Positions 1-64,000 of a stretch of DNA of 64,000 bases are shown piece by piece. The position numbers and the translations under genes were made by a program. Source of the DNA: Candidatus Kuenenbacteria bacterium (lineage in GTDB: Bacteria; Patescibacteriota; Patescibacteriia; UBA2196; GWA2-42-15). A model generated the notes under the pieces. The model saw nothing but the letters and a program-made list of their open reading frames with translations, did no database searches and had not been told where the DNA came from. Position 1 is the first letter of the stretch, and each line of letters begins with the position of its first letter. The stretch spans positions 12,815 through 76,814 of the forward strand of contig JAAZOM010000006.1 in the NCBI GenBank assembly GCA_012797775.1. The letters are read 5' to 3'.

Positions 1-161
1 GAGATGACGTTAAAGAAAAGATTATTGCTGCTGAAAAAAACAAAGAAATCACCGAAGATGAACGCTATAAAGCAGTAGAAGACTTAGACAAACTTGTTCG
101 TGAATACAACGACAAAGTTGAAGAGTTGGGCAAAAAGAAAGAAGAAGAAATCAAGTTATAA
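1..161 (+). CDS. frr: Ribosome recycling factor, 3' end only; the start lies upstream of the window.
   Basis: The frame starting at nt 3 translates to ...DDVKEKIIAAEKNKEITEDERYKAVEDLDKLVREYNDKVEELGKKKEEEIKL*. This matches the typical Frr C-terminal coiled-coil tail. The stop is at 159-161. Confidence 0.7.
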   Translation, partial: DDVKEKIIAAEKNKEITEDERYKAVEDLDKLVREYNDKVEELGKKKEEEIKL

Positions 162-174
162 AATTATATAAAGT

Positions 175-361
175 TTATCCTGAACGGGCCTGACCTCCAG
201 CCTAGAATTATCCTAGAACGAGTGAAGGATCCCAGCTGGGTCAGCCCCAACTGTGATTAGTACAGTTGCTTTGCGGCACGGGATCTTTTCATAGATTCAA
301 GATAAATTAATTGCCCACGGGATCCTTCGTCCCGCAAACTCAATGCGGGGCTCAGGATAAA
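175..361. repeat. Interspersed repeat element, copy A. It has terminal inverted repeats TTATCCTGA...TCAGGATAA and internal cggga-tcc-...-tcccg hairpins centred on GGATCC.
   Basis: Shares a 5' end (TTTATCCYGARCG), a middle block (CGAG.GAAGGATCCCA) and a 3' end (CCCGC-loop-GCGGGGCTCAGGATAAA) with the copies at 34897-34980 and 49617-49740. The terminal 8-mers are exact reverse complements in this copy. Confidence 0.6.
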
Positions 362-373
362 ATAATAAAAATT

Positions 374-1537
374 ATGCTAATAACTGCCCTGACATTTTTT
401 ATCATCCTTGGTCTTCTTGTACTCGTTCATGAATTGGGTCATTTTTTGAGTGCCCGTCTTTTCAGAGTCAAAGCTGATGAGTTTGGTTTTGGTTTGCCCC
501 CAAGAGCTATTGGCTGGGTAAAAAATAATAATAAGTGGCAACGCGTCAAAGCTAGCGACCCGGCTGAAAATTATCAAAACACAGTTTGGTCTCTCAACTG
601 GTTGCCGATTGGTGGCTTTGTCAAAATCAAAGGAGAAGATGGTCAGGGAGAAAATAATCCTAATAGTTTTTCCAGCAAAAAAATCTGGCAAAGATTTATC
701 ATGCTTTTTGCCGGAGTCTTTATGAACTTTGTTTTGGCTTTTTTCCTGCTCTCAATCGGCTTTGCTTCGGGTATTCCTACTATGGTTGATGATGTGCCTG
801 CTGCCAACCTCAATCTAAAAAATGAAAAAATCCAGGTTATCTCTTTGAGTGAAAACTCTCCGGCCGCCAAAGCGGGTGTCACCATTGGCGATGCTATTTA
901 TCTGATAGATGGAGAAGCCGTTGCCACCATTAAAGACCTGCAGGAAAAAGTTAATAACCGCCAAGGTCAACCCACTGATTTTGTCTTTTTGCGTGGTCAG
1001 GAAGAAATCAAAAAAATCATTACTCCAGAAGTTGTACCAGACTCTGGTGGTCGCGCCGTGATTGGTGTTGGTTTGGTCAAAACAGCCACCGTCACTTATC
1101 CTTGGTATGAAGCTATCTGGGAGGGCGCCAAGAACAGCTTTGGTTTGTCGGTCGCTATCGTGAAGGCTTTTGGCCAGATAATTGGGGATATCTTTGCCCA
1201 CGGCAAGGTCGCAGCCGAAGTTTCCGGACCCGTGGGGATTGCTGTTTTGACTGGCCAGGTAGTTAAGCTTGGTTTTATTTATATCCTCCAATTCGCCGCC
1301 ATGTTATCTTTAAATTTGGCCATTGTTAATTTATTACCCATTCCCGGGCTAGATGGTGGCCGCATTTTATTTTTGCTCTTTGAAAAAATTAAAGGCCGAC
1401 CACTCCGCCAGAAATATGTGGAATGGACACATCAGGCCGGCTTTTTCTTTCTGATCGCTCTGATCATCCTTGTTACCTTCCGCGATTTGCGCACTTATGG
1501 TGCTGGCATCCTCAATGCTTTTAAATCATTTTTTTAA
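374..1537 (+). CDS. rseP: RseP-type site-2 protease (M50 zinc metalloprotease with PDZ domain).
   Basis: HELGHF zinc-binding motif sits in the first TM helix. An internal PDZ-like segment and an LNLLPIPGLDGG motif are present. Start moved to the ATG at 374 because the upstream part of the track ORF is covered by the repeat element. Confidence 0.85.
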   Translation: MLITALTFFIILGLLVLVHELGHFLSARLFRVKADEFGFGLPPRAIGWVKNNNKWQRVKASDPAENYQNTVWSLNWLPIGGFVKIKGEDGQGENNPNSFSSKKIWQRFIMLFAGVFMNFVLAFFLLSIGFASGIPTMVDDVPAANLNLKNEKIQVISLSENSPAAKAGVTIGDAIYLIDGEAVATIKDLQEKVNNRQGQPTDFVFLRGQEEIKKIITPEVVPDSGGRAVIGVGLVKTATVTYPWYEAIWEGAKNSFGLSVAIVKAFGQIIGDIFAHGKVAAEVSGPVGIAVLTGQVVKLGFIYILQFAAMLSLNLAIVNLLPIPGLDGGRILFLLFEKIKGRPLRQKYVEWTHQAGFFFLIALIILVTFRDLRTYGAGILNAFKSFF

Positions 1538-1559
1538 TTTTTTCGTCTCTCAAAAAAAT

Positions 1560-2519
1560 ATGAAGATTATTAAACGCTTTTATTCATTTGATGGCACTGT
1601 AAAATATTTACTGCAGTTAGAAGACAATTCAATTATTGAAACCGTTTTCTACCCATATTCCAGAATATCTAGCTTAATAATCAAATTAATTTTTTGGGGG
1701 AGCTACTTCAAAATACCCTATTTCCTCTATAATTTTTCCCCATTAAAATTTTTATATCAACACACAGATTTTTATGGTATTTGTATCTCTTCTCAGATCG
1801 GCTGTGCGCTTGGTTGCAAGTTTTGTGCCACCGGTAAACAGAGTTTTGTTCGCAATCTCACCACTGAGGAGATAATAGCCCAGGTAGTTACTGTCCTTAA
1901 TGATTATCAACCAAAAAATATAAAAAAAATTGAAATAACCTTCGCTGGCATGGGTGAGTCACTATTAAATTATCAAAATGTCACCGCGGCTATTAAGGAA
2001 TTTCCTCTTCGGCTAAAAAAATTTGGTATTGAGGAAATAATTAATTCTCTCATGACCGTTGGCATTTTATCTGGATTGTCCGAGCTCATTAAAGACAAGA
2101 TAATCCTGAACCTTTTTATTTCTTTACATTCTGTTTCTGATGAATTAAGATCAAAATTAATGCCGATAGGCGAGACTTTAAAGATCAGAGAAATTTTAGA
2201 GCTGGCGGCCGAATATCAAAAAGAAACAAATGCTCGCCCTGTCAGACTAAACTATACCCTAATAAAAGGTATTAATGACAGCGAAAGAGATGCCCAAAAA
2301 TTAGCCGATCTATCAAAAGAATTTGGATTCATTGCTCAGATAAAAATGTTCAATCCTGTTATTGACCTGCCTTATCAGCGAGTTTCTTTGCCAGCGTTAA
2401 AAAAGTTTTTGAAAATCCTTAAAACCTCAAGTGCCGGCTACGTGTTTGATATTAGCAAGGGTATCAGTAATACTTCAGGCTGTGGGCAATTAAAATATCA
2501 TTATAATAAAATTAATTAA
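1560..2519 (+). CDS. rlmN: Radical SAM 23S rRNA/tRNA adenine-C2 methyltransferase, RlmN/Cfr family.
   Basis: DGTVKYLLQLEDNSIIETV block followed by the GCALGCKFCATG CxxxCxxC cluster, then AGMGESL and other RlmN-like blocks. Start taken at ATG 1560 just after the rseP stop. A roughly 40-aa low-complexity insertion sits before the Cys cluster. Confidence 0.8.
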   Translation: MKIIKRFYSFDGTVKYLLQLEDNSIIETVFYPYSRISSLIIKLIFWGSYFKIPYFLYNFSPLKFLYQHTDFYGICISSQIGCALGCKFCATGKQSFVRNLTTEEIIAQVVTVLNDYQPKNIKKIEITFAGMGESLLNYQNVTAAIKEFPLRLKKFGIEEIINSLMTVGILSGLSELIKDKIILNLFISLHSVSDELRSKLMPIGETLKIREILELAAEYQKETNARPVRLNYTLIKGINDSERDAQKLADLSKEFGFIAQIKMFNPVIDLPYQRVSLPALKKFLKILKTSSAGYVFDISKGISNTSGCGQLKYHYNKIN

Positions 2520-2524
2520 AATCT

Positions 2525-3748
2525 ATGCGCCAATCACAACTTTTCACCAAAACCAAAAAAGAATTTGCCAAAGACGAGGAATCAATCAATGCCAAGCTTC
2601 TAATCAAAGCTGGTTTTATCGATAAATTAATGGCTGGCAGTTACACCTTTTTACCGCTGGGTCTTCGGGCCTTGGTCAAGATTGAAAATATTATCCGCGA
2701 AGAGATGAATGCCGCCGGTTGTCAGGAAATTTTGATGCCCGCCCTCCACCCCAAGGAAAATTGGGTCAAGACCGGTCGCTGGGATGGTATTCATGAGATT
2801 CTCTTCAAATTGCAGGGCGTTCGCGGCAGTGAGTTTACTCTCGGGCCAACCCACGAAGAAATTGTTACCCCCCTGGCCAAACAGTACATTTTTTCCTATA
2901 AGGATCTGCCCTTTGCTGTTTACCAAATTCAAAGTAAATTTAGAAATGAGGCCCGGGCCAAATCCGGACTTCTGCGCGGTCGGGAATTCCGCATGAAAGA
3001 TGTTTATTCTTTTCATGCCAACGAAAAAGATCTGGAAGATTTTTATGAGCGCATGGCCAAGGCTTACGAACGGGTTTGGGCTAGGCTATCTCTCGGCGAT
3101 ATCACTTACAAGACATTTGCTTCTGGCGGCAGTTTTTCCAAGTATTCTCACGAGTATCAGACTGTTTGTGAGTCTGGCGAAGACGAGGTTTATCTTTGTG
3201 AAAAATGTCGTCTGGGCATCAATAAAGAGATTATCGCCGAGCAAGACTCTTGCCCTGAGTGCGGCAACAAAAAGTTGATCAAAAAGAATGGCATTGAGGT
3301 CGGCAATATTTTTCAACTTAAAACCAAGTACTCCGAGCCATTTAAGCTGGTTTATCAAGATGAAAAAGGTGGTAATAATTTGGTGCAAATGGGTTGCTAC
3401 GGCATTGGTCCTTCGCGCTTGATGGGCACTATTGTGGAGGTCTTTCATGACGACAAGGGCATGATCTGGCCAGAGGCTGTAGCGCCCTTCAAATATCATT
3501 TGCTAAATTTGTCAAAAGAGGGTAAGGTAAAGAAACAGGCTGAAGATATTTACGCCAAATTGGCGGCTAGGGGCGAGGAAATTCTCTATGATGACCGCTC
3601 CGAGAGCTCTCCCGGAGAAAAACTCCAAGACGCTGACCTTCTTGGTCTACCCACAAGACTCGTCGTCTCTGACAAGACGGATAATAAAATAGAAGTTAAA
3701 AAAAGAGTCTCTAAAAATGTTGACTTGAAAAATTTTAATAATTTATAA
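2525..3748 (+). CDS. proS: Prolyl-tRNA synthetase of bacterial type that lacks the INS editing domain and carries a small C4 zinc-ribbon insertion.
   Basis: MRQSQLFTKTKKE...AGSYTFLPLGLRALVKIENIIREEM...GRW and GREFRMKDVYSFH (motif 2) align with ProRS. MGCYGIGPSRL is motif 3. The CEKC...CPEC insert is the zinc ribbon. At 407 aa the protein is too short to contain an editing domain. Confidence 0.8.
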   Translation: MRQSQLFTKTKKEFAKDEESINAKLLIKAGFIDKLMAGSYTFLPLGLRALVKIENIIREEMNAAGCQEILMPALHPKENWVKTGRWDGIHEILFKLQGVRGSEFTLGPTHEEIVTPLAKQYIFSYKDLPFAVYQIQSKFRNEARAKSGLLRGREFRMKDVYSFHANEKDLEDFYERMAKAYERVWARLSLGDITYKTFASGGSFSKYSHEYQTVCESGEDEVYLCEKCRLGINKEIIAEQDSCPECGNKKLIKKNGIEVGNIFQLKTKYSEPFKLVYQDEKGGNNLVQMGCYGIGPSRLMGTIVEVFHDDKGMIWPEAVAPFKYHLLNLSKEGKVKKQAEDIYAKLAARGEEILYDDRSESSPGEKLQDADLLGLPTRLVVSDKTDNKIEVKKRVSKNVDLKNFNNL

Positions 3749-3753
3749 TTTTC

Positions 3754-4794
3754 ATGTTGAACAGTGTATTCAAAAATATCAGACCTGATATTGGCATTGA
3801 TCTTGGCACCAGTAATACCCTCGTTTATATCAAAGGCAAGGGTATTGTTGTTAATGAACCATCCGTTGTCGCCATCAATACCAGAACTGATCAGGTTTTG
3901 GCCATTGGCGAAGATGCCAAAAGGATGGTCGGCAAGACACCCAGCCACATTATTACTTCCAAACCTTTGGTGGAAGGGATAATTTCTGATTTTGAAGTGG
4001 CGGAACAAATGCTCAAATATTTTATCAATAAATTTGTCGGCAATAAGCTTGGATTTTTTTCCGGCAAGCCGCGTATTGTTATTGGTATACCGCTCGATGT
4101 TACCGAGGTGGAGAGAAAAGCAGTCGAAGATGCCGCTCTCGGCGCTGGCGCCAAGGAGGTTTTCCTAGTTGAAGAGCCCATGGCCGCCGCTATCGGCGCT
4201 CGCCTGCCCGTCCAGGAGTCCACTGGCAATATGGTAGTGGATATTGGGGGCGGCACGACCCAGATTGCCGTTATTTCACTCTCTGGTATTGTCGCCTGGA
4301 AGTCACTGCGTCTAGCCGGTGATACCTTGAATAAAAATATTATTCAATATATTAGAGAAAATTTTAATCTTTTAATTGGTGACACAACAGCAGAAAAAAT
4401 AAAAATTGCCATTGGATCTGTTTTTGCTTCTGATCGGCCGGTTGAAATGGCTGTTAGCGGCCGTGATCTTATCAACGGTTTGCCCAAAGAGATTGTTATT
4501 TCTGATAGTGAAGTGCGAGAAGCGATCAGCCGTAGCGTTAGGACCATCGTCAGTAGTATCAAATCAACAATAGAATCCACTCCACCCGAGTTGGTAGCTG
4601 ATATTTATAAGCGCGGCATAGTCCTTTCTGGCGGTGGGGCCCTCTTGCGTGGGCTCGATTCTCTTATCGGCCAGGAAACGCGCATCCCCGTTGCAATTAT
4701 TGATGATCCGCTGACTTGTGTTGTGCGTGGGACTGGCCTAGTTTTAGAAGATTTAGAAAACCTCAAGGACGTCTTACTGCCTTCTACAAAATAA
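3754..4794 (+). CDS. mreB: Rod shape-determining actin homologue MreB.
   Basis: IGIDLGTSNTLVYIKGKGIVVNEPSVVAI at the N-terminus, plus DIGGGTT and LSGGGALLRGLD motifs. Confidence 0.92.
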   Translation: MLNSVFKNIRPDIGIDLGTSNTLVYIKGKGIVVNEPSVVAINTRTDQVLAIGEDAKRMVGKTPSHIITSKPLVEGIISDFEVAEQMLKYFINKFVGNKLGFFSGKPRIVIGIPLDVTEVERKAVEDAALGAGAKEVFLVEEPMAAAIGARLPVQESTGNMVVDIGGGTTQIAVISLSGIVAWKSLRLAGDTLNKNIIQYIRENFNLLIGDTTAEKIKIAIGSVFASDRPVEMAVSGRDLINGLPKEIVISDSEVREAISRSVRTIVSSIKSTIESTPPELVADIYKRGIVLSGGGALLRGLDSLIGQETRIPVAIIDDPLTCVVRGTGLVLEDLENLKDVLLPSTK

Positions 4795-4805
4795 TTTATT
4801 TTTTT

Positions 4806-5621
4806 ATGGCTCGTCGCTCTCTATCTTTTAAGATAACCCTTGGGGCCATCATTTTTTGTGGCCTTATTTTTTTGGGTTATTATTCTGGGCTAACCAGATA
4901 TTCCAGCTCTCTTTTAATTTCTATCTTCAATCCCTTGATTCGGGCCAGCAGCCACTTAGCCGACAGTTTGGGTGATTTTTTTTCTATTTATCAAAATCAA
5001 GATGATATTATCAAACAAAATGATTTTCTCAAAAGCGAGCTCATCTCCCTAGCCAAAAAAAACGCCGTTCTCTCCCTTGTTCAAAAAGAGAACGAAATTC
5101 TCAAACAAGAACTCCAATTTGTTGATGAATATAAATATAATTATGTTGTTGCCAGGGTGGTTGGCCGCAGTTTTGATTTTGATAAAAATTATTTTCTGAT
5201 TGACAAAGGCGCTCGTCATGGGCTCTCTGTTGGTCTGCCAGTCACCATGGATCAGGGCCTAGTCGTCGGTCGTTTGATCCGCGTAGAAGAAAACATTGCC
5301 GAGGTTCGGCTCTTGACCGATAGTGAAAGTCAAATAGCTGTCACTATCATTGGCGAAGAGGGATCTGCCGGCTTGGCTAAGGGTGAACACAATATTAATC
5401 TAAGGATAGAGATGTTGCCCAAAGAAGCAAAAATAGCAATTGGTGATCTAGTGGTTACTTCCAATCTCAATCTAAATACCCCCCCCGGTTTGGTCTTGGG
5501 CAGGGTGCAAAAAATAGAATTTTCTGATAATAACCTTTGGCAATCAGCCGTGGCCGAGCCCCTAGTCGATTATTCTAATTTATCACTGGTCACCATTATT
5601 TTGCCGGCGAATAGCCAATAA
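4806..5621 (+). CDS. mreC: Rod shape-determining protein MreC.
   Basis: N-terminal TM helix, then a coiled-coil (LKSELISLAKKNAVLSLVQKENEILKQEL) and a beta-rich C-terminal domain. Lies directly downstream of mreB. Start set at ATG 4806 after the mreB stop. Confidence 0.75.
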   Translation: MARRSLSFKITLGAIIFCGLIFLGYYSGLTRYSSSLLISIFNPLIRASSHLADSLGDFFSIYQNQDDIIKQNDFLKSELISLAKKNAVLSLVQKENEILKQELQFVDEYKYNYVVARVVGRSFDFDKNYFLIDKGARHGLSVGLPVTMDQGLVVGRLIRVEENIAEVRLLTDSESQIAVTIIGEEGSAGLAKGEHNINLRIEMLPKEAKIAIGDLVVTSNLNLNTPPGLVLGRVQKIEFSDNNLWQSAVAEPLVDYSNLSLVTIILPANSQ

Positions 5622-5625
5622 TTTT

Positions 5626-6132
5626 ATGACCCGTTTTATTTTAATTTTTTTGGCAATTATTTTTATTACCCTTTTACATCTTGGTTTTTTGCCAAGCATT
5701 TTGGGCGGTAATTTTTTCTATTTGCATCTGCCCTTGCTTTTTATTGTTTTTGTGTCATTTTTTGCCGCCCTTGATCTGGGTGTCTTCGCGGTTTCTATGC
5801 TCGGTCTTTTTTTGGATCTTTATTCCCCATTATTTTTTGGTTTTTATAGCCTTGTATTTATTATAACGATTTTGATTATAAAATTCTTTATCTTCAATTT
5901 TTTTCAACACAAGAATTTTTTCTCTCTGCTGCTTTCCAGCTCCATTGGCCTTATTGTTTTTCATCTATTTTCCCTTGGCTACAATTTTTTATCCCTGGGC
6001 TCTAGCGCCTTCAATCCTCATTACTTAGTAGTTTTCTTCTATCAATTACTTTTTCACTCACTTTTTGTTGTTTTGGCATCCTTGACTCCGAACCCCTTAG
6101 GTCGCCAACTCAAAAACCAGGTAATTTCTTGA
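5626..6132 (+). CDS. mreD: Polytopic membrane protein, probably MreD.
   Basis: Very hydrophobic 168-aa protein sitting between mreC and PBP2. Its stop overlaps the mrdA start by 4 nt. Confidence 0.55.
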   Translation: MTRFILIFLAIIFITLLHLGFLPSILGGNFFYLHLPLLFIVFVSFFAALDLGVFAVSMLGLFLDLYSPLFFGFYSLVFIITILIIKFFIFNFFQHKNFFSLLLSSSIGLIVFHLFSLGYNFLSLGSSAFNPHYLVVFFYQLLFHSLFVVLASLTPNPLGRQLKNQVIS

Positions 6133-8036
6133 TTATTATGAAAAAAACAGATCCCTTTTGCGTTCAGGATACCATCTCCGATATTTCCGGTTTTAGCCGC
6201 CTTCGAGAAGAGGGGGATAGTTTTTGGTTTGGTGACTTTGGGGAAAAAATTTCTCTTTTTATCAATCAATCAAAGATAAAAATAATTTTTTTTGTTCTTA
6301 TTTTTTGTTTTATTGTTCTTTTTGGTAGGCTCTTTTATCTCCAGCTATTTCGTGGCGGGGATTATCTTGTGATTGCCGAGGGCAATCGTCTGCGTCTCAA
6401 TATTCTCCCGGCCAGTCGTGGTATAATTTACGATCGCTTCAACACGCCCCTTGTCAAAAACACTGCCCACTTCTCTTTATCCTTTATCCCCGGTGATTTA
6501 CCCAAAGAGCCCGCTGCACGAGAATCTTTGGCTGAAGAAATTTATAATCTTTCTGGTAAAAACAAAGATGAAATTTTGCGTTTATTTGCCTCGACCGCAG
6601 ACAAATCTTACGAATCAATTACCATTACTGAAGATTTGACACACGAGCAGTCCATCAGGATTTCTCTTTATGAAAAAGAGCTTCCCGGCATCAAACTTTA
6701 TATCGAACCGCGCCGTGAATATTTGACCGTTGGCGGACTTTCGCATCTCCTCGGTTTTTTGGGAGAAATAAACATTGAGGAGCTAAAAAAGTTAAAAAAT
6801 TTTGGCTACCGCCAAGGTGATTACCTTGGCAAGAGCGGTATTGAATATGTTTATGAGAATATTTTGCGTGGCAAAAATGGTTTGGAGGAAGTAGAAGTTG
6901 ATTCTTTGGGCAAGCCCAAAAAGATTATTGCCCGAGAAGAGCCGGTCGATGGCGGGGATTTGGTTTTGAGCCTTGATCTTGATCTGCAAAAAAAAATGGC
7001 CGAGAGCCTGAATCGGGCTATTTCTACCGCCGGTGGCTCTGGCAGTGGTTCGGCCATCGCCATGGATCCCAGGAACGGTGAGATCCTAGCTATGGTCAGC
7101 CTGCCTGATTTTGATAATAATTTTTTCAGCGCCGGTATTGACAAAGAAGCTTATAATAATTATCTCTCGGATGAGCGTAAACCACTTTTTAACCGTTCTA
7201 TCGCCGGTGCTTACCCGCCCGGCTCTACCTTCAAGCCAGTCGTCGCTCTAGCCGCCCTTGAAGAGGGGATTATCAATGAGTCAAAAACTTTCTTGTCCAG
7301 CGGCGGACTACGTATTGGCAGTTGGTTTTTCCCAGACTGGAAGGCCGGTGGGCATGGTCGTATAAATGTTATTGGTGCTTTGGCTGAGTCAGTTAATACT
7401 TTTTTTTATTATATCGGTGGCGGCTATGGAGACTTCGACGGCTTGGGTGTAGAAAAAATAAAAAATTATTCCAACCGGATCGGGCTGGGTACTATATTGG
7501 GTATTGATCTGCCGAGTGAAGTGGCGGGCTTTCTCCCGGATGAAGATTGGAAGCTTTCGAACAAAAAAGAACCTTGGTATATTGGTGACACCTATCATCT
7601 CTCTATCGGTCAGGGAGATATTTTGGTTACCCCCCTTCAGGTGGCGGCTTATACTTCAGTTATTGCCAATGGCGGTACTCTTTACCGCCCACATTTATTG
7701 CGACAGGCCGAGGGTGAAGCCCCTTCCCAAAATTATATTATAAAAAGCAATTTTTTCTCTCCCAAAAATATAGAAATTGTTCGGCGCGGTCTGCGCGCAA
7801 CCACCCTTACTGGGTCAGCTAGATCTCTTGGCTCCATGCCCTTCACAAGTGCTGGCAAAACCGGCACCGCTCAGGTCGGCGGCGATGATCGCACCCATGC
7901 TTGGTTTACGGGTTTTGCCCCTTACGATGAGCCCTCAATCGTTATCACAATTTTGGTAGAATATGGTGGCGAGGGCAGTTCTGTGGCTGTGCCGGTTTTC
8001 AAAGAAGTTACCAGTTGGTATTTTAGTGAAAACTAA
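6129..8036 (+). CDS. mrdA: Penicillin-binding protein 2 (elongasome transpeptidase).
   Basis: N-terminal TM helix and dimerisation domain (YLQLFRGGDYL...NRLRL...RGIIYDRFNTPLV). Transpeptidase motifs STFKP, SVN and KTGTAQ are present. Confidence 0.88.
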   Translation: MIIMKKTDPFCVQDTISDISGFSRLREEGDSFWFGDFGEKISLFINQSKIKIIFFVLIFCFIVLFGRLFYLQLFRGGDYLVIAEGNRLRLNILPASRGIIYDRFNTPLVKNTAHFSLSFIPGDLPKEPAARESLAEEIYNLSGKNKDEILRLFASTADKSYESITITEDLTHEQSIRISLYEKELPGIKLYIEPRREYLTVGGLSHLLGFLGEINIEELKKLKNFGYRQGDYLGKSGIEYVYENILRGKNGLEEVEVDSLGKPKKIIAREEPVDGGDLVLSLDLDLQKKMAESLNRAISTAGGSGSGSAIAMDPRNGEILAMVSLPDFDNNFFSAGIDKEAYNNYLSDERKPLFNRSIAGAYPPGSTFKPVVALAALEEGIINESKTFLSSGGLRIGSWFFPDWKAGGHGRINVIGALAESVNTFFYYIGGGYGDFDGLGVEKIKNYSNRIGLGTILGIDLPSEVAGFLPDEDWKLSNKKEPWYIGDTYHLSIGQGDILVTPLQVAAYTSVIANGGTLYRPHLLRQAEGEAPSQNYIIKSNFFSPKNIEIVRRGLRATTLTGSARSLGSMPFTSAGKTGTAQVGGDDRTHAWFTGFAPYDEPSIVITILVEYGGEGSSVAVPVFKEVTSWYFSEN

Positions 8037-8131
8037 TTTATCTGCCCCATTGACAGAAAATTCCCTTTATAATATCATAGGGAGTATATATAAAATTTAT
8101 TATCATCATTAACCATAACTTTTAACCAAAC

Positions 8132-8587
8132 ATGTATATAACCAAAGAAGGCCTAGTCAAACTAAAAGAAGAATACAGCCAACTTGTAAACATGGAACGC
8201 AAAAAAATCGCTGAGCGCATCCAGGAAGCCAAAGAGCTCGGCGATCTAAGTGAAAACGCCGAATACGCAGCTGCCAAAGAAGAGCAGTCTTTTTTAGAAA
8301 TGAAGATTGCTGAATTGGACAATATTATCAAAAATGCCTCTATCATTGAAGAAAATAATCATTCAACCAATGTGGTAAGCGTCGGTTCGACCATTACCTT
8401 TTTGGACAGCAATGGCCAGAGTCGAGAGTATACTATCGTTGGTAGCCAGGAGGCCAATCCATCTCTCGGCAAAATTTCCAACGAATCTCCCTTGGGCCGA
8501 GCCTTCCTCGGCAAAAAAGCCGGCGACACCGTAGAATTCCAGGCGCCCAAAGGACCGGTTAGTTTTACTATTGAAAAGATTAAATAA
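8132..8587 (+). CDS. greA: Transcription elongation factor GreA.
   Basis: MYITKEGLVKLKEEY...ELGDLSENAEYAAAKEEQSFLEMKIAELDNII followed by an FKBP-like C-terminal domain. Confidence 0.9.
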   Translation: MYITKEGLVKLKEEYSQLVNMERKKIAERIQEAKELGDLSENAEYAAAKEEQSFLEMKIAELDNIIKNASIIEENNHSTNVVSVGSTITFLDSNGQSREYTIVGSQEANPSLGKISNESPLGRAFLGKKAGDTVEFQAPKGPVSFTIEKIK

Positions 8588-8702
8588 TTTTATACACAGG
8601 AAAATTTAGAGAATATTTTGATCTGTGATATAATAATCTTGTCCCTTATTTATTAACATGATAGGTGCCTTTTTTTACTACACCTGTCAAAAAGGAGAAT
8701 TT

Positions 8703-9254
8703 ATGGCTATGGATTTCAATCCAGAAACAAAACCCGATACCGGGTTGGAACTACCCGAGAGCCTCAAGGAAACCAAAAAAGAAAAATGCTCTTGTGGTGG
8801 TAAAGGCATGGGTGGCCTCGTTGTCGCCCTTGTCGTGGTCGTCTTGGTTTTAGTGGCCGGCTTTGTGGTCGACCGCTACACCAGCGTTAGTCTTTTTGGC
8901 GAAAAAGATTCCGCCTCTCTTAGTATGGTCTACAGCAAAGACAGCTATTATGCAGTCTTTTTGAGCAACGGCCAAGTATATTTTGGTAGGGTTTCCAAAA
9001 CCGATGCCAAATACACCACGATTGAAGATATTTATTATCTCCAAGTATCCAATCCTCTGCAACAGGTCCCCCCGACTGGTGAGCAACAGCAAGCCCAGCT
9101 TTCTTTGGTCAAACTGGGCCAAGAGCTCCACGGGCCACAGGATTTTATGCAGGTTAACAACGACCATATAATTTTTGTAGAAGAGCTAAAAAATGATGGC
9201 AAGGTGGTCGAGGCTATCACTAGTTATAAAACTAGCAATCAGCCTACCCAGTAA
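8703..9254 (+). CDS. Hypothetical single-pass membrane protein.
   Basis: An AAAGGAG ribosome-binding site precedes the ATG at 8703. One TM helix (GLVVALVVVVLVLVAGFVV) is present. No recognisable family. A terminator lies downstream. Confidence 0.5.
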   Translation: MAMDFNPETKPDTGLELPESLKETKKEKCSCGGKGMGGLVVALVVVVLVLVAGFVVDRYTSVSLFGEKDSASLSMVYSKDSYYAVFLSNGQVYFGRVSKTDAKYTTIEDIYYLQVSNPLQQVPPTGEQQQAQLSLVKLGQELHGPQDFMQVNNDHIIFVEELKNDGKVVEAITSYKTSNQPTQ

Positions 9255-9276
9255 AATTGTTATTTGAGACAAAAAA

Positions 9277-9312
9277 GCCAAAAGAACCGCCTTCAAAAGC
9301 GGTTCTTTTATT
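9277..9312 (+). terminator. Intrinsic terminator.
   Basis: aaaagaaccgcc-ttcaaaa-gcggttctttt hairpin followed by a T-run, just after the stop of the 8703-9254 gene. Confidence 0.7.
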
Positions 9313-9336
9313 AGCCCTTGACAGATTTTCTATTTG
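9308..9336 (+). promoter_or_regulatory. Sigma70-like promoter, TTGACA-17-TATTAT.
   Basis: The -35 TTGACA is at 9308-9313 and the -10 TATTAT at 9331-9336, separated by exactly 17 nt. No protein gene lies downstream on the + strand before the terminator at 9502-9533. Confidence 0.5.
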
Positions 9337-9342
9337 GTGTTA

Positions 9343-9533
9343 TTATTATGTAATACTTTTAAAAGCAATTTTTGCCTATATTTCCTTCAACAGTGGCGAA
9401 AGTGAAGACACCCCTCCTTGTCAGATCAATTAGCCGCAAGTCCAGGGTAGCTGGGTTCTCCCAGTCTATTCTGGCACTGTTGGGGGTAATATGGGCAAAA
9501 GAAACCCCGCGACGATTATCGGCGCGGGGTTTT
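9343..9533 (+). ncRNA. Candidate small RNA of unknown class, about 190 nt, running from the promoter to a strong terminator.
   Basis: Bounded by the consensus promoter upstream and the aaaccccgcg-acgattatcgg-cgcggggtttt terminator downstream. GC-rich relative to its surroundings, with internal complementarity. No credible ORF. Confidence 0.35.
9502..9533. terminator. Bidirectional intrinsic terminator.
   Basis: 7-bp GC stem (ccccgcg/cgcgggg), flanked by an A-run on one side and a T-run on the other. It ends the minus-strand dipeptidase gene and also the + strand candidate sRNA. Confidence 0.75.
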
Positions 9534-9542
9534 AGGTTAATA

Positions 9543-10619
9543 TTATTTTATGGCCGCTTTCAGCCATTCTTTTGCGTTAGTTCTCATTATGCCTTTTATT
9601 TGCTCATCTTGAAAGCCAAATCGTTCAGAAAGCGCGTCGGCAATTTTTACCAAATCTTCTGGCCCCTTTATATCCGTGGTTAGTCCCGGCGGCAATCCGC
9701 CAAAATCACTGCCAATTGCCAAGCGATTTGGTTGCCCAGTTTTTTGGGCTACCTGATCTATCCTTCGGGCTATATGTTCTGCGCCCGAAAAAAATGGTTG
9801 GGAAACACCTAATCCTATCATGCCGCCCATTTTAATAATCCTTTCAACCTCTTCTTCCTTGAGAGCCCTTTCGCCAATCCTGTTAATCCAATCAGCCGAA
9901 ATGTCTTCTTCGGTGGAGCCATGCGTGTATGACACGCGATTGCCGGCATCTGCTTCCTCCGCTATATCCATCACTTCTTGCCTAGTTTTATAACCAGAAT
10001 GTGCCAAATCAACCACTAAATGATTATCCAAAAAATATTTTACCACCTGCCGACCGAATTGTGTCAGGCCACCTTTGCTGGTGATAGTATTCTGTGTCTC
10101 GTCACCACCATACTGTAAACCAAATATTTTTATGCCTGCATCAACCATTTTCTTTGCGTCTTCACCAGAGTGGATTAAATGCGCTCCGCCCTCCAGCGTC
10201 ATTACCAAATTATTTTTTTCCTGAAAATCTCCGCCTCCTCTAATTATTTGCATGCCAGGGATTGCTCCTAGCCCGTGGTATTTTTCCGTCATTTCTATTA
10301 GTTCTCTAAATCTCTGGTTTTGTTCCGGGTTTACTTCATTTTGATATAAATATTTATCAAAAACTGAGGACACAACCACGTCGTAATATCTATTAATTAA
10401 TTCCGCCATCAATTCGTTATATTCGCCCCAACTCAATTCCTCAGCCTTTTTTCCAAATTTTTCCTCTACTTGAGATTTGGTTATGCCAAACTGCTCTATT
10501 CTGTCTGTGATATTGGCACCGTAGATTCTCTCGCCATTGTCTCCAATTTTATATTCCTGCCCTTCTCCTTTGGGTCGGTATGCGTCTGTATGCAGAGTCG
10601 AAGTCAGTTGCTCGTTCAT
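9543..10619 (-). CDS. Membrane dipeptidase homologue (peptidase family M19-like).
   Basis: LAIGSDFGGLPPG resembles the M19 GxGSDFDG block. VVDLAHSG and SYTHGST resemble the VDLSH and SHS blocks. An extra roughly 100-aa N-terminal region is present. Confidence 0.6.
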   Translation of the reverse strand: MNEQLTSTLHTDAYRPKGEGQEYKIGDNGERIYGANITDRIEQFGITKSQVEEKFGKKAEELSWGEYNELMAELINRYYDVVVSSVFDKYLYQNEVNPEQNQRFRELIEMTEKYHGLGAIPGMQIIRGGGDFQEKNNLVMTLEGGAHLIHSGEDAKKMVDAGIKIFGLQYGGDETQNTITSKGGLTQFGRQVVKYFLDNHLVVDLAHSGYKTRQEVMDIAEEADAGNRVSYTHGSTEEDISADWINRIGERALKEEEVERIIKMGGMIGLGVSQPFFSGAEHIARRIDQVAQKTGQPNRLAIGSDFGGLPPGLTTDIKGPEDLVKIADALSERFGFQDEQIKGIMRTNAKEWLKAAIK

Positions 10620-10623
10620 ATTT

Positions 10624-12084
10624 TTATGTTAAATTATTAAATTTATTTTCAAAGATTTTTTTTAGATCAGCTTCTGTATATGGGAGAGGCACGGCATTTT
10701 CTAAATTTCCATATTTACTCAAACCATAGGTATAAGCAAAAGCTAGATAGGGGATTAATAGATCTTTGTATTGAATGCGACCTATTTTGTTTAGTACTCT
10801 CTTGTCAAAACCGCCATTAAAAATAACATCAAAAGCGTAAAGTTCCTTCCAGCCACCATGGCCATCAGAACCGAGGGTTATCGAAGCCACATTCATACTA
10901 TTCAAGACGATTTTTTCTGAAAGTTGGTATTCGTCAGGAAAATCTTCTTTCAATAGTTCTCTGATGGCCCTGACCATGCGTGTAGTATATTCCAAAGAAA
11001 AACCAGTCAACGTCTTCATGCCCAAATAAACTATTACTAGGGCAAATTTTAAAAGCATACAGGGGATTAATTTTCTCTCTGTTAATAATTTAATAATTGC
11101 TTCTGGCATTATTGGTATTCTGTGTTCTGCGCCAACCAAATATTCCCCTTCGACCGTCAGGCGCACACGCTTGTTGTCATCATCCACCAACCAAAACAAT
11201 TGGCTACCGACTTCTTTTTCATCGTTCCAAGCGCCGGGTATACCTTCAAATTTTTTTAAAGCCCTTGTTCTAAAATTATTATCAAAAATCATTTGATAAA
11301 TAAAACTATTTTGTTGTTTCCTGATTAATGCTATTAAATAGTCAGTAAAAACCGTGTCCTCAATAACCACCAGATTGGCAATTTGTTTCCGGTCTTCTAG
11401 CGGGAATAATCTTTTCCATAAATAAAAATTTATTTTGGTCATTTCATCGCCCAAATATTGGCAACCGGACAAATCCAAACCTCTTAATTCCCCCGTTATT
11501 TCTTCCAAAAATTTTTGCTCCTCGGTATTAAATAAATGCCATTGATGTTTTTCTTTTAATCTGCCAGCTATATCAAAATCATATTTGGGCATGCCCCACA
11601 TCAGCTTGTGTTCATATTTTTTGGGGAATAAATTTATTTTTTTGTCATGGAAAATTATTCCTCTTTTATGAAAGGGATCGTTAAACGGTACTTTGGAAGT
11701 GGCAAAAGTCAAAATGTCACCGAACTCTTCTCGATTATATAGCTTATAAAAATTTGTTAAGGCGTGAATCGAGGTCAAAATCGGGTGGTTCAAAATCCCA
11801 TGGTGATCCATACTGCCGGCTATTAGACCCCCCTCATCAGTTAAGCGTAAGTCAATATTTTTTCTTTCCCCCGGATTAAAAATAGATTCTATTTTATTCC
11901 TAATTAATATTTTTAGTTCTTTTTGCCGCTCGATGTGTGGCGCAGGTGCATCGTAAGTATTGATCCTCCTAGAATATTCGCTCAAGGTTTCCTCACTACG
12001 AAAAAACTGTGCCAAGGTCGGCATCAGTTCCACTACCAGATTAGCCATGTTATTTAATCCTGGATCATCGTAAAATTTTTCCAT
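10624..12084 (-). CDS. Hypothetical protein, 486 aa.
   Basis: Long ORF with no recognisable motifs. Start trimmed to the internal Met (MEKFYDD...) at 12084 so that it does not run into the tRNA at 12090-12164. Confidence 0.5.
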   Translation of the reverse strand: MEKFYDDPGLNNMANLVVELMPTLAQFFRSEETLSEYSRRINTYDAPAPHIERQKELKILIRNKIESIFNPGERKNIDLRLTDEGGLIAGSMDHHGILNHPILTSIHALTNFYKLYNREEFGDILTFATSKVPFNDPFHKRGIIFHDKKINLFPKKYEHKLMWGMPKYDFDIAGRLKEKHQWHLFNTEEQKFLEEITGELRGLDLSGCQYLGDEMTKINFYLWKRLFPLEDRKQIANLVVIEDTVFTDYLIALIRKQQNSFIYQMIFDNNFRTRALKKFEGIPGAWNDEKEVGSQLFWLVDDDNKRVRLTVEGEYLVGAEHRIPIMPEAIIKLLTERKLIPCMLLKFALVIVYLGMKTLTGFSLEYTTRMVRAIRELLKEDFPDEYQLSEKIVLNSMNVASITLGSDGHGGWKELYAFDVIFNGGFDKRVLNKIGRIQYKDLLIPYLAFAYTYGLSKYGNLENAVPLPYTEADLKKIFENKFNNLT

Positions 12085-12089
12085 ATTTT

Positions 12090-12164
12090 TGGCGGCCCGT
12101 GAGGGAATCAAACCCCCGTCTCCCTAAAAACATTAGGGTGTCCTAAACACTAGACGAACAGGCC
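12090..12164 (-). tRNA. tRNA, probably Asn (anticodon GTT), with atypical U37 and U56.
   Basis: Manual cloverleaf: GGCCTGT/ACGGGCC acceptor stem, GTCT/GGAC D stem, CCCTA-ATGTTTT-TAGGG anticodon arm, GGGGG-TTTGATT-CCCTC T arm, discriminator G and encoded CCA. Total 75 nt. Confidence 0.6.
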
Positions 12165-12207
12165 ATATTGACTTATCTTATAATAATTTTTTACTACTTA
12201 CAAATTT

Positions 12208-13674
12208 TTATTTTATTTTCCTCACTATTCCCTTGTCCGCATCTACCTCTACCAGATCCCCGTCTCGTAAAATCTGCGTAGCAACTTTAGTGCCGATCAC
12301 ACACGGAACAGCCAACTCCCTAGCTACGATTGCCGCGTGGCAAGTTATTCCACCCATATCAGTCACAATTGCCGCCGCCTTTTTCATAGCGGGTACAACA
12401 CTGGGGTTTGTCATGTGTGAGACTAAAACATTTCCAGCGTGCATTTTAGCCATCTCTTGCATGGTATTAATAATTTTTACTCTTCCTTTTGCACTACCTC
12501 CATAAGCTGTTTGCCCCCGCAACTCTTCCTCGGATGCAATCTCTTCTTGGTATTTTTGAATTTTTATTTTTTTCATTATTTGTTTAGCTTCCTTGCCAAC
12601 CCAGCAAGCTGTTTTCCCCTTATGGGCTATGGTCAAGCTGTAATTCTGTCTCCCTGTTGTCATTTTGGCCAACTTGTTATTTTTAGACAGTGCTTGTTTA
12701 AAATCGCTAGGCAGTAAAAATCTGACTTGTTCTAAAGTGACTCCTGCCCGCTTAGCGACCTCTCTGAAAATATTTTCCATAGCATAATAACTAAAAAACT
12801 GGGCATCTTTGCTGTATAATCTGACGGACAGAGAATCCCTTACTATTTTAAAAATCTTTTCATGTGTTTTCCCAACATTGTATAAATGCTCAACCTCTCT
12901 TTGCTCCCTTAATAATTTTGCTGTTTCTCGTTCTAGTTTTTTCTCATAATCTTCATATTTTATTTTTTCTAAAGATTCTTCAAAATCTGCCAACATTAAT
13001 ATTTTACCTTGTAGCCCATATTCTAGCCACTCATATTTTTTGGCGTGCCGTTTCAGGAGCTTCTTTTGCACCCCATTATTTTTTACTTTGGCAATTTTGG
13101 ACAACTCTTTTTTTTCTTTTATCCAATTGCTTTCTCCTGTCGGAGTAGTCAAAATTCTCAACGCCTCCTGCGGTGGGTACTTTATTTTTCTTGTCTCTTG
13201 GTATATTTCATCCAAATAATCATGCAAGTAATTAGTAATAATATTCTCCGGCGTCTCCAAAATCCACATCGGTAGCCTCGGTACATGCACACTAGCCTGC
13301 CCAGATTGAAAAAGTTTTATCCATTTTATCAGTTCTCTGTTACTCAATTTTTCCGCTCTTATCTTTTTTATAATTTTGCTTAACTTTAGTAGCTTATCGG
13401 AGTTATCTCGGTTAATATCATGTAGCTTGTCCCACAATTTTGGATTATTAAATAAAAGCTGAAAACTACTTCGGTTTACTCGATCATACGATTCCTTCGA
13501 GCAAAAAAGATTACAGGCTGATTTGATATATTCAGCTCCGGCGTATTCTATAGGTTCAAACCCCCATTTTTTAGGTGTCAATGTTGCGCCTTCCCAATTA
13601 ATAGCCACAAATAAATAATTTGCGTAATCTTCTCGTTCAATTAGCTCAAATTTTTTATGGTAGGGTATTTTCAT
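12208..13674 (-). CDS. PEP-utilising-enzyme mobile (phosphohistidine) domain protein with an unknown approximately 380-aa N-terminal region. Paralog 2.
   Basis: The C-terminal ~100 aa (GGITCHAAIVARELAVPCVIGTKVAT...GDLVEVDADKGIVRKIK) is the swivel His domain of PEP synthase, PPDK and rifampin phosphotransferase. Confidence 0.7.
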   Translation of the reverse strand: MKIPYHKKFELIEREDYANYLFVAINWEGATLTPKKWGFEPIEYAGAEYIKSACNLFCSKESYDRVNRSSFQLLFNNPKLWDKLHDINRDNSDKLLKLSKIIKKIRAEKLSNRELIKWIKLFQSGQASVHVPRLPMWILETPENIITNYLHDYLDEIYQETRKIKYPPQEALRILTTPTGESNWIKEKKELSKIAKVKNNGVQKKLLKRHAKKYEWLEYGLQGKILMLADFEESLEKIKYEDYEKKLERETAKLLREQREVEHLYNVGKTHEKIFKIVRDSLSVRLYSKDAQFFSYYAMENIFREVAKRAGVTLEQVRFLLPSDFKQALSKNNKLAKMTTGRQNYSLTIAHKGKTACWVGKEAKQIMKKIKIQKYQEEIASEEELRGQTAYGGSAKGRVKIINTMQEMAKMHAGNVLVSHMTNPSVVPAMKKAAAIVTDMGGITCHAAIVARELAVPCVIGTKVATQILRDGDLVEVDADKGIVRKIK

Positions 13675-13759
13675 ATTTTTATTGTTTTATTTTTTACAAC
13701 GTCGTTATCGGCCTAAATCGCTAGATTCATTTCATCTTTGGTTATCTCTTGTCGCATTA

Positions 13760-13781
13760 TTCTGTACCCATCTGTACAGAA
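13760..13781. promoter_or_regulatory. Perfect 8-bp inverted repeat TTCTGTAC-N6-GTACAGAA, an operator-like site.
   Basis: Seen directly in the sequence about 90 nt upstream of the start of the 12208-13674 gene. Confidence 0.35.
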
Positions 13782-13836
13782 TAAAATAATGTCAAATTTT
13801 CTAGCACTGGGTGAAGACCAAATTCGTTTATTTTTT

Positions 13837-13879
13837 AGTCTAAATATTAGTCTAAAGTTTGGTCTAATCTATAGTCTAA
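13837..13879. repeat. Four direct repeats of RGTCTAA with an exact 12-bp phase.
   Basis: agtctaa, agtctaa, ggtctaa and agtctaa start at 13837, 13849, 13861 and 13873. They lie between two PEP-utiliser genes and overlap the stop of the upstream one. Confidence 0.6.
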
Positions 13880-14907
13880 TTTTTCATTTTTCTCACTATT
13901 CCTTTATTCGCATCCACTTCTACCAGATCGCCATCTTTTAGAGCTTTCGTCGCGATTTTTGTCCCCACAATGCAAGGAATTTTTAATTCTCTAGAAATTA
14001 TGGCCGCATGACAGGTTGCTCCCCCTTCATCAGTAATAATTGCTGCAGCTTTTTGAATAATTGGTATGAACATTTGATTTGTCATGGTGGCGACCAGAAT
14101 GTCATTTTTTTTAATTTTTGGAAAATCAGACTTATTTTTTATAATTTTAACCCGCCCATTTTTTATTCCCGGAAACGCTATAGCCCCCCTTAGGTTTTTA
14201 TTTAAATTAAATTTATTTTTTTCTTTTAGACCCAGAGAAACGGCCATTTTTTTAGCTTCATTCCCAATCACAAGTAAATTTTTATCCGCATAATATAAAT
14301 AAGCTGTCTGACGCGCGGCCGCCCTACTATAATCAATTAGTTTGTTAGAAATCAATAGTTGTATTTCCATTAAGCTCAGGCTGTTAATTATTTTTGTGTT
14401 TATATTTTTAAAACTGCGAGCAGTTTTAAAAATATAAACGCCAAGCTCTACCCATATACCCTGAATCTTATGCTTAATTATTTTTTGACGATACTCTGGA
14501 TTTTCCTCCAAGAATTTTTTATTTAAAGCGTATCCTATATAAGCACATATAATATAGTAAGCCCAGTATTTTATCATTATATGTTTTATTTTTTTATGAT
14601 CAAAACGTAGGGATTTCCCATCTATAATTTTTTGAATTTTTTTTTCGCAATCGTTTATTTTATTGAAATAAGTTAGATATTTTTTGGGATAAATTTTTAT
14701 CTCCCGCTCGATTTTTTTTATTATTCTTTTGTATTGAAAAACATTTCGGTATATTTCGCAGACATTGTTTTCGGCAAAATAATAAACACGACTAAAGGGT
14801 GATTTTAAAATTCTCCCAACCAATTTATAAGCCCCCAAATGAGTTTCCATCAAAAAGAAAGGCAGTTCCCTGGTAATTTTTTCATATTGATCTCGCTTTA
14901 TAGGCAT
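13876..14907 (-). CDS. PEP-utilising-enzyme mobile (phosphohistidine) domain protein. Paralog 1.
   Basis: The C-terminus (GGATCHAAIISRELKIPCIVGTKIAT...GDLVEVDANKGIVRKMK) is nearly identical to the C-terminus of 12208-13674. The N-terminal ~240 aa is of unknown function. Confidence 0.7.
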   Translation of the reverse strand: MPIKRDQYEKITRELPFFLMETHLGAYKLVGRILKSPFSRVYYFAENNVCEIYRNVFQYKRIIKKIEREIKIYPKKYLTYFNKINDCEKKIQKIIDGKSLRFDHKKIKHIMIKYWAYYIICAYIGYALNKKFLEENPEYRQKIIKHKIQGIWVELGVYIFKTARSFKNINTKIINSLSLMEIQLLISNKLIDYSRAAARQTAYLYYADKNLLVIGNEAKKMAVSLGLKEKNKFNLNKNLRGAIAFPGIKNGRVKIIKNKSDFPKIKKNDILVATMTNQMFIPIIQKAAAIITDEGGATCHAAIISRELKIPCIVGTKIATKALKDGDLVEVDANKGIVRKMKN

Positions 14908-14967
14908 ACATTATAAATTATTTTTTTGGCCATTTTTAGGATTATTATCGTCTGCCCGCCACATTTA

Positions 14968-15906
14968 CTACAAAGTAGTAATCGGTCGGCTCTGGGTAAT
15001 ATACAAGTTATTTTTCTCCATCGCCCACTCAATATCGCAGGGAAAGCCATAATGTTTTTCAATTTGCCCGCACAATTTGGCTAGCTCAATGATTTTTTTG
15101 CCTGGCAATTTTTGTTTCTCCTGGATATTTTTGGCCACCTTGGCGTGAATAGTTACCTCGCCTTTTTTGGTGATCATCATAACTTGGCTCGCAATATTAA
15201 TATCCATTATTGACCAATCGCGCTTGTCCAGCACGTAAGAATCTGGTGTTATCTGCCCAGACACGATCGCCTCACCGAGCCCAAAGCCTGCTTCCAAAAT
15301 CATCTGGTTTTTGTCTTTAGTCACCGGATGGACCGTAAAACAGATTCCCGACACCTCTGATTGCACCATCTTTTGTACGACCACTGCGACAGACACATGG
15401 GATTTGAGGAGTTTTTTCTCATGGCGATAAAAAATCGCCCTTGGGGTAAACAAAGACGACCAGCATTTTTTGACATTATTCAATAATTCTTTTTCTGTTG
15501 TATTGAGATAGGTTTCCAATTCCCCAGCCCAGGAAGCAGTCTTAGAATCTTCCGCTGTGGCCGAACTTCGAACTGCCACATAAGGCGCTTTGAGTTTTTT
15601 AAATTCACTCGTTATTTCTTTGCCCAGATCAGCTGGGAATTTTGTATCAGCAATCATATCTCGGATTTCATTGGACGCTCGATCCACCGAATTAGTGTCT
15701 TTATAATTTACCTTATCCAGCTCTGCCTGAATTTCTTGTTTCAAATCAGTTTCTTCCAAAAATCGATCAAAGGCCGTAGCCAAAACCACAAAGCCCGGCG
15801 GCACTGGAATTTTGGCGTTTAGCATTTCTCCAAGCGACGCGCCCTTGCCCCCAGCAATCCCTACATCTTTTTTAGTAATTTCTCGGAAATTTTTGGTGAA
15901 TTGCAT
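14968..15906 (-). CDS. Stand-alone PEP/pyruvate-binding (PPDK_N-type ATP-grasp) domain protein.
   Basis: VGIAGGKGASLGEM...IPVPPGFVVLATAF...VAVRSSATAEDSKTASWAGELETYLN matches the N-terminal nucleotide-binding domain of PEP synthase and rifampin phosphotransferase. Confidence 0.75.
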   Translation of the reverse strand: MQFTKNFREITKKDVGIAGGKGASLGEMLNAKIPVPPGFVVLATAFDRFLEETDLKQEIQAELDKVNYKDTNSVDRASNEIRDMIADTKFPADLGKEITSEFKKLKAPYVAVRSSATAEDSKTASWAGELETYLNTTEKELLNNVKKCWSSLFTPRAIFYRHEKKLLKSHVSVAVVVQKMVQSEVSGICFTVHPVTKDKNQMILEAGFGLGEAIVSGQITPDSYVLDKRDWSIMDINIASQVMMITKKGEVTIHAKVAKNIQEKQKLPGKKIIELAKLCGQIEKHYGFPCDIEWAMEKNNLYITQSRPITTL

Positions 15907-16090
15907 AGGATTTTACTTAATTTATTTATATTTTAATTCTACCAAATCTAGCCAAAAAAGCCACAAAAAGGTGAATTATGAAGAATGAATTAAGAATTAT
16001 GGTTAAAAACTGAGCAATTTATATCCCATGATTTAGTTTAAAAGCAAAACAATCTGAAGGCATAATTCATAATTCTAAATTCATAATTCA

Positions 16091-16125
16091 AAAAAGAGCG
16101 CAGTCGCCCACGCTCTTTTTTTCTG
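16091..16125. terminator. Bidirectional intrinsic terminator.
   Basis: aaaaaagagcg-cagtcgccca-cgctcttttttt hairpin, downstream of the 16166-17764 gene. Confidence 0.65.
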
Positions 16126-16165
16126 TATTGTTCCGCGCCTCTTTCGTTTCCGTGTTAGTTCCGTT

Positions 16166-17764
16166 TTAGTTGCAGCTGCCTGCCGGCGCGCTTGTCGCAC
16201 TCTGGCCTGTCAGCGTTTTCTCACAGCCAGCTACATCATTGTACTGGCAGAAATTTTTTCTGACTGTTTCGGCATCGATACCATTAAAAGTATAACGGTT
16301 ATTGACCATCCAGGTCGGACTGGCGCCGATATTCAATTCATTGGCCAGTTTTATATTTTCACTCAAGAGTTTTTTACCCTCATCGCCAGTAGCGCAGGCC
16401 TTGATCTTCCCGAAATTGGCCGCGCAGGTCGTCCAGTCGCCCTTGATATCTTTGTTGCGGCACCAGACATAATCCATAAAATTACTTGGGTAATATTTGG
16501 CCGCACATAACTCGCGGATATTTTCATCTACCTCACCCTGCCCATGGAGAGATTGGAAGGTGCCGTCAGCCTTTTCATTGGCAATATAGTAAAGATTGAA
16601 ATCAATATTCTGGCCAAAATTGTCCAGCACTTCTTTCATCGCATTCATCGCCTGGATACCATAGGGGCACTCGCTCATCACAAATAGATCCAATCTTTTT
16701 GTCTCTTCTGTCCGACAACCTAGAAACCCCGCGCAGTCGCTGTCATCGCAGTCCACTTGACCATTGCCCGTATCATCAGTCTTGTTATCGCAGATTTCTT
16801 TGGTCGGGTTGAAGCTCGCGCCAATAGCTAGATTGTACAGATCTTCTGTTTGCGTCAGATATCTTTCTACTTGGCTATATCCTTCGGCCTCTTTTACTTT
16901 CTCCTCAAAAAGCACGGCTGGCAAAAGAGCCAATTTGTATTTTTCATAAAACTTCTTGCCTTCTTCGGTGTTATAATCTTTTCTTTCAATTTTGATCTTT
17001 GGGAAAACGCCCGTGAGCTGGCTCTCTAGCCCGGCCGTGTCGCACTCTTCTTTCTGACAGCGGCTATCACCGAGGATATAGGCGGTAAATTCTTTGTCTT
17101 GGGGCAAATCACCGCAGACCTTTGATGGTCTGTTATTGGTCGCCGCACAGATGGCGCGACCAAGGGCCGTCTCTGTCCTCTGGCCAGTGTATTGTTTGCC
17201 GGCGATATAAAATGTTGGGCTGCCGGCCACATTGAGCGCCTGGGCTTTTTCTAGACTGGTAGTCAAAAGACTGGCCGACTCCTCGCCTTCGGCGCAGGTT
17301 TTTATACTTTCAAAATTGGCTCCGATTTCTTTGGCACAAGATTCAAAGCTGGATTTTAGATCCTGATAATTTTTGTTCTGGCAAGCCAGATAATCCCAAA
17401 ACTTATCCGGGTATTTTGTTTTGACACACAATTGGTAACGGTTGCCCTCGACCTCGTTTGGGCCGTGCAAGGATTGGAAGCTGCCGTCTGCTCCCTTGTC
17501 AGCGATGTATTCCACATTAAAATTAACCACCTCTTTGAAATCCGGGATGATTTTATAAACCAATTCCTCGGCTTGTGAGCCATAAGGACACTGGCTCATC
17601 ACATAGAGATCAAAATCGATCTTTTCACCACCCCCATTTTTACCCGCCTTGGTGGCGATATAGCCGCCGATGGCCACTACGATGATGAGAATGGCCAAAA
17701 ACAATATGCCGCGCCCACCGCTCTTTTTTGGCGTGAGAGGGGCGTCTTTTCGCATTTCTTCCAT
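16166..17764 (-). CDS. Signal-anchored protein with two tandem thioredoxin-fold (DsbA/GILT-like) domains carrying a CPYG motif.
   Basis: N-terminal TM helix. A roughly 200-aa module is present twice: DLYVMSQCPYG...FNVEYIA...GSFQSLHG and DLFVMSECPYG...FNLYYIA...GTFQSLHG. The protein is Cys-rich throughout. Confidence 0.55.
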   Translation of the reverse strand: MEEMRKDAPLTPKKSGGRGILFLAILIIVVAIGGYIATKAGKNGGGEKIDFDLYVMSQCPYGSQAEELVYKIIPDFKEVVNFNVEYIADKGADGSFQSLHGPNEVEGNRYQLCVKTKYPDKFWDYLACQNKNYQDLKSSFESCAKEIGANFESIKTCAEGEESASLLTTSLEKAQALNVAGSPTFYIAGKQYTGQRTETALGRAICAATNNRPSKVCGDLPQDKEFTAYILGDSRCQKEECDTAGLESQLTGVFPKIKIERKDYNTEEGKKFYEKYKLALLPAVLFEEKVKEAEGYSQVERYLTQTEDLYNLAIGASFNPTKEICDNKTDDTGNGQVDCDDSDCAGFLGCRTEETKRLDLFVMSECPYGIQAMNAMKEVLDNFGQNIDFNLYYIANEKADGTFQSLHGQGEVDENIRELCAAKYYPSNFMDYVWCRNKDIKGDWTTCAANFGKIKACATGDEGKKLLSENIKLANELNIGASPTWMVNNRYTFNGIDAETVRKNFCQYNDVAGCEKTLTGQSATSAPAGSCN

Positions 17765-17930
17765 AAAAAATAGTTAGTTTGTAAAGAGGACCCACTAGGG
17801 TATTTAGTAATTTACTTTAGCATATTTTAATAATAATTCAAAATTTGAGTAAAATAAAAAACCGGACCTATCTTTTTGGTAGACAGAGTCCGGTTGTTTG
17901 GTTCGGGGGTTTTCGCGATGGTTCTAGGCG

Positions 17931-18422
17931 CTAGCGGCGGGGCAAAATATGCCGCAGTACTTTCCCGACGATTTTTTCGTCGGGCAGTACTGGGTTGCCC
18001 CAGTCGCAGTCCCGGCCTAGCCGCTCGATAATGGCCCGGGTTGAGCCGTCGTTCAGGGGGATGAACTCGACGGCCCAGTCCATCTCGATCATCGACCGGC
18101 TGGACGGCCGGAAGCCCCGACCACTTTTGAGAGAGTCCTCGAACTGAGCCCGGAGTCTCAGGCTCCGCTGGTTTGTCGTGTCCGAGACGGACACAAAAAT
18201 ACGAACCAGTCCCTGCTGTCCTTCCCACAGATGGGGGATAGCCGGGCGGGGGGGCAATGTGGTGGGCAGGGTGGTGTCCGGGGCGGGGGTAAGCGGACCA
18301 ACCGTCGTGTTGATGACGGTGGTGTCGGAGTTGTTGCGGGGGGTGTAGAACAGGTAGGCGCGGAGCAAAAAGAATACTCCGGCCAAAACCAATAACGCCC
18401 CGATGATATACATCTTTTTCAT
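17931..18422 (-). CDS. Hypothetical signal-peptide protein (163 aa) sitting inside the GC-rich island.
   Basis: AGGAG ribosome-binding site 8 nt before the ATG. N-terminal signal/TM segment MKKMYIIGALLVLAGVFFLL. A consensus promoter lies upstream at 18478-18506. Coding sequence is about 60 percent GC. Confidence 0.5.
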   Translation of the reverse strand: MKKMYIIGALLVLAGVFFLLRAYLFYTPRNNSDTTVINTTVGPLTPAPDTTLPTTLPPRPAIPHLWEGQQGLVRIFVSVSDTTNQRSLRLRAQFEDSLKSGRGFRPSSRSMIEMDWAVEFIPLNDGSTRAIIERLGRDCDWGNPVLPDEKIVGKVLRHILPRR

Positions 18423-18477
18423 GACACATTTCTCCTTTTTGGTGATTGCAAATAAAATGAACTATTTTTATGTTAAA

Positions 18478-18506
18478 ATTATAGCATATTTATCTATTTT
18501 TGTCAA
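18478..18506 (-). promoter_or_regulatory. Consensus sigma70 promoter TTGACA-17-TGCTATAAT on the minus strand.
   Basis: The reverse complement reads TTGACAAAAATAGATAAATATGCTATAAT. It drives the 17931-18422 gene. The same extended -10 (ATATGCTATAAT) recurs at 33117-33145. Confidence 0.65.
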
Positions 18507-18622
18507 ATGGTTAAGTAATAAGCGAGGTAAGTAGTCATTAAGGTAAAAAACAAACGCTGATTTTATCGGTTTTCTATTATTTGCCTTATTTATCTCGCTT
18601 ATCGCTTATAGCGACCACTCTC

Positions 18623-18651
18623 TTGACAAGGGCCTGTCTTTGCTCTAAGAT
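18623..18651 (+). promoter_or_regulatory. Sigma70-like promoter TTGACA-17-TAAGAT.
   Basis: The -35 is at 18623-18628 and the -10 at 18646-18651, with a 17-nt spacer. It sits immediately upstream of the long structured non-coding region. Confidence 0.45.
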
Positions 18652-18657
18652 AATTTT

Positions 18658-19495
18658 ACAAACAAAATTGAAAATAATCTGGGTGGTGGTTCGTGGCACG
18701 GCTTTTGCTGCGTTGACATTCCACGTTGCGATTACCATCGCCCAGATTTGTTCTTTTAAAACGGGAGCTAGTTAGCTGGTTGATTACGACTGGCGGAGAC
18801 CCGCAGGGCGCATTATTGCCTTGTTGGCGGTCCCGTGGCTAGTACGGACATCGGCAGCTAGCTCCCTAAAATATAAAATGGGAGAGAGGGCTGGCGATAG
18901 CTGAAATTTGTCATTCGTTGGGCCGAGTCCTTTTGGCGACTTGGGCGAATGATCAGAGGACGGCCGTTGCCCTCCTCCCTTTATTTTACGACTGCGGACC
19001 AGTGTGCCAAAGAAATGGCTCACAGCTCGTGTGTTTCCCGAGCTTCGCGAGTGGCGTGTCTATTTTGCCGCCAGTTCCGCGGCCATCGGTACATTACCCC
19101 CAGCCTTCCAAGCGAGCGCACCACAGCATGGTGTTGGCAACCACTCTCCTCCCAAATACCTATGGCGAGGATGGAAGGACAGTTAGTCCCCATGGACTAG
19201 GTTCCGCAGTCGTTCATTTTTCGGCGGCATCTTGGCTTTCGACAAGACTGGTAACCCCCCTAACTCCAGCAGCTCACTGCCAGGGTGTCCGCCACTATTT
19301 TCGCTGCCTGATCAGCTCTTTGGGAATTGGTTCCCGAATGATCTTAGTCTCGGCTCTCAAAAGCGAGACGCAAAATAGGTCCAACCGTAAAGGTTGTGAG
19401 CTGGTAGCGAAATGCGGGTCACTCTTGCGCGCGTCAAAGCCGCAAATCGTGATCCCGCCGGGCCCTGATGACTTTGTCACCAGGGCCCCTTTTTT
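18658..19495 (+). ncRNA. Candidate large structured RNA (about 840 nt, about 58 percent GC) of unknown class.
   Basis: No credible ORF in any frame. Bounded by the promoter at 18623-18651 and the terminator at 19460-19495. Long-range stems include G-U wobbles: cugggUgGuggu (18679-18690) pairs with accaucgcccag (18735-18746), and gggagcuag..gcug (18764-18779) pairs with cagcuagcuccc (18855-18866). Confidence 0.45.
19460..19495 (+). terminator. Intrinsic terminator.
   Basis: gggccctg-atgactttgtcac-cagggccc hairpin followed by TTTTTT. Confidence 0.7.
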
Positions 19496-19496
19496 A

Positions 19497-19525
19497 TTGC
19501 CAAAAATATTTTTTTGATATATAAT
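19497..19525 (+). promoter_or_regulatory. Sigma70 promoter TTGCCA-17-TATAAT.
   Basis: The -35 is at 19497-19502 and the -10 TATAAT at 19520-19525, separated by exactly 17 nt. Confidence 0.55.
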
Positions 19526-19531
19526 ATTTTT

Positions 19532-19750
19532 ACCAAATAAAAAAACGGTCCGGCATTTCTCACTAGGTTATCCCCCTAGAGGCTGGTAGAGATTTTCACC
19601 ACTCCTTATTCTCTAGCAGTTTGAGATTTGCCGGGCCGCCAAATATCGGTCAGCAAATTGGCGCCTTTCTCTGGTGTCAGTAATGCTTGGCCAGCGGCAA
19701 ACGGAAAAATGGCCCCCTTCCCGGCCATAAAACCGTTTGCCGTTTTTTTA
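19532..19750 (+). ncRNA. Candidate structured small RNA of unknown class, about 220 nt.
   Basis: Runs from the promoter to the ggcaaacgg...ccgtttgcc hairpin plus T7 terminator at 19696-19750. Contains several internal hairpins (ctagag/ctctag, gccaa/ttggc, tggcc/ggcca). No ORF. Confidence 0.4.
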
Positions 19751-19756
19751 TTTCCC

Positions 19757-19886
19757 GTCATTGTGAGCGACCTAGCCTCTCAGGAGGGGAGCTTGGCAAT
19801 CTCGGGATTGCCCGCCTAGACTCGGCGAGGCTGGCTTCGTCGTGCTACTCCCTGCCTCGCCGGCAGGCGGGCTCGCAATGACAGAA
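19757..19886 (+). ncRNA. Candidate structured RNA domain of about 130 nt, closed by a 13-bp long-range stem.
   Basis: gucauugugagcg (19757-19769) pairs with cgcucgcaaugac (19874-19886). Nested stems ggcaauc/gauugcc and cggcgagg/ccucgccg lie inside. GC-rich with no ORF. Confidence 0.35.
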
Positions 19887-20330
19887 ATTTTTTGAAAAAA
19901 GTATTCATTTGACAATTTTTTGGGGTCTGTTAATATTAAATTATAAAGCTCCTTAAAAAAGTAAAAAAGCGGTCCGGCGGACCAGTCGCATTGTTCCATT
20001 GCAGTCGAAGATCGGGCATTCATGGCCTATATGTGTTCCACAATGGCGAAAAAAGAAGGGCAGCTTCATCGCCCATGCTTCTCATCCAAACCCTAATTCA
20101 CCATTCACCAAATTCCACTGCGAACCTTTTAACCGTTTCATCTCCATTCATGGTCCCGCCGGACCCGTTTTCTATAAAGGCAATCTTTGTTTATTTTAGT
20201 ACACCAAGTACTGAAAAAATGAAGGTTGCCGTTTTTTTATTTGCCAAAAAATTTAAAAGTGCTAAGGTAAAAGCACAAACCAAGGCAAAACTAAAATTTT
20301 GAAATACCCCAATTTGGGAGGGAGAGAAAG

Positions 20331-21272
20331 ATGGAACACGTAAAGATATTGGCCGTCAATCGCCGGTGGGATCTGCCAGTATTGATCACCAGACAACTGG
20401 GCTTGCCCCTTGTCTGGGTAGAGAAAAAAATTTTTGCCGACGGTGAGTGCTGGGTCAGACTCCCGGAAAGCGTACGCGGCAAAAGGGTATTTATCATTGC
20501 AGAAAATACACCGGCTGAGAAACTCATGGTTTTGTTGGTGATGATTGATGCTTGTCGCCGGGCTTCAGCCGCTGAAATCAATGTGGTTGTTCCCTATTTT
20601 GGCTGGGCGCGCCAAGATCGCATGAAGGGTCGTGATCCGGTCACTGTAAAATTGGTCTGCAATCTCATTGTCCAGGCCGGTGCTGATCGCCTGCTTTCGA
20701 TGCACCTACACTTCCCCCAGCTTACCAGCTTCGTGGACATTCCTTGGGATCATCTGTATTCGGCCTATGCTATCATCGACTGGGCGAGAAAGCAAGGTAA
20801 AAAATTTACTGTAGCTGGTCCTGATTATGGCGCTTCGCCCTTGGCAGACTTCGTCGCCAGAAAACTGGATATGCCCTTGGCAATTTTGAGAAAAAAACGG
20901 CCGGCGCACAATCAGGCAAAAACTAGTGGTATTATGGGCAGTGTTAAAAACTCGGACGTTTTGATGGTCGATGATATTTCAGACACTGTTCGGACCATGA
21001 TTGGTGGCTGTGAATATTTGGGAGAGCTGGGAGCCAGAAATATTTATCTCACCGCCACCCATGGTTTGTTATCAGCTGGCGGGGCCAAAAGGATAGAAGA
21101 GTGCTCTCGTGTTAAAAAAGTATTGATTACCAATACGACGCCCATGACGGCCAGAAAAAAATCACCAAAAATTGAGCGTATATCAGTACATGACATTTTT
21201 GCCAAGGCCATCAATGCTATCATCAGGGAGGAATCGGTCAAAGATCTTTTTGAAAAAGAACTTTTCGCCTAA
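20331..21272 (+). CDS. prs: Ribose-phosphate pyrophosphokinase (PRPP synthetase). Copy 1, GC-rich.
   Basis: FADGECWVRLPESVRGKRVFIIAENTPAEKLMVLLVMIDACRRASAAEINVVVPYFGWARQDR matches the Prs N-terminal and PRPP-binding blocks. A strong ribosome-binding site GGGAGGGAG precedes the ATG. Confidence 0.8.
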   Translation: MEHVKILAVNRRWDLPVLITRQLGLPLVWVEKKIFADGECWVRLPESVRGKRVFIIAENTPAEKLMVLLVMIDACRRASAAEINVVVPYFGWARQDRMKGRDPVTVKLVCNLIVQAGADRLLSMHLHFPQLTSFVDIPWDHLYSAYAIIDWARKQGKKFTVAGPDYGASPLADFVARKLDMPLAILRKKRPAHNQAKTSGIMGSVKNSDVLMVDDISDTVRTMIGGCEYLGELGARNIYLTATHGLLSAGGAKRIEECSRVKKVLITNTTPMTARKKSPKIERISVHDIFAKAINAIIREESVKDLFEKELFA

Positions 21273-21317
21273 ACAAAACCCCTGCCGGATTTCCGACAGG
21301 GGTTTCTTTTTTTATTT

Positions 21318-21381
21318 CTACTTTTCTACCACCCTACTTTCCTACCGACCTACATCCCTACTGTCCTACCTCCCTATCTTC
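21318..21381. repeat. Array of eight CTAC(N4) units with an exact 8-bp phase.
   Basis: CTAC (CTAT in the last unit) starts at 21318, 21326, 21334, 21342, 21350, 21358, 21366 and 21374. The array sits in the convergent gap between prs and the AMP phosphorylase gene and overlaps the latter's stop. Confidence 0.7.
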
Positions 21382-22865
21382 ACCACCTGATTTTTTCTAG
21401 CCGCGACCAGCCCTAGCTTCAGCCGGCCTTCATTTTCCGCATACAGAGTGAAAAGTTTTTGCCCTTTTGCTACCTTGTCATTAATTCTCACATGCATATG
21501 GATGCCCGCCAGTTTTTCTCTTGGCGCACCCAAATTTACGCAGATTTCTTCTATCGCCTTATTATTTACCGCCACTACCTTACCATCGCGCTTGGCATGC
21601 ATCTCATAATTTAGAGCCCCGAGCGCTACTGCATCAGCTTTGATTTTTTGATTGCCTCCCTGTGCTTTGATGATCTCCTGCATTTTTTTCCAAGCCGCCA
21701 GACTTTTTAGTTGTTGCTCGGCAATTTTTCTACCTTGGCCTTTTTTGCAAAATCCTTTCAACTCCAAAAGTTTGCCTGACAGATAAACACCTTTTTTCTC
21801 GAGATCGATCGGCCGGAGTTTGTGCTGTTGCAAGACCCGGAGCACATCTCTCGCTTCGAGTGCCGGACCCACACCCGCCCCCACCGGCTCTTTGGCCTCG
21901 AGCATTTCTACTTCTACTTTTATTTTAAATCTCTTCCCCACCGCCACAAATTTCTTGGCTATTTCTTTGGCGGTTTTCAGGCTGTGCACCTTGGCTGTTG
22001 GCCCATAGGGCAGGTCAATTACGAGGTAATCTACTCCCATCGCCACTTTTTTGGCGAGAATAGAAATAATCATTTTATCATATGGCTCCAAGGACAATGG
22101 CTTGGACACTTTGATAATAATGTCATCAGCTGGTGCCATACTGACCGCTCCGCCCCAGACCATACAGGCTTTGGTTTTCTCAATGACTTTTTTTATTTTT
22201 TCTACGCTCAGATCGACCGGCGCCAAGACTTCCATCGTATCCGCTGTGCCCGATGGCGAGGTGATCGCCCGTGAAGAAGTTTTTGGGATATAGAGCCCAA
22301 GCGAGGCGATAATCGGGATGACTATCATTGTGGTCCGATTGCCCGGTATGCCCCCAATAGAGTGTTTGTCCACCACCCTCTCTTTTAAATTCAATTTTTC
22401 TCCGCATTCAGCCATGGCCTTGGTCACATAGTAAAGCTCATCCAGGCTATATGGTTTTACAAAACTGGAAGCTACATAGTAGGTAGTTTCGATTTGTCCT
22501 AGTTTGCCCGTAGAAATATCCGAGATGATGGAATATATTTCTTCATAATTTAGTCTCTTGCCCAACATTTTTTTATTGATCGCCTTGATTGACTCTGGCC
22601 GGGAGTAGAGCATTATTTCCACGATATCTTCACTGTCAATTTGGTTTTTCTTCCAAATCTCCTCAAATAATCCCACTTCCCCATAATCAACCTTGCTGTC
22701 AGAAACATCCACGGTGGCAATCATGGTTTTGTTTTTGCTCCATTTTAGGTTTACCCGGTCGCCCGGCCGGATACCCTGATTTTCCGCTTCTTTTTCTTGG
22801 AGCACTACCGTTGGCTCACCACCGGATGAAAAGTCTATTTTTTTGCATTTGTAGAATAGGCGCAT
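21366..22865 (-). CDS. AMP phosphorylase (thymidine phosphorylase family with the AMPpase-type N-terminal extension).
   Basis: DKHSIGGIPGNRTTMIVIPI...TSSRAITSPSGTADTMEVLA are core thymidine-phosphorylase-family blocks. The N-terminus MRLFYKCKKIDFSSGGEPTVVLQEKEAE matches archaeal-type AMP phosphorylase. Start set at the internal Met at 22865. Confidence 0.75.
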   Translation of the reverse strand: MRLFYKCKKIDFSSGGEPTVVLQEKEAENQGIRPGDRVNLKWSKNKTMIATVDVSDSKVDYGEVGLFEEIWKKNQIDSEDIVEIMLYSRPESIKAINKKMLGKRLNYEEIYSIISDISTGKLGQIETTYYVASSFVKPYSLDELYYVTKAMAECGEKLNLKERVVDKHSIGGIPGNRTTMIVIPIIASLGLYIPKTSSRAITSPSGTADTMEVLAPVDLSVEKIKKVIEKTKACMVWGGAVSMAPADDIIIKVSKPLSLEPYDKMIISILAKKVAMGVDYLVIDLPYGPTAKVHSLKTAKEIAKKFVAVGKRFKIKVEVEMLEAKEPVGAGVGPALEARDVLRVLQQHKLRPIDLEKKGVYLSGKLLELKGFCKKGQGRKIAEQQLKSLAAWKKMQEIIKAQGGNQKIKADAVALGALNYEMHAKRDGKVVAVNNKAIEEICVNLGAPREKLAGIHMHVRINDKVAKGQKLFTLYAENEGRLKLGLVAARKNQVVKIGR

Positions 22866-23009
22866 AAAATTAGTATCAAGATATAAAGTATTTATTGTGT
22901 GTAATTTTATTTCTGTCTTTATTTTACCGCACCCCGTCTGAAAAATCAAAAAAGCTAAAAGGTTATATCTATAAGATTTTTTAATTGTAGCATGGCCCCT
23001 TGACGCGCC

Positions 23010-23038
23010 GGATAAAATATTTTATTCTTATTTCAAAG
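23010..23038 (+). promoter_or_regulatory. Possible sigma70 promoter TTGACG-17-TATTCT.
   Basis: 17-nt spacing. Lies about 100 nt upstream of the 23139 gene, which has the ribosome-binding site AAGGAGAAGG. Confidence 0.3.
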
Positions 23039-23138
23039 TTTTTTAAAAAGAAGAGACTAAACATAAAAAGGAGCAGGAAAATTTGTTGTTTTCAATTCAC
23101 GAGAAATTAAACCAGCCAAATGACAAGGAGAAGGTCTC

Positions 23139-23711
23139 ATGCAGACAACTTTAAATCTCCCGCTAATTCCCAGTGAAGTTTTTTTCACCAGGGGTTGGGG
23201 CAATGGCAGAAGCAAAGACATTTCACGGCGGCTGGCTCTTCGCGCTGCAGGCATCGGGGATTATAACATCGTGAATGTAGATGATGCTATTTTGCCCCCT
23301 AAATGTAAAGTTATCAGCCGATTTGCTGGCTTGTCAAAGTTAAGGCGCGGCGAATTTATTTTTTGTGTCTTATCTTGTTCTTCTGACAGCGAGCCCAACC
23401 GCCTAGTCTCGAGCGCTGTTGGTTGGGCCTGGACACCAGACACCGAGCAAGACGGCTTTGTCTCCAGGTGTGCTTTGAATGGCCAAACCGGCATAAAAAC
23501 CGGCGACGAGGCAGAAGACCTTGCCGCCACTATGCTGGCCAGTAATTTGGGGATAGAATTTGACCCCGAAAAAGCCTGGAGAGAAAGGGAGGAAACTTAT
23601 CAAGCGGCTGGTCAGGATATTCGCACCTCGCGCCTTTTCCAATCTCGGAGGTGCGGGCCAGATAAAAATATTTGGACTACCGTAGTGACAGCTGCGGTTT
23701 TCCTCATGTAA
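23139..23711 (+). CDS. Pyruvoyl-dependent arginine decarboxylase (PdaD) family protein.
   Basis: FFTRGWGNG...LALRAAGIGDYNIVNVDDAILPP parallels the archaeal PdaD N-terminal region (F.T.G.G...AL..AGIGN.N...SIMPP). The gene is GC-rich. Confidence 0.5.
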   Translation: MQTTLNLPLIPSEVFFTRGWGNGRSKDISRRLALRAAGIGDYNIVNVDDAILPPKCKVISRFAGLSKLRRGEFIFCVLSCSSDSEPNRLVSSAVGWAWTPDTEQDGFVSRCALNGQTGIKTGDEAEDLAATMLASNLGIEFDPEKAWREREETYQAAGQDIRTSRLFQSRRCGPDKNIWTTVVTAAVFLM

Positions 23712-23730
23712 TAAGTAATTATCCCAAACG

Positions 23731-23760
23731 AAAAACTCCACCCCTAGGGGCGGAGTTTTA
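23731..23760. terminator. Bidirectional terminator between convergent genes.
   Basis: aaaaactccacccc-ta-ggggcggagtttta. Confidence 0.6.
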
Positions 23761-23761
23761 T

Positions 23762-24691
23762 TTATATATTTTTTACAAACAGCTCGGCCACCGTCAGCAC
23801 TTCAAATTTTTTATCCTTCTTAAAATCCTTGGTCGAGACAATGGAATTTGTGGTAAATATTTTTTTAATATTTTTCTCGCGCCGCAGATTGGCTACCACT
23901 GGTCCAGTGGCTACCAAGTGTGTCAAAACTACATAAATATCTTTTGCTCCTTTGGCCTTCAGGGTTTTGGCCGCCTGGATCAGCGTCCCTCCGGTCTGGC
24001 TCAAGTCATCCACCATCACCACTGTTTTATTTTTCACCTCTCCTCGAAATTTGGTCACCTTCGCCTCATCCACTCGCGGCCGGATTTTTTCTATGGCGGC
24101 CAGATTTTTTATCCCTAATTCATCCGCAAAATTTTTACTGCGCTCGTCAGCGCCCAGATCCGGCGCTAAAACCACCACATCTTTCAGTTTTAATTTTTTG
24201 ATCTTTTCTATAAAAAGTCCCCGCGCTTTTAATTCGGTTATTTTCACTCGGAAATATTTGGCCACTTGGCGGCTGTGCAGATCTAGGGCCACGATTTCAT
24301 CTACTCCTGCATCTTCAATAATTTTTGCCATGAGCTTTGCACTCATCGCATCCCCAGAATATTTTATCCTGTCCTGCTTGCCATAACCAAAGTAGGGGAT
24401 AAGAGCCACTATTTTTTTCGCCCCGTTTTCCTTTAGCGTGTTGATGAGAATTATCAATTCCAACATATTTTCCGCTGGTGAAAAAGTCGAGCCCAAGACA
24501 TAAACTTTTTTGCCGCGGACATTTTCGTTTATATGTACCAAAATTTCCCCGTCTTTATAGTGGGATATCAGGCACCTGCCTTTTTTGATTTTTTTTGTCC
24601 GCCGGTTGGCGGATTGTAATATCTCTCCAACCAATTCTTCATTGCTATGGGTGGAGAAAAGAAAGTTAGACATTCTATTTGAGTTTAGCAC
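23762..24691 (-). CDS. prs: Ribose-phosphate pyrophosphokinase (PRPP synthetase). Copy 2, AT-rich.
   Basis: KDGEILVHINENVRGKKVYVLGSTFSPAENMLELIILINTLKENGAKKIVALIPYFGYGKQDR and VVLAPDLGA blocks. Confidence 0.8.
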   Translation of the reverse strand: MLNSNRMSNFLFSTHSNEELVGEILQSANRRTKKIKKGRCLISHYKDGEILVHINENVRGKKVYVLGSTFSPAENMLELIILINTLKENGAKKIVALIPYFGYGKQDRIKYSGDAMSAKLMAKIIEDAGVDEIVALDLHSRQVAKYFRVKITELKARGLFIEKIKKLKLKDVVVLAPDLGADERSKNFADELGIKNLAAIEKIRPRVDEAKVTKFRGEVKNKTVVMVDDLSQTGGTLIQAAKTLKAKGAKDIYVVLTHLVATGPVVANLRREKNIKKIFTTNSIVSTKDFKKDKKFEVLTVAELFVKNI

Positions 24692-26432
24692 TCCCTGGGA
24701 TCAGCGGATCATAGCCATGCTCTACTTCATCGCCATCTTTATAGCCATCACCATCAGTATCAGCTTTTGATGGATCAGTCTCCCAAATAAATATTTCTTC
24801 TTCATCAGTGATACCATCATTGTCTGTATCTAGATCGGTGCCCATTTCCAAGCCCATTCCATAGTCTTCCCCATTGTTCATCGAGCTTATGCCGTTGGGC
24901 GTGGCCACATTTTCTCCGGCCTTCAGATTGCCGCTGTCACCCAGCAACTGGAAGACCAAAGTATAATCATTTGGTTTTATGCTGGTATACAAATAGCCAC
25001 CATCTATTATTTTGTCTCCGCCCGGTACTTCACTCATATAGACTGTTGAGCCGGCACACTCTTCTATACTAGCCCTAAATCCCTTGGAACACAAAACTTT
25101 CATATTGCCGACACCCGTAGCCGCCGGTATCTCGTTTTTTGGATAGCCATTATTATCGACGAAATAAAGCTCTAGCGCCGTTTGTATCTGCTTTATTTCG
25201 CTCACCGTTTTGGCGTCACTATTTTTTGTCTGCGCTTTGTCCAACGCCCCAAACATACCTCCGCCAAAAGCCTCACTTAATAATTTTTCTAATTCCACTG
25301 GGTCTTTTGGTGACTCTATCTCCATTATCTGGTTAAAATTATCAAATGTTATGGTCATCGCCCCTCCCAAAGTCTGGTTGCCGTCTTTGTCTTTGCCGAT
25401 ATTATCAAAAGGGATTTCTATTTTTCTTATAAAATATTCTTTTTTATCTATCCAGATATCTAGGCTGAAATTTTTAACAAAGCGGTCAAAATTCTGCCAG
25501 TCTTCTTCTTTCATCTCGGCCATGTTTTTTTCTATCTCGGCTTTATTTTTAGAAACAGTTTTTATCTTTTCTATCATATCCAAAATACCCTGTTTATCCA
25601 GACCCAACTGATAGTGGTATGTTTTATTTTCTCCCAATGTTTCCACGCCGTAGTCATTTTTTAATATTATTATCTTGTCCGCATCTTGCTCTAGGATTTC
25701 CCCAATTTTCTTTGTATCCTCATCCTCTTGGCCGGCAAATTTATCCAAGACCGTCGTATTAATACTATATTTCACCCATTTATCTTTTATACTGCTAGTG
25801 TCAATAAACATAGCCAGCATAATTGGCAGTTGGTTTATTTTGAAATAAAGATTTTTCCCCAGAGTTACTACCTCGCCGGCTATATTATTAGTTGTACCGC
25901 CAATATCCAAACCAATATCTATTTTAAATTTTGAACGCAGATTATTTTCGTCGGTATTATCAGTGTATCCTTCTATTTCTGCGTACATCTTTTGTTTTTC
26001 CGTTCCAAGCAGCCCCCCAATTAAATTTAGCGTTGGGGTCGAAGTGGCTTGCTCCGCAGCTTGTTTTTCCTGAAATTCCAATTTCAAATCAAGCTTAAAA
26101 CTGGAAGCCTTTATTTGATTGGTGGCTTGGACGGATTTTTTTAGTACCTTGTCGGGTGTATTGGCGATATATTTGCTATAGCCCCAATATCCACCAAGTG
26201 CTACTCCAGCAAAAATTAAAACTCCAGCTACAATAGCCAGTATTTTTTTTATACCACCACTTGTTTGTGGCATCTCTGGATTCAAAAATTGAGAAGCATC
26301 CACGCTGGGTGGGTTATTCGGTACTGCGACGTTAGGGGTTGTCTCGTAAAGTGGGGTATGACAACTTTGGCAAACGTGGCTTTCCGGGCTATTTTCCAGC
26401 CCGCATTTTTGACAGCGCATATTGTTTTGCAT
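24675..26432 (-). CDS. Hypothetical membrane-anchored protein with an N-terminal zinc ribbon and a C-terminal Asp-rich calcium-binding-like repeat.
   Basis: CQKCGLEN...CQSCHT zinc ribbon, then a TM helix and a large extracytoplasmic region. C-terminal DTDNDGITDEEE...DTDGDGYKDGDE repeats resemble TSP3 or calcium-binding motifs. Confidence 0.5.
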   Translation of the reverse strand: MQNNMRCQKCGLENSPESHVCQSCHTPLYETTPNVAVPNNPPSVDASQFLNPEMPQTSGGIKKILAIVAGVLIFAGVALGGYWGYSKYIANTPDKVLKKSVQATNQIKASSFKLDLKLEFQEKQAAEQATSTPTLNLIGGLLGTEKQKMYAEIEGYTDNTDENNLRSKFKIDIGLDIGGTTNNIAGEVVTLGKNLYFKINQLPIMLAMFIDTSSIKDKWVKYSINTTVLDKFAGQEDEDTKKIGEILEQDADKIIILKNDYGVETLGENKTYHYQLGLDKQGILDMIEKIKTVSKNKAEIEKNMAEMKEEDWQNFDRFVKNFSLDIWIDKKEYFIRKIEIPFDNIGKDKDGNQTLGGAMTITFDNFNQIMEIESPKDPVELEKLLSEAFGGGMFGALDKAQTKNSDAKTVSEIKQIQTALELYFVDNNGYPKNEIPAATGVGNMKVLCSKGFRASIEECAGSTVYMSEVPGGDKIIDGGYLYTSIKPNDYTLVFQLLGDSGNLKAGENVATPNGISSMNNGEDYGMGLEMGTDLDTDNDGITDEEEIFIWETDPSKADTDGDGYKDGDEVEHGYDPLIPGSAKLK

Positions 26433-26440
26433 AATTTATT

Positions 26441-27709
26441 TTACTTTTTTAATTTCCAATATTCCAAGGCCCGCTTTAATTCCAGACGAGTTTCAGCATA
26501 AATTTTGGCTGGGATTTTTTTGACCACTGCTTCTACTGATTGTCGACAAGCTCTAGCTCCGGCGATTGAGCCATCCGGGTGGCCATGTAGTCCGCCCCCG
26601 AAATTAATCACCAGATCAGCCCCGAGTATTTTGACCAATTTTTCCACCAGTCCCGGATGCAATCCGCCCGAAGCAATCGGCAAAACCGGCTTGATCTTTT
26701 CCCAATTGGTTATTTCCTTATTCACTCCAAACCAATCTTCCTCCATTTCCAGATTTATTTCCGTCACTTCCTCGGCCGTGCCTTCCATTTTCCCGACCAC
26801 TGTACCCGTGTGCAGCTGATCAATGCCTGTCAATCTGGCCAGTTTGGCCAAAAGCAGCATGGTCATGCCGTGGCGTGAATTTTTGGTAAACATCGAATGC
26901 CCAGCTCGGTGGCCATGCAAAATCAAGCCCAGATTTTGTTCTCTCAAAAATTGGATATTATCCAACCCAGCCACCACGAGATCAATCATTGCTACCTTGC
27001 CACCGTATTTTTTGACTAGTTTAGCCCGTTTGAGCATCACATCAGCTGGTCCAGTCACATTAAAAACATAAACTTTTTTCTCGCCTGTCTCTTGCTCCAC
27101 TTGTTTTTTGAGTTTCATTACTTCTTTCACCCGTTCTTCAAATTTATTAAAAACCATATCTGTCAAATTCTCATCATCCTTGACTAGATCCACACCGTTT
27201 TTCCAGATTTGATAAGCGAGTCTAGCCTGCTCTTTGGCCGAGAGTCCCACCTTGGGTTTGATGATTGAGCCGATAATCGGCCGCTTGTAAATTTTCAGAT
27301 ATCTTCTCACTCCCTCGATACCAAAGGCCGGTCCCCTGAATGAATCCAGATATTTTTTGGGGAACTGAATATCCAAGAGGCGCAGATTGGCTATCACTTT
27401 CATACTAAAAACATTGCCAGCCAAAGCAGAGAGCAATTGCGTGATATTGCCGAGCTCAAACAATGCCAGTGGGTAGGCAATGTGCACTGTTTTTTTCTTG
27501 TTATCCAGTTTGAAAATCTTTGGCCCCAGCTTTTTTAGGGTTGCCTCTTTGAGCGTGCCGAGTTTTGTCCAGGTGCCGATGGATGATTCAGCGGCGATAT
27601 GCGCGGCCGCCTCGGCCAAGGGTAGTTTGCTTTCTAGATAATAGCTTACCACCAATTCTTCTTTGTAATTTGGCCGGTAGCCCAGCCGGAGATAAGGAGA
27701 TTTACTCAT
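26441..27709 (-). CDS. rbcL: RuBisCO large subunit, form II/III-like.
   Basis: GxxVKPKVGLSAKE catalytic-lysine block, KDDENL block and HxHRAGH block (LHGHRAGH). Start set at MSKSPYLRLGY (27709). The upstream part of the track ORF merely translates the GTAGG array. Confidence 0.85.
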   Translation of the reverse strand: MSKSPYLRLGYRPNYKEELVVSYYLESKLPLAEAAAHIAAESSIGTWTKLGTLKEATLKKLGPKIFKLDNKKKTVHIAYPLALFELGNITQLLSALAGNVFSMKVIANLRLLDIQFPKKYLDSFRGPAFGIEGVRRYLKIYKRPIIGSIIKPKVGLSAKEQARLAYQIWKNGVDLVKDDENLTDMVFNKFEERVKEVMKLKKQVEQETGEKKVYVFNVTGPADVMLKRAKLVKKYGGKVAMIDLVVAGLDNIQFLREQNLGLILHGHRAGHSMFTKNSRHGMTMLLLAKLARLTGIDQLHTGTVVGKMEGTAEEVTEINLEMEEDWFGVNKEITNWEKIKPVLPIASGGLHPGLVEKLVKILGADLVINFGGGLHGHPDGSIAGARACRQSVEAVVKKIPAKIYAETRLELKRALEYWKLKK

Positions 27710-27715
27710 AGGGTT

Positions 27716-27808
27716 GTAGGTTAGTAGGTATGTAGGGAGGTAGGTTAGTAGGATGTAGGTCAATAGTTAGCTTTTTCCTACGACGCTACTTTCCTACCAA
27801 CCTACTAC
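27716..27808. repeat. Inverted pair of 8-bp-phased arrays: GTAGG six times, then CCTAC four times.
   Basis: GTAGG starts at 27716, 27724, 27732, 27740, 27748 and 27755. CTAC starts at 27778, 27786, 27794 and 27802. The pair lies between rbcL and the four-helix-bundle gene. Confidence 0.65.
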
Positions 27809-28173
27809 TCTCTGTTATTAATCATTTTATTTAATATTTTCATTACTTCATTTAATATATTATCTGCTTTTATAAAGCTACTTTCTTTTGCTAGTTTTAA
27901 TCTTTTCGCTATTTCAATTTGTGTTTCCAGTTCCGCGCCAGAGCCGAGGGCGATAATTAAGAAATGCCGAAAATCTGTGACACTACCACGCCTTCTTCCC
28001 TCGGCGATATTGGATGGTATAGAAACAACGGTTTTCTTTGTGTGTGTTGTTAAACCATATAATTCTGATGGTGGGTATTCTCGAGTCAACTCATAAACTG
28101 CAATAACAAGTTCCATTGCTTTCTGCCAGACAATTAGATCTCTATAATCTCCCCATTTATAATTCCCTTCCAT
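27805..28173 (-). CDS. Four-helix-bundle protein of the 23S rRNA intervening-sequence protein family.
   Basis: About 120 aa, with ...ELTREYPPSELYGLTTHTKKTVVSIPSNIAEG...FRHFLIIALGSGAELETQIEIAKRL, typical of that family. Flanked on both sides by CCTAC arrays. Confidence 0.65.
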   Translation of the reverse strand: MEGNYKWGDYRDLIVWQKAMELVIAVYELTREYPPSELYGLTTHTKKTVVSIPSNIAEGRRRGSVTDFRHFLIIALGSGAELETQIEIAKRLKLAKESSFIKADNILNEVMKILNKMINNRE

Positions 28174-28193
28174 AGTATTTAATAATTAATTTC

Positions 28194-28229
28194 CTACTTC
28201 CCTACCCACCTACACCCCTACTTCCCTAG
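28194..28229. repeat. Five CTAC(N4) units with an exact 8-bp phase.
   Basis: CTAC or CTAG starts at 28194, 28202, 28210, 28218 and 28226. Confidence 0.65.
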
Positions 28230-29159
28230 TATCCACGGATAATATTTCTTCACATATTTATCTACCTCATTCGGTTTGATCACCCCAAATTCGGTGATAT
28301 AGCCGGTGATCAGCTGCGCTGGTATTTTGTCAAAAGCAAAATTGATAATCTTTAGTTGTGCTGGGCTGTTCTTCCAAATTTCGGTTTTGGCGCGCAATTC
28401 TATCCCCATTTTTTTATTGGTTTTTTTCATGAGTGTGCCAGCCAGATAGACCGGGATCTTGGAAGTGTAGGCCGCGAGCGCAATGCCAAAACTACCCACT
28501 TTATTCAAAGCGGAATTGTCCGCCAAGATCACGTCAAAACCGATTATCACTTTGTCTATTTTTACTTTGTCGCCGGAAAAATTGGAAATCAGAAATTCGG
28601 CGGCTGAATCCACCACCATGGTATTATCAATTTTTAGTCTAGCCAGATCTTCAGAGGTTTTTCGTCCCTGCATGAGTGGCCGAGTTTCATCATTATAAAC
28701 GTGTATTTTCTTTTTCTGTTCTTTGGCCGCGCCCAAAATATTGATGACTGTTTGCGCATGGCAGTGCGTGAAAATATTTTCTTTGTTTTTTATCGTTCTA
28801 CTACCATAGAGAGAAATCCGCTGGCCATTTTTATGGAGTAATTCTGAAAAATCGGTTGCCTGTTTTTTGGCCAGTTTTTTCAATTCTACCACTTCACTAG
28901 CCCTGCTTTTGATCCCATGTTTTTCTGCCAGACGCAGATGCAAGTATTTAAAAGCATTAATCGTTAGTGGTTCATCTGGTCGGGCTTTGGCCAAGAGCTC
29001 GCCAGCGCGCTTGGCTTCATTCAGGAAAGTCACCGGATTTCTCATCTTCAGGATTGATAAATAGGCGACCCATGCTTCAATGCTCGCCCGGCAGATATTG
29101 CTGGCGCCCTGTATTTTTATAGAACGGATATCTTTTATTGTTTGGTTTAGACTAGCCAT
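28218..29159 (-). CDS. Ribose-1,5-bisphosphate isomerase (eIF-2B alpha/beta/delta-like, e2b2).
   Basis: IQGASNICRASIEAW, THCHAQTV and VIIGFDVILADNSALNKVGSFGIALAAYTSKIPVYLAG match the eIF2B-like MtnA/R15P isomerase fold. Sits next to RuBisCO. Confidence 0.75.
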   Translation of the reverse strand: MASLNQTIKDIRSIKIQGASNICRASIEAWVAYLSILKMRNPVTFLNEAKRAGELLAKARPDEPLTINAFKYLHLRLAEKHGIKSRASEVVELKKLAKKQATDFSELLHKNGQRISLYGSRTIKNKENIFTHCHAQTVINILGAAKEQKKKIHVYNDETRPLMQGRKTSEDLARLKIDNTMVVDSAAEFLISNFSGDKVKIDKVIIGFDVILADNSALNKVGSFGIALAAYTSKIPVYLAGTLMKKTNKKMGIELRAKTEIWKNSPAQLKIINFAFDKIPAQLITGYITEFGVIKPNEVDKYVKKYYPWILGK

Positions 29160-29268
29160 AGTTCAAAATTTAATGATGCTTTAATTTTACCAATTTTCGG
29201 GCGCCAAAGCAAAATTTGATTTTTTTGGCTGTTATTATATACTTGCTACATCAACTAATTTAATTTTT

Positions 29269-29760
29269 ATGGACAAAAGAATTCGACCTGACCACCATTT
29301 CCTTCGTCCAGAAGGCGACAAGAGCGCAGACAAAAAAGAAAGAAGTGAGCTCGAACAAGCGCTGGCCGATATTGCTCTCGAATTTATTACCAAAACAGAA
29401 CCGCACCCTGATAATGAAAAAATAGAAACACCGCTTTACTCGCCTTTAATTTTAAGAACACCAAGCAAGGCCAGACTTCGATCCGGGCTAAGGGAGAAGA
29501 AACTCTCTGAAGCTATAAAAATAAGAATATCAGATCAGCGATTAACAATTGATCTTCGTGAGGCCATTGAAAATCTTAACGGAGAGACCGAAGCGATGGA
29601 TGCGCAGGCTTTTAAAAATACCCTAGTCCAGGATGCTAGACCAGATCTCTTCAATGAGGCGACAGCCTATCTGCAAAATGACCTTACCGATTTTATTAGG
29701 GAAAAGTATCCCCAATTTACAGATATCAGAATTCTTCTTACCTACGAACCCACTCCATAA
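29269..29760 (+). CDS. Hypothetical protein, 163 aa.
   Basis: Charged, helical sequence with no recognisable family. A terminator follows. Confidence 0.45.
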   Translation: MDKRIRPDHHFLRPEGDKSADKKERSELEQALADIALEFITKTEPHPDNEKIETPLYSPLILRTPSKARLRSGLREKKLSEAIKIRISDQRLTIDLREAIENLNGETEAMDAQAFKNTLVQDARPDLFNEATAYLQNDLTDFIREKYPQFTDIRILLTYEPTP

Positions 29761-29761
29761 T

Positions 29762-29788
29762 AAAAAGCCCCTTCATGGGGCTTTTTTT
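29762..29788. terminator. Intrinsic terminator.
   Basis: aaaagcccc-ttcat-ggggcttttttt. Confidence 0.7.
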
Positions 29789-30045
29789 AGTAGAAGATAA
29801 ATTGCGACCGCTTGAGCTAAAATTATGAGATACATTATCAGATAAAAGTTAGCCTTGCGTCTTTTGTGTCTGGCTATCTCCATAGCCATTATCCCACCGA
29901 GTGACCCGCCGAGCAAAGACAACAGCCAGAGCACTTTTTCTGGTATGCGCCAGCCACCATATATTGAGCGCTGTTTGTCAAAAACAAAAATAATGAACGT
30001 TAAAACATTAATAGTGATGAGGTAGTAGAATAAATATTGAGTCAT
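29773..30045 (-). CDS. DUF1294 small membrane protein.
   Basis: FIIFVFDKQRSIYGGWRIPEKVLWLLSLLGGSLGGIMAMEIARHKRRKANFYL matches the DUF1294 pattern. Confidence 0.6.
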   Translation of the reverse strand: MTQYLFYYLITINVLTFIIFVFDKQRSIYGGWRIPEKVLWLLSLLGGSLGGIMAMEIARHKRRKANFYLIMYLIILAQAVAIYLLLKKAP

Positions 30046-30060
30046 TCTATCTTTAGTAGC

Positions 30061-30081
30061 GAGTAACGAGTGACGAGTAAT
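30061..30081. repeat. Three GAGTRAY heptamers with a 7-bp phase.
   Basis: gagtaac, gagtgac and gagtaat. This is the inverted partner of the array at 30490-30515. Confidence 0.55.
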
Positions 30082-30096
30082 GTGCTAAAGGGCGAC

Positions 30097-30468
30097 CTAA
30101 GTGTTTATTGATCTGATTAATCCATTTATTATTTGTCTAGTCTGATTACCCAGTTCGCCCAGTCTTTTGCATGTTTCCAAATTAATATACTCCAAGTCTT
30201 TTGATAATATCAAAAAATTTTGTACTTCGGCCACCGAGCCGCGCGCTTGATAATAAAACTTAGTCTTATCTTTAAAATGATATCTAGCAAAACCCTCAGC
30301 GATATTAGCACCAACAGAACTAGCTGCCCTTCTTAATTGGTTGGTGATTCCATATGTTTCGTCAGTCGGGAAAAGTTTTGTTATTTTATAAATTTCCAAT
30401 GCCAAAATGTGGGAGTATTTCCAGGCCTCTAAATCATAAAAATTATTTATTATATTTTTCTTTGACAT
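30097..30468 (-). CDS. Four-helix-bundle protein of the 23S rRNA intervening-sequence protein family. Paralog 2.
   Basis: About 123 aa, with ...ITNQLRRAASSVGANIAEGFARYHFKDKTKFYYQARGSVAEVQN. Flanked by inverted heptamer arrays. Confidence 0.65.
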   Translation of the reverse strand: MSKKNIINNFYDLEAWKYSHILALEIYKITKLFPTDETYGITNQLRRAASSVGANIAEGFARYHFKDKTKFYYQARGSVAEVQNFLILSKDLEYINLETCKRLGELGNQTRQIINGLIRSINT

Positions 30469-30489
30469 ATTAATTATTCATTTCCCTTA

Positions 30490-30515
30490 TTACCTATTAC
30501 ACATTACTCATTACT
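30490..30515. repeat. Four ATTACNN heptamers with a 7-bp phase (reverse complement GTAAT).
   Basis: TTAC starts at 30490, 30497, 30504 and 30511. Confidence 0.55.
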
Positions 30516-31902
30516 AAAGTACCACTCGTTCTCCCTTTTCTGGCATCACAATCTGCCCAATCTGATTTTTATCTAGCTTCTCCGCCAAGACACTCATCGC
30601 TCCTGCTTCACCATGGACTAGAAATAATTTTTTCAGTTTGCCAACGCCCCCAATAAATTTAACCAGATCATACTGATCCGCGTGGGCGGACAGAGAATTT
30701 AAAACCACTATTTTCGCCTTGACTGCCAGATTTTCATTCAAGATATTTACCTTTTCTGCTCCCTCGAGTAGTTTTCTACCCAAGGTATTCTCGGCCATGA
30801 AACCAACTATCACTACGGTATTTCTCGGGTCACTGATGCTATTTTTCAGATGGTGCCGGATGCGTCCGAACTCACACATACCCGAAGCTGAGATAATTAT
30901 GCATGGCTGTTTTGTATTATTCAATTTTTTTGATTCTTCTGGCGTTTCTACAAAACGCAGTGTGGTAAAAATAAAGGGATCTTTGCCTTGCTCCAAAAAA
31001 GTTTTCTGTGTTTCTTCGTCCAGTAGATCAGGATAATCAGAAAAAGCCTCACTCACTCTTTCTGTTAGTGGACTGTCCAAATAGACAAATAAAGGCGGTA
31101 TGGCTTTTTGATTGATCAATTCATGGATAATATACAAGAGTTCCTGCGCGCGCTCTAAGGCAAAAGAGGGGATGATCACCTTGCCGCCTCGGGCATAGGT
31201 CTCATTGATTGCTTTGGCCAGGTCGAGATATGAAGTGGACAGGCTGTCATGGACCCGGTCGCCATAAGTACTTTCCGAGATCAGATAATCAACCGCCCGG
31301 ATTTGCTCCGGGTCTTTGAGAATCGGTAAAAATTTGCGACCCAAATCTCCGGTGAATCCGAGGCGCACTATTTGTCCATTTTCCGTTAATTCCAAAGTCA
31401 ATAAAGCTGAGCCAAGTACATGCCCAGCATCGCGGAAATAAGCTTTGACCCCCGGCAATGGTTCAAATTCTTCATGATAATTCACGCCCACAAATTGCTT
31501 CATGGCTGGAGCCACATCATCAGGTGTATAGATTGGTTCTAGCGGTGTTGTCTCTGGTAATTGTTTGCGATTCAGATATTCCACATCATAAACCTGCACT
31601 CGGGCACTATCCTCGAGCATCAATTCCGTGATCTGCTCAGTAGCTTTGGTGCAATAAATTTTGCCCTTGAAACCCTGCTTGACCAGATTGGGAATATTGC
31701 CCGAGTGGTCAATATGGGCATGGCTCAAGATCATGGCATCAATACTCTTGGGGTCAAAAGGAAATTCTCTGTTTATACTTTCCATATCCCGCCTTTGTCC
31801 TTGCCAAAAGCCGCACTCCAAAAGGAGTTTTTTATTATTTATAGTGATCACATATTGTGAGCCAGTGACAGTTTTGCAGGCCCCGAAAAATTCTATTTTC
31901 AT
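30514..31902 (-). CDS. Metallo-beta-lactamase / beta-CASP family ribonuclease (RNase J / CPSF-like).
   Basis: HAHIDHSG motif within an MBL fold, plus a beta-CASP region and a C-terminal HGE block. Confidence 0.7.
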   Translation of the reverse strand: MKIEFFGACKTVTGSQYVITINNKKLLLECGFWQGQRRDMESINREFPFDPKSIDAMILSHAHIDHSGNIPNLVKQGFKGKIYCTKATEQITELMLEDSARVQVYDVEYLNRKQLPETTPLEPIYTPDDVAPAMKQFVGVNYHEEFEPLPGVKAYFRDAGHVLGSALLTLELTENGQIVRLGFTGDLGRKFLPILKDPEQIRAVDYLISESTYGDRVHDSLSTSYLDLAKAINETYARGGKVIIPSFALERAQELLYIIHELINQKAIPPLFVYLDSPLTERVSEAFSDYPDLLDEETQKTFLEQGKDPFIFTTLRFVETPEESKKLNNTKQPCIIISASGMCEFGRIRHHLKNSISDPRNTVVIVGFMAENTLGRKLLEGAEKVNILNENLAVKAKIVVLNSLSAHADQYDLVKFIGGVGKLKKLFLVHGEAGAMSVLAEKLDKNQIGQIVMPEKGERVVL

Positions 31903-31905
31903 AAA

Positions 31906-31945
31906 TAAGCGAGTTAAGCAGTAAGTGAGGTAAGCAAGATAAGCA
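31906..31945. repeat. TAAGYRAG-type array with an 8-9 bp phase.
   Basis: TAAG starts at 31906, 31915, 31922, 31931 and 31940, immediately upstream of the beta-CASP gene start. A similar array lies at 18512-18545, upstream of the 18478-18506 promoter. Confidence 0.5.
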
Positions 31946-32109
31946 ACTTAAAAGAAACTTTTTGCCCATCACCTCTTTGTAATTATAATTTTATCCCATA
32001 TCACCGCCCTTTGACAAATTTTCAAAAATAGTTTATTTTAAAAAGCACTATCTCAGACACAAAAGAACGGTAAACAAAAAAGAAAAAACGGAACAGAAAG
32101 GAGCAGAAA

Positions 32110-32271
32110 TTGGAGGAGTGTATTTTTTGTAAAAAAAGAAGGCTCATTGGCAATCCGCACTTCATCCACTGGGAACATCTGCCCAGCCCGTACTCAATTC
32201 GGGGCCAGGAACTGCGGACGGTCAATGTCCAGATGGTAGTCTGTGAGGAGTGCAAGGGCAAACAATCGTGA
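32110..32271 (+). CDS. Small C4 zinc-ribbon protein, paralog a (53 aa, TTG start).
   Basis: AAGGAG ribosome-binding site 6 nt before the TTG. CIFC...HWEHLPSP...CEEC. The gene is GC-rich. Confidence 0.4.
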   Translation: MEECIFCKKRRLIGNPHFIHWEHLPSPYSIRGQELRTVNVQMVVCEECKGKQS

Positions 32272-32284
32272 GGAGGTGTGTGGT

Positions 32285-32521
32285 ATGATAAGGAACCGAA
32301 AAGCAGCAGCAGTAGGTAAATGCCGGGTTTGCGGAAGGCATCGCTGGGAGGGTGCTTGGCATAGTCGTGGCTCTGAACCCCAGTCTCTTCGGGCTATTTT
32401 AAACAATCCCTTGGGACACAGGGTGAAGCCGACCATTTGCAGTAACTGTCAGACTGCCAAAGATCAGCTCACTACCCGGTCAGTACCAGCCAATCTTCGC
32501 CGAGTTAGGAGGCAAGAGTGA
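32285..32521 (+). CDS. Small C4 zinc-ribbon protein, paralog b (78 aa).
   Basis: GAGGAGG ribosome-binding site before ATG 32285. CRVC...W..AWHSRGSEP...CSNC. Confidence 0.45.
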   Translation: MIRNRKAAAVGKCRVCGRHRWEGAWHSRGSEPQSLRAILNNPLGHRVKPTICSNCQTAKDQLTTRSVPANLRRVRRQE

Positions 32522-32679
32522 TAAGATACCCCCAATGTCCCATCTGTAACTTAGTGGAGGTAGAGAATGGCCGGTGGCAGCCACTCTATACTTTCTCTAA
32601 GGAGGAACAGCGAAAAATAGTTCCTCATCTCCACCGGGTGGACGGCTGCCATTGCCAAAGGGGAGGAGAACGCGGATAA
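32518..32679 (+). CDS. Small zinc-ribbon protein, paralog c (53 aa, GTG start overlapping the upstream stop).
   Basis: GTGA start-stop overlap with paralog b. CPIC...RWQPLYT...CHC. Confidence 0.35.
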   Translation: MIRYPQCPICNLVEVENGRWQPLYTFSKEEQRKIVPHLHRVDGCHCQRGGERG

Positions 32680-32738
32680 ATAAACTTCCGCGGGCCCTTC
32701 CTAGCCATACGAGGCGCAACTGTTTTAAAGGTTGTGCC

Positions 32739-32768
32739 TTATTTTTTACCAAAACAAAATCCACTCGC
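32739..32768 (-). terminator. Intrinsic terminator on the minus strand.
   Basis: ccactc-gccatg-gagtgg hairpin followed on the minus strand by a T-run. Lies downstream of the 32883-33059 gene. Confidence 0.5.
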
Positions 32769-32882
32769 CATGGAGTGGATTAAAATATGATCTTCTATTT
32801 TCAGTTGGCAAACCGCTTTTACCAGCTAAAAATAAAAGGGGGAGAGCAGTAAGCCACCACACCACACCCCCCGATTTTGCTT

Positions 32883-33059
32883 TCAGTCGGCCATAAAGTC
32901 AATGGCCCAAAGAAAGGCTTCGCCCAGTCCCTCCCAGCGCGCCTGCGCCAGAAAGAACAGGGTGACGAGCCCCAGTCCGAAGCCGAACAGCTCAGCCCGG
33001 TGCTCTTTTAGGGTTTCGAGGAGGTCCTCGACCCCATTAAAAATAAAATCAATCAGCAT
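32883..33059 (-). CDS. Small hydrophobic protein, 58 aa.
   Basis: GGAG ribosome-binding site about 7 nt before the ATG. Driven by the consensus promoter at 33117-33145. Sequence MLIDFIFNGVEDLLETLKEHRAELFGFGLGLVTLFFLAQARWEGLGEAFLWAIDFMAD. GC-rich. Confidence 0.45.
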   Translation of the reverse strand: MLIDFIFNGVEDLLETLKEHRAELFGFGLGLVTLFFLAQARWEGLGEAFLWAIDFMAD

Positions 33060-33116
33060 ATTTTTTCTCCTTTCTGCTGATTTTTATTTTTTTGGTTTTT
33101 AATGTTCAATTAATAT

Positions 33117-33145
33117 ATTATAGCATATATTAATACTTTTGTCAA
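33117..33145 (-). promoter_or_regulatory. Consensus sigma70 promoter TTGACA-17-TGCTATAAT on the minus strand.
   Basis: The reverse complement reads TTGACAAAAGTATTAATATATGCTATAAT. It is near-identical to the promoter at 18478-18506. Confidence 0.65.
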
Positions 33146-33203
33146 TAGACAAAAGTAAACAAAAACCGCTTAAAATTTGTCTAAACGGTTTTTATTAAAA
33201 AAA

Positions 33204-33533
33204 TTAAAGTAACTTTTCCAATTCTGCTTTCAGGATTTCTTTGGGTCTAAAACCAACAATTTCATAAATCAGCTTGCCAGCTTTGAAAACCTTGAGGTTG
33301 GGGATACTCATGACTAGATATTTCTCTGATAATTCATAATTATCTTCCTCGTTGGTATCCAGCTTGGTAATTTTTATTTTACCTTCCATTTCTTCAGCTA
33401 GCTGATCAAGAACTGGAGCCATCATCTGGCACGGCCCACACCATGGCGCATAAAAGTCCACCAAGACCGGCAACTCCGATTCTAGGACTTCTTTTTGAAA
33501 ATTATCTTTGGTTAGTTCCATTGCTTTTAACAT
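33204..33533 (-). CDS. trxA: Thioredoxin.
   Basis: WCGPC active site in the FYAPWCGPCQMMAP context. Confidence 0.92.
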   Translation of the reverse strand: MLKAMELTKDNFQKEVLESELPVLVDFYAPWCGPCQMMAPVLDQLAEEMEGKIKITKLDTNEEDNYELSEKYLVMSIPNLKVFKAGKLIYEIVGFRPKEILKAELEKLL

Positions 33534-33673
33534 ATATTTTTTTGATTGATTTATAAGGTGTGTCTATCTTAGCATATAATATTTTTGCGGTAAAGTTTGA
33601 CATATTTTTCTTTATTTAGTAAGTTTAGCTCAAAAGAAAATCACCCACAGAACCATAAAAGGAGGTAGCTGTC

Positions 33674-34420
33674 ATGAGTACGCATATTGGAGCAAAAAAA
33701 GGCCAGATCGCCGACGTAGTCTTATTGCCCGGTGATCCGCTCCGAGCTGCCTGGCTGGCAAAAAAATTCTTAAAGGCCCCAGAGACAGTTCATGATGTCC
33801 GCGGTATGCCCTGCTACACCGGGTTCCGTCATTGTTTCAGGGCCCTCCCCGGTCAACTCGCTTGTACCAAAAAATTGATATCCATCCAGTCCAGCGGCAT
33901 GGGCATGCCATCACTCGGCATTTATGTCGAGGAGCTGGCAAGAGACTTCGGGGTCAAAAAAATTATCCGTCTCGGCACCTGCGGAGCCTTGCAAGAAAAA
34001 ATTAATCTTCGCGATATTATCATCGCGATGGGGGCTTGCTCTGATTCGGCCTCCAATATTCACCGCTTTGGGCCAGCCATGAGTTTCGCTCCTATCGCCG
34101 ATCCGGCTCTTTATCGTGACGCCGTCCTCCAGGCCGAAGACCGGGGATTGCCTTTCCACACTGGCAATGTCTTTGCCACGGATGATTTCTATGATCACAG
34201 TGAGCCGCCGAGGTGGCAAAAGTTTGCTCGATATGGTGCTCTGGCTGTTGAAATGGAAACAGCAAAGCTCTATACCCTGGCCGCCTATTATGGGATACAG
34301 GCGCTGTCGCTACTCGTGGTCAGCGACCACCTGGCTCGCGAGGAAAAGCCCCTGACCTCAGAAGAGCGGGTGACCTGCTGTAGCGACATAGCTATGATCG
34401 CCCTGAGCATTGTTGCCTAG
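33674..34420 (+). CDS. deoD: Purine nucleoside phosphorylase, DeoD type (PNP/UDP family 1).
   Basis: VVLLPGDPLRA, GMGMPS, RLGTCG, GACSDS and EMETAKLY blocks align closely with DeoD. The gene is GC-rich. Confidence 0.8.
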   Translation: MSTHIGAKKGQIADVVLLPGDPLRAAWLAKKFLKAPETVHDVRGMPCYTGFRHCFRALPGQLACTKKLISIQSSGMGMPSLGIYVEELARDFGVKKIIRLGTCGALQEKINLRDIIIAMGACSDSASNIHRFGPAMSFAPIADPALYRDAVLQAEDRGLPFHTGNVFATDDFYDHSEPPRWQKFARYGALAVEMETAKLYTLAAYYGIQALSLLVVSDHLAREEKPLTSEERVTCCSDIAMIALSIVA

Positions 34421-34686
34421 TGGCTATCCGTCTCAAAAACAAAGAGCATTCGATTTTATTGAGTGCTCTTTTTATTATTGTTCAAAACAAAAAATACCCT
34501 CTCGCGAGGATATTTTTTTACGCTGTACAGCCCGCCTGCCGGCGAGGCAGTGATTGAACTGTTAAAAAGATTCACTGGATCTTTTTAACCTTTCTCCTTA
34601 GTTGAGAAGTGCCGGGGGCACTTCCAACGGAGCTGCTCGCCGCTCCCTTTTAAACAAAAAACATTCGCCGCAACGAATGTCTTTTG

Positions 34687-34762
34687 TGGTACGCTGTACA
34701 GGATTCGAACCTGTGACCTTCTCCTTAAAAGGGAGCTGCTCTACCAACTGAGCTAACAGCGC
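34687..34762 (-). tRNA. tRNA-Lys (anticodon TTT).
   Basis: Manual fold: GCGCTGT/ACAGCGT acceptor stem, GCTC-AGTTGGTAGAGC D arm, GCTCC-CTTTTAA-GGAGA anticodon arm, ACAGG-TTCGAAT-CCTGT T arm, encoded CCA. Confidence 0.85.
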
Positions 34763-34896
34763 ATATGGCAAAAACTCAAAATTCAAAAATTAAAAGTCAA
34801 AATTAAGGTTAATTTATTTTATTAGGCGAAGTTGGTCCAACTGCCTGCCCCGCACCTTTATGGCTGCGGGGAGCTAACAGCGCATAAGTTTTGTAA

Positions 34897-34980
34897 TTTA
34901 CCCTGAACGTCAGTGAAGGGTCCCATCTCAATTTGATAAAACGCGAGATTTTTCCCCTGCGTCTGTGGGGTAAGGATAAA
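34897..34980. repeat. Interspersed repeat element, copy B (short form).
   Basis: TTTACCCTGAACG...AGTGAAGGGTCCCA...CCCCTGCGTCTGTGGGGTAAGGATAAA. It abuts a 16-bp copy of the tRNA-Lys 5' end. Confidence 0.5.
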
Positions 34981-35049
34981 CTCAATACAACATATCTAAA
35001 AAAATCTTAACAGAAAATTAAAAATCAATCAAGGCTTTGGCTAATTATT

Positions 35050-35093
35050 TTATTTAAAAAAAGAGGGCGTCAGGAAATTTTTCCTAACGCCCA
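35050..35093 (-). terminator. Intrinsic terminator on the minus strand.
   Basis: gggcgtcagga-aattttt-tcctaacgccc hairpin, downstream of the 35111-35257 ORF. Confidence 0.55.
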
Positions 35094-35110
35094 AAATTGG
35101 GCCACTCAGC

Positions 35111-35257
35111 TTACATAGTCTGGGTTACATTCCCATTATTATCAACCCTGATTATGTTCACTTTATCCCATCTGGAGCAGCTATGGGAGCCGCCCCAGCG
35201 CACCATGTGTGTACAGCGGCACAGATTGCAAGTAACTTGTTTGTATCTTAAACTCAT
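35111..35257 (-). CDS. Small Cys-rich protein, 48 aa.
   Basis: AGGAGG ribosome-binding site about 7 nt before the ATG. MSLRYKQVTCNLCRCTHMVRWGGSHSCSRWDKVNIIRVDNNGNVTQTM. GC-rich. Confidence 0.4.
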   Translation of the reverse strand: MSLRYKQVTCNLCRCTHMVRWGGSHSCSRWDKVNIIRVDNNGNVTQTM

Positions 35258-35400
35258 CCCGCCCTCCTCTGGCTATTTATATTACTATTTTTGCTCTATT
35301 TTTTGTCTTATCAATACAATCTAGACAACCTAACTTTTTTGCATTATTTTGCCAAACAACAAAACCTGCCAGTAGCTTTGCCAGCCGACCTATGTCTTTT

Positions 35401-35688
35401 TTAATAGAAAAGTTTTGCTCCCTTGAGAGCAGAAAACATTATCTCTGTCATTGGCTCAGGGATTTTTATTTCAAAAGACTTACCTCTTCCCCGAGCCAAT
35501 TCCTGGGCATCCGCCAGTCCTCGAGCCTCACTAGGGTCGATAGCCACCAACTTGGTCAGGTCCACTACGATCAGCTCAGCCTTTTGCCGGCGGATGAGGG
35601 CGCCCACCTCCGGTGCTAGGTTGAACAGGTCATTTCCGTTTTGAACCATCAGAGAGAAAACCCTGGCACCCAAATTTTTTACTATCAT
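35401..35688 (-). CDS. STAS-domain protein (anti-sigma-factor-antagonist-like). Paralog 1.
   Basis: ELIVVDLTKLVAIDPSEARGLADAQELARGRG resembles the STAS LDLSxVxFIDSSGLG core. Confidence 0.5.
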   Translation of the reverse strand: MIVKNLGARVFSLMVQNGNDLFNLAPEVGALIRRQKAELIVVDLTKLVAIDPSEARGLADAQELARGRGKSFEIKIPEPMTEIMFSALKGAKLFY

Positions 35689-35702
35689 CTAATGCCTCCA
35701 TT

Positions 35703-35999
35703 TTATAAATCCAGACACCCTCGCAATTGTCTATTATTTTGTAGGCTTGTCACCACTGATTCATGCGCCCGAAAAGTAGAAATTTGGAAAGTGGCATCAG
35801 CCTCTTCTATCCGTTCTTTGGCTGCCATCAAGCAGGCGATGTCTGCTTCAAAAAGCAACTCAGCCTCTGGCAGATCAATAATTATTCTTTGAGAGCCGTC
35901 ATCTATTGCCGCCTCTATAGCCTCAGTCATTCTTTGATAGTCACCGCTCACCTCCAGCATAATCTGGGAGGCATCATCTCCAAAAGGCAGTAATTTCAT
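35703..35999 (-). CDS. STAS-domain protein (anti-sigma-factor-antagonist-like). Paralog 2.
   Basis: QRIIIDLPEAELLFEADIACLMAAKERIEEADATFQIS follows the STAS pattern. Confidence 0.5.
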   Translation of the reverse strand: MKLLPFGDDASQIMLEVSGDYQRMTEAIEAAIDDGSQRIIIDLPEAELLFEADIACLMAAKERIEEADATFQISTFRAHESVVTSLQNNRQLRGCLDL

Positions 36000-36123
36000 A
36001 TTTTATCCTTCCTATATTTATTTTATTTTTCTGGTTTTTTATTTTTATTAAAACTACTCTTTTCCTTCTTTTTTGTCAAATAAAAAAACCGGCGAAGAGA
36101 AACTCTCCGCCGGTTCGATTGTC

Positions 36124-36414
36124 TTAGCTCAACAGGCCGGCCGCATCAAGGGCTTCAAGCATCCCTTCTCCATCGCCGTTGGCCCCGTTGACTCCGCTAA
36201 GATCAAAACGGGCGCCAGCTTTCCTGACAGCATCTCGAGCCGCCAAAAGGGCCCTGATGACTTCATCATCTACCCTCCGGAAGTACCCAATGTCCAGCAA
36301 GACGGTCTTTGTCTTTTTGGTCATCATTCCGGTGACGGCCACCGGCAAGTTGCCGATGTCCTCGCTGTCTATACGAAGACCAAGGTTAATTCTATCTTGA
36401 GAAAATTGTTGCAT
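36124..36414 (-). CDS. STAS-domain protein (anti-sigma-factor-antagonist-like). Paralog 3.
   Basis: TVLLDIGYFRRVDDEVIRALLAARDAVRKAGARFDLSGVNG follows the STAS pattern. Confidence 0.5.
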   Translation of the reverse strand: MQQFSQDRINLGLRIDSEDIGNLPVAVTGMMTKKTKTVLLDIGYFRRVDDEVIRALLAARDAVRKAGARFDLSGVNGANGDGEGMLEALDAAGLLS

Positions 36415-36432
36415 CGTAAATCCTCCTAAATT

Positions 36433-37977
36433 TTATGTTGCGTTTTTTCTTCCAAACAAATATTTTTTGTAATTTTCACTCTGCCTCCAGACTGGTGCCA
36501 AAATTCTTGGATGCACTGCTCTGGGGCCATTTTGGATCGTATCAGCTATTTCCTCCACTGTGTATTGCCCATAGACATAGGCATTTAAAAGCGTTGGCCA
36601 ACTGATTTTCGATCCCCACACCTTACCACTGCCAATGAGTTTTGTCAAGGTAGTTTTCAATTCTTGTGCCTTCTTTTTCTCTATCTCCAAAGGCAATTTC
36701 AACTGCCCATAATTTTTATCTCTTTCTCCGATTTTAAAGCGATAATATTTCAAGGTATTCTTATTGCCAGACTGGTCGAGCATCAGCCCTAGATTATTAA
36801 AAACAACCAAATCACCCCTATTAATTATGGTTATTTTTGGGCTGACTGTTTCTGTCGGTATATTTATCATTCTCTCCTGAAAAAGAAATTTCATATCACC
36901 AAAATAATTATCCGCTAGCAAAAGCTCGGCCATATTGGAAAAAGAAATATCATCATGATAGCGCGGCTCACGCCCACTGACTGTGGCGTGATATTCCAGT
37001 CTGTCTGGATGATCTCGGTCTGAAAAAAATCTGTCGCCCCAAGCATAATTTAAATAAGTAGAAAAATCGGCATAGCCAAAACGATAATTCAAGATTCCCG
37101 CTCCCAGATAAAACTGTGCCCCCAGCCCCACTGGCCGGATTCCAATGCTTGCCTCCACCATCCCATTTTTGAAAGTTATCGCCCGGAGGTTTTCTGCCAT
37201 TTTTTTACTTAAGTTCAAAATCTGCTGATCGCTCGTCAAGTCTCCATAAATCATGAGCGCTGTGGCTGTCACCAGATGATAGTGGGGGTTGAAGGCCATT
37301 GGCTTGCCCTCTTCATACCAGCCACTATTTATGTCCTCTTTTATCACTTTCTCGATTTTGTTTTTTATTAATTTATCAAAATATTGTTTTCTGTCTGCTG
37401 TTAGAAAAGTCTTTGCATAAAAATTATTCACCACGGCCTGCCAGTATACTGCCGACAGCGCCGCCCGGTTGGAAGTATCATCGGCCAAAATTCCCGCTTC
37501 TATTCTTTCATAAACCGTTTGATAAAGTTGACTTTTTTCTTCAGTGGTCAAAATATCTGGCAACTGGTCAGCTAGTCGTACCAGAGCAAAGGCGGCAAAG
37601 GCCTCAGAAAAAGACTGGCTTTGAACCAAGCGGTTGGCCAGAGCCACCCGGCAGCCAAGCATGCTTTGGCGCAATTTTTCTCTGGCTATATTATCACCAG
37701 CCAAAGCGCGGTATTTATAATAAAGTCCCAGGCTGATTATTTCTCTGGGTTCGCCCGGCGTGGTAAATTCTGGCGCGCCATAGTCTGGGGCCTGGTAAAC
37801 AAAACCAAAATTGTCCAAGTGTCGGCTATAGCGATTATAAAAATAGGACAGATATTTTTCCAAAGACAAATCATTTTCTGCCGCCTTGGTTTTTGGTGTG
37901 CTAATAAAAAAATTACCAGCGACGATTAGGGCTAGTAAGGTTATAATAGAGGTAGTGTGCAAATACTTGGATAACAT
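36433..37977 (-). CDS. Hypothetical secreted protein, 514 aa.
   Basis: N-terminal signal/TM segment. No recognisable motifs. Confidence 0.5.
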   Translation of the reverse strand: MLSKYLHTTSIITLLALIVAGNFFISTPKTKAAENDLSLEKYLSYFYNRYSRHLDNFGFVYQAPDYGAPEFTTPGEPREIISLGLYYKYRALAGDNIAREKLRQSMLGCRVALANRLVQSQSFSEAFAAFALVRLADQLPDILTTEEKSQLYQTVYERIEAGILADDTSNRAALSAVYWQAVVNNFYAKTFLTADRKQYFDKLIKNKIEKVIKEDINSGWYEEGKPMAFNPHYHLVTATALMIYGDLTSDQQILNLSKKMAENLRAITFKNGMVEASIGIRPVGLGAQFYLGAGILNYRFGYADFSTYLNYAWGDRFFSDRDHPDRLEYHATVSGREPRYHDDISFSNMAELLLADNYFGDMKFLFQERMINIPTETVSPKITIINRGDLVVFNNLGLMLDQSGNKNTLKYYRFKIGERDKNYGQLKLPLEIEKKKAQELKTTLTKLIGSGKVWGSKISWPTLLNAYVYGQYTVEEIADTIQNGPRAVHPRILAPVWRQSENYKKYLFGRKNAT

Positions 37978-38041
37978 AATTTTATTCTAACAAATGATGA
38001 GAAATAAAAAAAGCCCCAGGCGTAGCGCCAAGGGCTTATCG

Positions 38042-38137
38042 TCAGGGGATACAGTAGAGGCTGACACAAATTGCCAAAATTCCATAGGCAATAATTATTA
38101 CCAAACCCACAACGGTTCCCCAATTATACTTTTTCAC
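38042..38137 (-). CDS. Small membrane peptide (31 aa, GTG start).
   Basis: AGGAGG ribosome-binding site 4 nt before GTG. MKKYNWGTVVGLVIIIAYGILAICVSLYCIP. Confidence 0.3.
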   Translation of the reverse strand: MKKYNWGTVVGLVIIIAYGILAICVSLYCIP

Positions 38138-38151
38138 TGTGCCTCCTTATT

Positions 38152-38268
38152 TTATATTGACCCGAGCCACAGCATTGCTCCGCCAACGACAATTGCTAAT
38201 AATGCCGCCAGCAGGAGAATCTCCCCAAAATCGAGCTGCAATAGTTTATCAAAAAATTTTTCTATCAT
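38152..38268 (-). CDS. Small membrane peptide (38 aa).
   Basis: AAGGAGGTGGG ribosome-binding site before the ATG. MIEKFFDKLLQLDFGEILLLAALLAIVVGGAMLWLGSI. Lies directly downstream of trxB. Confidence 0.45.
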   Translation of the reverse strand: MIEKFFDKLLQLDFGEILLLAALLAIVVGGAMLWLGSI

Positions 38269-38360
38269 GCCCACCTCCTTTTTGTTGTTTATTTTTCTCC
38301 TTACTATATATTAAAAGCAAAATAAAAACAAGGGCCATGAGCCCCTGTCTTTAAATTAAG

Positions 38361-39278
38361 CTATTTTTTCAGGATATATTCATAGGCCGAGAGTGCCGCC
38401 TTTACTCCATCGCCAGCCGAGATATTATTTTGCTTATAGGCCTCATCCGTCACATCACCGGCCGCAAAAATACCAGGCATGGAGGTGGCTGAAGTCCGGT
38501 GATCCAAAACTATTTCTCCGCCGCTATTCAATTCCACCAGATCTTTGACCAAATCCGAATTAGGGACTGCGCCTATTTCTACAAATACACCTTGAACAGC
38601 CAGGGTTTTTCCTTCACCCGTCAGTCGGTCTTTGTATTTTAGGCCATTGACCAACTGTTCGCCAGTGATTTCTGTTGTCTCGGCATTATAAATCACACCT
38701 TTAAAATTTTCAGCACTTTGGATTTTTTCCAGGGTGCTCGGATCGCCTTTTATCTTGTCAGAATAATTTAAAAGATAAACCTCGCTGACATAAGGCAACA
38801 AATCTTGGACTGCCTCGAGTCCGGAATTCCCGCCGCCCACCACCGCCACTACCTTGCCGCGAAACATCGGCGCATCGCAGGTAGAACAATAAGCCACGCC
38901 CTTGCCGTCAAATTCCGCTTCGCCCAAAACATTCAATTTTCTATGCCTAGCGCCTGAGCAGACTATGACCGTTCTGGTTTCATAGGAGCTGGTATTGGTC
39001 GTGACCCGAAAGCCATTAGTGATCTTTTCTACCAGTTGAGCCCTCTCACCCTCTTTTATTTCTATTCCTTCTTGCGCTTTTAGGTGCTCTTCCAGATCTT
39101 TGGCCAATTGTATTCCGGCAATAGATTTGTGTCCGATCCAATTGCCAATGTCATCAGATACCACTGACTGACCGCCAAAACCCTCGGTTATAAATAAAGC
39201 TTTCATTTTTTTTCTGGCCGCATAGACTCCGGCCGAGACTCCGGCTGGTCCGCCGCCAATGATGATTGTATCATACAT
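38361..39278 (-). CDS. trxB: Thioredoxin-disulfide reductase.
   Basis: GGGPAG FAD-binding site. CSTC redox-active disulfide where CATC is the more usual form. GGGNSG NAD(P)H-binding site. Confidence 0.85.
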   Translation of the reverse strand: MYDTIIIGGGPAGVSAGVYAARKKMKALFITEGFGGQSVVSDDIGNWIGHKSIAGIQLAKDLEEHLKAQEGIEIKEGERAQLVEKITNGFRVTTNTSSYETRTVIVCSGARHRKLNVLGEAEFDGKGVAYCSTCDAPMFRGKVVAVVGGGNSGLEAVQDLLPYVSEVYLLNYSDKIKGDPSTLEKIQSAENFKGVIYNAETTEITGEQLVNGLKYKDRLTGEGKTLAVQGVFVEIGAVPNSDLVKDLVELNSGGEIVLDHRTSATSMPGIFAAGDVTDEAYKQNNISAGDGVKAALSAYEYILKK

Positions 39279-39397
39279 AAAATTATAAAGCTTAATTAGA
39301 GTATCTTTATCATATAACGCTTTATCTTTTTTTTCAAGAAAAAACGCCGGCTCTTTTTTGCTAAAGAGTCCAGCGTTCAGGTAGGGCTAGGGAAGAC

Positions 39398-39682
39398 CTA
39401 TCTCGGTACTGTCCCTCGCCCACTGCACTTTTTGCAGGGGCCGACAGGGCGCTCAGCATCGTCCGGCCAGTCTGAACCCCCGCCGCCACAATCAGGGCAG
39501 TCGCTAAGCTCCGTCCCATCGGGCCAGGGCGGGACATCAAGCTTCCCGTCCCCACCACAGACGGTGCATTTCTCGTCGCCCCACATTCCGTCACCCGAGC
39601 AGGTGACACAACTGGCCTGCTTACAGCCGGCTACAAAAGCAACCAGCAGCAAGGCCACGAAGACAACCATTAATTTTTTCAC
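39398..39682 (-). CDS. Lipoprotein with four CxxCxGxG (DnaJ CR-type zinc-finger-like) repeats.
   Basis: GTG start with an AGGAGG ribosome-binding site. Lipobox LVAFVAGC. Repeats CVTCSGDG, CTVCGGDG, CPDCGGGG and CKKCSGRG. Coding sequence is about 62 percent GC. Confidence 0.55.
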   Translation of the reverse strand: MKKLMVVFVALLLVAFVAGCKQASCVTCSGDGMWGDEKCTVCGGDGKLDVPPWPDGTELSDCPDCGGGGSDWPDDAERPVGPCKKCSGRGTVPR

Positions 39683-39860
39683 TAAATCCTCCTGTTGTTT
39701 TGGTTTTTAGGATTCGTGAAAAGTTACCATATTTTTATCTCTTTGTCAATCATTACCCAAAATAATAAAAACAAGCCGACCACTATAATGATTTTTTTTC
39801 AAGAAAAAACAACCGCTGGTTTATCAGCAGTTGTTTTTTTGAACTTCTATCTGAAGAAGT

Positions 39861-40115
39861 TTATTGCCCTATGCGATTTCTATTCATCTGGCAGCCACCG
39901 CCACACTGGCAGGTTTTGCCTTCTTTTCCGCAATTGCCCCCGCAAGCAGAGTTTGCTCCGCAACCACAGGTAGCAGCTTGCACCACATTAGCATTATTGG
40001 CGCCGACTTGGACGCCCGCTGGGGCTGAATTTTGGCTGGCCGCGCTGGCAACGCTAAAGATCACCACTGCCATTACCAGAGCTATAAAGCCTCCCAAAAA
40101 CCAAAGTTTATTCAT
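39861..40115 (-). CDS. Secreted Cys-rich peptide (84 aa precursor).
   Basis: Signal peptide followed by TCGCGANSACGGNCGKEGKTCQCGGGC. A terminator lies downstream. Confidence 0.5.
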   Translation of the reverse strand: MNKLWFLGGFIALVMAVVIFSVASAASQNSAPAGVQVGANNANVVQAATCGCGANSACGGNCGKEGKTCQCGGGCQMNRNRIGQ

Positions 40116-40182
40116 ATGCTAGGTTTATTAGTTTTTAATTGGGCCCTCTATACACTAATACGCACTTCGCCTAGCTTTTATT

Positions 40183-40917
40183 TCAATGTTGGCAATTGCC
40201 ATCGCAATTTTTGGGTTTTAGGCAGCCGCCACAGCCACACCAAGGGCGGATTTCCTCGGCCGTAAACTGGTTTTCTAGGGTTATATCGCCGATAATTTTT
40301 ATACGTTCGCCAATTTTTAAAATTGCATCGTTTTGTACATTGGCGGTGAGTGCGTTGATCTGCCAGTGATCTCCACTCAAATCCTGCAAGATAAAGCCAT
40401 TTTTGGTGATCGCCACTATTTCTCCGGCCAAAAGACCCTGGTCAGTCTTTTGCCACAGTCGGTGCTCATAATTCAGCTGAGCATAGCCAGGCAATTTTTC
40501 GTTAAAAATATTATTTAATTTGTAGCCAAGCCCAAAATTATAAATCAAAATCCCCAAAATTACCGTTGCCAACAAATAAAAAATTATCAGTCTGGCCAGG
40601 GGCAGGCGATAGCCAAATTTGGTATTTTTATAATTATAATAACCCAACCCAACAAAAACCACTAAAGCTGCCAGCCAGAAATATGGCAAGGTTAGGAGTA
40701 AGATTTTTCCAAAGTTCATTTCAATCCGTTGGTAGATGTCCCATTCCTGATTGGCCAAAATAAATATTGATATCCCGACCGCGAGCGCACCAAAAATTAT
40801 TGACAACCCAAACAAAAACCAAAGCAATAAATTTTTTGCCCGAAGATTTGATTTCGGCGTTGGTTTTAGCCCTTGATCTTTTATAGTTTCTAATATTTTA
40901 TCACTTATTTGGCTCAT
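40183..40917 (-). CDS. Membrane protein, putative anti-sigma factor, with a Cys-rich C-terminus.
   Basis: Overlaps the ECF sigma gene by 17 nt. Has about four TM helices. The C-terminus WCGCGGCLKPKNCDGNCQH shares the CGCGG..C.GNC motif with the 39861-40115 peptide. Confidence 0.5.
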   Translation of the reverse strand: MSQISDKILETIKDQGLKPTPKSNLRAKNLLLWFLFGLSIIFGALAVGISIFILANQEWDIYQRIEMNFGKILLLTLPYFWLAALVVFVGLGYYNYKNTKFGYRLPLARLIIFYLLATVILGILIYNFGLGYKLNNIFNEKLPGYAQLNYEHRLWQKTDQGLLAGEIVAITKNGFILQDLSGDHWQINALTANVQNDAILKIGERIKIIGDITLENQFTAEEIRPWCGCGGCLKPKNCDGNCQH

Positions 40918-41491
40918 AGTATTCAGGATTAATTTTAATAAACTCTTCTTTAAATTTTCTTCTAGCCCTGGCGATCAGCGTCCCGACGGTACTAACCGGC
41001 AAACGCAGAATGTCGGAAATTTCTCGATAGTCCAGCTCTTCCACAAAGCGCAAAATAAAAATTTCTCGATATTTTTCTCCCAGCCGGCTGATTATTTTTT
41101 CCAACATCGCCCGGTCATATTTGGTATTTATTTCTTTATTCAGATCAGTATCAGCCGTTATCTTTTGCCATTCCTCGTCATCGAGTATTATCTGTGGCCG
41201 CGCTTGTCTTTTGCGCAGTTCACTCACTGTTTCATTGTGGGCGATCCGGTAAGCCCAAGAAGAAAATTTTAGCTTATCATCAAAATCATTAAGGTTATAA
41301 AAAATTTTTATAAAAACCTCCTGCAAAACATCTTCGGCGTCCTCTTGACCGAGACCTGATATTCTCCGAACATAAACCAACAGCTGTCTTTCATAGCGTT
41401 TTATTAGACAAGCAAAATAATCGGCGCTCTTGAGAGACAGAGCGACGAGTTCATTATCCGAGAGCTGTATACAGCTTTCCTGAGTGACCAT
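40901..41491 (-). CDS. ECF-type RNA polymerase sigma-70 factor.
   Basis: Region 2 (EDVLQEVFIKIFYNLNDF...SWAYRIAHNE) and region 4 (DYREISDILRLPVSTVGTLIARARRKFKE). Confidence 0.8.
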   Translation of the reverse strand: MVTQESCIQLSDNELVALSLKSADYFACLIKRYERQLLVYVRRISGLGQEDAEDVLQEVFIKIFYNLNDFDDKLKFSSWAYRIAHNETVSELRKRQARPQIILDDEEWQKITADTDLNKEINTKYDRAMLEKIISRLGEKYREIFILRFVEELDYREISDILRLPVSTVGTLIARARRKFKEEFIKINPEYYEPNK

Positions 41492-41600
41492 ATTAATTAT
41501 AATACGTGTTAGGCCTTAATTTTATTTCAGGTTGCTTTATCATAACATAAATTTTTGTTTCCAAAAATCCCGCCCTGAGGCGGGATAATTTTTTGGATTA

Positions 41601-41671
41601 TCGGGGCGCGGGGAATTGAACCCCGGCTACAAGACCCCCAGCCTTGCGTACTACCGTTATACGACGCCCCG
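41601..41671 (-). tRNA. tRNA-Pro (anticodon GGG), with no encoded CCA.
   Basis: Manual fold: CGGGGCG/CGCCCCG acceptor stem, CAAGG-CTGGGGG-TCTTG anticodon arm, CGGGG-TTCAATT-CCCCG T arm. Total 71 nt. Confidence 0.7.
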
Positions 41672-41926
41672 GTAAAAAATTAATTTAAAAGCCCCAAAGC
41701 AACCATTCCTCAATCTAGTTCCTATTGGGAAACCGGTACGCTCCAAACTGTTAAGGCCAGCGGAGAATATCACTCATAGGGAACAAAACAATAATATCAT
41801 TTTGTCCTTAAAGGGAAATCTGCCCGGTGAACCGCAATCCCGAAACTTTTCGGGAAATACGAGTTGCCAAAAGAACTGATTGTCGAACATAGAAAAAGGA
41901 AATCAAGTGCGCTCTGGGGCAAGGGT

Positions 41927-41955
41927 ATTATAACATCAAAAAAACAAGAAATCAA
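41927..41955 (-). promoter_or_regulatory. Sigma70 promoter TTGATT-17-TATAAT on the minus strand.
   Basis: The reverse complement reads TTGATTTCTTGTTTTTTTGATGTTATAAT. It would yield a roughly 245-nt leader ahead of tRNA-Pro. Confidence 0.5.
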
Positions 41956-42086
41956 CAATGAACAAAAGCACAAAATCCCAAATCCAAAATCCAAAATAAA
42001 TCACAATTCTCAATAAGCAATACCCAAGTCAATCTATGTTTTGGAATTTGTGATTTGAAATTTATTTTGAGCTTGGAACTTGGAAT

Positions 42087-42533
42087 TTAATTATCAATCA
42101 ACCTTTGTTTCCGCCGTTCAAATTCCTTTTTCTTTATACTTTCCCGCTTGTCAAATTTCTTTTTGCCCCGCCCCACTCCGATTTCTAGTTTGATCAGCCC
42201 GCCCTTCAAATAAACCTTCAAAGGCACAATCGTGATGCCCGGCTCGCGTGATTTGCCAAAAAGATATTTCAACTGTTTTTTATGCAAGAGCAATGACCGG
42301 TTTTGATATGGATCATAGTCTTTTTGGTATATTGCCGCTGGCTTGTAAGGAGCGACATGCGCCTTTATCAGAAAAGCACTACTCGTACCATCGAGACCAA
42401 CGTATGATCCCTTAAGATTAATTTGTCCTTTTTTTATAGATTTTGCCTCTGGTCCAGACAACGCCAAGCCAGCCTCAAGCGTCTCGAGGATCTCATAATC
42501 AAAATATGCTTTTTTATTATCAGCAATAGACAT
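42087..42533 (-). CDS. smpB: SsrA-binding protein SmpB.
   Basis: NKKAYFDYEILETLEAGLALSGPEAKSIKKGQINL, and later ...LLLHKKQLKYLFGKS, followed by a basic C-terminal tail. Confidence 0.88.
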   Translation of the reverse strand: MSIADNKKAYFDYEILETLEAGLALSGPEAKSIKKGQINLKGSYVGLDGTSSAFLIKAHVAPYKPAAIYQKDYDPYQNRSLLLHKKQLKYLFGKSREPGITIVPLKVYLKGGLIKLEIGVGRGKKKFDKRESIKKKEFERRKQRLIDN

Positions 42534-42591
42534 ACACCCTTTTATTATACCAAACTTTACTATATAATAAATTCAGAATTAAGTTTCAGCT

Positions 42592-44304
42592 ATGACTATC
42601 AAAGATACCCTAAAAAAGCAAATTAATCAAGCTGTTTCCAAACAATATCGCCTAGTCGGCCTTGGTTTCAACGTTGATTATCCTCCCTCCGTTGAGCTCG
42701 GCGATTATTCCACCAACGTTGCGCTGATGCTTGGCCACCAATTTAAAAAGAATCCTCTTGATATTGCAGCAGGGCTGGCCAAAGAATTATCTACTCATAA
42801 AATGTGGCGGCTGGTTTCCGTTGCTCCGCCAGGCTTTATCAATTTTTATTTGGATAATCATTGGGCCGCCAGGCAGCTATCTGTTGTTGCCAGAGAGGGG
42901 ACCAAATATGGCAGTAGTCGTCTTGGCCGGAACCAGACAGTAGTCATTGATTATTCCTCCCCAAATATTGCCAAAAAAATGCACGTCGGCCACCTACGCT
43001 CTACCGTCATTGGCGCCGCTATTTGTAATTTATATAAATTTCTCGGCTACAAAGTCATCAGCGACAACCATCTCGGTGATTGGGGCACGCAGTTTGGCAA
43101 GTTGATCTATGAATACAAGCAGATCTATGGCCACAAAATCAAGAAAAATATTACCGTCGAAGAGATGGAGTCTCTTTATTTGGGTTTTCACCAAAAAGCC
43201 AAAGAAAATCCTGTGTTAGAAGAGGAGGCCAGAAAGGAACTCAAAAAACTTCAGGACAAAGAAAGGTTCAATTATCAGCTCTGGCAGCTTTTTTATCAGG
43301 TGAGCCTCAAAGAATTTAGAAAAGTTTATAATTTGCTCGGAGTTAAATTTAATTATTGGCACGGCGAAAGCTTTTACCACCCCATGCTTGCCGCCATTGT
43401 TGATGAATTGTTGAGAAAGGGTGTCGCTCAAAAAAGTGAGGGGGCAATTATTATAAATTTGTCTGACCTTGGCCTGCCGCCCCTAATGATCCAAAAATCA
43501 GACAGTGCTTATCTCTATGGCACTTCGGATTTGGCTACTATCAAATATCGCCGCTCTCATTTTCACCCCGTCAAGAACATTTATGTTGTCGCCAACCAGC
43601 AAGCCCTTCATTTTGAACAGTTGTTCAAGGCGAGCTCCCTCGCTGGCTATCACGACAAAGAAGATATGGTACACGTAAAATTTGGCTTGATCCTCGGCGC
43701 CAACGGCAAAAAAATGTCTACCAGAGAAGGCGAAGTAGCCGACCTTATAAAGATGATCGAAGAGGGGATCTCTAAGGCGAGAAAAATTATTAAAGAAAAA
43801 AATAAAAAACTCTCCGGCCGGAAGTTGGATCAGATAGCCAAACAAATCGCTCTTGGTGCTATCAAATACAATGATCTTTCCCAAAACCGTCTAACAGACA
43901 TTGTTTTTGATTGGAACAAAATGTTGAACTTTGAATCTGGCTCTGCTCCTTACTTGCAATATACTTATGTTCGCATACAAAGTATTTTCAAAAAAGCCCC
44001 GCGTTCAAAAAATAAAAAAATAGATTATAAAATACTTATTGAACTCTCGGAGACTCAGCTCATAAGAGATATTATAAAATTTCCCGAAGTCATAGAGTCT
44101 GCCGCTTTGGAGTATAAGCCAAATGTCGTTGCCCTTTATCTCACCGAACTTTCCGGAGACTTTCATTCTTTTTATGAAAAGATAGCAGTTCTCTCGGCCG
44201 ATAAAAAATTACAGCAGGCCAGACTCGCCCTCCTTCGGGCGGTTTCTGTTGTTATGAAAAATGGGCTGGCCCTACTCGGCATAGAGGCGCCCGAACAGAT
44301 GTAG
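42592..44304 (+). CDS. argS: Arginyl-tRNA synthetase.
   Basis: Class I HVGH motif (NIAKKMHVGHLRSTVIG) and the KMSTR region (GKKMSTREG). Length 570 aa. Confidence 0.9.
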   Translation: MTIKDTLKKQINQAVSKQYRLVGLGFNVDYPPSVELGDYSTNVALMLGHQFKKNPLDIAAGLAKELSTHKMWRLVSVAPPGFINFYLDNHWAARQLSVVAREGTKYGSSRLGRNQTVVIDYSSPNIAKKMHVGHLRSTVIGAAICNLYKFLGYKVISDNHLGDWGTQFGKLIYEYKQIYGHKIKKNITVEEMESLYLGFHQKAKENPVLEEEARKELKKLQDKERFNYQLWQLFYQVSLKEFRKVYNLLGVKFNYWHGESFYHPMLAAIVDELLRKGVAQKSEGAIIINLSDLGLPPLMIQKSDSAYLYGTSDLATIKYRRSHFHPVKNIYVVANQQALHFEQLFKASSLAGYHDKEDMVHVKFGLILGANGKKMSTREGEVADLIKMIEEGISKARKIIKEKNKKLSGRKLDQIAKQIALGAIKYNDLSQNRLTDIVFDWNKMLNFESGSAPYLQYTYVRIQSIFKKAPRSKNKKIDYKILIELSETQLIRDIIKFPEVIESAALEYKPNVVALYLTELSGDFHSFYEKIAVLSADKKLQQARLALLRAVSVVMKNGLALLGIEAPEQM

Positions 44305-44342
44305 CTATTATCAACACAAAAATAAAATGTTATTATAAAATC

Positions 44343-45245
44343 ATGGCCAACAAAAATAATGAAATTCAAACTACTATTACCGAGGAGATACCTGACTGGA
44401 AGATAAGGCTTGCTTATTTTTATACCGAGCACAAGACCACCATAAAGCGCGCGTTGGTTTTTAGTGTCTTTTTTCTAGATCTGATTATCGTTTTTGTTTT
44501 CGGCTCTGCCTTTGTAAATTATCGTACCGGCCTTATCAGCGATGAAAAATATTTATCAGATTTGCCAAAAAATTTGGTCAACAATAATGTCGCCAGTCAG
44601 CTCTTGGCGCCCAGCCCTTTGATTTTTGGTACAACAAAGGCCCTAAGGAGCACCGACAGAACTGACAATCTTTTGCTGACAGTAAAAAATGAAAATACCG
44701 ACTGGGCGGTAAAAAAATTAGTTTATACAATTGAACCAGCCACCCAAGACGCCAAAGTTCTTTCTACTTTTATTTTGCCCCAGAGTGAAAAAAATATTTT
44801 ATATTTTAATGTGCCGTCTGGTAGCGGCGCCAGTATCAAGATCATCGAAACAGAGTGGGAGAGGATAAGAGATTTTAGTTTGGTCAGCTATAAAGACGCT
44901 GTCAAAGTAGAGTCATCGGAATTTATACCGAGTCAGTCGAGTGTGGTCTCTGGCCAAGTAAAGATAAAAATTTTCAACGATACACCCTTTAGTTTTTGGG
45001 AGGTCGGTCTGCCGGTAGTCCTTTATGATTCATCTGGCGAGCCAATTTCTGCAAACTATACAGTTATAAACAAACTCAAATCTTTGGAGGAAAGGGAAGT
45101 CTCTCTTGGCTGGTCCGATGATCTTTTCCGCACAGTTTTCCGGGCAGGCGTTTATCCGGAGATAAATCTTCTGGACAACAGTTCTCTCATGCGTCTCGAT
45201 CCCGGCCCCGGCTCACCTCCCGGCCTAGAAATAAAAAAACAATAA
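44343..45245 (+). CDS. Hypothetical membrane-anchored protein.
   Basis: One N-terminal TM helix. No recognisable family. Confidence 0.45.
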   Translation: MANKNNEIQTTITEEIPDWKIRLAYFYTEHKTTIKRALVFSVFFLDLIIVFVFGSAFVNYRTGLISDEKYLSDLPKNLVNNNVASQLLAPSPLIFGTTKALRSTDRTDNLLLTVKNENTDWAVKKLVYTIEPATQDAKVLSTFILPQSEKNILYFNVPSGSGASIKIIETEWERIRDFSLVSYKDAVKVESSEFIPSQSSVVSGQVKIKIFNDTPFSFWEVGLPVVLYDSSGEPISANYTVINKLKSLEEREVSLGWSDDLFRTVFRAGVYPEINLLDNSSLMRLDPGPGSPPGLEIKKQ

Positions 45246-45314
45246 TTAAAACTAATATTTACAAGCTATCATAATAATTCTAGACTAAATTCAGTGGTCT
45301 AGAATTTTGTTTTT

Positions 45315-46424
45315 ATGTCTTTTTTCGCATATTTTTCCTATATAAAAAAAATAGACTGGCTTCTTTTGTTGCCGGTTATTTTATTAATTGTGCTCGGTCT
45401 AGCCACCCTCTATACGACCAATCTAAATATTGAAAACCCGGACTGGTCATCACTCCAAAAGCAATTATTGTTTTTTATTTTGGGCCTGTTTATCCTTATC
45501 TTTTTCGGTTTTTTTGATTATCGGCGTCTGGGCAGCTACAGCTGGCCACTGTATATTTTTTCTGTTATTCTTTTGATCGTCGTCCTTTTGTGGGGTCGGA
45601 CTATCCGGGGGACTACCGGCTGGTTTTCTTTTTTGGGCTTTAATTTTCAGCCGGTTGAGCTGGCCAAATTTTCTCTCGTCTTGGTCTTATCATTTTTTTA
45701 CAGTCGTCGCCGGGGCCGGGAAAAAGAATCCCAGACCGTTTTTTCTCTCGCCATTATTACTGCCATACCCACTTTTCTCACGATGCTCCAGCCAGACCTC
45801 GGCTCAGCCGCCATGCTTTTGGGCATTGGGCTTTGCTATTTTATTTTTTTGAGCCTGCGCCCTAGACAGATAATTTTTATTATTTTGGGTATTTTAATTT
45901 TATTTTTTTTACTGTGGAATTTGTTTTTGGTAGATTATCAAAAACAAAGAATTCTGACCTTCATCGATCCTATGAGAGATCCTCTTGGACGTGGATACAA
46001 TGTTCGTCAAGCCATCATCGCCATTGGCTCGGGTGGCCTTGCCGGCCGCGGTTTGGGACTCGGCACCCAGAGTCAACTCCGTTTTTTACCAGAGACTTCG
46101 ACTGATTTTATTTTTTCCACCATTGCCGAATCGCTGGGTTTTATTGGGAGCACCTTGGTTATGTTCTTATTTTTTTGGTTTTTTTATCGACTAATTTTGC
46201 TTATTAAAAATTCACGTGATAACGTTAGTTCTTATTTGGTTTTTGGTTTTGGGGCAGCTTTTTTTATTCAAACACTTGTCAATATCGGTATGAATATTGG
46301 TATTGTACCTGTCACCGGGTTGCCCCTGCCCTTTGTTAGCTATGGCGGCTCCTTTCTGATCATCTCTATGGTGTCGGTAGGTATCATTGCCAATATTTCT
46401 TCTCGACAGAAAATAAACAGCTGA
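45315..46424 (+). CDS. SEDS-family peptidoglycan polymerase (RodA/FtsW).
   Basis: Polytopic membrane protein with IGSGGLAGRGLGLGTQSQLRFLPETSTDFIFSTIAESLGFIGS. Probably RodA, given the mre-PBP2 cluster elsewhere in the window. Confidence 0.8.
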   Translation: MSFFAYFSYIKKIDWLLLLPVILLIVLGLATLYTTNLNIENPDWSSLQKQLLFFILGLFILIFFGFFDYRRLGSYSWPLYIFSVILLIVVLLWGRTIRGTTGWFSFLGFNFQPVELAKFSLVLVLSFFYSRRRGREKESQTVFSLAIITAIPTFLTMLQPDLGSAAMLLGIGLCYFIFLSLRPRQIIFIILGILILFFLLWNLFLVDYQKQRILTFIDPMRDPLGRGYNVRQAIIAIGSGGLAGRGLGLGTQSQLRFLPETSTDFIFSTIAESLGFIGSTLVMFLFFWFFYRLILLIKNSRDNVSSYLVFGFGAAFFIQTLVNIGMNIGIVPVTGLPLPFVSYGGSFLIISMVSVGIIANISSRQKINS

Positions 46425-46509
46425 GGACATTTTCATGGTGTTCTAGTTGTTTGACATTGGCGCCCTTTTCTATTATACTGACCTTACTCTAAAACAAAAT
46501 TATAAAAAT

Positions 46510-46809
46510 ATGTCCATTATTTTGAGCAAATTAAAAAAAGAAACCCTTATTTATTGTCCTTTGTGCAATAAGGATTATAGCCCACAAAATCTGCAGATTG
46601 TTGATCAGGCCGAGGAAACAGTACTCGCCCATAGCAACTGTCCTATTTGCGGGGGCTCCGTCCTTTCTCTGCTTTACAAGGATTTTTTGGGCCTTACCCT
46701 GCTTGGGTTGGCGACCGATATGAGCTATGAGGATGTTTCTCGTTTAAAAAAAGCCGAAGTGGTGGACAGCGACGAAGTACTCTCGCTTTATGAGCGTTTA
46801 GCCCATTAA
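46510..46809 (+). CDS. Hypothetical small zinc-ribbon protein.
   Basis: CPLC...CPIC. Start set at the internal Met 46510. Confidence 0.4.
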   Translation: MSIILSKLKKETLIYCPLCNKDYSPQNLQIVDQAEETVLAHSNCPICGGSVLSLLYKDFLGLTLLGLATDMSYEDVSRLKKAEVVDSDEVLSLYERLAH

Positions 46810-46831
46810 TTATTAAATAAGCAAAAGATAT

Positions 46832-47500
46832 ATGACCGCTATTTCCCTTCAAGCAGAAACCAGAGAAAAAGGTAAGAAAGATTTTTCTTCAAATGAGCAG
46901 AAAAAAATCCCTGCCGTGGTTTATGGCCCCAAAGTAGAAAACCAAAATATTTTTATCAACTATCGTGATTTTGAACGCGTCTTGAGAGACGCCGGCGAAT
47001 CCACCCTAGTCGACCTCGCTATTGGTGGCAAGGATCCGGTCAAGGTTTTGATTCACGATATGCAAAAAGATCCCCTGAATGGGGAATGTATTCATGTGGA
47101 TTTTTATGAACTCGACATGAGCAAAAAGACTCGCGTTGACGTGGAACTAAAATTTTTAGGCGCCGAAGAAGTTATGAAGTTGACCGGTGGGGAAATTTCT
47201 GAAAGTGTTGACCACCTCGAAGTGGAATGCTTACCCAAAGACCTAGTCAAGGAAATAGACATTGATTTGTCCACTCTCAAGAGCATTGGTGATGTTATTT
47301 ACGCCAAAGACATAAAGTTGCCAGCCGGGCTGGAATTAATTTCTGATCCCGAGTTGCCAGTCGCCAGCCTCCAGGCCATTGTTGAAGAAAAAATAGAAGA
47401 AACTGCTCCGGCCGCCGAGGGTGAGGCTCCGGCGCCAATGACCGAAAGGGAAGCCAAGGCTGCCGAAGCCACTGAGAGTGAAGAGGGAACAGAATCCTAG
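46832..47500 (+). CDS. rplY: Ribosomal protein L25 / general stress protein Ctc.
   Basis: KIPAVVYGPKVENQNIFINYRDFERVL...IHVDFYEL, followed by the Ctc-type C-terminal domain and an acidic tail. Confidence 0.8.
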   Translation: MTAISLQAETREKGKKDFSSNEQKKIPAVVYGPKVENQNIFINYRDFERVLRDAGESTLVDLAIGGKDPVKVLIHDMQKDPLNGECIHVDFYELDMSKKTRVDVELKFLGAEEVMKLTGGEISESVDHLEVECLPKDLVKEIDIDLSTLKSIGDVIYAKDIKLPAGLELISDPELPVASLQAIVEEKIEETAPAAEGEAPAPMTEREAKAAEATESEEGTES

Positions 47501-47517
47501 TCCTAATTTTCTCTAAA

Positions 47518-48615
47518 ATGATTAACAATCTTTTTATTAGAAATATTTTTAAATACCAGCTAATTATCTTAGTTGGTATTTTTGTTGTTTTGTTTGGGCT
47601 TTTATTTTATCATCTGATTTTTTGTTTGTCTTTTCGGCCGGCTGATTATTCTTCACCTGCCAATACTATAGCCGACCAAGATAAAATTCCAGCTGGTCAA
47701 AAAATTATCAATGGTTTGCCGGCCCCACTCGGAGAGGAAAATGTCTGGCCAGTAGCGGTCTCTATCGACAATCATCCTGATGCCCGGCCGCTTTATGGCT
47801 TGTCCAAAGCAGATATTGTTTATGAGTTTTTGGTCGAAGGCGGGGCCACTCGTTTTCTGGCTTTTTATACCCCGACTAGTACCATGGCAAATAAAATCGA
47901 AAAAATCGGGCCAGTCCGTTCTGTCCGTCCTTATTTTCTCCCTATTGCCAAAGAGTATGAGGCCCTTTTGGCTCACTCTGGCGGTTCAGTCGATGCATTA
48001 AAAGATATTGAGAAGTTAGAAGTCTATAACCTAGAAGAGATCGCCTGGTGGGGGCCTGATTATTTTTGGCGCGTTTATTCGAGGACCTCTCCGCACAATC
48101 TTTTTACATCATCGGACAAATTGGCCACAGCCATCATAGACTGGAAGCTAGGAGGCAAAATTCCCGTTTATACCGGCTGGCGTTTTTTTTCTGAATTGGA
48201 GCGTAATTTGGAGAAAGATAGGGTAGAAAAAATTGCTTTTGATTTTTCTGGCAATACCAATTACCGCGTAGAATATGTTTACAGTACTTCTACGAAGAGC
48301 TACCTACGCTCTACTGGCGGCTCCAAAGATATTGATGCTCTGAGCAAAAAACAAGTCTCTCCCGAAAATATTCTAATTCAATTTATCCCGGCGGAAAAAA
48401 CCCTCGATGCCATCGGTCGCCTGTCACTTGATCTCCTTGGCGATGGTGAAGTCTGGCTTTTTCGTGATGGCGTGAAAATATTGGGCCAATGGCAAAAAAC
48501 ATCTCCAGAATCGCGTACCCAATTTTTTGATGCCAATGGCAATTACCTGCCACTGAAGCCCGGCCAGATCTGGATAGAGATCATTCCCGGTGCGCGAGAG
48601 ATAGAGCTTGATTGA
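47518..48615 (+). CDS. DUF3048 (YerB-like) secreted protein.
   Basis: N-terminal TM helix. NHPDARPLYGLSKADIVYEFLVEGGATRFLAFY matches the DUF3048 core. Confidence 0.55.
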   Translation: MINNLFIRNIFKYQLIILVGIFVVLFGLLFYHLIFCLSFRPADYSSPANTIADQDKIPAGQKIINGLPAPLGEENVWPVAVSIDNHPDARPLYGLSKADIVYEFLVEGGATRFLAFYTPTSTMANKIEKIGPVRSVRPYFLPIAKEYEALLAHSGGSVDALKDIEKLEVYNLEEIAWWGPDYFWRVYSRTSPHNLFTSSDKLATAIIDWKLGGKIPVYTGWRFFSELERNLEKDRVEKIAFDFSGNTNYRVEYVYSTSTKSYLRSTGGSKDIDALSKKQVSPENILIQFIPAEKTLDAIGRLSLDLLGDGEVWLFRDGVKILGQWQKTSPESRTQFFDANGNYLPLKPGQIWIEIIPGAREIELD

Positions 48616-48712
48616 TTCAATAAATACAGAACAAACCGCCAGCCGGGTCAATCCCGCTGGCTTTTTTATTCATTCATTTTTTGAGTTTTGTTAATTGCGT
48701 TTTGTATTTTGT

Positions 48713-49603
48713 TCAAATATTTCCTCCATGTACCCACTTGAGCCCAGCCCGCTTCCCGATTTCTATCGCTTCCATAATTTTGTTTTTGGGCGTCGGTGGC
48801 AAATTAGTTATTTTATGTGTCGGATAAAAAGCGCTCACATGCCACGGTGTGTCTAGCCCTAGTTTTTCAAAAATAAATTTAGCGATTTTTGTCAACTCTT
48901 TAGCCGAATCATTTTTGGTTGGGATTATGAGAGTGGTTACTTCTAGGTGGATGCCTAGTTTTTTTATTTTTACCAAATTATCTAGGACCGGTTGCAGTCG
49001 CGCCCCGCAAGTTTCCTGGTAAAATTTGTCGGAAAATGATTTCAGATCCACGTTAATCGCATCGAGATATGGCGCGATTAGCTCCAGCGTTTTCTCCGAC
49101 ATAAAGCCATTACTCACCCAGATATTTTTTAGATTCTTTTTCTTGGCCAGCTTCATGGTCTCAAGTGCGTATTCGAGAAAAACAGTTGGCTCATTGTAAG
49201 TATAGGAAATAGAAGGCAATTTGTTTTTTAGTGCTGTAGCCACGATTTTCTCCGGTGTTATTTCCTCAATTCTTTCCTTTTGATAAATTTGCAGTTCCTC
49301 ATCATCTTCTGCCACTTGGCTGATAAAAAAATTCTGGCAATGCAAGCAATAAAAATTACAGCCAAGTGTTCCAAATGACAGAGTGTGGGTACCCGGCAAA
49401 AAATGATACAGCGGTTTTTTCTCAACTGGGTCAATAGACAGGCCAGTTGATTTTCCATAATTCAACACAAAGATTTTGCCGCCCTGATTTTCCCGCACCC
49501 GGCACTTGCCCTTCTCTCCCGGCTTTAAAACGCAAAAATGGCAGCAGGTCTCGCACTGGGTTATGTTATTTTTGAGTTTTTTGTAGAGCATGGATTCTTT
49601 CAT
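48713..49603 (-). CDS. AmmeMemoRadiSam-system-like radical SAM enzyme (AmrS-like).
   Basis: N-terminal C-rich region, then IDPVEKKPLYHFLPGTHTLSFGTLGCNFYCLHCQN (CxxxCxxC). Neither an AmrA nor an AmrB partner is seen nearby. Confidence 0.55.
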   Translation of the reverse strand: MKESMLYKKLKNNITQCETCCHFCVLKPGEKGKCRVRENQGGKIFVLNYGKSTGLSIDPVEKKPLYHFLPGTHTLSFGTLGCNFYCLHCQNFFISQVAEDDEELQIYQKERIEEITPEKIVATALKNKLPSISYTYNEPTVFLEYALETMKLAKKKNLKNIWVSNGFMSEKTLELIAPYLDAINVDLKSFSDKFYQETCGARLQPVLDNLVKIKKLGIHLEVTTLIIPTKNDSAKELTKIAKFIFEKLGLDTPWHVSAFYPTHKITNLPPTPKNKIMEAIEIGKRAGLKWVHGGNI

Positions 49604-49616
49604 AATTTTTTAGTAA

Positions 49617-49740
49617 TTTATCCCGAGCCCCGATGAATATCGGGACGAGGGATCCCGTTTAGATAGCCACTTACTATAATTAATATAATATTCATTTTAG
49701 CACGGGATCCTTCCCCCGCCCATGGCGGGGTCAGGATAAA
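49617..49740. repeat. Interspersed repeat element, copy C.
   Basis: TTTATCCCGAGCC...GGGACGAGGGATCCCG...GCACGGGATCCTTCCCCCGCCCATGGCGGGGTCAGGATAAA. Confidence 0.55.
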
Positions 49741-49758
49741 TTTGATGGAATTTAAAAA

Positions 49759-49784
49759 GCCACCATTGCGGTGGCTTTCATCTT
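49759..49784 (-). terminator. Intrinsic terminator of rpmB.
   Basis: gccaccgc-aat-ggtggc hairpin followed by a T-run on the minus strand. Confidence 0.65.
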
Positions 49785-49785
49785 T

Positions 49786-49962
49786 TTACTTTGCTTTTTT
49801 CTTCAAAGTCTTCAAACATCTAGTACAGACTTTCTTTTTCACCCCATCAATAATTTTGCTTTGGAGATTTATATATTTGCGTGTCAGGGTTTTATTTTGA
49901 GCGTGGGAACTTTGGACAAATTTTTGCGGACCACGGCCGCACAAATCACAGATTCGAGACAT
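49786..49962 (-). CDS. rpmB: Ribosomal protein L28.
   Basis: 58 aa: [58 protein letters not shown]. The ORF is below the size cutoff of the provided track. Confidence 0.75.
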
Positions 49963-50025
49963 ATAAAAGTTTGATTAATTATTGGAATTATAATACCATA
50001 AAGATATTATAAGTCAAGCTTTTAT

Positions 50026-50631
50026 ATGGATTTTACACATCTTATTTTTTATTTCCTCATTATTATCCCTTCGGCTATCATCCACGAATATTCTCATGGT
50101 TGGATGGCTGATCGCTTGGGCGACCCAACCGCCAAATATGCTGGCCGCCTGACCCTTGACCCGCGAGCTCACATTGATATTTATGGCACTCTTCTTTTGC
50201 CCCTATTTTTACTCTTGGCCTCTGGCGGCAGTTTTATGTTTGCCTATGCCAAGCCCGTGCCTTACAATCCTTACAATCTAAAAAATAAAAAATGGGGGCC
50301 GGCCTTGGTCGGCTTGGCTGGTCCGCTGTCCAATCTCATTGTCGCTATTTTCTTCGGTGCGCTCTTCAGACTCCTACCAATCAGCACGTTCTCCTCACTG
50401 CTCGGCTTGATCGCTTTTGCCAATATCATTCTATTGGTTTTCAATTTGGTGCCCATTCCTCCCTTAGATGGTTCCAAGGTTTTATTTGCTATCCTGCCAG
50501 ATTCTTGGGGTAATTTTAAAATTGTATTAGAAAGATATGGTATAATTTTTCTTCTAATTTTTGTTTTTTATTTTTCTGGGGTCATCAACCCGATTGTTAA
50601 TTGGATATTCCGACTTGTGGTCGGAGTATAA
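50026..50631 (+). CDS. Site-2 protease family (M50, SpoIVFB-like) membrane metalloprotease.
   Basis: HEYSH zinc motif in the first TM helix. NLVPIPPLDG motif. Confidence 0.7.
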   Translation: MDFTHLIFYFLIIIPSAIIHEYSHGWMADRLGDPTAKYAGRLTLDPRAHIDIYGTLLLPLFLLLASGGSFMFAYAKPVPYNPYNLKNKKWGPALVGLAGPLSNLIVAIFFGALFRLLPISTFSSLLGLIAFANIILLVFNLVPIPPLDGSKVLFAILPDSWGNFKIVLERYGIIFLLIFVFYFSGVINPIVNWIFRLVVGV

Positions 50632-50636
50632 ATTTT

Positions 50637-51092
50637 ATGTCTCAAATCACCGCTCATTCAATCTCGGAAACCCAAAAGTTGGCTGTTAATTTTATTCATA
50701 AAATTACAGGTCCAGCGGTTTTGGGTTTGGTTGGCGCTCTCGGCTCTGGCAAGACGCATTTCACCAAAGGTCTGGCCCAAGGTCTGAAAATCAAAAAACA
50801 CATCACCAGCCCGACTTTTGTTTTACTCAAGATTTATCCCGCTCCCCAAAACAAAAAAGGGATCAAAAACTTGATCCACGTTGATTGCTACCGCCTTGGC
50901 CACGAAGAAGAATTATTGGCGCTTGGTTGGGAAGAAATATTAAGAAAGAATGATAGCTTGATCGTCGTCGAGTGGGCGGACAAGATAAAAAGTATTATGC
51001 CCCAAAATACTATTTGGTTCAATTTCCGTCAGGGTAGGGGAGAGGAAGAGCGAATTATAAGCACCAAACCCCAAATTCAAAATCCAAAATAA
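50637..51092 (+). CDS. tsaE: tRNA threonylcarbamoyladenosine biosynthesis ATPase TsaE.
   Basis: LGLVGALGSGKTHFTKGLAQGL P-loop, SPTFVLLKIY, HVDCYRL and VVEWAD blocks. Confidence 0.8.
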   Translation: MSQITAHSISETQKLAVNFIHKITGPAVLGLVGALGSGKTHFTKGLAQGLKIKKHITSPTFVLLKIYPAPQNKKGIKNLIHVDCYRLGHEEELLALGWEEILRKNDSLIVVEWADKIKSIMPQNTIWFNFRQGRGEEERIISTKPQIQNPK

Positions 51093-51190
51093 ACCTTAAA
51101 AACCATAAACCCCCCTTAGTGTTTATTTGACATTTTTGTAACCATGTGTGATGATAAATAAAATGTAAAATATAGTATAAACACATATAT

Positions 51191-52201
51191 ATGAAAAACA
51201 ACAACAAATTAAAAGTTGGTGTTATCGGGCTGGGTCATCAATCTTTAGAAGACCACATCCCAGCAATAAAAGCATCATTAGATGTTAATCTAGTTGCTGT
51301 TGTTGAGATTGATAAAAACAGACTGCAGTCTTTTCTTAAAGACAATCCTGCCGTCAGGGGCTATAAGAGTTTAGATAATTTTTTAAAAAAGGAGAAAGTC
51401 GATTTTATAATTTTGGCTGTTCCTCACTATCTGCATGATGAAATGACGAAAAAAATAATAAAAAATAAAATACATATTTTAAAAGAAAAACCATTTTCTA
51501 CAAACCTAAAAGAGGCAAAAGAAATAATTAAAATGGCCAATAAATATAATGTTAAAGTTAGCACTACCCTACAAAGAAGATTTAACCCAATTTATTCAAC
51601 CTTTTTCCAATTAGCTGACAAAATTGGGAAACCATTCTATATTGAAATAAAATATACTTTTTTTACTGATAAACCAGGGGAAGGATGGCGGGGAAAAAAT
51701 AAATTAGCTGGTGGTGGATGTCTTTTAGACATGGGTTATCACATGGTTGATCTTTTAATGTGGTATTTTGGACTAGCGGACAAAGTAATGGCTGAGACCT
51801 CCTGTACTGGCAATGATTTTCAGCAATATGACGCAGAAGACACAGCCCAAGTTCTATTTAAATGGGAATCTAAAAGTTTGTGGGGCTCGTTATTGGTCTC
51901 CAGGGTAATTCCACCCAAACAAGAATTTTTGAATTTATATGGAACCAGAGGATGCATACACTTAGAGCGTGGCAAGATTGAGCGTTATTCTTCTAACGGC
52001 GAACTGTGTGAATCTTTAAAAAGAGAAAATAGTTGGCCCTCAGCTGCTCAAGACCAGTTAGATTACTTTATCAAGGTGATCAGAGGAGAAAAAGAAAATA
52101 TTAATAGCCCAGAATCTCATCTTTGTCACTTAGCCTTTATTGAGGCCGCCTATAAATCAAAAATATTAAATAAATATATTAATCCAAAAGAGTTTTTTTA
52201 A
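51191..52201 (+). CDS. Gfo/Idh/MocA family NAD(P)-dependent oxidoreductase.
   Basis: KVGVIGLGHQSLEDHIPA Rossmann N-terminus and a C-terminal alpha/beta domain. Confidence 0.75.
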   Translation: MKNNNKLKVGVIGLGHQSLEDHIPAIKASLDVNLVAVVEIDKNRLQSFLKDNPAVRGYKSLDNFLKKEKVDFIILAVPHYLHDEMTKKIIKNKIHILKEKPFSTNLKEAKEIIKMANKYNVKVSTTLQRRFNPIYSTFFQLADKIGKPFYIEIKYTFFTDKPGEGWRGKNKLAGGGCLLDMGYHMVDLLMWYFGLADKVMAETSCTGNDFQQYDAEDTAQVLFKWESKSLWGSLLVSRVIPPKQEFLNLYGTRGCIHLERGKIERYSSNGELCESLKRENSWPSAAQDQLDYFIKVIRGEKENINSPESHLCHLAFIEAAYKSKILNKYINPKEFF

Positions 52202-52219
52202 TTTGTTAATCATAAATAT

Positions 52220-53482
52220 ATGACCACGGAAAAATTAGCTATATTAGGCGGAGCCAAGACAATAAACAAAAAAGCCCCACACTACTCATGGCCCATAATT
52301 ACTAAAACCATTAAAGACTCTGTCGTAAAGCAGTTGAGCGAGAGCATATCTATTTATAATAAATCTGGGATTATTGAAAAGTTCGAAAATTATTTTGCGA
52401 ATTATCATGATGTAAAGCATGCTGTTTTATGTAATTCTGGGACCACCGCAATTTACTCTATGTTTATTGCAGCTAGATTTAAAGAAGGAGATGAGATAAT
52501 TTGTCCGGCATATACATTTTTTGCTTCTGTCACCCCACTTCTTTTTACCGGGGCAAAACCAGTTTTATGTGATTGTGATGATAATGGCAATATAGATCCA
52601 GCCGAGATTTTAAAAAAGATAACCCCCAAAACCAAGGGCGTCGTTGTTACTCACATGTGGGGTGTTCCCTGCCAGATGGATAAAATTGTTAGTCTGTGTA
52701 GAAAAAATAACCTGTTACTCTTAGAAGACTGTTCCCATGCTCACGGCGCCAAATTTAAAGGAAAAAAAGTTGGGTCATTCGGAGACTTATCAGCGTGGAG
52801 TTTGCAGGGCCCCAAAATTATAAGCGGTGGAGAAGGTGGCATTGTTACTACAAATAATAAAGAGTTCTATTATAGGATTCTTCTGCTAGGGCATTATAAC
52901 AAAAGATGTAAAGATGAAATTAATAAAGAACACAATTTATATAAATACTCAACTACAGGTATGGGTTTAAAATTTAGAAGCCACCCAGTAGCTGTTCGTA
53001 TAGCTTATAGCATGTTGAGTAATCTAGACACAATTCTGAGAGTTAAAAGAATGTTTGCTAAAAAAATAATAAAAGAATTTAAAAAAATACCATATTTTGC
53101 ATTACCGCCAGCTTTTTCGGACCCCGCATATGAACCAGCTTGGTATGGTTTGGTTTTTCAATACAAAGGTTATAATTATAAGTATCCATCAATTGATAAT
53201 TTTTTTAGAGCGATACAAGCAGAGGGCTTATTGGAGGTTGATCGACCCGGTTCAACCTCGCCCCTTAATTTATTACCACTTTTCCAGAACCCCACTGAAT
53301 TATTCCCCATATATAAAAAAAATTATTTTTCTTATAAACCCGGAGATTTCCCCAAAGCAGAGAAATTCTATAAATATGCTATCAAATTGCCAGTCTGGGC
53401 ATTGAAGAAGGAACACAAAATGGTGGATTATTATATAAAAGGTTTTAAAAAAGTGTGTAATAATCTTGATAAAATAATTTGA
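52220..53482 (+). CDS. DegT/DnrJ/EryC1/StrS-family PLP-dependent sugar aminotransferase.
   Basis: CNSGTTAIYSMFIAARFKEGDEIICPAYTF and a lysine region (SLQGPKIISGGEGG). Confidence 0.75.
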   Translation: MTTEKLAILGGAKTINKKAPHYSWPIITKTIKDSVVKQLSESISIYNKSGIIEKFENYFANYHDVKHAVLCNSGTTAIYSMFIAARFKEGDEIICPAYTFFASVTPLLFTGAKPVLCDCDDNGNIDPAEILKKITPKTKGVVVTHMWGVPCQMDKIVSLCRKNNLLLLEDCSHAHGAKFKGKKVGSFGDLSAWSLQGPKIISGGEGGIVTTNNKEFYYRILLLGHYNKRCKDEINKEHNLYKYSTTGMGLKFRSHPVAVRIAYSMLSNLDTILRVKRMFAKKIIKEFKKIPYFALPPAFSDPAYEPAWYGLVFQYKGYNYKYPSIDNFFRAIQAEGLLEVDRPGSTSPLNLLPLFQNPTELFPIYKKNYFSYKPGDFPKAEKFYKYAIKLPVWALKKEHKMVDYYIKGFKKVCNNLDKII

Positions 53483-53913
53483 GTATGTTAAACAATGTTA
53501 TTTCGCAAGTAGTCTTGGGCGCTGTTATATTTAGTGGGAATAAAGTCCTAATAGTTCAACGCAATAAAGATGAAAATATTTTTCCAAACATGTGGGAATT
53601 GCCCAGTGGAAAAAAAGAATTGCTTGAAGGGTGTATAACATCTTTACTTAGAGAAATAAAGGAAGAAACAGGATTAAGGGTTAAAGTTATTAATATTCTT
53701 TCCGTTTTCAATTATCAAATTAAAAAAGAAAAGATTATAAAAGACTGTACGCAAATTAATTTTTTGGTGAGAGCAGTTGGCCATAAAGTTGTTATCAGCA
53801 AAGAACATCAGGATTATGCTTGGATATCAAAGAATCATATTAGAAGATATAATTTATCCAAAGAAACAAAAAAAGTCATTAGGCAAGGTTTTAAATTAAT
53901 ATATAAAAAATAA
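53479..53913 (+). CDS. NUDIX hydrolase.
   Basis: Nudix box: GKKELLEGCITSLLREIKEETGL. Start overlaps the DegT stop by 4 nt. Confidence 0.75.
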   Translation: MSMLNNVISQVVLGAVIFSGNKVLIVQRNKDENIFPNMWELPSGKKELLEGCITSLLREIKEETGLRVKVINILSVFNYQIKKEKIIKDCTQINFLVRAVGHKVVISKEHQDYAWISKNHIRRYNLSKETKKVIRQGFKLIYKK

Positions 53914-53951
53914 AATATAATTTAACAAATTAAAATAAACAAAAAGGAGAA

Positions 53952-54422
53952 TTGGCCATGAAGCATTATATGCTGGAAAAAACATGGGAATTGTTGATGG
54001 AAGAGGCTGAGGGGCTGCGCAAAAAATTAACAAAAGAAATATCCGCAGACATCGGTGTGGGTTATGAAACTGGTGGCGGTTGGCACGACAACGCTCTTTT
54101 TGAGAGCGCTTTAGTAGATCAAGCAGTTGCGGCTTCCAAGCTCGCAGAGGTCAGTAGATTAATGCAATATCCCGTTTTTATTGATAATTTAGAAATACCA
54201 GGCAATATGGTTACTATCGGAGTAGAGGTCCATCTGGAATTCGACGGCGAGGAAGCAATTTCTTATCAAGTTTTGGGGGCAGCTGATGCTAGATATAATG
54301 ATTCTGTTATTTCATCCACATCCCCGCTAGCCAAAGTTATCATGCAACACAAGGTCGGCGATATTGTCATGGGCCCAGGTGGCAAGACAATAAAAATTGT
54401 GGGGATTAAAAAAATAATATAA
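53952..54422 (+). CDS. GreA/GreB-family-like protein.
   Basis: N-terminal coiled-coil, and WHDNALFESA resembling the Gre finger region, plus an FKBP-like C-terminus. Assignment is tentative. Confidence 0.45.
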   Translation: MAMKHYMLEKTWELLMEEAEGLRKKLTKEISADIGVGYETGGGWHDNALFESALVDQAVAASKLAEVSRLMQYPVFIDNLEIPGNMVTIGVEVHLEFDGEEAISYQVLGAADARYNDSVISSTSPLAKVIMQHKVGDIVMGPGGKTIKIVGIKKII

Positions 54423-54495
54423 ATTTTCTTAACTTTAAATTGAGGCGCTATGATTTTAATACAATAGCGTCTTTTTTATTAAAATTTATTTAGAT

Positions 54496-55275
54496 CTAAC
54501 CCCGGGCCAATGCCGCCCCCCACACTTCTTTGGCTCCGGCCTCTTTCAATATCTTGGCACACTCATTCATCGTTGTCCCTGTTGTGATAATATCATCTAT
54601 CAAAAGCACAGTTTTATCTTTGAGCCCCTTTTCCAATTCATCACTCATCCCAAAAACTCCTTGTAAGTTTTTCTCCCGCTCTTCTTTTTTGAGTTTGGCC
54701 TGCGGTTTGGTATATTTGTTGCGCCGCATCAGTAGTGGCATTATCGGCCAGCCAAATTCTCTGCCAATTCTTTCTGCCAAAAGTTCCGCCTGATTAAAAC
54801 CTCGCCAATTGAGTCTTCTTCTGTGTAAAGGTATCGGCGCCAAAATTATATTCTTACTCTTTAATAATTGGACCATTTGCGGCTCACCTGCCCAGATAGC
54901 CTGTCTAGGCGGGGTTATTTTTTTTATCAAAATTTGTGCCAGAGGCTCGGCCAATCCTTTTACAAAACTATACTTATATTTATGAATCGCCTCTTGTAAT
55001 AATTTGTCCTCCCACTCCGCCGCCACAATCACCCCGTCCAAAGCTGTTTTTTCTTGGCACGAACGATGCGTCTGCCCGAACACCGTCGGCTCCTTGCACA
55101 CTACGCATTGATCAATTGTTTTCAATTTTATTTTCGCCTGGCAGAGTGGACACAGCCACTCGTTTTCTCGGCCGCAACCTAGACATTCGATTGGAAACAA
55201 AACATCCAAAAAACGCCCGGTCAATTTTTCCAAGGCGTTTTTTATCACTGGCCAATTCATATTAAGCCAAAACAA
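54496..55275 (-). CDS. comF: ComF/GntX-family phosphoribosyltransferase.
   Basis: N-terminal double zinc ribbon (CLGCGRENEWLCPLC...CVVC). C-terminal PRTase motif LLIDDIITTGTTM. Confidence 0.75.
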   Translation of the reverse strand: MFWLNMNWPVIKNALEKLTGRFLDVLFPIECLGCGRENEWLCPLCQAKIKLKTIDQCVVCKEPTVFGQTHRSCQEKTALDGVIVAAEWEDKLLQEAIHKYKYSFVKGLAEPLAQILIKKITPPRQAIWAGEPQMVQLLKSKNIILAPIPLHRRRLNWRGFNQAELLAERIGREFGWPIMPLLMRRNKYTKPQAKLKKEEREKNLQGVFGMSDELEKGLKDKTVLLIDDIITTGTTMNECAKILKEAGAKEVWGAALARG

Positions 55276-55684
55276 TTAAAATCGCTCCAATGGCCATCAT
55301 GGCCGCCCCGATGCCAATTTTCAGACTTATCTTTTCTCCGAGTATCAAAGCCGCCAAAATTATCGCAAACACTACACTTAACCGATCCAGGGGCGCCACT
55401 TGAGATACCTTTCCGAGCTTCAAAGCAAAAAAATAAAATAGCCACGAAAGAGCCCCAGCTATTCCTGACAAGACTATATAATAGAGAGCTTTTTTATTGG
55501 CTATTATATCATCAATATGGCCTATTTTTCCTTGGATCAAAATTACCACCAATAAAAATATAGCCATGACAATCGCTCTCATCGTTGTCGCCGTCGCTGT
55601 ATCAATGCCGTGCAAACCCATCTTGCCAAAGATGGCGACCAGCGCTGCAAATACAGCGGCCAAAAGTCCAAAGATGATCCACAT
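55262..55684 (-). CDS. EamA/DMT-family small membrane transporter (single EamA repeat).
   Basis: 140 aa with four TM helices and an EamA-like pattern. Confidence 0.55.
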   Translation of the reverse strand: MWIIFGLLAAVFAALVAIFGKMGLHGIDTATATTMRAIVMAIFLLVVILIQGKIGHIDDIIANKKALYYIVLSGIAGALSWLFYFFALKLGKVSQVAPLDRLSVVFAIILAALILGEKISLKIGIGAAMMAIGAILIVLA

Positions 55685-55688
55685 AAAT

Positions 55689-58172
55689 TTAGGTTAATTT
55701 TATTTTATTATTTTGGACGGTTATTTGGATAGTCTTATTTTTTATTTTCTCACCACCAATAATTTTGTCCGCCAAGGGCTCCTCTATTTCTTTTTGGAGG
55801 GTCTCTCTCACCGCCCTAGCCCCAGTCTCTCTTTTTTCACACTCTTTGAGTAGTTTGTCTACCACTGGTTTTCCCCAGCCAATTTTCAGTTTTTTATTTG
55901 CCAGTTTTTCATTTATTGCTTGCATTTCCAGCTCAATTATTTTTGCTAGTTCTTTTTTGCCCAAATTTTCAAATATCAAAATCTGGTCTATTCGGTTCAA
56001 AAATTCCGGCCGCAAAAATTCCTCCAAAGCTTCTTTAAAATTATCCCTTTCGGCCATTCTCTCCTCATCCCCAAAACCCAGTCTTTTCTGTTCACTTCTT
56101 TTTTTGAGCCCTATATTGGTCGTCATTATAATTATAGTATTCCTAAAATTTATCACCCGACCCTTGCTGTCTGTTATTTGCCCGTCTTCGAGGATTGATA
56201 GCCAGAGGTTAAAAATATCCGGATGGGCCTTTTCTATCTCATCGAGCAAGACCACCGAATAGGGGTTTCTTTTGATTTTTTCGGTCAAAACACCACCCTC
56301 ATCATAGCCCACATAGCCAGCCGGTGCCCCGATGATTTTTGAAGCATTAAATTTTTCTCCATATTCAGACATGTCCAACCTGATGAGTCCGTCTCCCCTA
56401 GGATTCAGGGTTTCTGCCAATACCTTGGCGGTATAGGTTTTACCAACACCCGAGGCCCCGGCAAAGACAAAAGAACCCAAAGGTCTTTTGTCGCCAGCGA
56501 GCCCCACGGCCGAGCGCTTTATTACGCCGGCTATTTTTTTTATTACTTTTTCTTGACCGATGATCTTGGCCTTGAGCTTGTCTTCTAGCGAGGCGATTTC
56601 CCCCGCCATTTTTTTCTTATCAGAAATATTGATCTTGGTTGCCTCAGCCATGAGTTCTCGGATATCGTCTCCTTTTATTATATTGCCAGCCAGAGATTTG
56701 GGGTTACTCTTCATTTTATTGTTCATCTCTTCTGTCTCGAGCTGATAAATTTTATTCACCAACTCAAACTCTTCCCCTTTGATTTTTATTGCCTCTTTGT
56801 ACTTTTCTTCTTTGACCAAATTATCCTTTTCTTTGCCGAGTCGTTGCAGCTCTTTTTTGAGCAGACTGATCTTTTGCCGGTTACCTCGACTCGGCCGCTC
56901 GACTCTTTTTTTACTGGCCGCTTCATCGATCAGGTCAATCGCCTTATCTGGCAAAAATTGGTTTGGCAAATATCGCTCTGACAGGCGGACCGCTTCCTCT
57001 ATGGCTTCATCGCTGATTTTCAGGAGGTGATGTTTTTCATAGGCCGGCCGGATGCCTTTGATTATTTCTATAGCTTCCTCTGCTGTCGGTTCACCGACCA
57101 TTACTTTTTGCAGCCTTCTCCCCAAGGCGCTGTCTGGCTCAATATGCTTTTTGTAGTCTTCAAAAGTTGTTGCTCCTATACAGTGGATTTCCCCGCGGGC
57201 TAGAGCAGGTTTCAAAATATTGGCGGCGTCCATTGTACCCGAGCTCGAGCCCGCGCCGACGATATTGTGTATTTCATCAATGAATAAAATAATATTGGGA
57301 TCAGATTTGGCCTCATCAACGATCTGTTTCACGCGCGCTTCAAATTCTCCCCGGTAACTGGTGCCAGCTACCAAGAGGGGCATATCGAGGGAGTATATTT
57401 TTTTATCAACCAAAACATCAGGCACTTGCCCGAGCATTATTTTTTTGGCCAGCCCTTCCACGATAGCGGTTTTACCCACGCCCGGCTCGCCCAAGAGAAT
57501 CGGATTATTTTTGTTACGCCGTGACAAAATTTGGACCACTCTTTTTATCTCTGCTTCCCGGCCGATCACCGGATTGATATTCTTCTGTGCTACTGGGATA
57601 GTCAGGTCTGTACCAAAAAAATCCAAAATGGTCTCGCGTTTCTTTTTATTATTTTTTTCTTCCTGACGCAGTTTTTCCTTGAGGTTATTGACTGCCTCGG
57701 CGATCTCGCCAAATTTGGCCGTAGAGCCAAGCACCGATTCCAGGCTTTTGAGCAAATTTTTATTATTTACTTTGTATTTGTCCAGTATTTTATTTACCTC
57801 TTCGTTGTTTGCTTTTATCAGACTATATAAAAGATGTTCTGTGCCAATATAGTTGTGCTGGTATTTGGCGGCCACGGCGGCCGAGTCCACTACTATTTTT
57901 TTTGCTACTTTGCTTAGCCCCACCTCCTCTTTCGCCGAGAGAATTTTTTCCCATTCCTCTGTCTTTGCTTCTCCTGCGTCAGTCTCGAGCCCCGCCCTGA
58001 CCCCGGCCTTATTCAAGGTCTCGCCGCCGAGTGAGCCCTTCTCGGCGATCAGCCCCCAAAATATTTCTTCCACGCCGATTTCTTTTTTCTTATTGGCAAC
58101 AGACAGGCCAAAAGCCCGGACAATAGTCTTTTTGTAATGATTGGTAAATTTGTTTAAAATATTTTCTGTCAT
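55689..58172 (-). CDS. clpC: ClpC/ClpB-type double-AAA+ Clp ATPase.
   Basis: Clp N domain. NBD1 Walker A GEPGVGKTA and Walker B LFIDEIH. NBD2 GASGVGKT. Start set at the internal Met 58172. The track ORF extends to a TTG at 58217. Confidence 0.8.
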   Translation of the reverse strand: MTENILNKFTNHYKKTIVRAFGLSVANKKKEIGVEEIFWGLIAEKGSLGGETLNKAGVRAGLETDAGEAKTEEWEKILSAKEEVGLSKVAKKIVVDSAAVAAKYQHNYIGTEHLLYSLIKANNEEVNKILDKYKVNNKNLLKSLESVLGSTAKFGEIAEAVNNLKEKLRQEEKNNKKKRETILDFFGTDLTIPVAQKNINPVIGREAEIKRVVQILSRRNKNNPILLGEPGVGKTAIVEGLAKKIMLGQVPDVLVDKKIYSLDMPLLVAGTSYRGEFEARVKQIVDEAKSDPNIILFIDEIHNIVGAGSSSGTMDAANILKPALARGEIHCIGATTFEDYKKHIEPDSALGRRLQKVMVGEPTAEEAIEIIKGIRPAYEKHHLLKISDEAIEEAVRLSERYLPNQFLPDKAIDLIDEAASKKRVERPSRGNRQKISLLKKELQRLGKEKDNLVKEEKYKEAIKIKGEEFELVNKIYQLETEEMNNKMKSNPKSLAGNIIKGDDIRELMAEATKINISDKKKMAGEIASLEDKLKAKIIGQEKVIKKIAGVIKRSAVGLAGDKRPLGSFVFAGASGVGKTYTAKVLAETLNPRGDGLIRLDMSEYGEKFNASKIIGAPAGYVGYDEGGVLTEKIKRNPYSVVLLDEIEKAHPDIFNLWLSILEDGQITDSKGRVINFRNTIIIMTTNIGLKKRSEQKRLGFGDEERMAERDNFKEALEEFLRPEFLNRIDQILIFENLGKKELAKIIELEMQAINEKLANKKLKIGWGKPVVDKLLKECEKRETGARAVRETLQKEIEEPLADKIIGGEKIKNKTIQITVQNNKIKLT

Positions 58173-58360
58173 ATTTTGATGTGTTCCTATTCTAACACAA
58201 TTAAAGCACCTTTTCAATTCAGGATAGGGGAGTGTTTTCTCTTTTGACTTTTGTCAAAATTTATGCTACAATATAATTATATCACAAATGCTAATATTGG
58301 CGTTTGTCTAAAAGGCCATTAAAGGCCAAAAAATAAAAATAAAAACTAAAATATAAAGAT

Positions 58361-61300
58361 ATGCCTAGTCTTTACAAAAACAGGAAACTGTTTGTCGCTA
58401 TTTTTCTATTGTCAGTGGTACTACTTGGTGCCGCTTTTTTAATTCCTGAAAAAAAGCAGGGGATGGTGCTAGGAGAGACTACAGCTGACCCTACCATCTC
58501 TGCTCTCACTATTAGCAATATCACCGCCACATCGGCCAAAATCACCTGGACCACGAGTGACCCGATGACCACCGTTCTTACCTATTATGTTGCTGGCACT
58601 AATAATATAAAAATTGCTTATGGTGCCGGTGCTTCTTTTAGTAATACTCATGAGGTTAATTTGACTGGACTTGCACCAAACACCAGCTACCATCTTTTTG
58701 CCGAATCAGAAGATTCTGACGAGTATTATACCCTGAATGCCTATGGTGATTTTAAAACGTTAACAAGCGCCCCCGCCGCCAGCGATGCTTTGGCCTTTAC
58801 CAAAGAACCGTCCGTCGTCGTTACTAGTTCCTCAGCTACGCTTACTTGGACTACCAACATGGAGGCTACCCACTTGGTAAAATACAAGACCAACTCAGAA
58901 ACCACTTACCGCCAGGCCTATCTTTCTGGTCAGTCCTCTACCCACACTATTTCTATCACCTCCCTCACTCCCAATACCATCTATAATTATATTGTTGAAT
59001 CAGAAGAGCAAGGTGATCGTGGTTTTATTTCCAAGAGTGGGTCATTTACCACCTCAGCTGGTTCGCTCACTCCTACGATCTCCGAGCCCAAAGTTGCCAA
59101 CCTCAGTGCTACCTCAGCCAAGATTTATTGGACCAGCAACGTACCCATGAGTACTGAGATAAGGTATGCCAAGGATGGCACCACCAGCTATACCTATGAT
59201 TCCATCGATTGGGAAGATGAGAGGGAGTGGGGCGTTGATCACGAAATAACGTTAAGCGGTCTCTTACCTGGCACTAAATATAATTTTTACGCCGGTGGCG
59301 AGGATGGTCGCACCTCTATTGAAAAAGTGGGATCCTTCCAGACTTTATCTGCCTCTCCTAGTTTTTCCAGTCTGGTTGTTCAAAGTATCACTACCACCAT
59401 CAGCACGCCAACAGCCAATCAATTGGTCCCACTTACTATTGGTGTAAAAAATAATGATAATATCAATGCTCTTACCAACGTGCCCATCGAGATAAAAGTC
59501 AATGGCTTGGCCATTTGCAGCGGCACTGTTATGCCTCGGATCTCTCCCAGCGCAACTGGTTATGCTGCTTGCAACTGGACTCCGACAGCTAGTGGTTCTC
59601 ATACCATTACCGCTTCTATCTCTGTTGGGGGCTCGGTTATTTCCACAAAGAATGTGACTTTTACCGTGGTTGGTAGTTCTGCTTACGTCACCCTGACCAC
59701 TAGCCCCTCTACTGTGGCCGTAGGCCAGAAAGTCATTTTGACTGGCAAGATTACTGGGGAACACACTTTTCAGATAGCTCAGTTCAAAGAATTATATAAT
59801 GATCCGACCCCAGATAAGGTTATTTGTGATACGACTACCAAAAATAGCACCGGTTTATACACATGCGAGTGGACACCCAAAACAGCCGGCGACTACCAAT
59901 TAGCCTTTAGAGTAAACTATGATGATGCCTTAACTGCTACAGCCAACTACGCCGTAACCGCCGCCAGTGTTACTCCCACCTACGCTTGGGTCGAAGGTGC
60001 GTGGGGATCTTGTAATGCCAATGGCACCCAATCAAGAACTGTTGTCTGTAGAAAAACAGAAGGTACTTCAGTTACCGATGTTGAGGAAAGATATTGTGCC
60101 AATGCCGGTGCCAAACCAGCTACGACTCAGGTCTGCAGTAAATTATCTATTTTAAGTATCACCACCACCAAGACCAGTATTCTCCCCAATGAGGTTATTC
60201 CCCTAAGTATTGCCATTAAGAATAGCGATCAGATAAACCCTTATACTAATATTTTATTGGAATTAAAAAGTGGGTCAGCCGTTATTTGCAACCCAACCAT
60301 TTCAAGGGTCTCTGCCGGCGTCACTGGCTATCAAACTTGCAACTGGACTCCGACAGCTAGTGGTTCTCATACCATTACCGCTTCTATCTCTGTTGGAGGC
60401 TCGGTTATTTCCACAAAGAATGTGAATTTTACCGTGGTTAACTCCACCACTAGTTATGTTACTTTGGGAGTTAGCCCCACCACCGTGGCGGTCGGCCAGA
60501 CTGTTGTTCTAGGCGGTAATATTATTGGCGACCACACCTTCACTATTGCTCAATTCAAAGTCCTAAAAGACGGCAATGATACTATTTTGTGCGAAACCAG
60601 AAATAAATCCAGCAACAATTCTTACGCTTGTAGCTGGACTCCAACAACCGCCGGTACTCATCAGTTAGTTTTTCGGGTTAATTATAGTGATCAATTGACT
60701 GCCACGACGAACTACACTGTGACCGCCGCCAGCGTTACTACCACCTACGCCTGGGCCGAAGGTGCGTGGGGTCCTTGCAATAATGGCACTCAGGTCAGAA
60801 CCGTATCTTGTAAAAAAACAGAAGGCACGACTGTCACCACGGTCATTGATAACTATTGTGTCAATGCCGGTGCCAAACCAAACACGACGCAAGGTTGTAC
60901 TTTGGGCGCGACGGCTGTCACACTTTCTGCCACTCCTACGACCGCGGCCATCGACACAAAAGTCGTCCTGACTGGGACCATAACTGGTACTCATGATTTC
61001 TATTGGGCTGAATTTAAAGATAACAAAAAATATCCGATACCAGATGATGTTCTTTGCAGCGTAAAAGAAAACGATGCTGATATCTATACCTGTGAGTGGA
61101 TACCCAAAACCGCCGGCAGTCACGAACTGGTTTTTAGGGTGAATTCGGATCCTGATCTGACAGCGACTCTTTTCTTTACCGTCACCGGTTCAAACTTAGC
61201 TACTTACTCCTGGTACTCCGGTGCCCCTCTTGGTGCCTGTACCGGAGGTAGTCAGACCGTTACTGTCTACTGCAAAGATTCTAATGGTGCTAGGGCTGAT

Positions 61301-63349
61301 GACTCCAAATGTATTGTTGCCAATGCCGGTGCCAAACCAGCTACGACACAAAGTTGCAGTAATATTACTTTTGCCTGGGGTGAACCTAGCGCCTGGGGTG
61401 TTTGCACTGATGGTAATCAAACAAGAACTGTCGTCTGTAAAAAAATAGAAGGTACGACTGTCACCGACGTTAATGATAGTTTCTGCCCTCCTGCTACCAA
61501 GCCAGTCACATCGCAGTCTTGTATATCTGATGAACCCGACCTTACCTTTACCGCCTTTTCCGTCAGCTTGAACAATGGTGGTGTTAGCGGCACAAAAACC
61601 AGAACTGTAAGATGCCTAGATAGTAATGGCGATGTTATTGCTGATGCTTTGTGTCTTGGCCCTAAGCCAAAAGAAGTAGACAGTTGTCAAAATAATTCTC
61701 TATCCTTTGAGCTATTTGAGTTTTTTATTTATTCTGAAGATGGGGAGGAACTGCTGGTTTTTAGAGGTGTCTTACCTTCTATAATAGATGAAAGGATGGA
61801 CATGTTTTTCTTTATCGATGACCATAAAAGTGAATGGCTGTCGACTATTGATAGGACCCTTTTTTTTGAATCTACTACTGAAGGAGTAAGGTCATTTTTT
61901 GCTGATGGTTTTGATCCATTTACTAATGGTGACCATGTTTTTAAGGTAAGAGTCTGTAGTCAAAACAACCCCACTTTTTGTTTTGAAGAAGAAAGATTTT
62001 ATAATATTGGAGGAGAAAAATCAGGAAACTCTTGGGAAACGTCGTTTTGGCAAACGCAAGCTTGTTCCGCCGGTACTGGCGCTAGCTCTCTGACTTTGGT
62101 TCCAGCTATCCAAAATATTGGCACCGTCGCCGTTTCTACGCCTTTCAATATCAAAGTAGAAGTCAGCATAAATGATGACCCCATCGCCGGCTCCGAGGAA
62201 ACGTTCACAGTTACTGATGGTTTTGCTCCGGGCTTTGGCAATTATTTGACCCACATTTATAATAAATATATTTTTGATGATCCGGGCAACTATGTTATTA
62301 AGCTCACTATGTTAGATGTTGCCGGTGAAACCAATACTGCCAACAACAGCATCACTAGTAATTTGGCCGTTTCTCCTGATAATAATATTGTTATCTCCAA
62401 TTTGCGGGTTTCCGATATCACCAGCACTTCGGCTACTGTCAATTTCAGCACCAACATCGCTACCAAAGGCGCGGTTTGGTATGGTACCACTGATACGATT
62501 CAGGGTCGCAATTTTAGAGCCTATGATGGTGGTAGCCATGAGGCATATCAAACAATTACACCGAGCATGATTCACCAGATTCGACTTGCCAACTTGGCCC
62601 CCGATACCACTTATTATTATCGTGGCGACGCCCTTGTCATCGCCGATCAGGTCGCGGAAACCGCTTCATATAGTTTCAAAACAAAGGCATTGGAGACTTA
62701 TTCTTGGGTTAATGTCGGTTGGTCAGATTGTGTTGATGGAAAACAAGAGTTAATGGTTGAGTGCCGCAATCAATCTGGTTCCAAAGTATCTGACAGCCAG
62801 TGCACTGGCACAAAGCCATCTGACAGTCGCGATTGTGAAATTTCTGATAATGCGACAGGCGAACGGCTCGCCGGCCGCTTACTTCTAGCGGCTGAAGACC
62901 ATGGTCGCGTCTATTATATTTACCCGGAAGATTATAAAAAATATGAAGTAACCTTTGGTAATGTCATGAAACTTTTTCAGGATTTATCTTTGGGTATTAG
63001 TAATAGTGATCTAAACAAAATTCTCATCAACCCCAATGCCGTGAGTGTGGACAAAGACAGTGACGGTGATGGCTATAATGACAAATCAGAAGTGACCAAT
63101 GGCTACAATCCATATCTAGCTTCTGACCCAGCCCATCGTGGCAATGACAAGGTTCAAGTTGATACTGTCTTGAGCAACCGTTTAATCGGCAGGTTATTGC
63201 TCCAAGTCGAGGATCGTGGTCGTATCTGGTATGTGGATCAAGAGGCCAAACGTTGGGAAGTCACCTGGGAAAATGTCATGAATTTATTCACATCTCTTTC
63301 ATTAGGTACTAATAATGATGATCTAGCAAGGATACAAAGTGGCAACTAA
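58361..63349 (+). CDS. Giant secreted repeat protein (1662 aa). It combines Fn3-like domains, repeated Ig-like plus thrombospondin-type-1-like Cys modules, and a C-terminal tandem repeat.
   Basis: N-terminal signal/TM segment. Three Fn3-like units (ITATSAKITWTT...LTGLAPNTSY). Five W..W..C...Q.R.V.C...C...KP...Q.C modules (for example AWVEGAWGSCNANGTQSRTVVCRK...YCANAGAKPATTQVC). An internal roughly 88-bp DNA repeat at 59570-59657 and 60338-60425 is almost identical. Two C-terminal RLxGRLLLxxEDxGR modules. Confidence 0.8.
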   Translation: MPSLYKNRKLFVAIFLLSVVLLGAAFLIPEKKQGMVLGETTADPTISALTISNITATSAKITWTTSDPMTTVLTYYVAGTNNIKIAYGAGASFSNTHEVNLTGLAPNTSYHLFAESEDSDEYYTLNAYGDFKTLTSAPAASDALAFTKEPSVVVTSSSATLTWTTNMEATHLVKYKTNSETTYRQAYLSGQSSTHTISITSLTPNTIYNYIVESEEQGDRGFISKSGSFTTSAGSLTPTISEPKVANLSATSAKIYWTSNVPMSTEIRYAKDGTTSYTYDSIDWEDEREWGVDHEITLSGLLPGTKYNFYAGGEDGRTSIEKVGSFQTLSASPSFSSLVVQSITTTISTPTANQLVPLTIGVKNNDNINALTNVPIEIKVNGLAICSGTVMPRISPSATGYAACNWTPTASGSHTITASISVGGSVISTKNVTFTVVGSSAYVTLTTSPSTVAVGQKVILTGKITGEHTFQIAQFKELYNDPTPDKVICDTTTKNSTGLYTCEWTPKTAGDYQLAFRVNYDDALTATANYAVTAASVTPTYAWVEGAWGSCNANGTQSRTVVCRKTEGTSVTDVEERYCANAGAKPATTQVCSKLSILSITTTKTSILPNEVIPLSIAIKNSDQINPYTNILLELKSGSAVICNPTISRVSAGVTGYQTCNWTPTASGSHTITASISVGGSVISTKNVNFTVVNSTTSYVTLGVSPTTVAVGQTVVLGGNIIGDHTFTIAQFKVLKDGNDTILCETRNKSSNNSYACSWTPTTAGTHQLVFRVNYSDQLTATTNYTVTAASVTTTYAWAEGAWGPCNNGTQVRTVSCKKTEGTTVTTVIDNYCVNAGAKPNTTQGCTLGATAVTLSATPTTAAIDTKVVLTGTITGTHDFYWAEFKDNKKYPIPDDVLCSVKENDADIYTCEWIPKTAGSHELVFRVNSDPDLTATLFFTVTGSNLATYSWYSGAPLGACTGGSQTVTVYCKDSNGARADDSKCIVANAGAKPATTQSCSNITFAWGEPSAWGVCTDGNQTRTVVCKKIEGTTVTDVNDSFCPPATKPVTSQSCISDEPDLTFTAFSVSLNNGGVSGTKTRTVRCLDSNGDVIADALCLGPKPKEVDSCQNNSLSFELFEFFIYSEDGEELLVFRGVLPSIIDERMDMFFFIDDHKSEWLSTIDRTLFFESTTEGVRSFFADGFDPFTNGDHVFKVRVCSQNNPTFCFEEERFYNIGGEKSGNSWETSFWQTQACSAGTGASSLTLVPAIQNIGTVAVSTPFNIKVEVSINDDPIAGSEETFTVTDGFAPGFGNYLTHIYNKYIFDDPGNYVIKLTMLDVAGETNTANNSITSNLAVSPDNNIVISNLRVSDITSTSATVNFSTNIATKGAVWYGTTDTIQGRNFRAYDGGSHEAYQTITPSMIHQIRLANLAPDTTYYYRGDALVIADQVAETASYSFKTKALETYSWVNVGWSDCVDGKQELMVECRNQSGSKVSDSQCTGTKPSDSRDCEISDNATGERLAGRLLLAAEDHGRVYYIYPEDYKKYEVTFGNVMKLFQDLSLGISNSDLNKILINPNAVSVDKDSDGDGYNDKSEVTNGYNPYLASDPAHRGNDKVQVDTVLSNRLIGRLLLQVEDRGRIWYVDQEAKRWEVTWENVMNLFTSLSLGTNNDDLARIQSGN

Positions 63350-63363
63350 CATTAGATTTTTCA

Positions 63364-63393
63364 AACACCGTTCCTATCAGGAACGGTGTTTGC
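63364..63393 (+). terminator. Intrinsic terminator.
   Basis: caccgttcc-tatca-ggaacggtg hairpin followed by a T-rich stretch. Confidence 0.6.
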
Positions 63394-63699
63394 ATTTTAT
63401 GAAAAATCATCGAGGCTAAATAAATATTGCGCGAGTATATCTTTGGCCAGCTTCTATGTTAGAACTGCATTATTTTTTTATAGCTAGGCATTGAACTTGG
63501 GTAATAGGCATTTGACTTTTTTAGGAGATTATGCTATACTTCAATTAGGTAATAAAGAACTTAAAGGCTCTTTTTAATTATGGTCTTAAAGCAAGAATTT
63601 TATATTATTAAATATTCTGTTAGCTCTCATTCACCCTGAAGCCGTATTTTTGTACGGTTTTTTTATTTATAAACTAATTTTTGTAATAATATGTACCGC

Positions 63700-64000
63700 G
63701 GAAAAACAAAGTCAAAATTTCAAAAAATAGCCGCCCTGGTTATTCTAGCCACTCTCTTTACGCCGTTTTTTAGTCTAGAAGCAGAGGCCGCCACCCTCGA
63801 TCTTACCCCCCGCATTTCTTATTGGGCGGGTAAAGTCAACCAGCACACCGAAGACGGAGTCTGGAAAACAGATCCCGATGGTGCTTCTGGCGCCAACATT
63901 GCCATGTTGACCTATTGCAAAAAATGGTATCCCAATACCGTCAGCGTTGAGTATTATGGGGAAACATCAGAACCAGTCTGGAGAGCTGCTGGCAACACTG
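63700..64000 (+). CDS. Secreted protein, 5' part only; the gene continues past the window end.
   Basis: ATG at 63700 followed by signal peptide MYRGKTKSKFQKIAALVILATLFTPFFSLEAEAA. The ORF is open to the window end. Confidence 0.5.

Follow-up and report, generated by a model that had tools for sequence, protein, structure and literature searches.

A putative ECF sigma factor module with a cysteine-tailed membrane sensor and a cysteine-rich peptide in Candidatus Kuenenbacteria

The window analysed here is a 64-kb stretch (64,000 nucleotides) of Candidatus Kuenenbacteria DNA. The four ORFs of interest were all found on the minus strand, where a first-pass annotation had placed them, and every sequence that it had quoted was found as described. 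The features of the locus are as follows.

41500..41529, minus strand: promoter P1, ECF-type (SigW-like), TGAAATAAAA-N13-CGTATTA, before the sigma gene
40901..41491, minus strand: ECF sigma factor gene, 196 aa, with Sigma70_r2 and r4_2 domains
40183..40917, minus strand: putative anti-sigma/sensor gene, 244 aa, with three TM helices and an OB barrel
40183..40242, minus strand: C-terminal tail of the sensor, WCGCGGCLKPKNCDGNCQH, plus stop codon; five Cys and a terminal His
40156..40185, minus strand: promoter P2, ECF-type, TGAAATAAAA-N13-CGTATTA, before the peptide gene
40141..40149, minus strand: purine-rich palindromic leader element AGAGGGCCC, at a conserved position in other loci
39861..40115, minus strand: peptide gene, 84 aa, predicted to be sigma-dependent; carries TCGCGANSACGGNCGKEGKTCQCGGGC
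39801..39860, minus strand: hairpins followed by a T-run, a probable terminator (terminator-like site at 39815-39828)
39327..39791, minus strand: strain-specific insertion of 465 bp, with an empty site in L138 and a 19-bp flanking repeat
39398..39682, minus strand: CxxCxGxG lipoprotein gene, 94 aa, within the 465-bp insertion

The sensor gene overlaps the sigma gene by 17 nt. Cysteine accounts for a mean of 1.16% of residues in the large ORFs of the window. Per 30 residues, there are up to five Cys in the sensor, seven in the peptide and five in the lipoprotein, and a terminal module holds every Cys of the sensor and of the peptide. The first-pass annotation had given all three Cys-rich genes a GC content of about 60%. 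This proved true of the lipoprotein gene only (60.4%; GC3, 64%), the values being 52% for the peptide gene, 40% for the membrane-protein gene (51% in its tail part) and 42% for the window.

The sigma protein matched Sigma70_r2 (PF04542, 1.4e-16) and r4_2 (PF08281, 2.4e-15) in a Pfam search, in which the r3 domain was absent. It scored 106 bits with the sigma70-ECF superfamily model TIGR02937 of NCBIfam (cut-off, 42.9), and the closest solved structure was that of B. subtilis SigW (5wuq, E 3.5e-22). By its domain content, sigma-2 and sigma-4 without sigma-3, the protein is classified as an ECF (group 4) sigma-70 factor.

The pattern TGAAAT-N17-CGTAT had two matches in the 64-kb window against 0.13 expected. 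These lay directly before the sigma gene (P1) and before the peptide gene (P2), and a loosened pattern still gave the same two sites only. The sequence of P1 is of the AAC-N16/17-CGT type looked for in autoregulatory promoters of ECF factors. P1 ends 8 nt 5' of the sigma ATG, and the sigma mRNA is therefore probably leaderless or near-leaderless. P2 overlaps the stop codon of the sensor gene. P1 is predicted to co-transcribe the genes for sigma and the membrane protein, and P2 to drive the peptide gene. The hairpins and T-run 3' of the peptide gene probably end the sigma-sensor-peptide unit. A search for ECF promoters before the Cys-rich genes, which the first-pass annotation had proposed, thus located one directly upstream of the peptide gene. 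There was none before the lipoprotein gene, which has a sigma-70-type promoter instead.

The two-promoter layout was seen in at least 19 distinct Patescibacteria loci, and also in L133, L135 and L136. The P1 motif stood at the same position in many related loci, and P2 was kept 5' of the partner gene whether or not the locus has a Cys tail. The L129/L134 subclade carried a variant motif at both promoter sites.

Related loci were searched for with an alignment of 14 closer sequences. In 118 of the 119 loci that held both, the sigma gene and the gene for the three-TM membrane protein adjoined, with sigma directly upstream and a gap of -56 to +111 nt (usually 3-6 nt). The same adjacency was found in all eight further loci examined. 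The pairing that had been noted in the window is therefore conserved.

The sensor begins with a cytoplasmic helix (residues 2-15), followed by three TM helices and a conserved cytoplasmic loop, YxxRHTKxGYR. The extracytoplasmic part comprises helices, an OB barrel of five strands (162-225) and the Cys/His tail. The AF2 model had a mean pLDDT of 84.6 and reproduced the three TM helices and the OB barrel. Residues 234-244 fell below a pLDDT of 50, leaving the tail without a confident AF2 structure. The numbers of Lys plus Arg around the three hydrophobic segments were six in the N-terminal segment, two in loop 1 and three in loop 2. By the positive-inside rule, this suggested an N-in, C-out protein. 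Hydropathy, the positive-inside rule and the AlphaFold2 model agreed in placing the tail outside the cell, after the OB-fold domain; a cytoplasmic tail, which would have kept it apart from the secreted proteins, was considered and was not predicted. As had been reported, the 244-aa protein ends in WCGCGGCLKPKNCDGNCQH. The tail varies across the family and is Cys-rich in certain lineages only, with a His at or beside the last Cys in nearly every Cys tail.

The sensor had no Pfam or NCBIfam match, and thus no known anti-sigma domain. Its profile found nothing among PDB sequences, and Foldseek against the PDB returned generic OB folds only (E ~0.02). No family model for the class I anti-sigma domain (ASDI; zf-HC2/RskA; four helices, ~80 residues) matched the sensor, in which a single helix (residues 2-15 in the AF2 model) precedes the first TM helix. 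It is also not an NrsF, having no DUF1109 match in Pfam and three TM helices, not six. Since no known anti-sigma domain was found and the cytoplasmic part is far below the class I size, the putative anti-sigma role is based on synteny and topology. The signs are that the two genes adjoin in 118 of 119 loci and overlap by 17 nt in the window, and that the cytoplasmic helix and loop of the sensor are conserved.

The 84-aa ORF (40115..39861) contains TCGCGANSACGGNCGKEGKTCQCGGGC behind a hydrophobic N-terminus, as the first-pass annotation had described. This N-terminus is conserved (MNKLWFLGG...) and may act as a signal anchor or, if cleaved at a possible ASA|A site, as a signal peptide. It is joined by a low-complexity linker to a Cys module of 27 aa with seven Cys (26%), arranged as CxC-x5-C-x3-C-x6-CxC-x3-C. 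Gly, Ala, Asn and Lys abound in the module, and aromatic residues are absent. The peptide belongs to a tiny orphan family and gave no Pfam or NCBIfam match above threshold. Homologues of known unrelated function were searched for and none was found.

The leader element AGAGGGCCC is located about 30 nt upstream of the peptide ATG, in the 5' leader. The same position in other loci is occupied by GAGGCCTC, GAAGCTTC, AAGCGCTT, AGAGCTCT or TAGGACCTA. An Rfam search of positions 38000-42600 found tRNA-Pro as the sole match, placing the element outside the known RNA families.

Several known peptide types were considered and rejected. Residues 8-9 of the peptide are a conserved GG, which lies inside the hydrophobic core with no Glu at +5, and this does not fit a type IV prepilin-like or double-glycine leader. 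A SCIFF or ranthipeptide precursor was rejected because neither the window nor 12 other loci have a radical-SAM gene beside that of the peptide; the radical-SAM gene of L131 is ~3 kb upstream on the opposite strand. The peptide matched no bufferin model (BufA; DUF2282 or BUF_6/12Cys) above threshold, and no MNIO (DUF692) or DUF2063 gene was present among the called neighbours in any locus examined. Nor did it match a metallothionein family model, the resemblance being one of composition.

The first-pass annotation had counted the lipoprotein as a third member of the module. It does contain four exact CxxCxGxG units (CVTCSGDG, CTVCGGDG, CPDCGGGG and CKKCSGRG), and its MKKLMVVFVALLLVAFVAGC has AGC after a hydrophobic segment, so that VAGC was accepted by eye as a lipobox of the L-[AS]-[GA]-C type. 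Its gene was absent from strains L138 and L139, in which the sensor protein is 100% identical, and from every other locus compared. L138 has an exact empty site, from which the 465-bp insertion is missing. The insertion has a 19-bp direct repeat, GTTTTTTCTTGAAAAAAAA, at 39810..39792 and 39345..39327. It also has its own sigma-70-type promoter (TTGACA-N17(TGn)-TAACTT, 39749..39721), an AGGAGG Shine-Dalgarno sequence and a terminator-like end. The lipoprotein is a later, unrelated, strain-specific insertion, and its position next to the module is coincidental. One third of the original finding is thus accounted for by a recent insertion.

The lipoprotein had no homologue among 5.8 billion proteins. 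An AF2 model made without an alignment was uninformative (pLDDT, 51). The DnaJ Cys-rich domain has the same four CxxCxGxG repeats, which form two zinc centres in DnaJ. Unlike DnaJ, the protein is an extracytoplasmic lipoprotein with no J domain and no homologues, and it scored 24.9 bits with Pfam DnaJ_CXXCXGXG (PF00684), below the gathering score of 32.7. Anti-TRAP was a weak match.

The Cys motif common to the sensor tail and the peptide was then followed through the family. Of the 14 loci with a Cys tail, 13 encode downstream a signal-anchored peptide of 66-95 aa with 6-10 Cys. In each of the 18 loci lacking a Cys tail, the partner is a secreted helical protein that is rich in Met (5-15) and has 0-3 Cys. 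The association of tail and partner was significant in a Fisher test not corrected for phylogeny (p = 4e-8). The exception, L021, has a Cys tail and yet a helical partner with one Cys. The Cys tail and Cys peptide occur together in three lineages: the main WCGC clade, which is monophyletic and the source of most of the co-variation, and L131 and P0055/L133, which are separately placed branches outside it. CxC motifs were present in tail and peptide in all three. The number of Cys varies with no fixed parity, from 3 to 7 in tails and from 6 to 10 in peptides.

The partner proteins of the sister clades are helical, 124-228 aa long, and end in tails rich in Met, Gly and His, such as GMFGPMGHMGGRGMG, which we take to resemble Cu(I)-binding Met-rich motifs. 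They gave no significant Pfam or NCBIfam match, the best being a weak one to Metal_resist (E 0.23). The two kinds of pair may match in composition, Cys/CxC tails going with Cys/CxC peptides and Met/Pro/Gly tails with Met/Gly-rich partner tails.

The neighbouring genes were also compared. A thioredoxin reductase gene follows the peptide gene in the window and in L001, L132 and L138. Downstream of the module, L129 has genes for peroxiredoxin and superoxide dismutase, and L134 has one for superoxide dismutase. In L134, the same palindromic operator precedes the sigma operon and the dismutase gene; the operator of the L129/L134 peroxiredoxin and dismutase genes was absent from the window. The nearby redox genes have no ECF promoter, only their own sigma-70-type promoters and terminators, and their linkage to the module may therefore be positional only. 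The sister clades have a third ECF promoter, before a gene for an HlyD/CusB-type membrane-fusion protein, and L135 has a Peptidase_C39 gene nearby. In L132, the slot of the lipoprotein gene, between the genes for the peptide and for thioredoxin reductase, is filled by a different ORF of 53 aa with 13 Cys, and downstream of the modules of L030 and L035 there are genes for lipoproteins with 35-38 Cys. Cys-rich genes may thus tend to gather near the ECF module. The 13-Cys ORF, an upstream gene in Atribacterota and the 35-38-Cys lipoproteins belonged to no Pfam or NCBIfam family.

The closest functional analogues of the module are SigF-NrsF with MrpX or the bufferins. NrsF is a polytopic anti-sigma factor whose N-terminal segment has 25 residues and in which two periplasmic cysteines are functional (PMC3511200). 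In Azospira, SigF-NrsF induces MrpX, a periplasmic peptide rich in Met that undergoes sacrificial oxidation (PMC4436054). The module resembles these systems in having a polytopic membrane protein as putative anti-sigma factor, a short cytoplasmic N-terminal segment (~25 residues in NrsF), extracytoplasmic cysteines (essential in NrsF for keeping sigma inactive) and a small autoregulated regulon. In both, the main output would be a small Sec-exported protein with an oxidisable, metal-binding residue, Met in MrpX and Cys in bufferins (PMC3511200, PMC4436054, PMC11626156). The sensor differs from NrsF in having no sequence kinship, three TM helices and an OB domain against six TM helices, and cysteines in the C-terminal tail instead of loops. 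Unlike SigF-NrsF loci, the locus has no methionine sulfoxide reductase, MNIO or DUF2063 genes nearby, and its host is a member of the Patescibacteria, not of the Proteobacteria.

B. subtilis SigW-RsiW is another comparable system, SigW being the closest sigma factor by sequence and likewise autoregulated. The SigW promoter, TGAAAC-N16-CGTA, is of a very similar type to the promoters of the module. The SigW regulon includes the HlyD-type protein YknX, and an HlyD-family gene stands behind the third promoter of the sister clades. RsiW, a class I zinc anti-sigma factor that crosses the membrane once, is removed by PrsW and RasP proteolysis. The sensor, on the other hand, lacks the class I domain, and with three TM helices it is a less obvious candidate for classical site-2 cleavage.

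An extracytoplasmic accessory protein of the Cpx and Zra systems (CpxP, ZraP) is induced by the pathway and feeds back on the membrane sensor, and the Cnr and Zra systems have a metal as their input. The accessory proteins of CpxP-CpxA, ZraP-ZraS and CnrX-CnrY-CnrH are folded, helical and of defined families, whereas the peptide of this module consists of 27 Cys-rich residues at the end of a flexible tether. ECF sigma factors of the CorE type sense metal or redox state through a short Cys-rich C-terminal extension. In CorE this domain is on the sigma factor and cytoplasmic; in the module it is on the membrane partner, outside, and mirrored by a co-encoded peptide. Metallothioneins resemble the peptide module in Cys content (~26%), CxC motifs, small polar residues and lack of aromatics. 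The peptide differs from them in being exported or membrane-tethered (as predicted), in consisting of only a 27-residue, seven-Cys module, and in having no family match. A literature search turned up no publication dealing with this family or with ECF systems of the Patescibacteria or Parcubacteria, and the ECF reclassification paper makes no mention of Parcubacteria, TGAAAC or DUF5666.

The sigma factor, the membrane sensor with its Cys-rich outer tail, and the sigma-driven peptide probably form a stress-signalling unit that detects extracellular oxidants or thiol-binding metals. The core of the first-pass annotation, a Cys motif shared by sensor and secreted peptide, holds more strongly than the sequence by itself had shown, and its observation as a whole is partly confirmed. 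Its interpretation is partly supported, and its suggestions of metal or redox sensing and of a peptide acting as decoy or ligand would fit the data. The reading we favour, tentatively and at somewhat less than even chances, is an autoregulated, self-contained ECF module in which oxidation of the external thiols of the sensor frees sigma, which then induces the peptide as a thiol sink. The N-terminal helix of 15 residues and the conserved cytoplasmic loop of the membrane protein would hold sigma, and the external thiol/His tail would be the sensing element. Oxidation of its thiols, for example by oxygen or reactive species reaching an anaerobe, would alter the sensor and free sigma; occupation of the thiols by a thiophilic metal would be an alternative input. 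Freed sigma would boost its own operon and strongly induce the peptide, which would bring the same thiol chemistry to the surface of the membrane at high local concentration. The peptide may then soak up the trigger as a sacrificial sink or buffer. The sensor would therefore be relieved, giving negative feedback.

With the same architecture, the trigger could be a thiophilic metal (Cu(I), Zn, Cd or Hg) that is bound by the Cys/His tail to free sigma, the peptide being a membrane-tethered, metallothionein-like sink that competes with the sensor. Metal coordination fits at least as well as a disulfide switch because of the His at or beside the last Cys in nearly every tail, the CxC motifs in tail and peptide of all three lineages, the metallothionein-like composition of the peptide module (7 Cys in 27 residues, Gly/Ala/Asn/Lys-rich, no aromatics) and the unfixed number and parity of Cys, which suit thiolate clusters more than fixed disulfides. 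The Met/Gly/His-rich partner tails of the sister clades, such as GMFGPMGHMGGRGMG, and the third promoter before an HlyD/CusB-type gene point the same way. There are precedents in SigF-NrsF, which answers Cr and Cd (PMC3511200), and in the copper-binding bufferins under SigF control (PMC11626156). However, no metallothionein, heavy-metal-associated or other metal-binding family was found above threshold, and the Cys clade has no linked gene for metal efflux or resistance, the neighbours there being redox enzymes. In the sulfidic, anoxic settings where such organisms typically live, free soft-metal ions are also in short supply, which counts against a metal trigger. We lean toward an oxidant, and consider a metal trigger somewhat unlikely. 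We also regard as unlikely, and more so, a proposal in which the variable tail and the sigma-induced partner evolve in matched pairs owing to a direct action of the partner on the sensor, as a competitive tail mimic for the OB domain, through a shared metal cluster or by disulfide exchange. Together with the minimal single-helix anti-sigma domain, this would be an undescribed ECF feedback design, and would serve Patescibacteria and Atribacterota as their main envelope-stress circuit.

The likeness of tail and peptide might also be meaningless, the tail being a structural knot (disulfide or zinc) that steadies the OB domain and the peptide an unrelated regulon member, with co-occurrence owing to common ancestry within a single clade. 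Indeed, as the main WCGC clade is monophyletic, most of the 13 cases are not independent of one another; low-complexity Cys/Gly sequence makes short motif matches easy, and L021 departs from the pairing rule. Against this, the pair persists in loci whose sensor cores share as little as ~30% identity, and it recurs on L131 and L133, outside the main clade, with very different peptides that are still CxC-rich. The parallel pairing of non-Cys tails with Met-rich partners suggests that tail and partner change together, and a likeness without functional meaning seemed to us quite improbable. Still less probable is a role of the peptide as a signalling ligand or bioactive product recognised by the sensor tail, in a feed-forward autoinduction like that of lantibiotic-sensing ECF systems or in a quorum-type circuit. 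The peptide is sigma-driven with a signal sequence, the common motif could mean homotypic recognition, Peptidase_C39 is encoded near the module in one locus (L135), and the GG at residues 8-9 is conserved. This GG is within the hydrophobic segment, unlike that of double-glycine leaders, no dedicated exporter, modification enzyme or immunity gene is conserved over the 13 loci, and the equivalents in the sister clades are helical proteins of 124-228 aa, not peptides. A single extracytoplasmic Cys network of sensor, peptide and CxxCxGxG lipoprotein is barely credible. The adjoining of three Cys-dense genes, the L132 ORF with 13 Cys in the same slot and the 35-38-Cys lipoproteins of L030 and L035 are in its favour. 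The cassette is missing in L138/L139 despite the identical sensor, and elsewhere, and the lipoprotein has no ECF promoter, a foreign GC content and no homologue. The empty-site alignment largely refutes such a network.

Oxidant sensing with a peptide sink, the reading preferred here, bears on organisms with very small genomes and few regulators. How Patescibacteria sense their surroundings is almost uncharted, and the module is conserved across Patescibacteria and Atribacterota. It would represent a new type of sensor, in which a SigW-like sigma factor is joined to a membrane partner outside the described anti-sigma classes. The predicted regulon is compact, comprising the sigma operon and one secreted partner, to which some clades add an efflux adaptor. 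The components may be of use as a simple orthogonal set of sigma, anti-sigma and promoter. The pairing of Cys tail and Cys peptide offers a testable idea of how obligate anaerobes with little redox machinery might detect and buffer oxidants or thiophilic metals at their surface.

The genes of interest lie in a run of features transcribed in the order tRNA-Pro, sigma, membrane protein, peptide, lipoprotein and thioredoxin reductase, all on the minus strand:

41671..41601, minus strand: tRNA-Pro(GGG), with a terminator hairpin next
41491..40901, minus strand: ECF sigma gene, 196 aa
40917..40183, minus strand: membrane-protein gene, 244 aa, overlapping the sigma gene by 17 nt
40115..39861, minus strand: peptide ORF, 84 aa, 67 nt after the membrane-protein gene, with hairpins and a T-run behind it
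39682..39398, minus strand: lipoprotein ORF, 94 aa
39278..38361, minus strand: thioredoxin-reductase/AhpF-like gene (TIGR01292 at 1.2e-82)

In the Candidatus Kuenenbacteria genome, the membrane protein (GYA54_00895) and the peptide (GYA54_00890) are both annotated as 'hypothetical protein'. An ORF of 514 aa (36433..37977, minus strand), which has a signal anchor at its N-terminus and had no match in Pfam or NCBIfam, lies downstream of the thioredoxin reductase gene. ORFs of 512-516 aa occupy the equivalent position in three related loci (L132, L137 and L138).

The sigma protein contains the r2 and r4_2 domains and lacks r3. Its nearest solved structure is SigW of B. subtilis, and by membership tests it is the only component of the module that belongs to a known family. 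The membrane protein had no relative in Pfam, NCBIfam or PDB. Its family consists of at least 74 clusters, from Patescibacteria, Atribacterota, Caldithrix and Desulfobacterales bins. Genome and metagenome collections yielded 128 related loci, 119 of which hold both genes. The ECF sigma gene was immediately upstream of the membrane-protein gene, on the same strand, in all but one of these (118/119), and in 8/8 further loci retrieved by exact protein look-up. The two are a conserved pair.

In the alignment of the membrane protein, the N-terminal helix is conserved and includes two invariant residues, I12 and P19. It is followed by three hydrophobic segments, the second and third joined by a strongly conserved loop (YxxRHTKxGYR), then by a domain with the pattern GLLAGxI...W...IKIIG...F.A.EIRPW and by a tail that varies in sequence. 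An N-in, C-out topology was predicted from hydropathy and the positive-inside rule. The AlphaFold2 model (pLDDT 84.6, pTM 0.74) has helices at 2-15 and 130-154, transmembrane helices at 22-55, 79-97 and 107-127, and a barrel of five strands at 162-225, and its tail is disordered; searches with the model in Foldseek returned only generic OB folds. Topology and model together predict that the Cys tail is extracytoplasmic, as the first-pass annotation had supposed of this motif.

Synteny and topology suggest that the membrane protein, here also called the sensor, is an anti-sigma factor. It is not of class I, since its cytoplasmic part is far below the length of a class I domain, and the test for NrsF/DUF1109 membership was negative. 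The closest precedent is NrsF, which is polytopic with a short N-terminal segment of 25 residues (PMC3511200).

A common 30-nt element, TGAAATAAAA-N13-CGTATTA, was found by eye before the sigma gene and before the peptide gene. We take it to be of the SigW promoter type (TGAAAC-N16-CGTA), in agreement with SigW being the nearest solved relative of the sigma factor. The pattern TGAAAT-N16-18-CGTAT matched these two sites and no others in the 64 kb, against 0.13 matches expected, and a much looser pattern revealed no further sites in the window. The peptide gene is therefore predicted, from its promoter, to be a direct sigma target. The search for ECF-type promoters upstream of the Cys-rich genes, which the first-pass annotation had suggested, found the motif at the peptide gene and not at the lipoprotein gene. 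The thioredoxin reductase gene in the window also lacks the motif.

The same two-site layout, with one copy before the sigma gene and the other at or just after the stop codon of the membrane-protein gene, was present in at least 19 distinct Patescibacteria loci irrespective of tail type, and also in L133, L135 and L136. In the subclade of L129 and L134, both sites carry a variant motif, [TC]GCAAYAAA-N13-CGTAATA, as expected from co-evolution of sigma and promoter. In some sister-clade loci the motif occurs a third time, before a gene whose product is a membrane-fusion protein of the HlyD/CusB family, about 590 aa long (L024, 5383..7158; L038, 5392..7161); the predicted regulon would there reach an efflux system. 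A 620-aa HlyD-like gene sits in the equivalent position in L025 (6331..8196; the only one of the two scanned with Pfam) and L028 (5593..7464), and no ECF promoter copy was detected before either.

Atribacterota loci have a single copy, about 840 bp upstream of sigma and before an extra gene, and lack the downstream partner gene. The product of the extra gene (L003, L010, L016 and about 70 other loci) is about 235 aa long, with a signal peptide, a 28-letter motif and a multi-TM C-terminal half containing His; it had no Pfam match.

Between the sigma promoter and the start of the sigma gene (window 41489..41529), the -10 element stops 8 nt short of the ATG, and a Shine-Dalgarno sequence is absent. 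The same spacing (motif end at -9) was seen in many loci, which suggests that sigma mRNAs across the family are leaderless or nearly so. The ATG of the peptide gene also lacks a Shine-Dalgarno sequence. About 30 nt upstream of it (40141..40149) is a conserved element rich in purines. It contains a palindrome, GGGCCC or one of the variants GAGGCCTC, GAAGCTTC, AAGCGCTT and AGAGCTCT, all palindromic, and an AATT...ATTAAC stretch comes after it. The element is at the matching position in ten related loci (L001, L002, L006, L078, L129-L132, L135 and L136) and had no match in Rfam. Candidate roles are those of an operator, of a Shine-Dalgarno-like site that stabilises the mRNA, or of an RNA element.

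The three peptide strings cited in the first-pass annotation occur exactly in the sequence, and the clustering of cysteines in the three proteins is real. The Cys share of the large ORFs in the window is 1.16%, while the maximum per 30 residues is 5 in the sensor, 7 in the peptide and 5 in the lipoprotein. In the sensor and the peptide, all cysteines are confined to the terminal module. A GC content of about 60% had been ascribed to all three genes. This held for the lipoprotein gene (60.4%), but not for the peptide gene (52%) or the membrane-protein gene (40%, and 51% in the tail), compared with 42% for the whole window. The moderately raised GC of the peptide gene and the sensor tail is consistent with Cys, Gly and Ala codons. 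The GC3 of the lipoprotein gene (64%) indicates a different origin.

Past the conserved Trp, the sensor tail varies by lineage: one clade has WCGCGGCL..C..C.H, Atribacterota have GQGRFMMGGNR, and other Patescibacteria have GPPPPPMFFQP or C..C.LIHRP.MMKEN..R.RIIN. Loci were classed by the number of tail cysteines, and the partner, the gene behind the second ECF promoter, was compared. With three or more cysteines (n=14), the partner in 13 loci was a protein of 66-95 aa that is hydrophobic at its N-terminus, has a low-complexity linker and contains 6-10 Cys, L021 being the sole exception. With 0-2 cysteines (n=18), it was in every case a secreted helical-repeat protein of 124-228 aa that contains 0-3 Cys and 5-15 Met and ends in a Gly/Met/His-rich stretch. 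The association between tail type and partner type gave a Fisher p of 4e-8, relatedness of the loci being ignored. In a neighbour-joining tree of the sensor core domain, the main WCGC group was monophyletic, and the branches L131 and P0055/L133 were placed elsewhere. There too a Cys tail comes with a Cys peptide, whose sequence is quite different. The unit common to tails and peptides in all three Cys-tail lineages is CxC, mostly CGC.

The peptide family is very small: four matches were obtained among 5.8 billion proteins, and an exhaustive profile search of 1.84 billion gave seven representatives. None of these relatives has a name, so that a homologue of known, unrelated function, which would have spoken against the proposed role, did not appear. 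The peptide was negative in the membership tests for metallothionein, bufferin and SCIFF. Two loci, L002 (5445..6032) and L130 (4427..5011), have a small gene of the Peptidase_M50 (site-2 protease) family behind the peptide gene; this may be chance synteny with rpsL and rpsG, or reflect a role in sensor processing.

The lipoprotein, previously counted in the module, proved to be encoded on a strain-specific insertion with no ECF promoter motif. It had no homologue except itself and was missing from all the related loci; in L001, for example, thioredoxin reductase is the next gene after the peptide gene. Among contigs with a 100% identical membrane protein, L137 contains the lipoprotein gene, and L138 and L139 go directly from peptide to reductase. 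Aligned with L138, the window shows an exact insertion of 465 bp (39327..39791), with the 19-bp direct repeat GTTTTTTCTTGAAAAAAAA at its boundaries (site 39327..39810). The insert has a promoter read by eye, TTGACA-N17(TGn)-TAACTT, at a site that the promoter scan did not list, an AGGAGG Shine-Dalgarno sequence 5 nt upstream of a GTG start, and a terminator-like end. It is a single-gene cassette of 60% GC in a 42% GC genome, varying in presence among strains with identical neighbouring proteins, and no integrase or transposase adjoins it. The four CxxCxGxG units are real, but their assignment to the DnaJ type scored under the Pfam threshold; a single-sequence structure model was uninformative.

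Cys-rich genes may tend to gather near the module. In L132, the slot between peptide and reductase genes holds a 53-aa ORF (1578..1739, plus strand; MADQCVKCSLPLNEENKCSCNGELCFHCCECGPDCGCGCAGKKDGG...) with 13 Cys and no signal peptide, unrelated to the lipoprotein. The gene caller picked a 54-aa ORF on the opposite strand instead. The 13-Cys ORF had no family match, and its exact sequence was absent from the protein collection. Downstream of the sigma-sensor pair, a Parcubacteria bin (L030, 5674..6402) and a Falkowbacteria bin (L035, 5350..6081) encode lipoproteins of 242-243 aa that contain 35-38 Cys. Each has a conserved 75-aa membrane protein behind it, and neither lipoprotein had a Pfam match.

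Sequence and comparison show how operon and promoters are arranged, which topology is predicted and that tail and partner co-vary. We propose that the membrane protein would sequester sigma until its external Cys/His tail reacts with a signal. Sigma, once freed, would amplify its own operon and induce the peptide, which would present the same chemistry as the tail at the cell surface and buffer the signal.

As to the signal, the evidence points both ways; we lean tentatively towards an oxidant over a metal, given the neighbouring genes and the fact that these organisms live in anoxic, sulfidic conditions. Redox genes lie downstream in two subclades: thioredoxin reductase directly downstream in the window, L001, L132 and L138, and peroxiredoxin and superoxide dismutase directly downstream in L129, with superoxide dismutase in L134. 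The sigma operon and the dismutase gene of L134 are preceded by the same operator. This palindromic operator-like element, cATACTAAnTTAGTaT, lies beside a TTGAC box in L129 (about 4100-4190, upstream of the peroxiredoxin gene) and twice in L134 (about 1400-1460 and 3190-3250); it is absent from the window. Its placement hints that, in that subclade, the ECF module is controlled by a redox regulator. Azospira SigF-NrsF induces MrpX, a Met-rich periplasmic peptide that is a sacrificial hypochlorite sink (PMC4436054), and the Met-rich partners of the sister clades are alike in composition.

A thiophilic metal is the slightly less probable alternative. It would fit the conserved His that adjoins the final Cys of the tail, the CxC motifs and metallothionein-like composition, the variable number and parity of the cysteines, and the HlyD/CusB-type targets in sister clades. 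SigF-NrsF is activated by Cr and Cd (PMC3511200), and the bufferins, which bind copper, are SigF-regulated (PMC11626156).

In function the module would resemble the SigF-NrsF-MrpX/bufferin envelope-stress systems, with a sigma factor and promoter that are SigW-like. Across the whole family, tail and partner may be matched interacting pairs.
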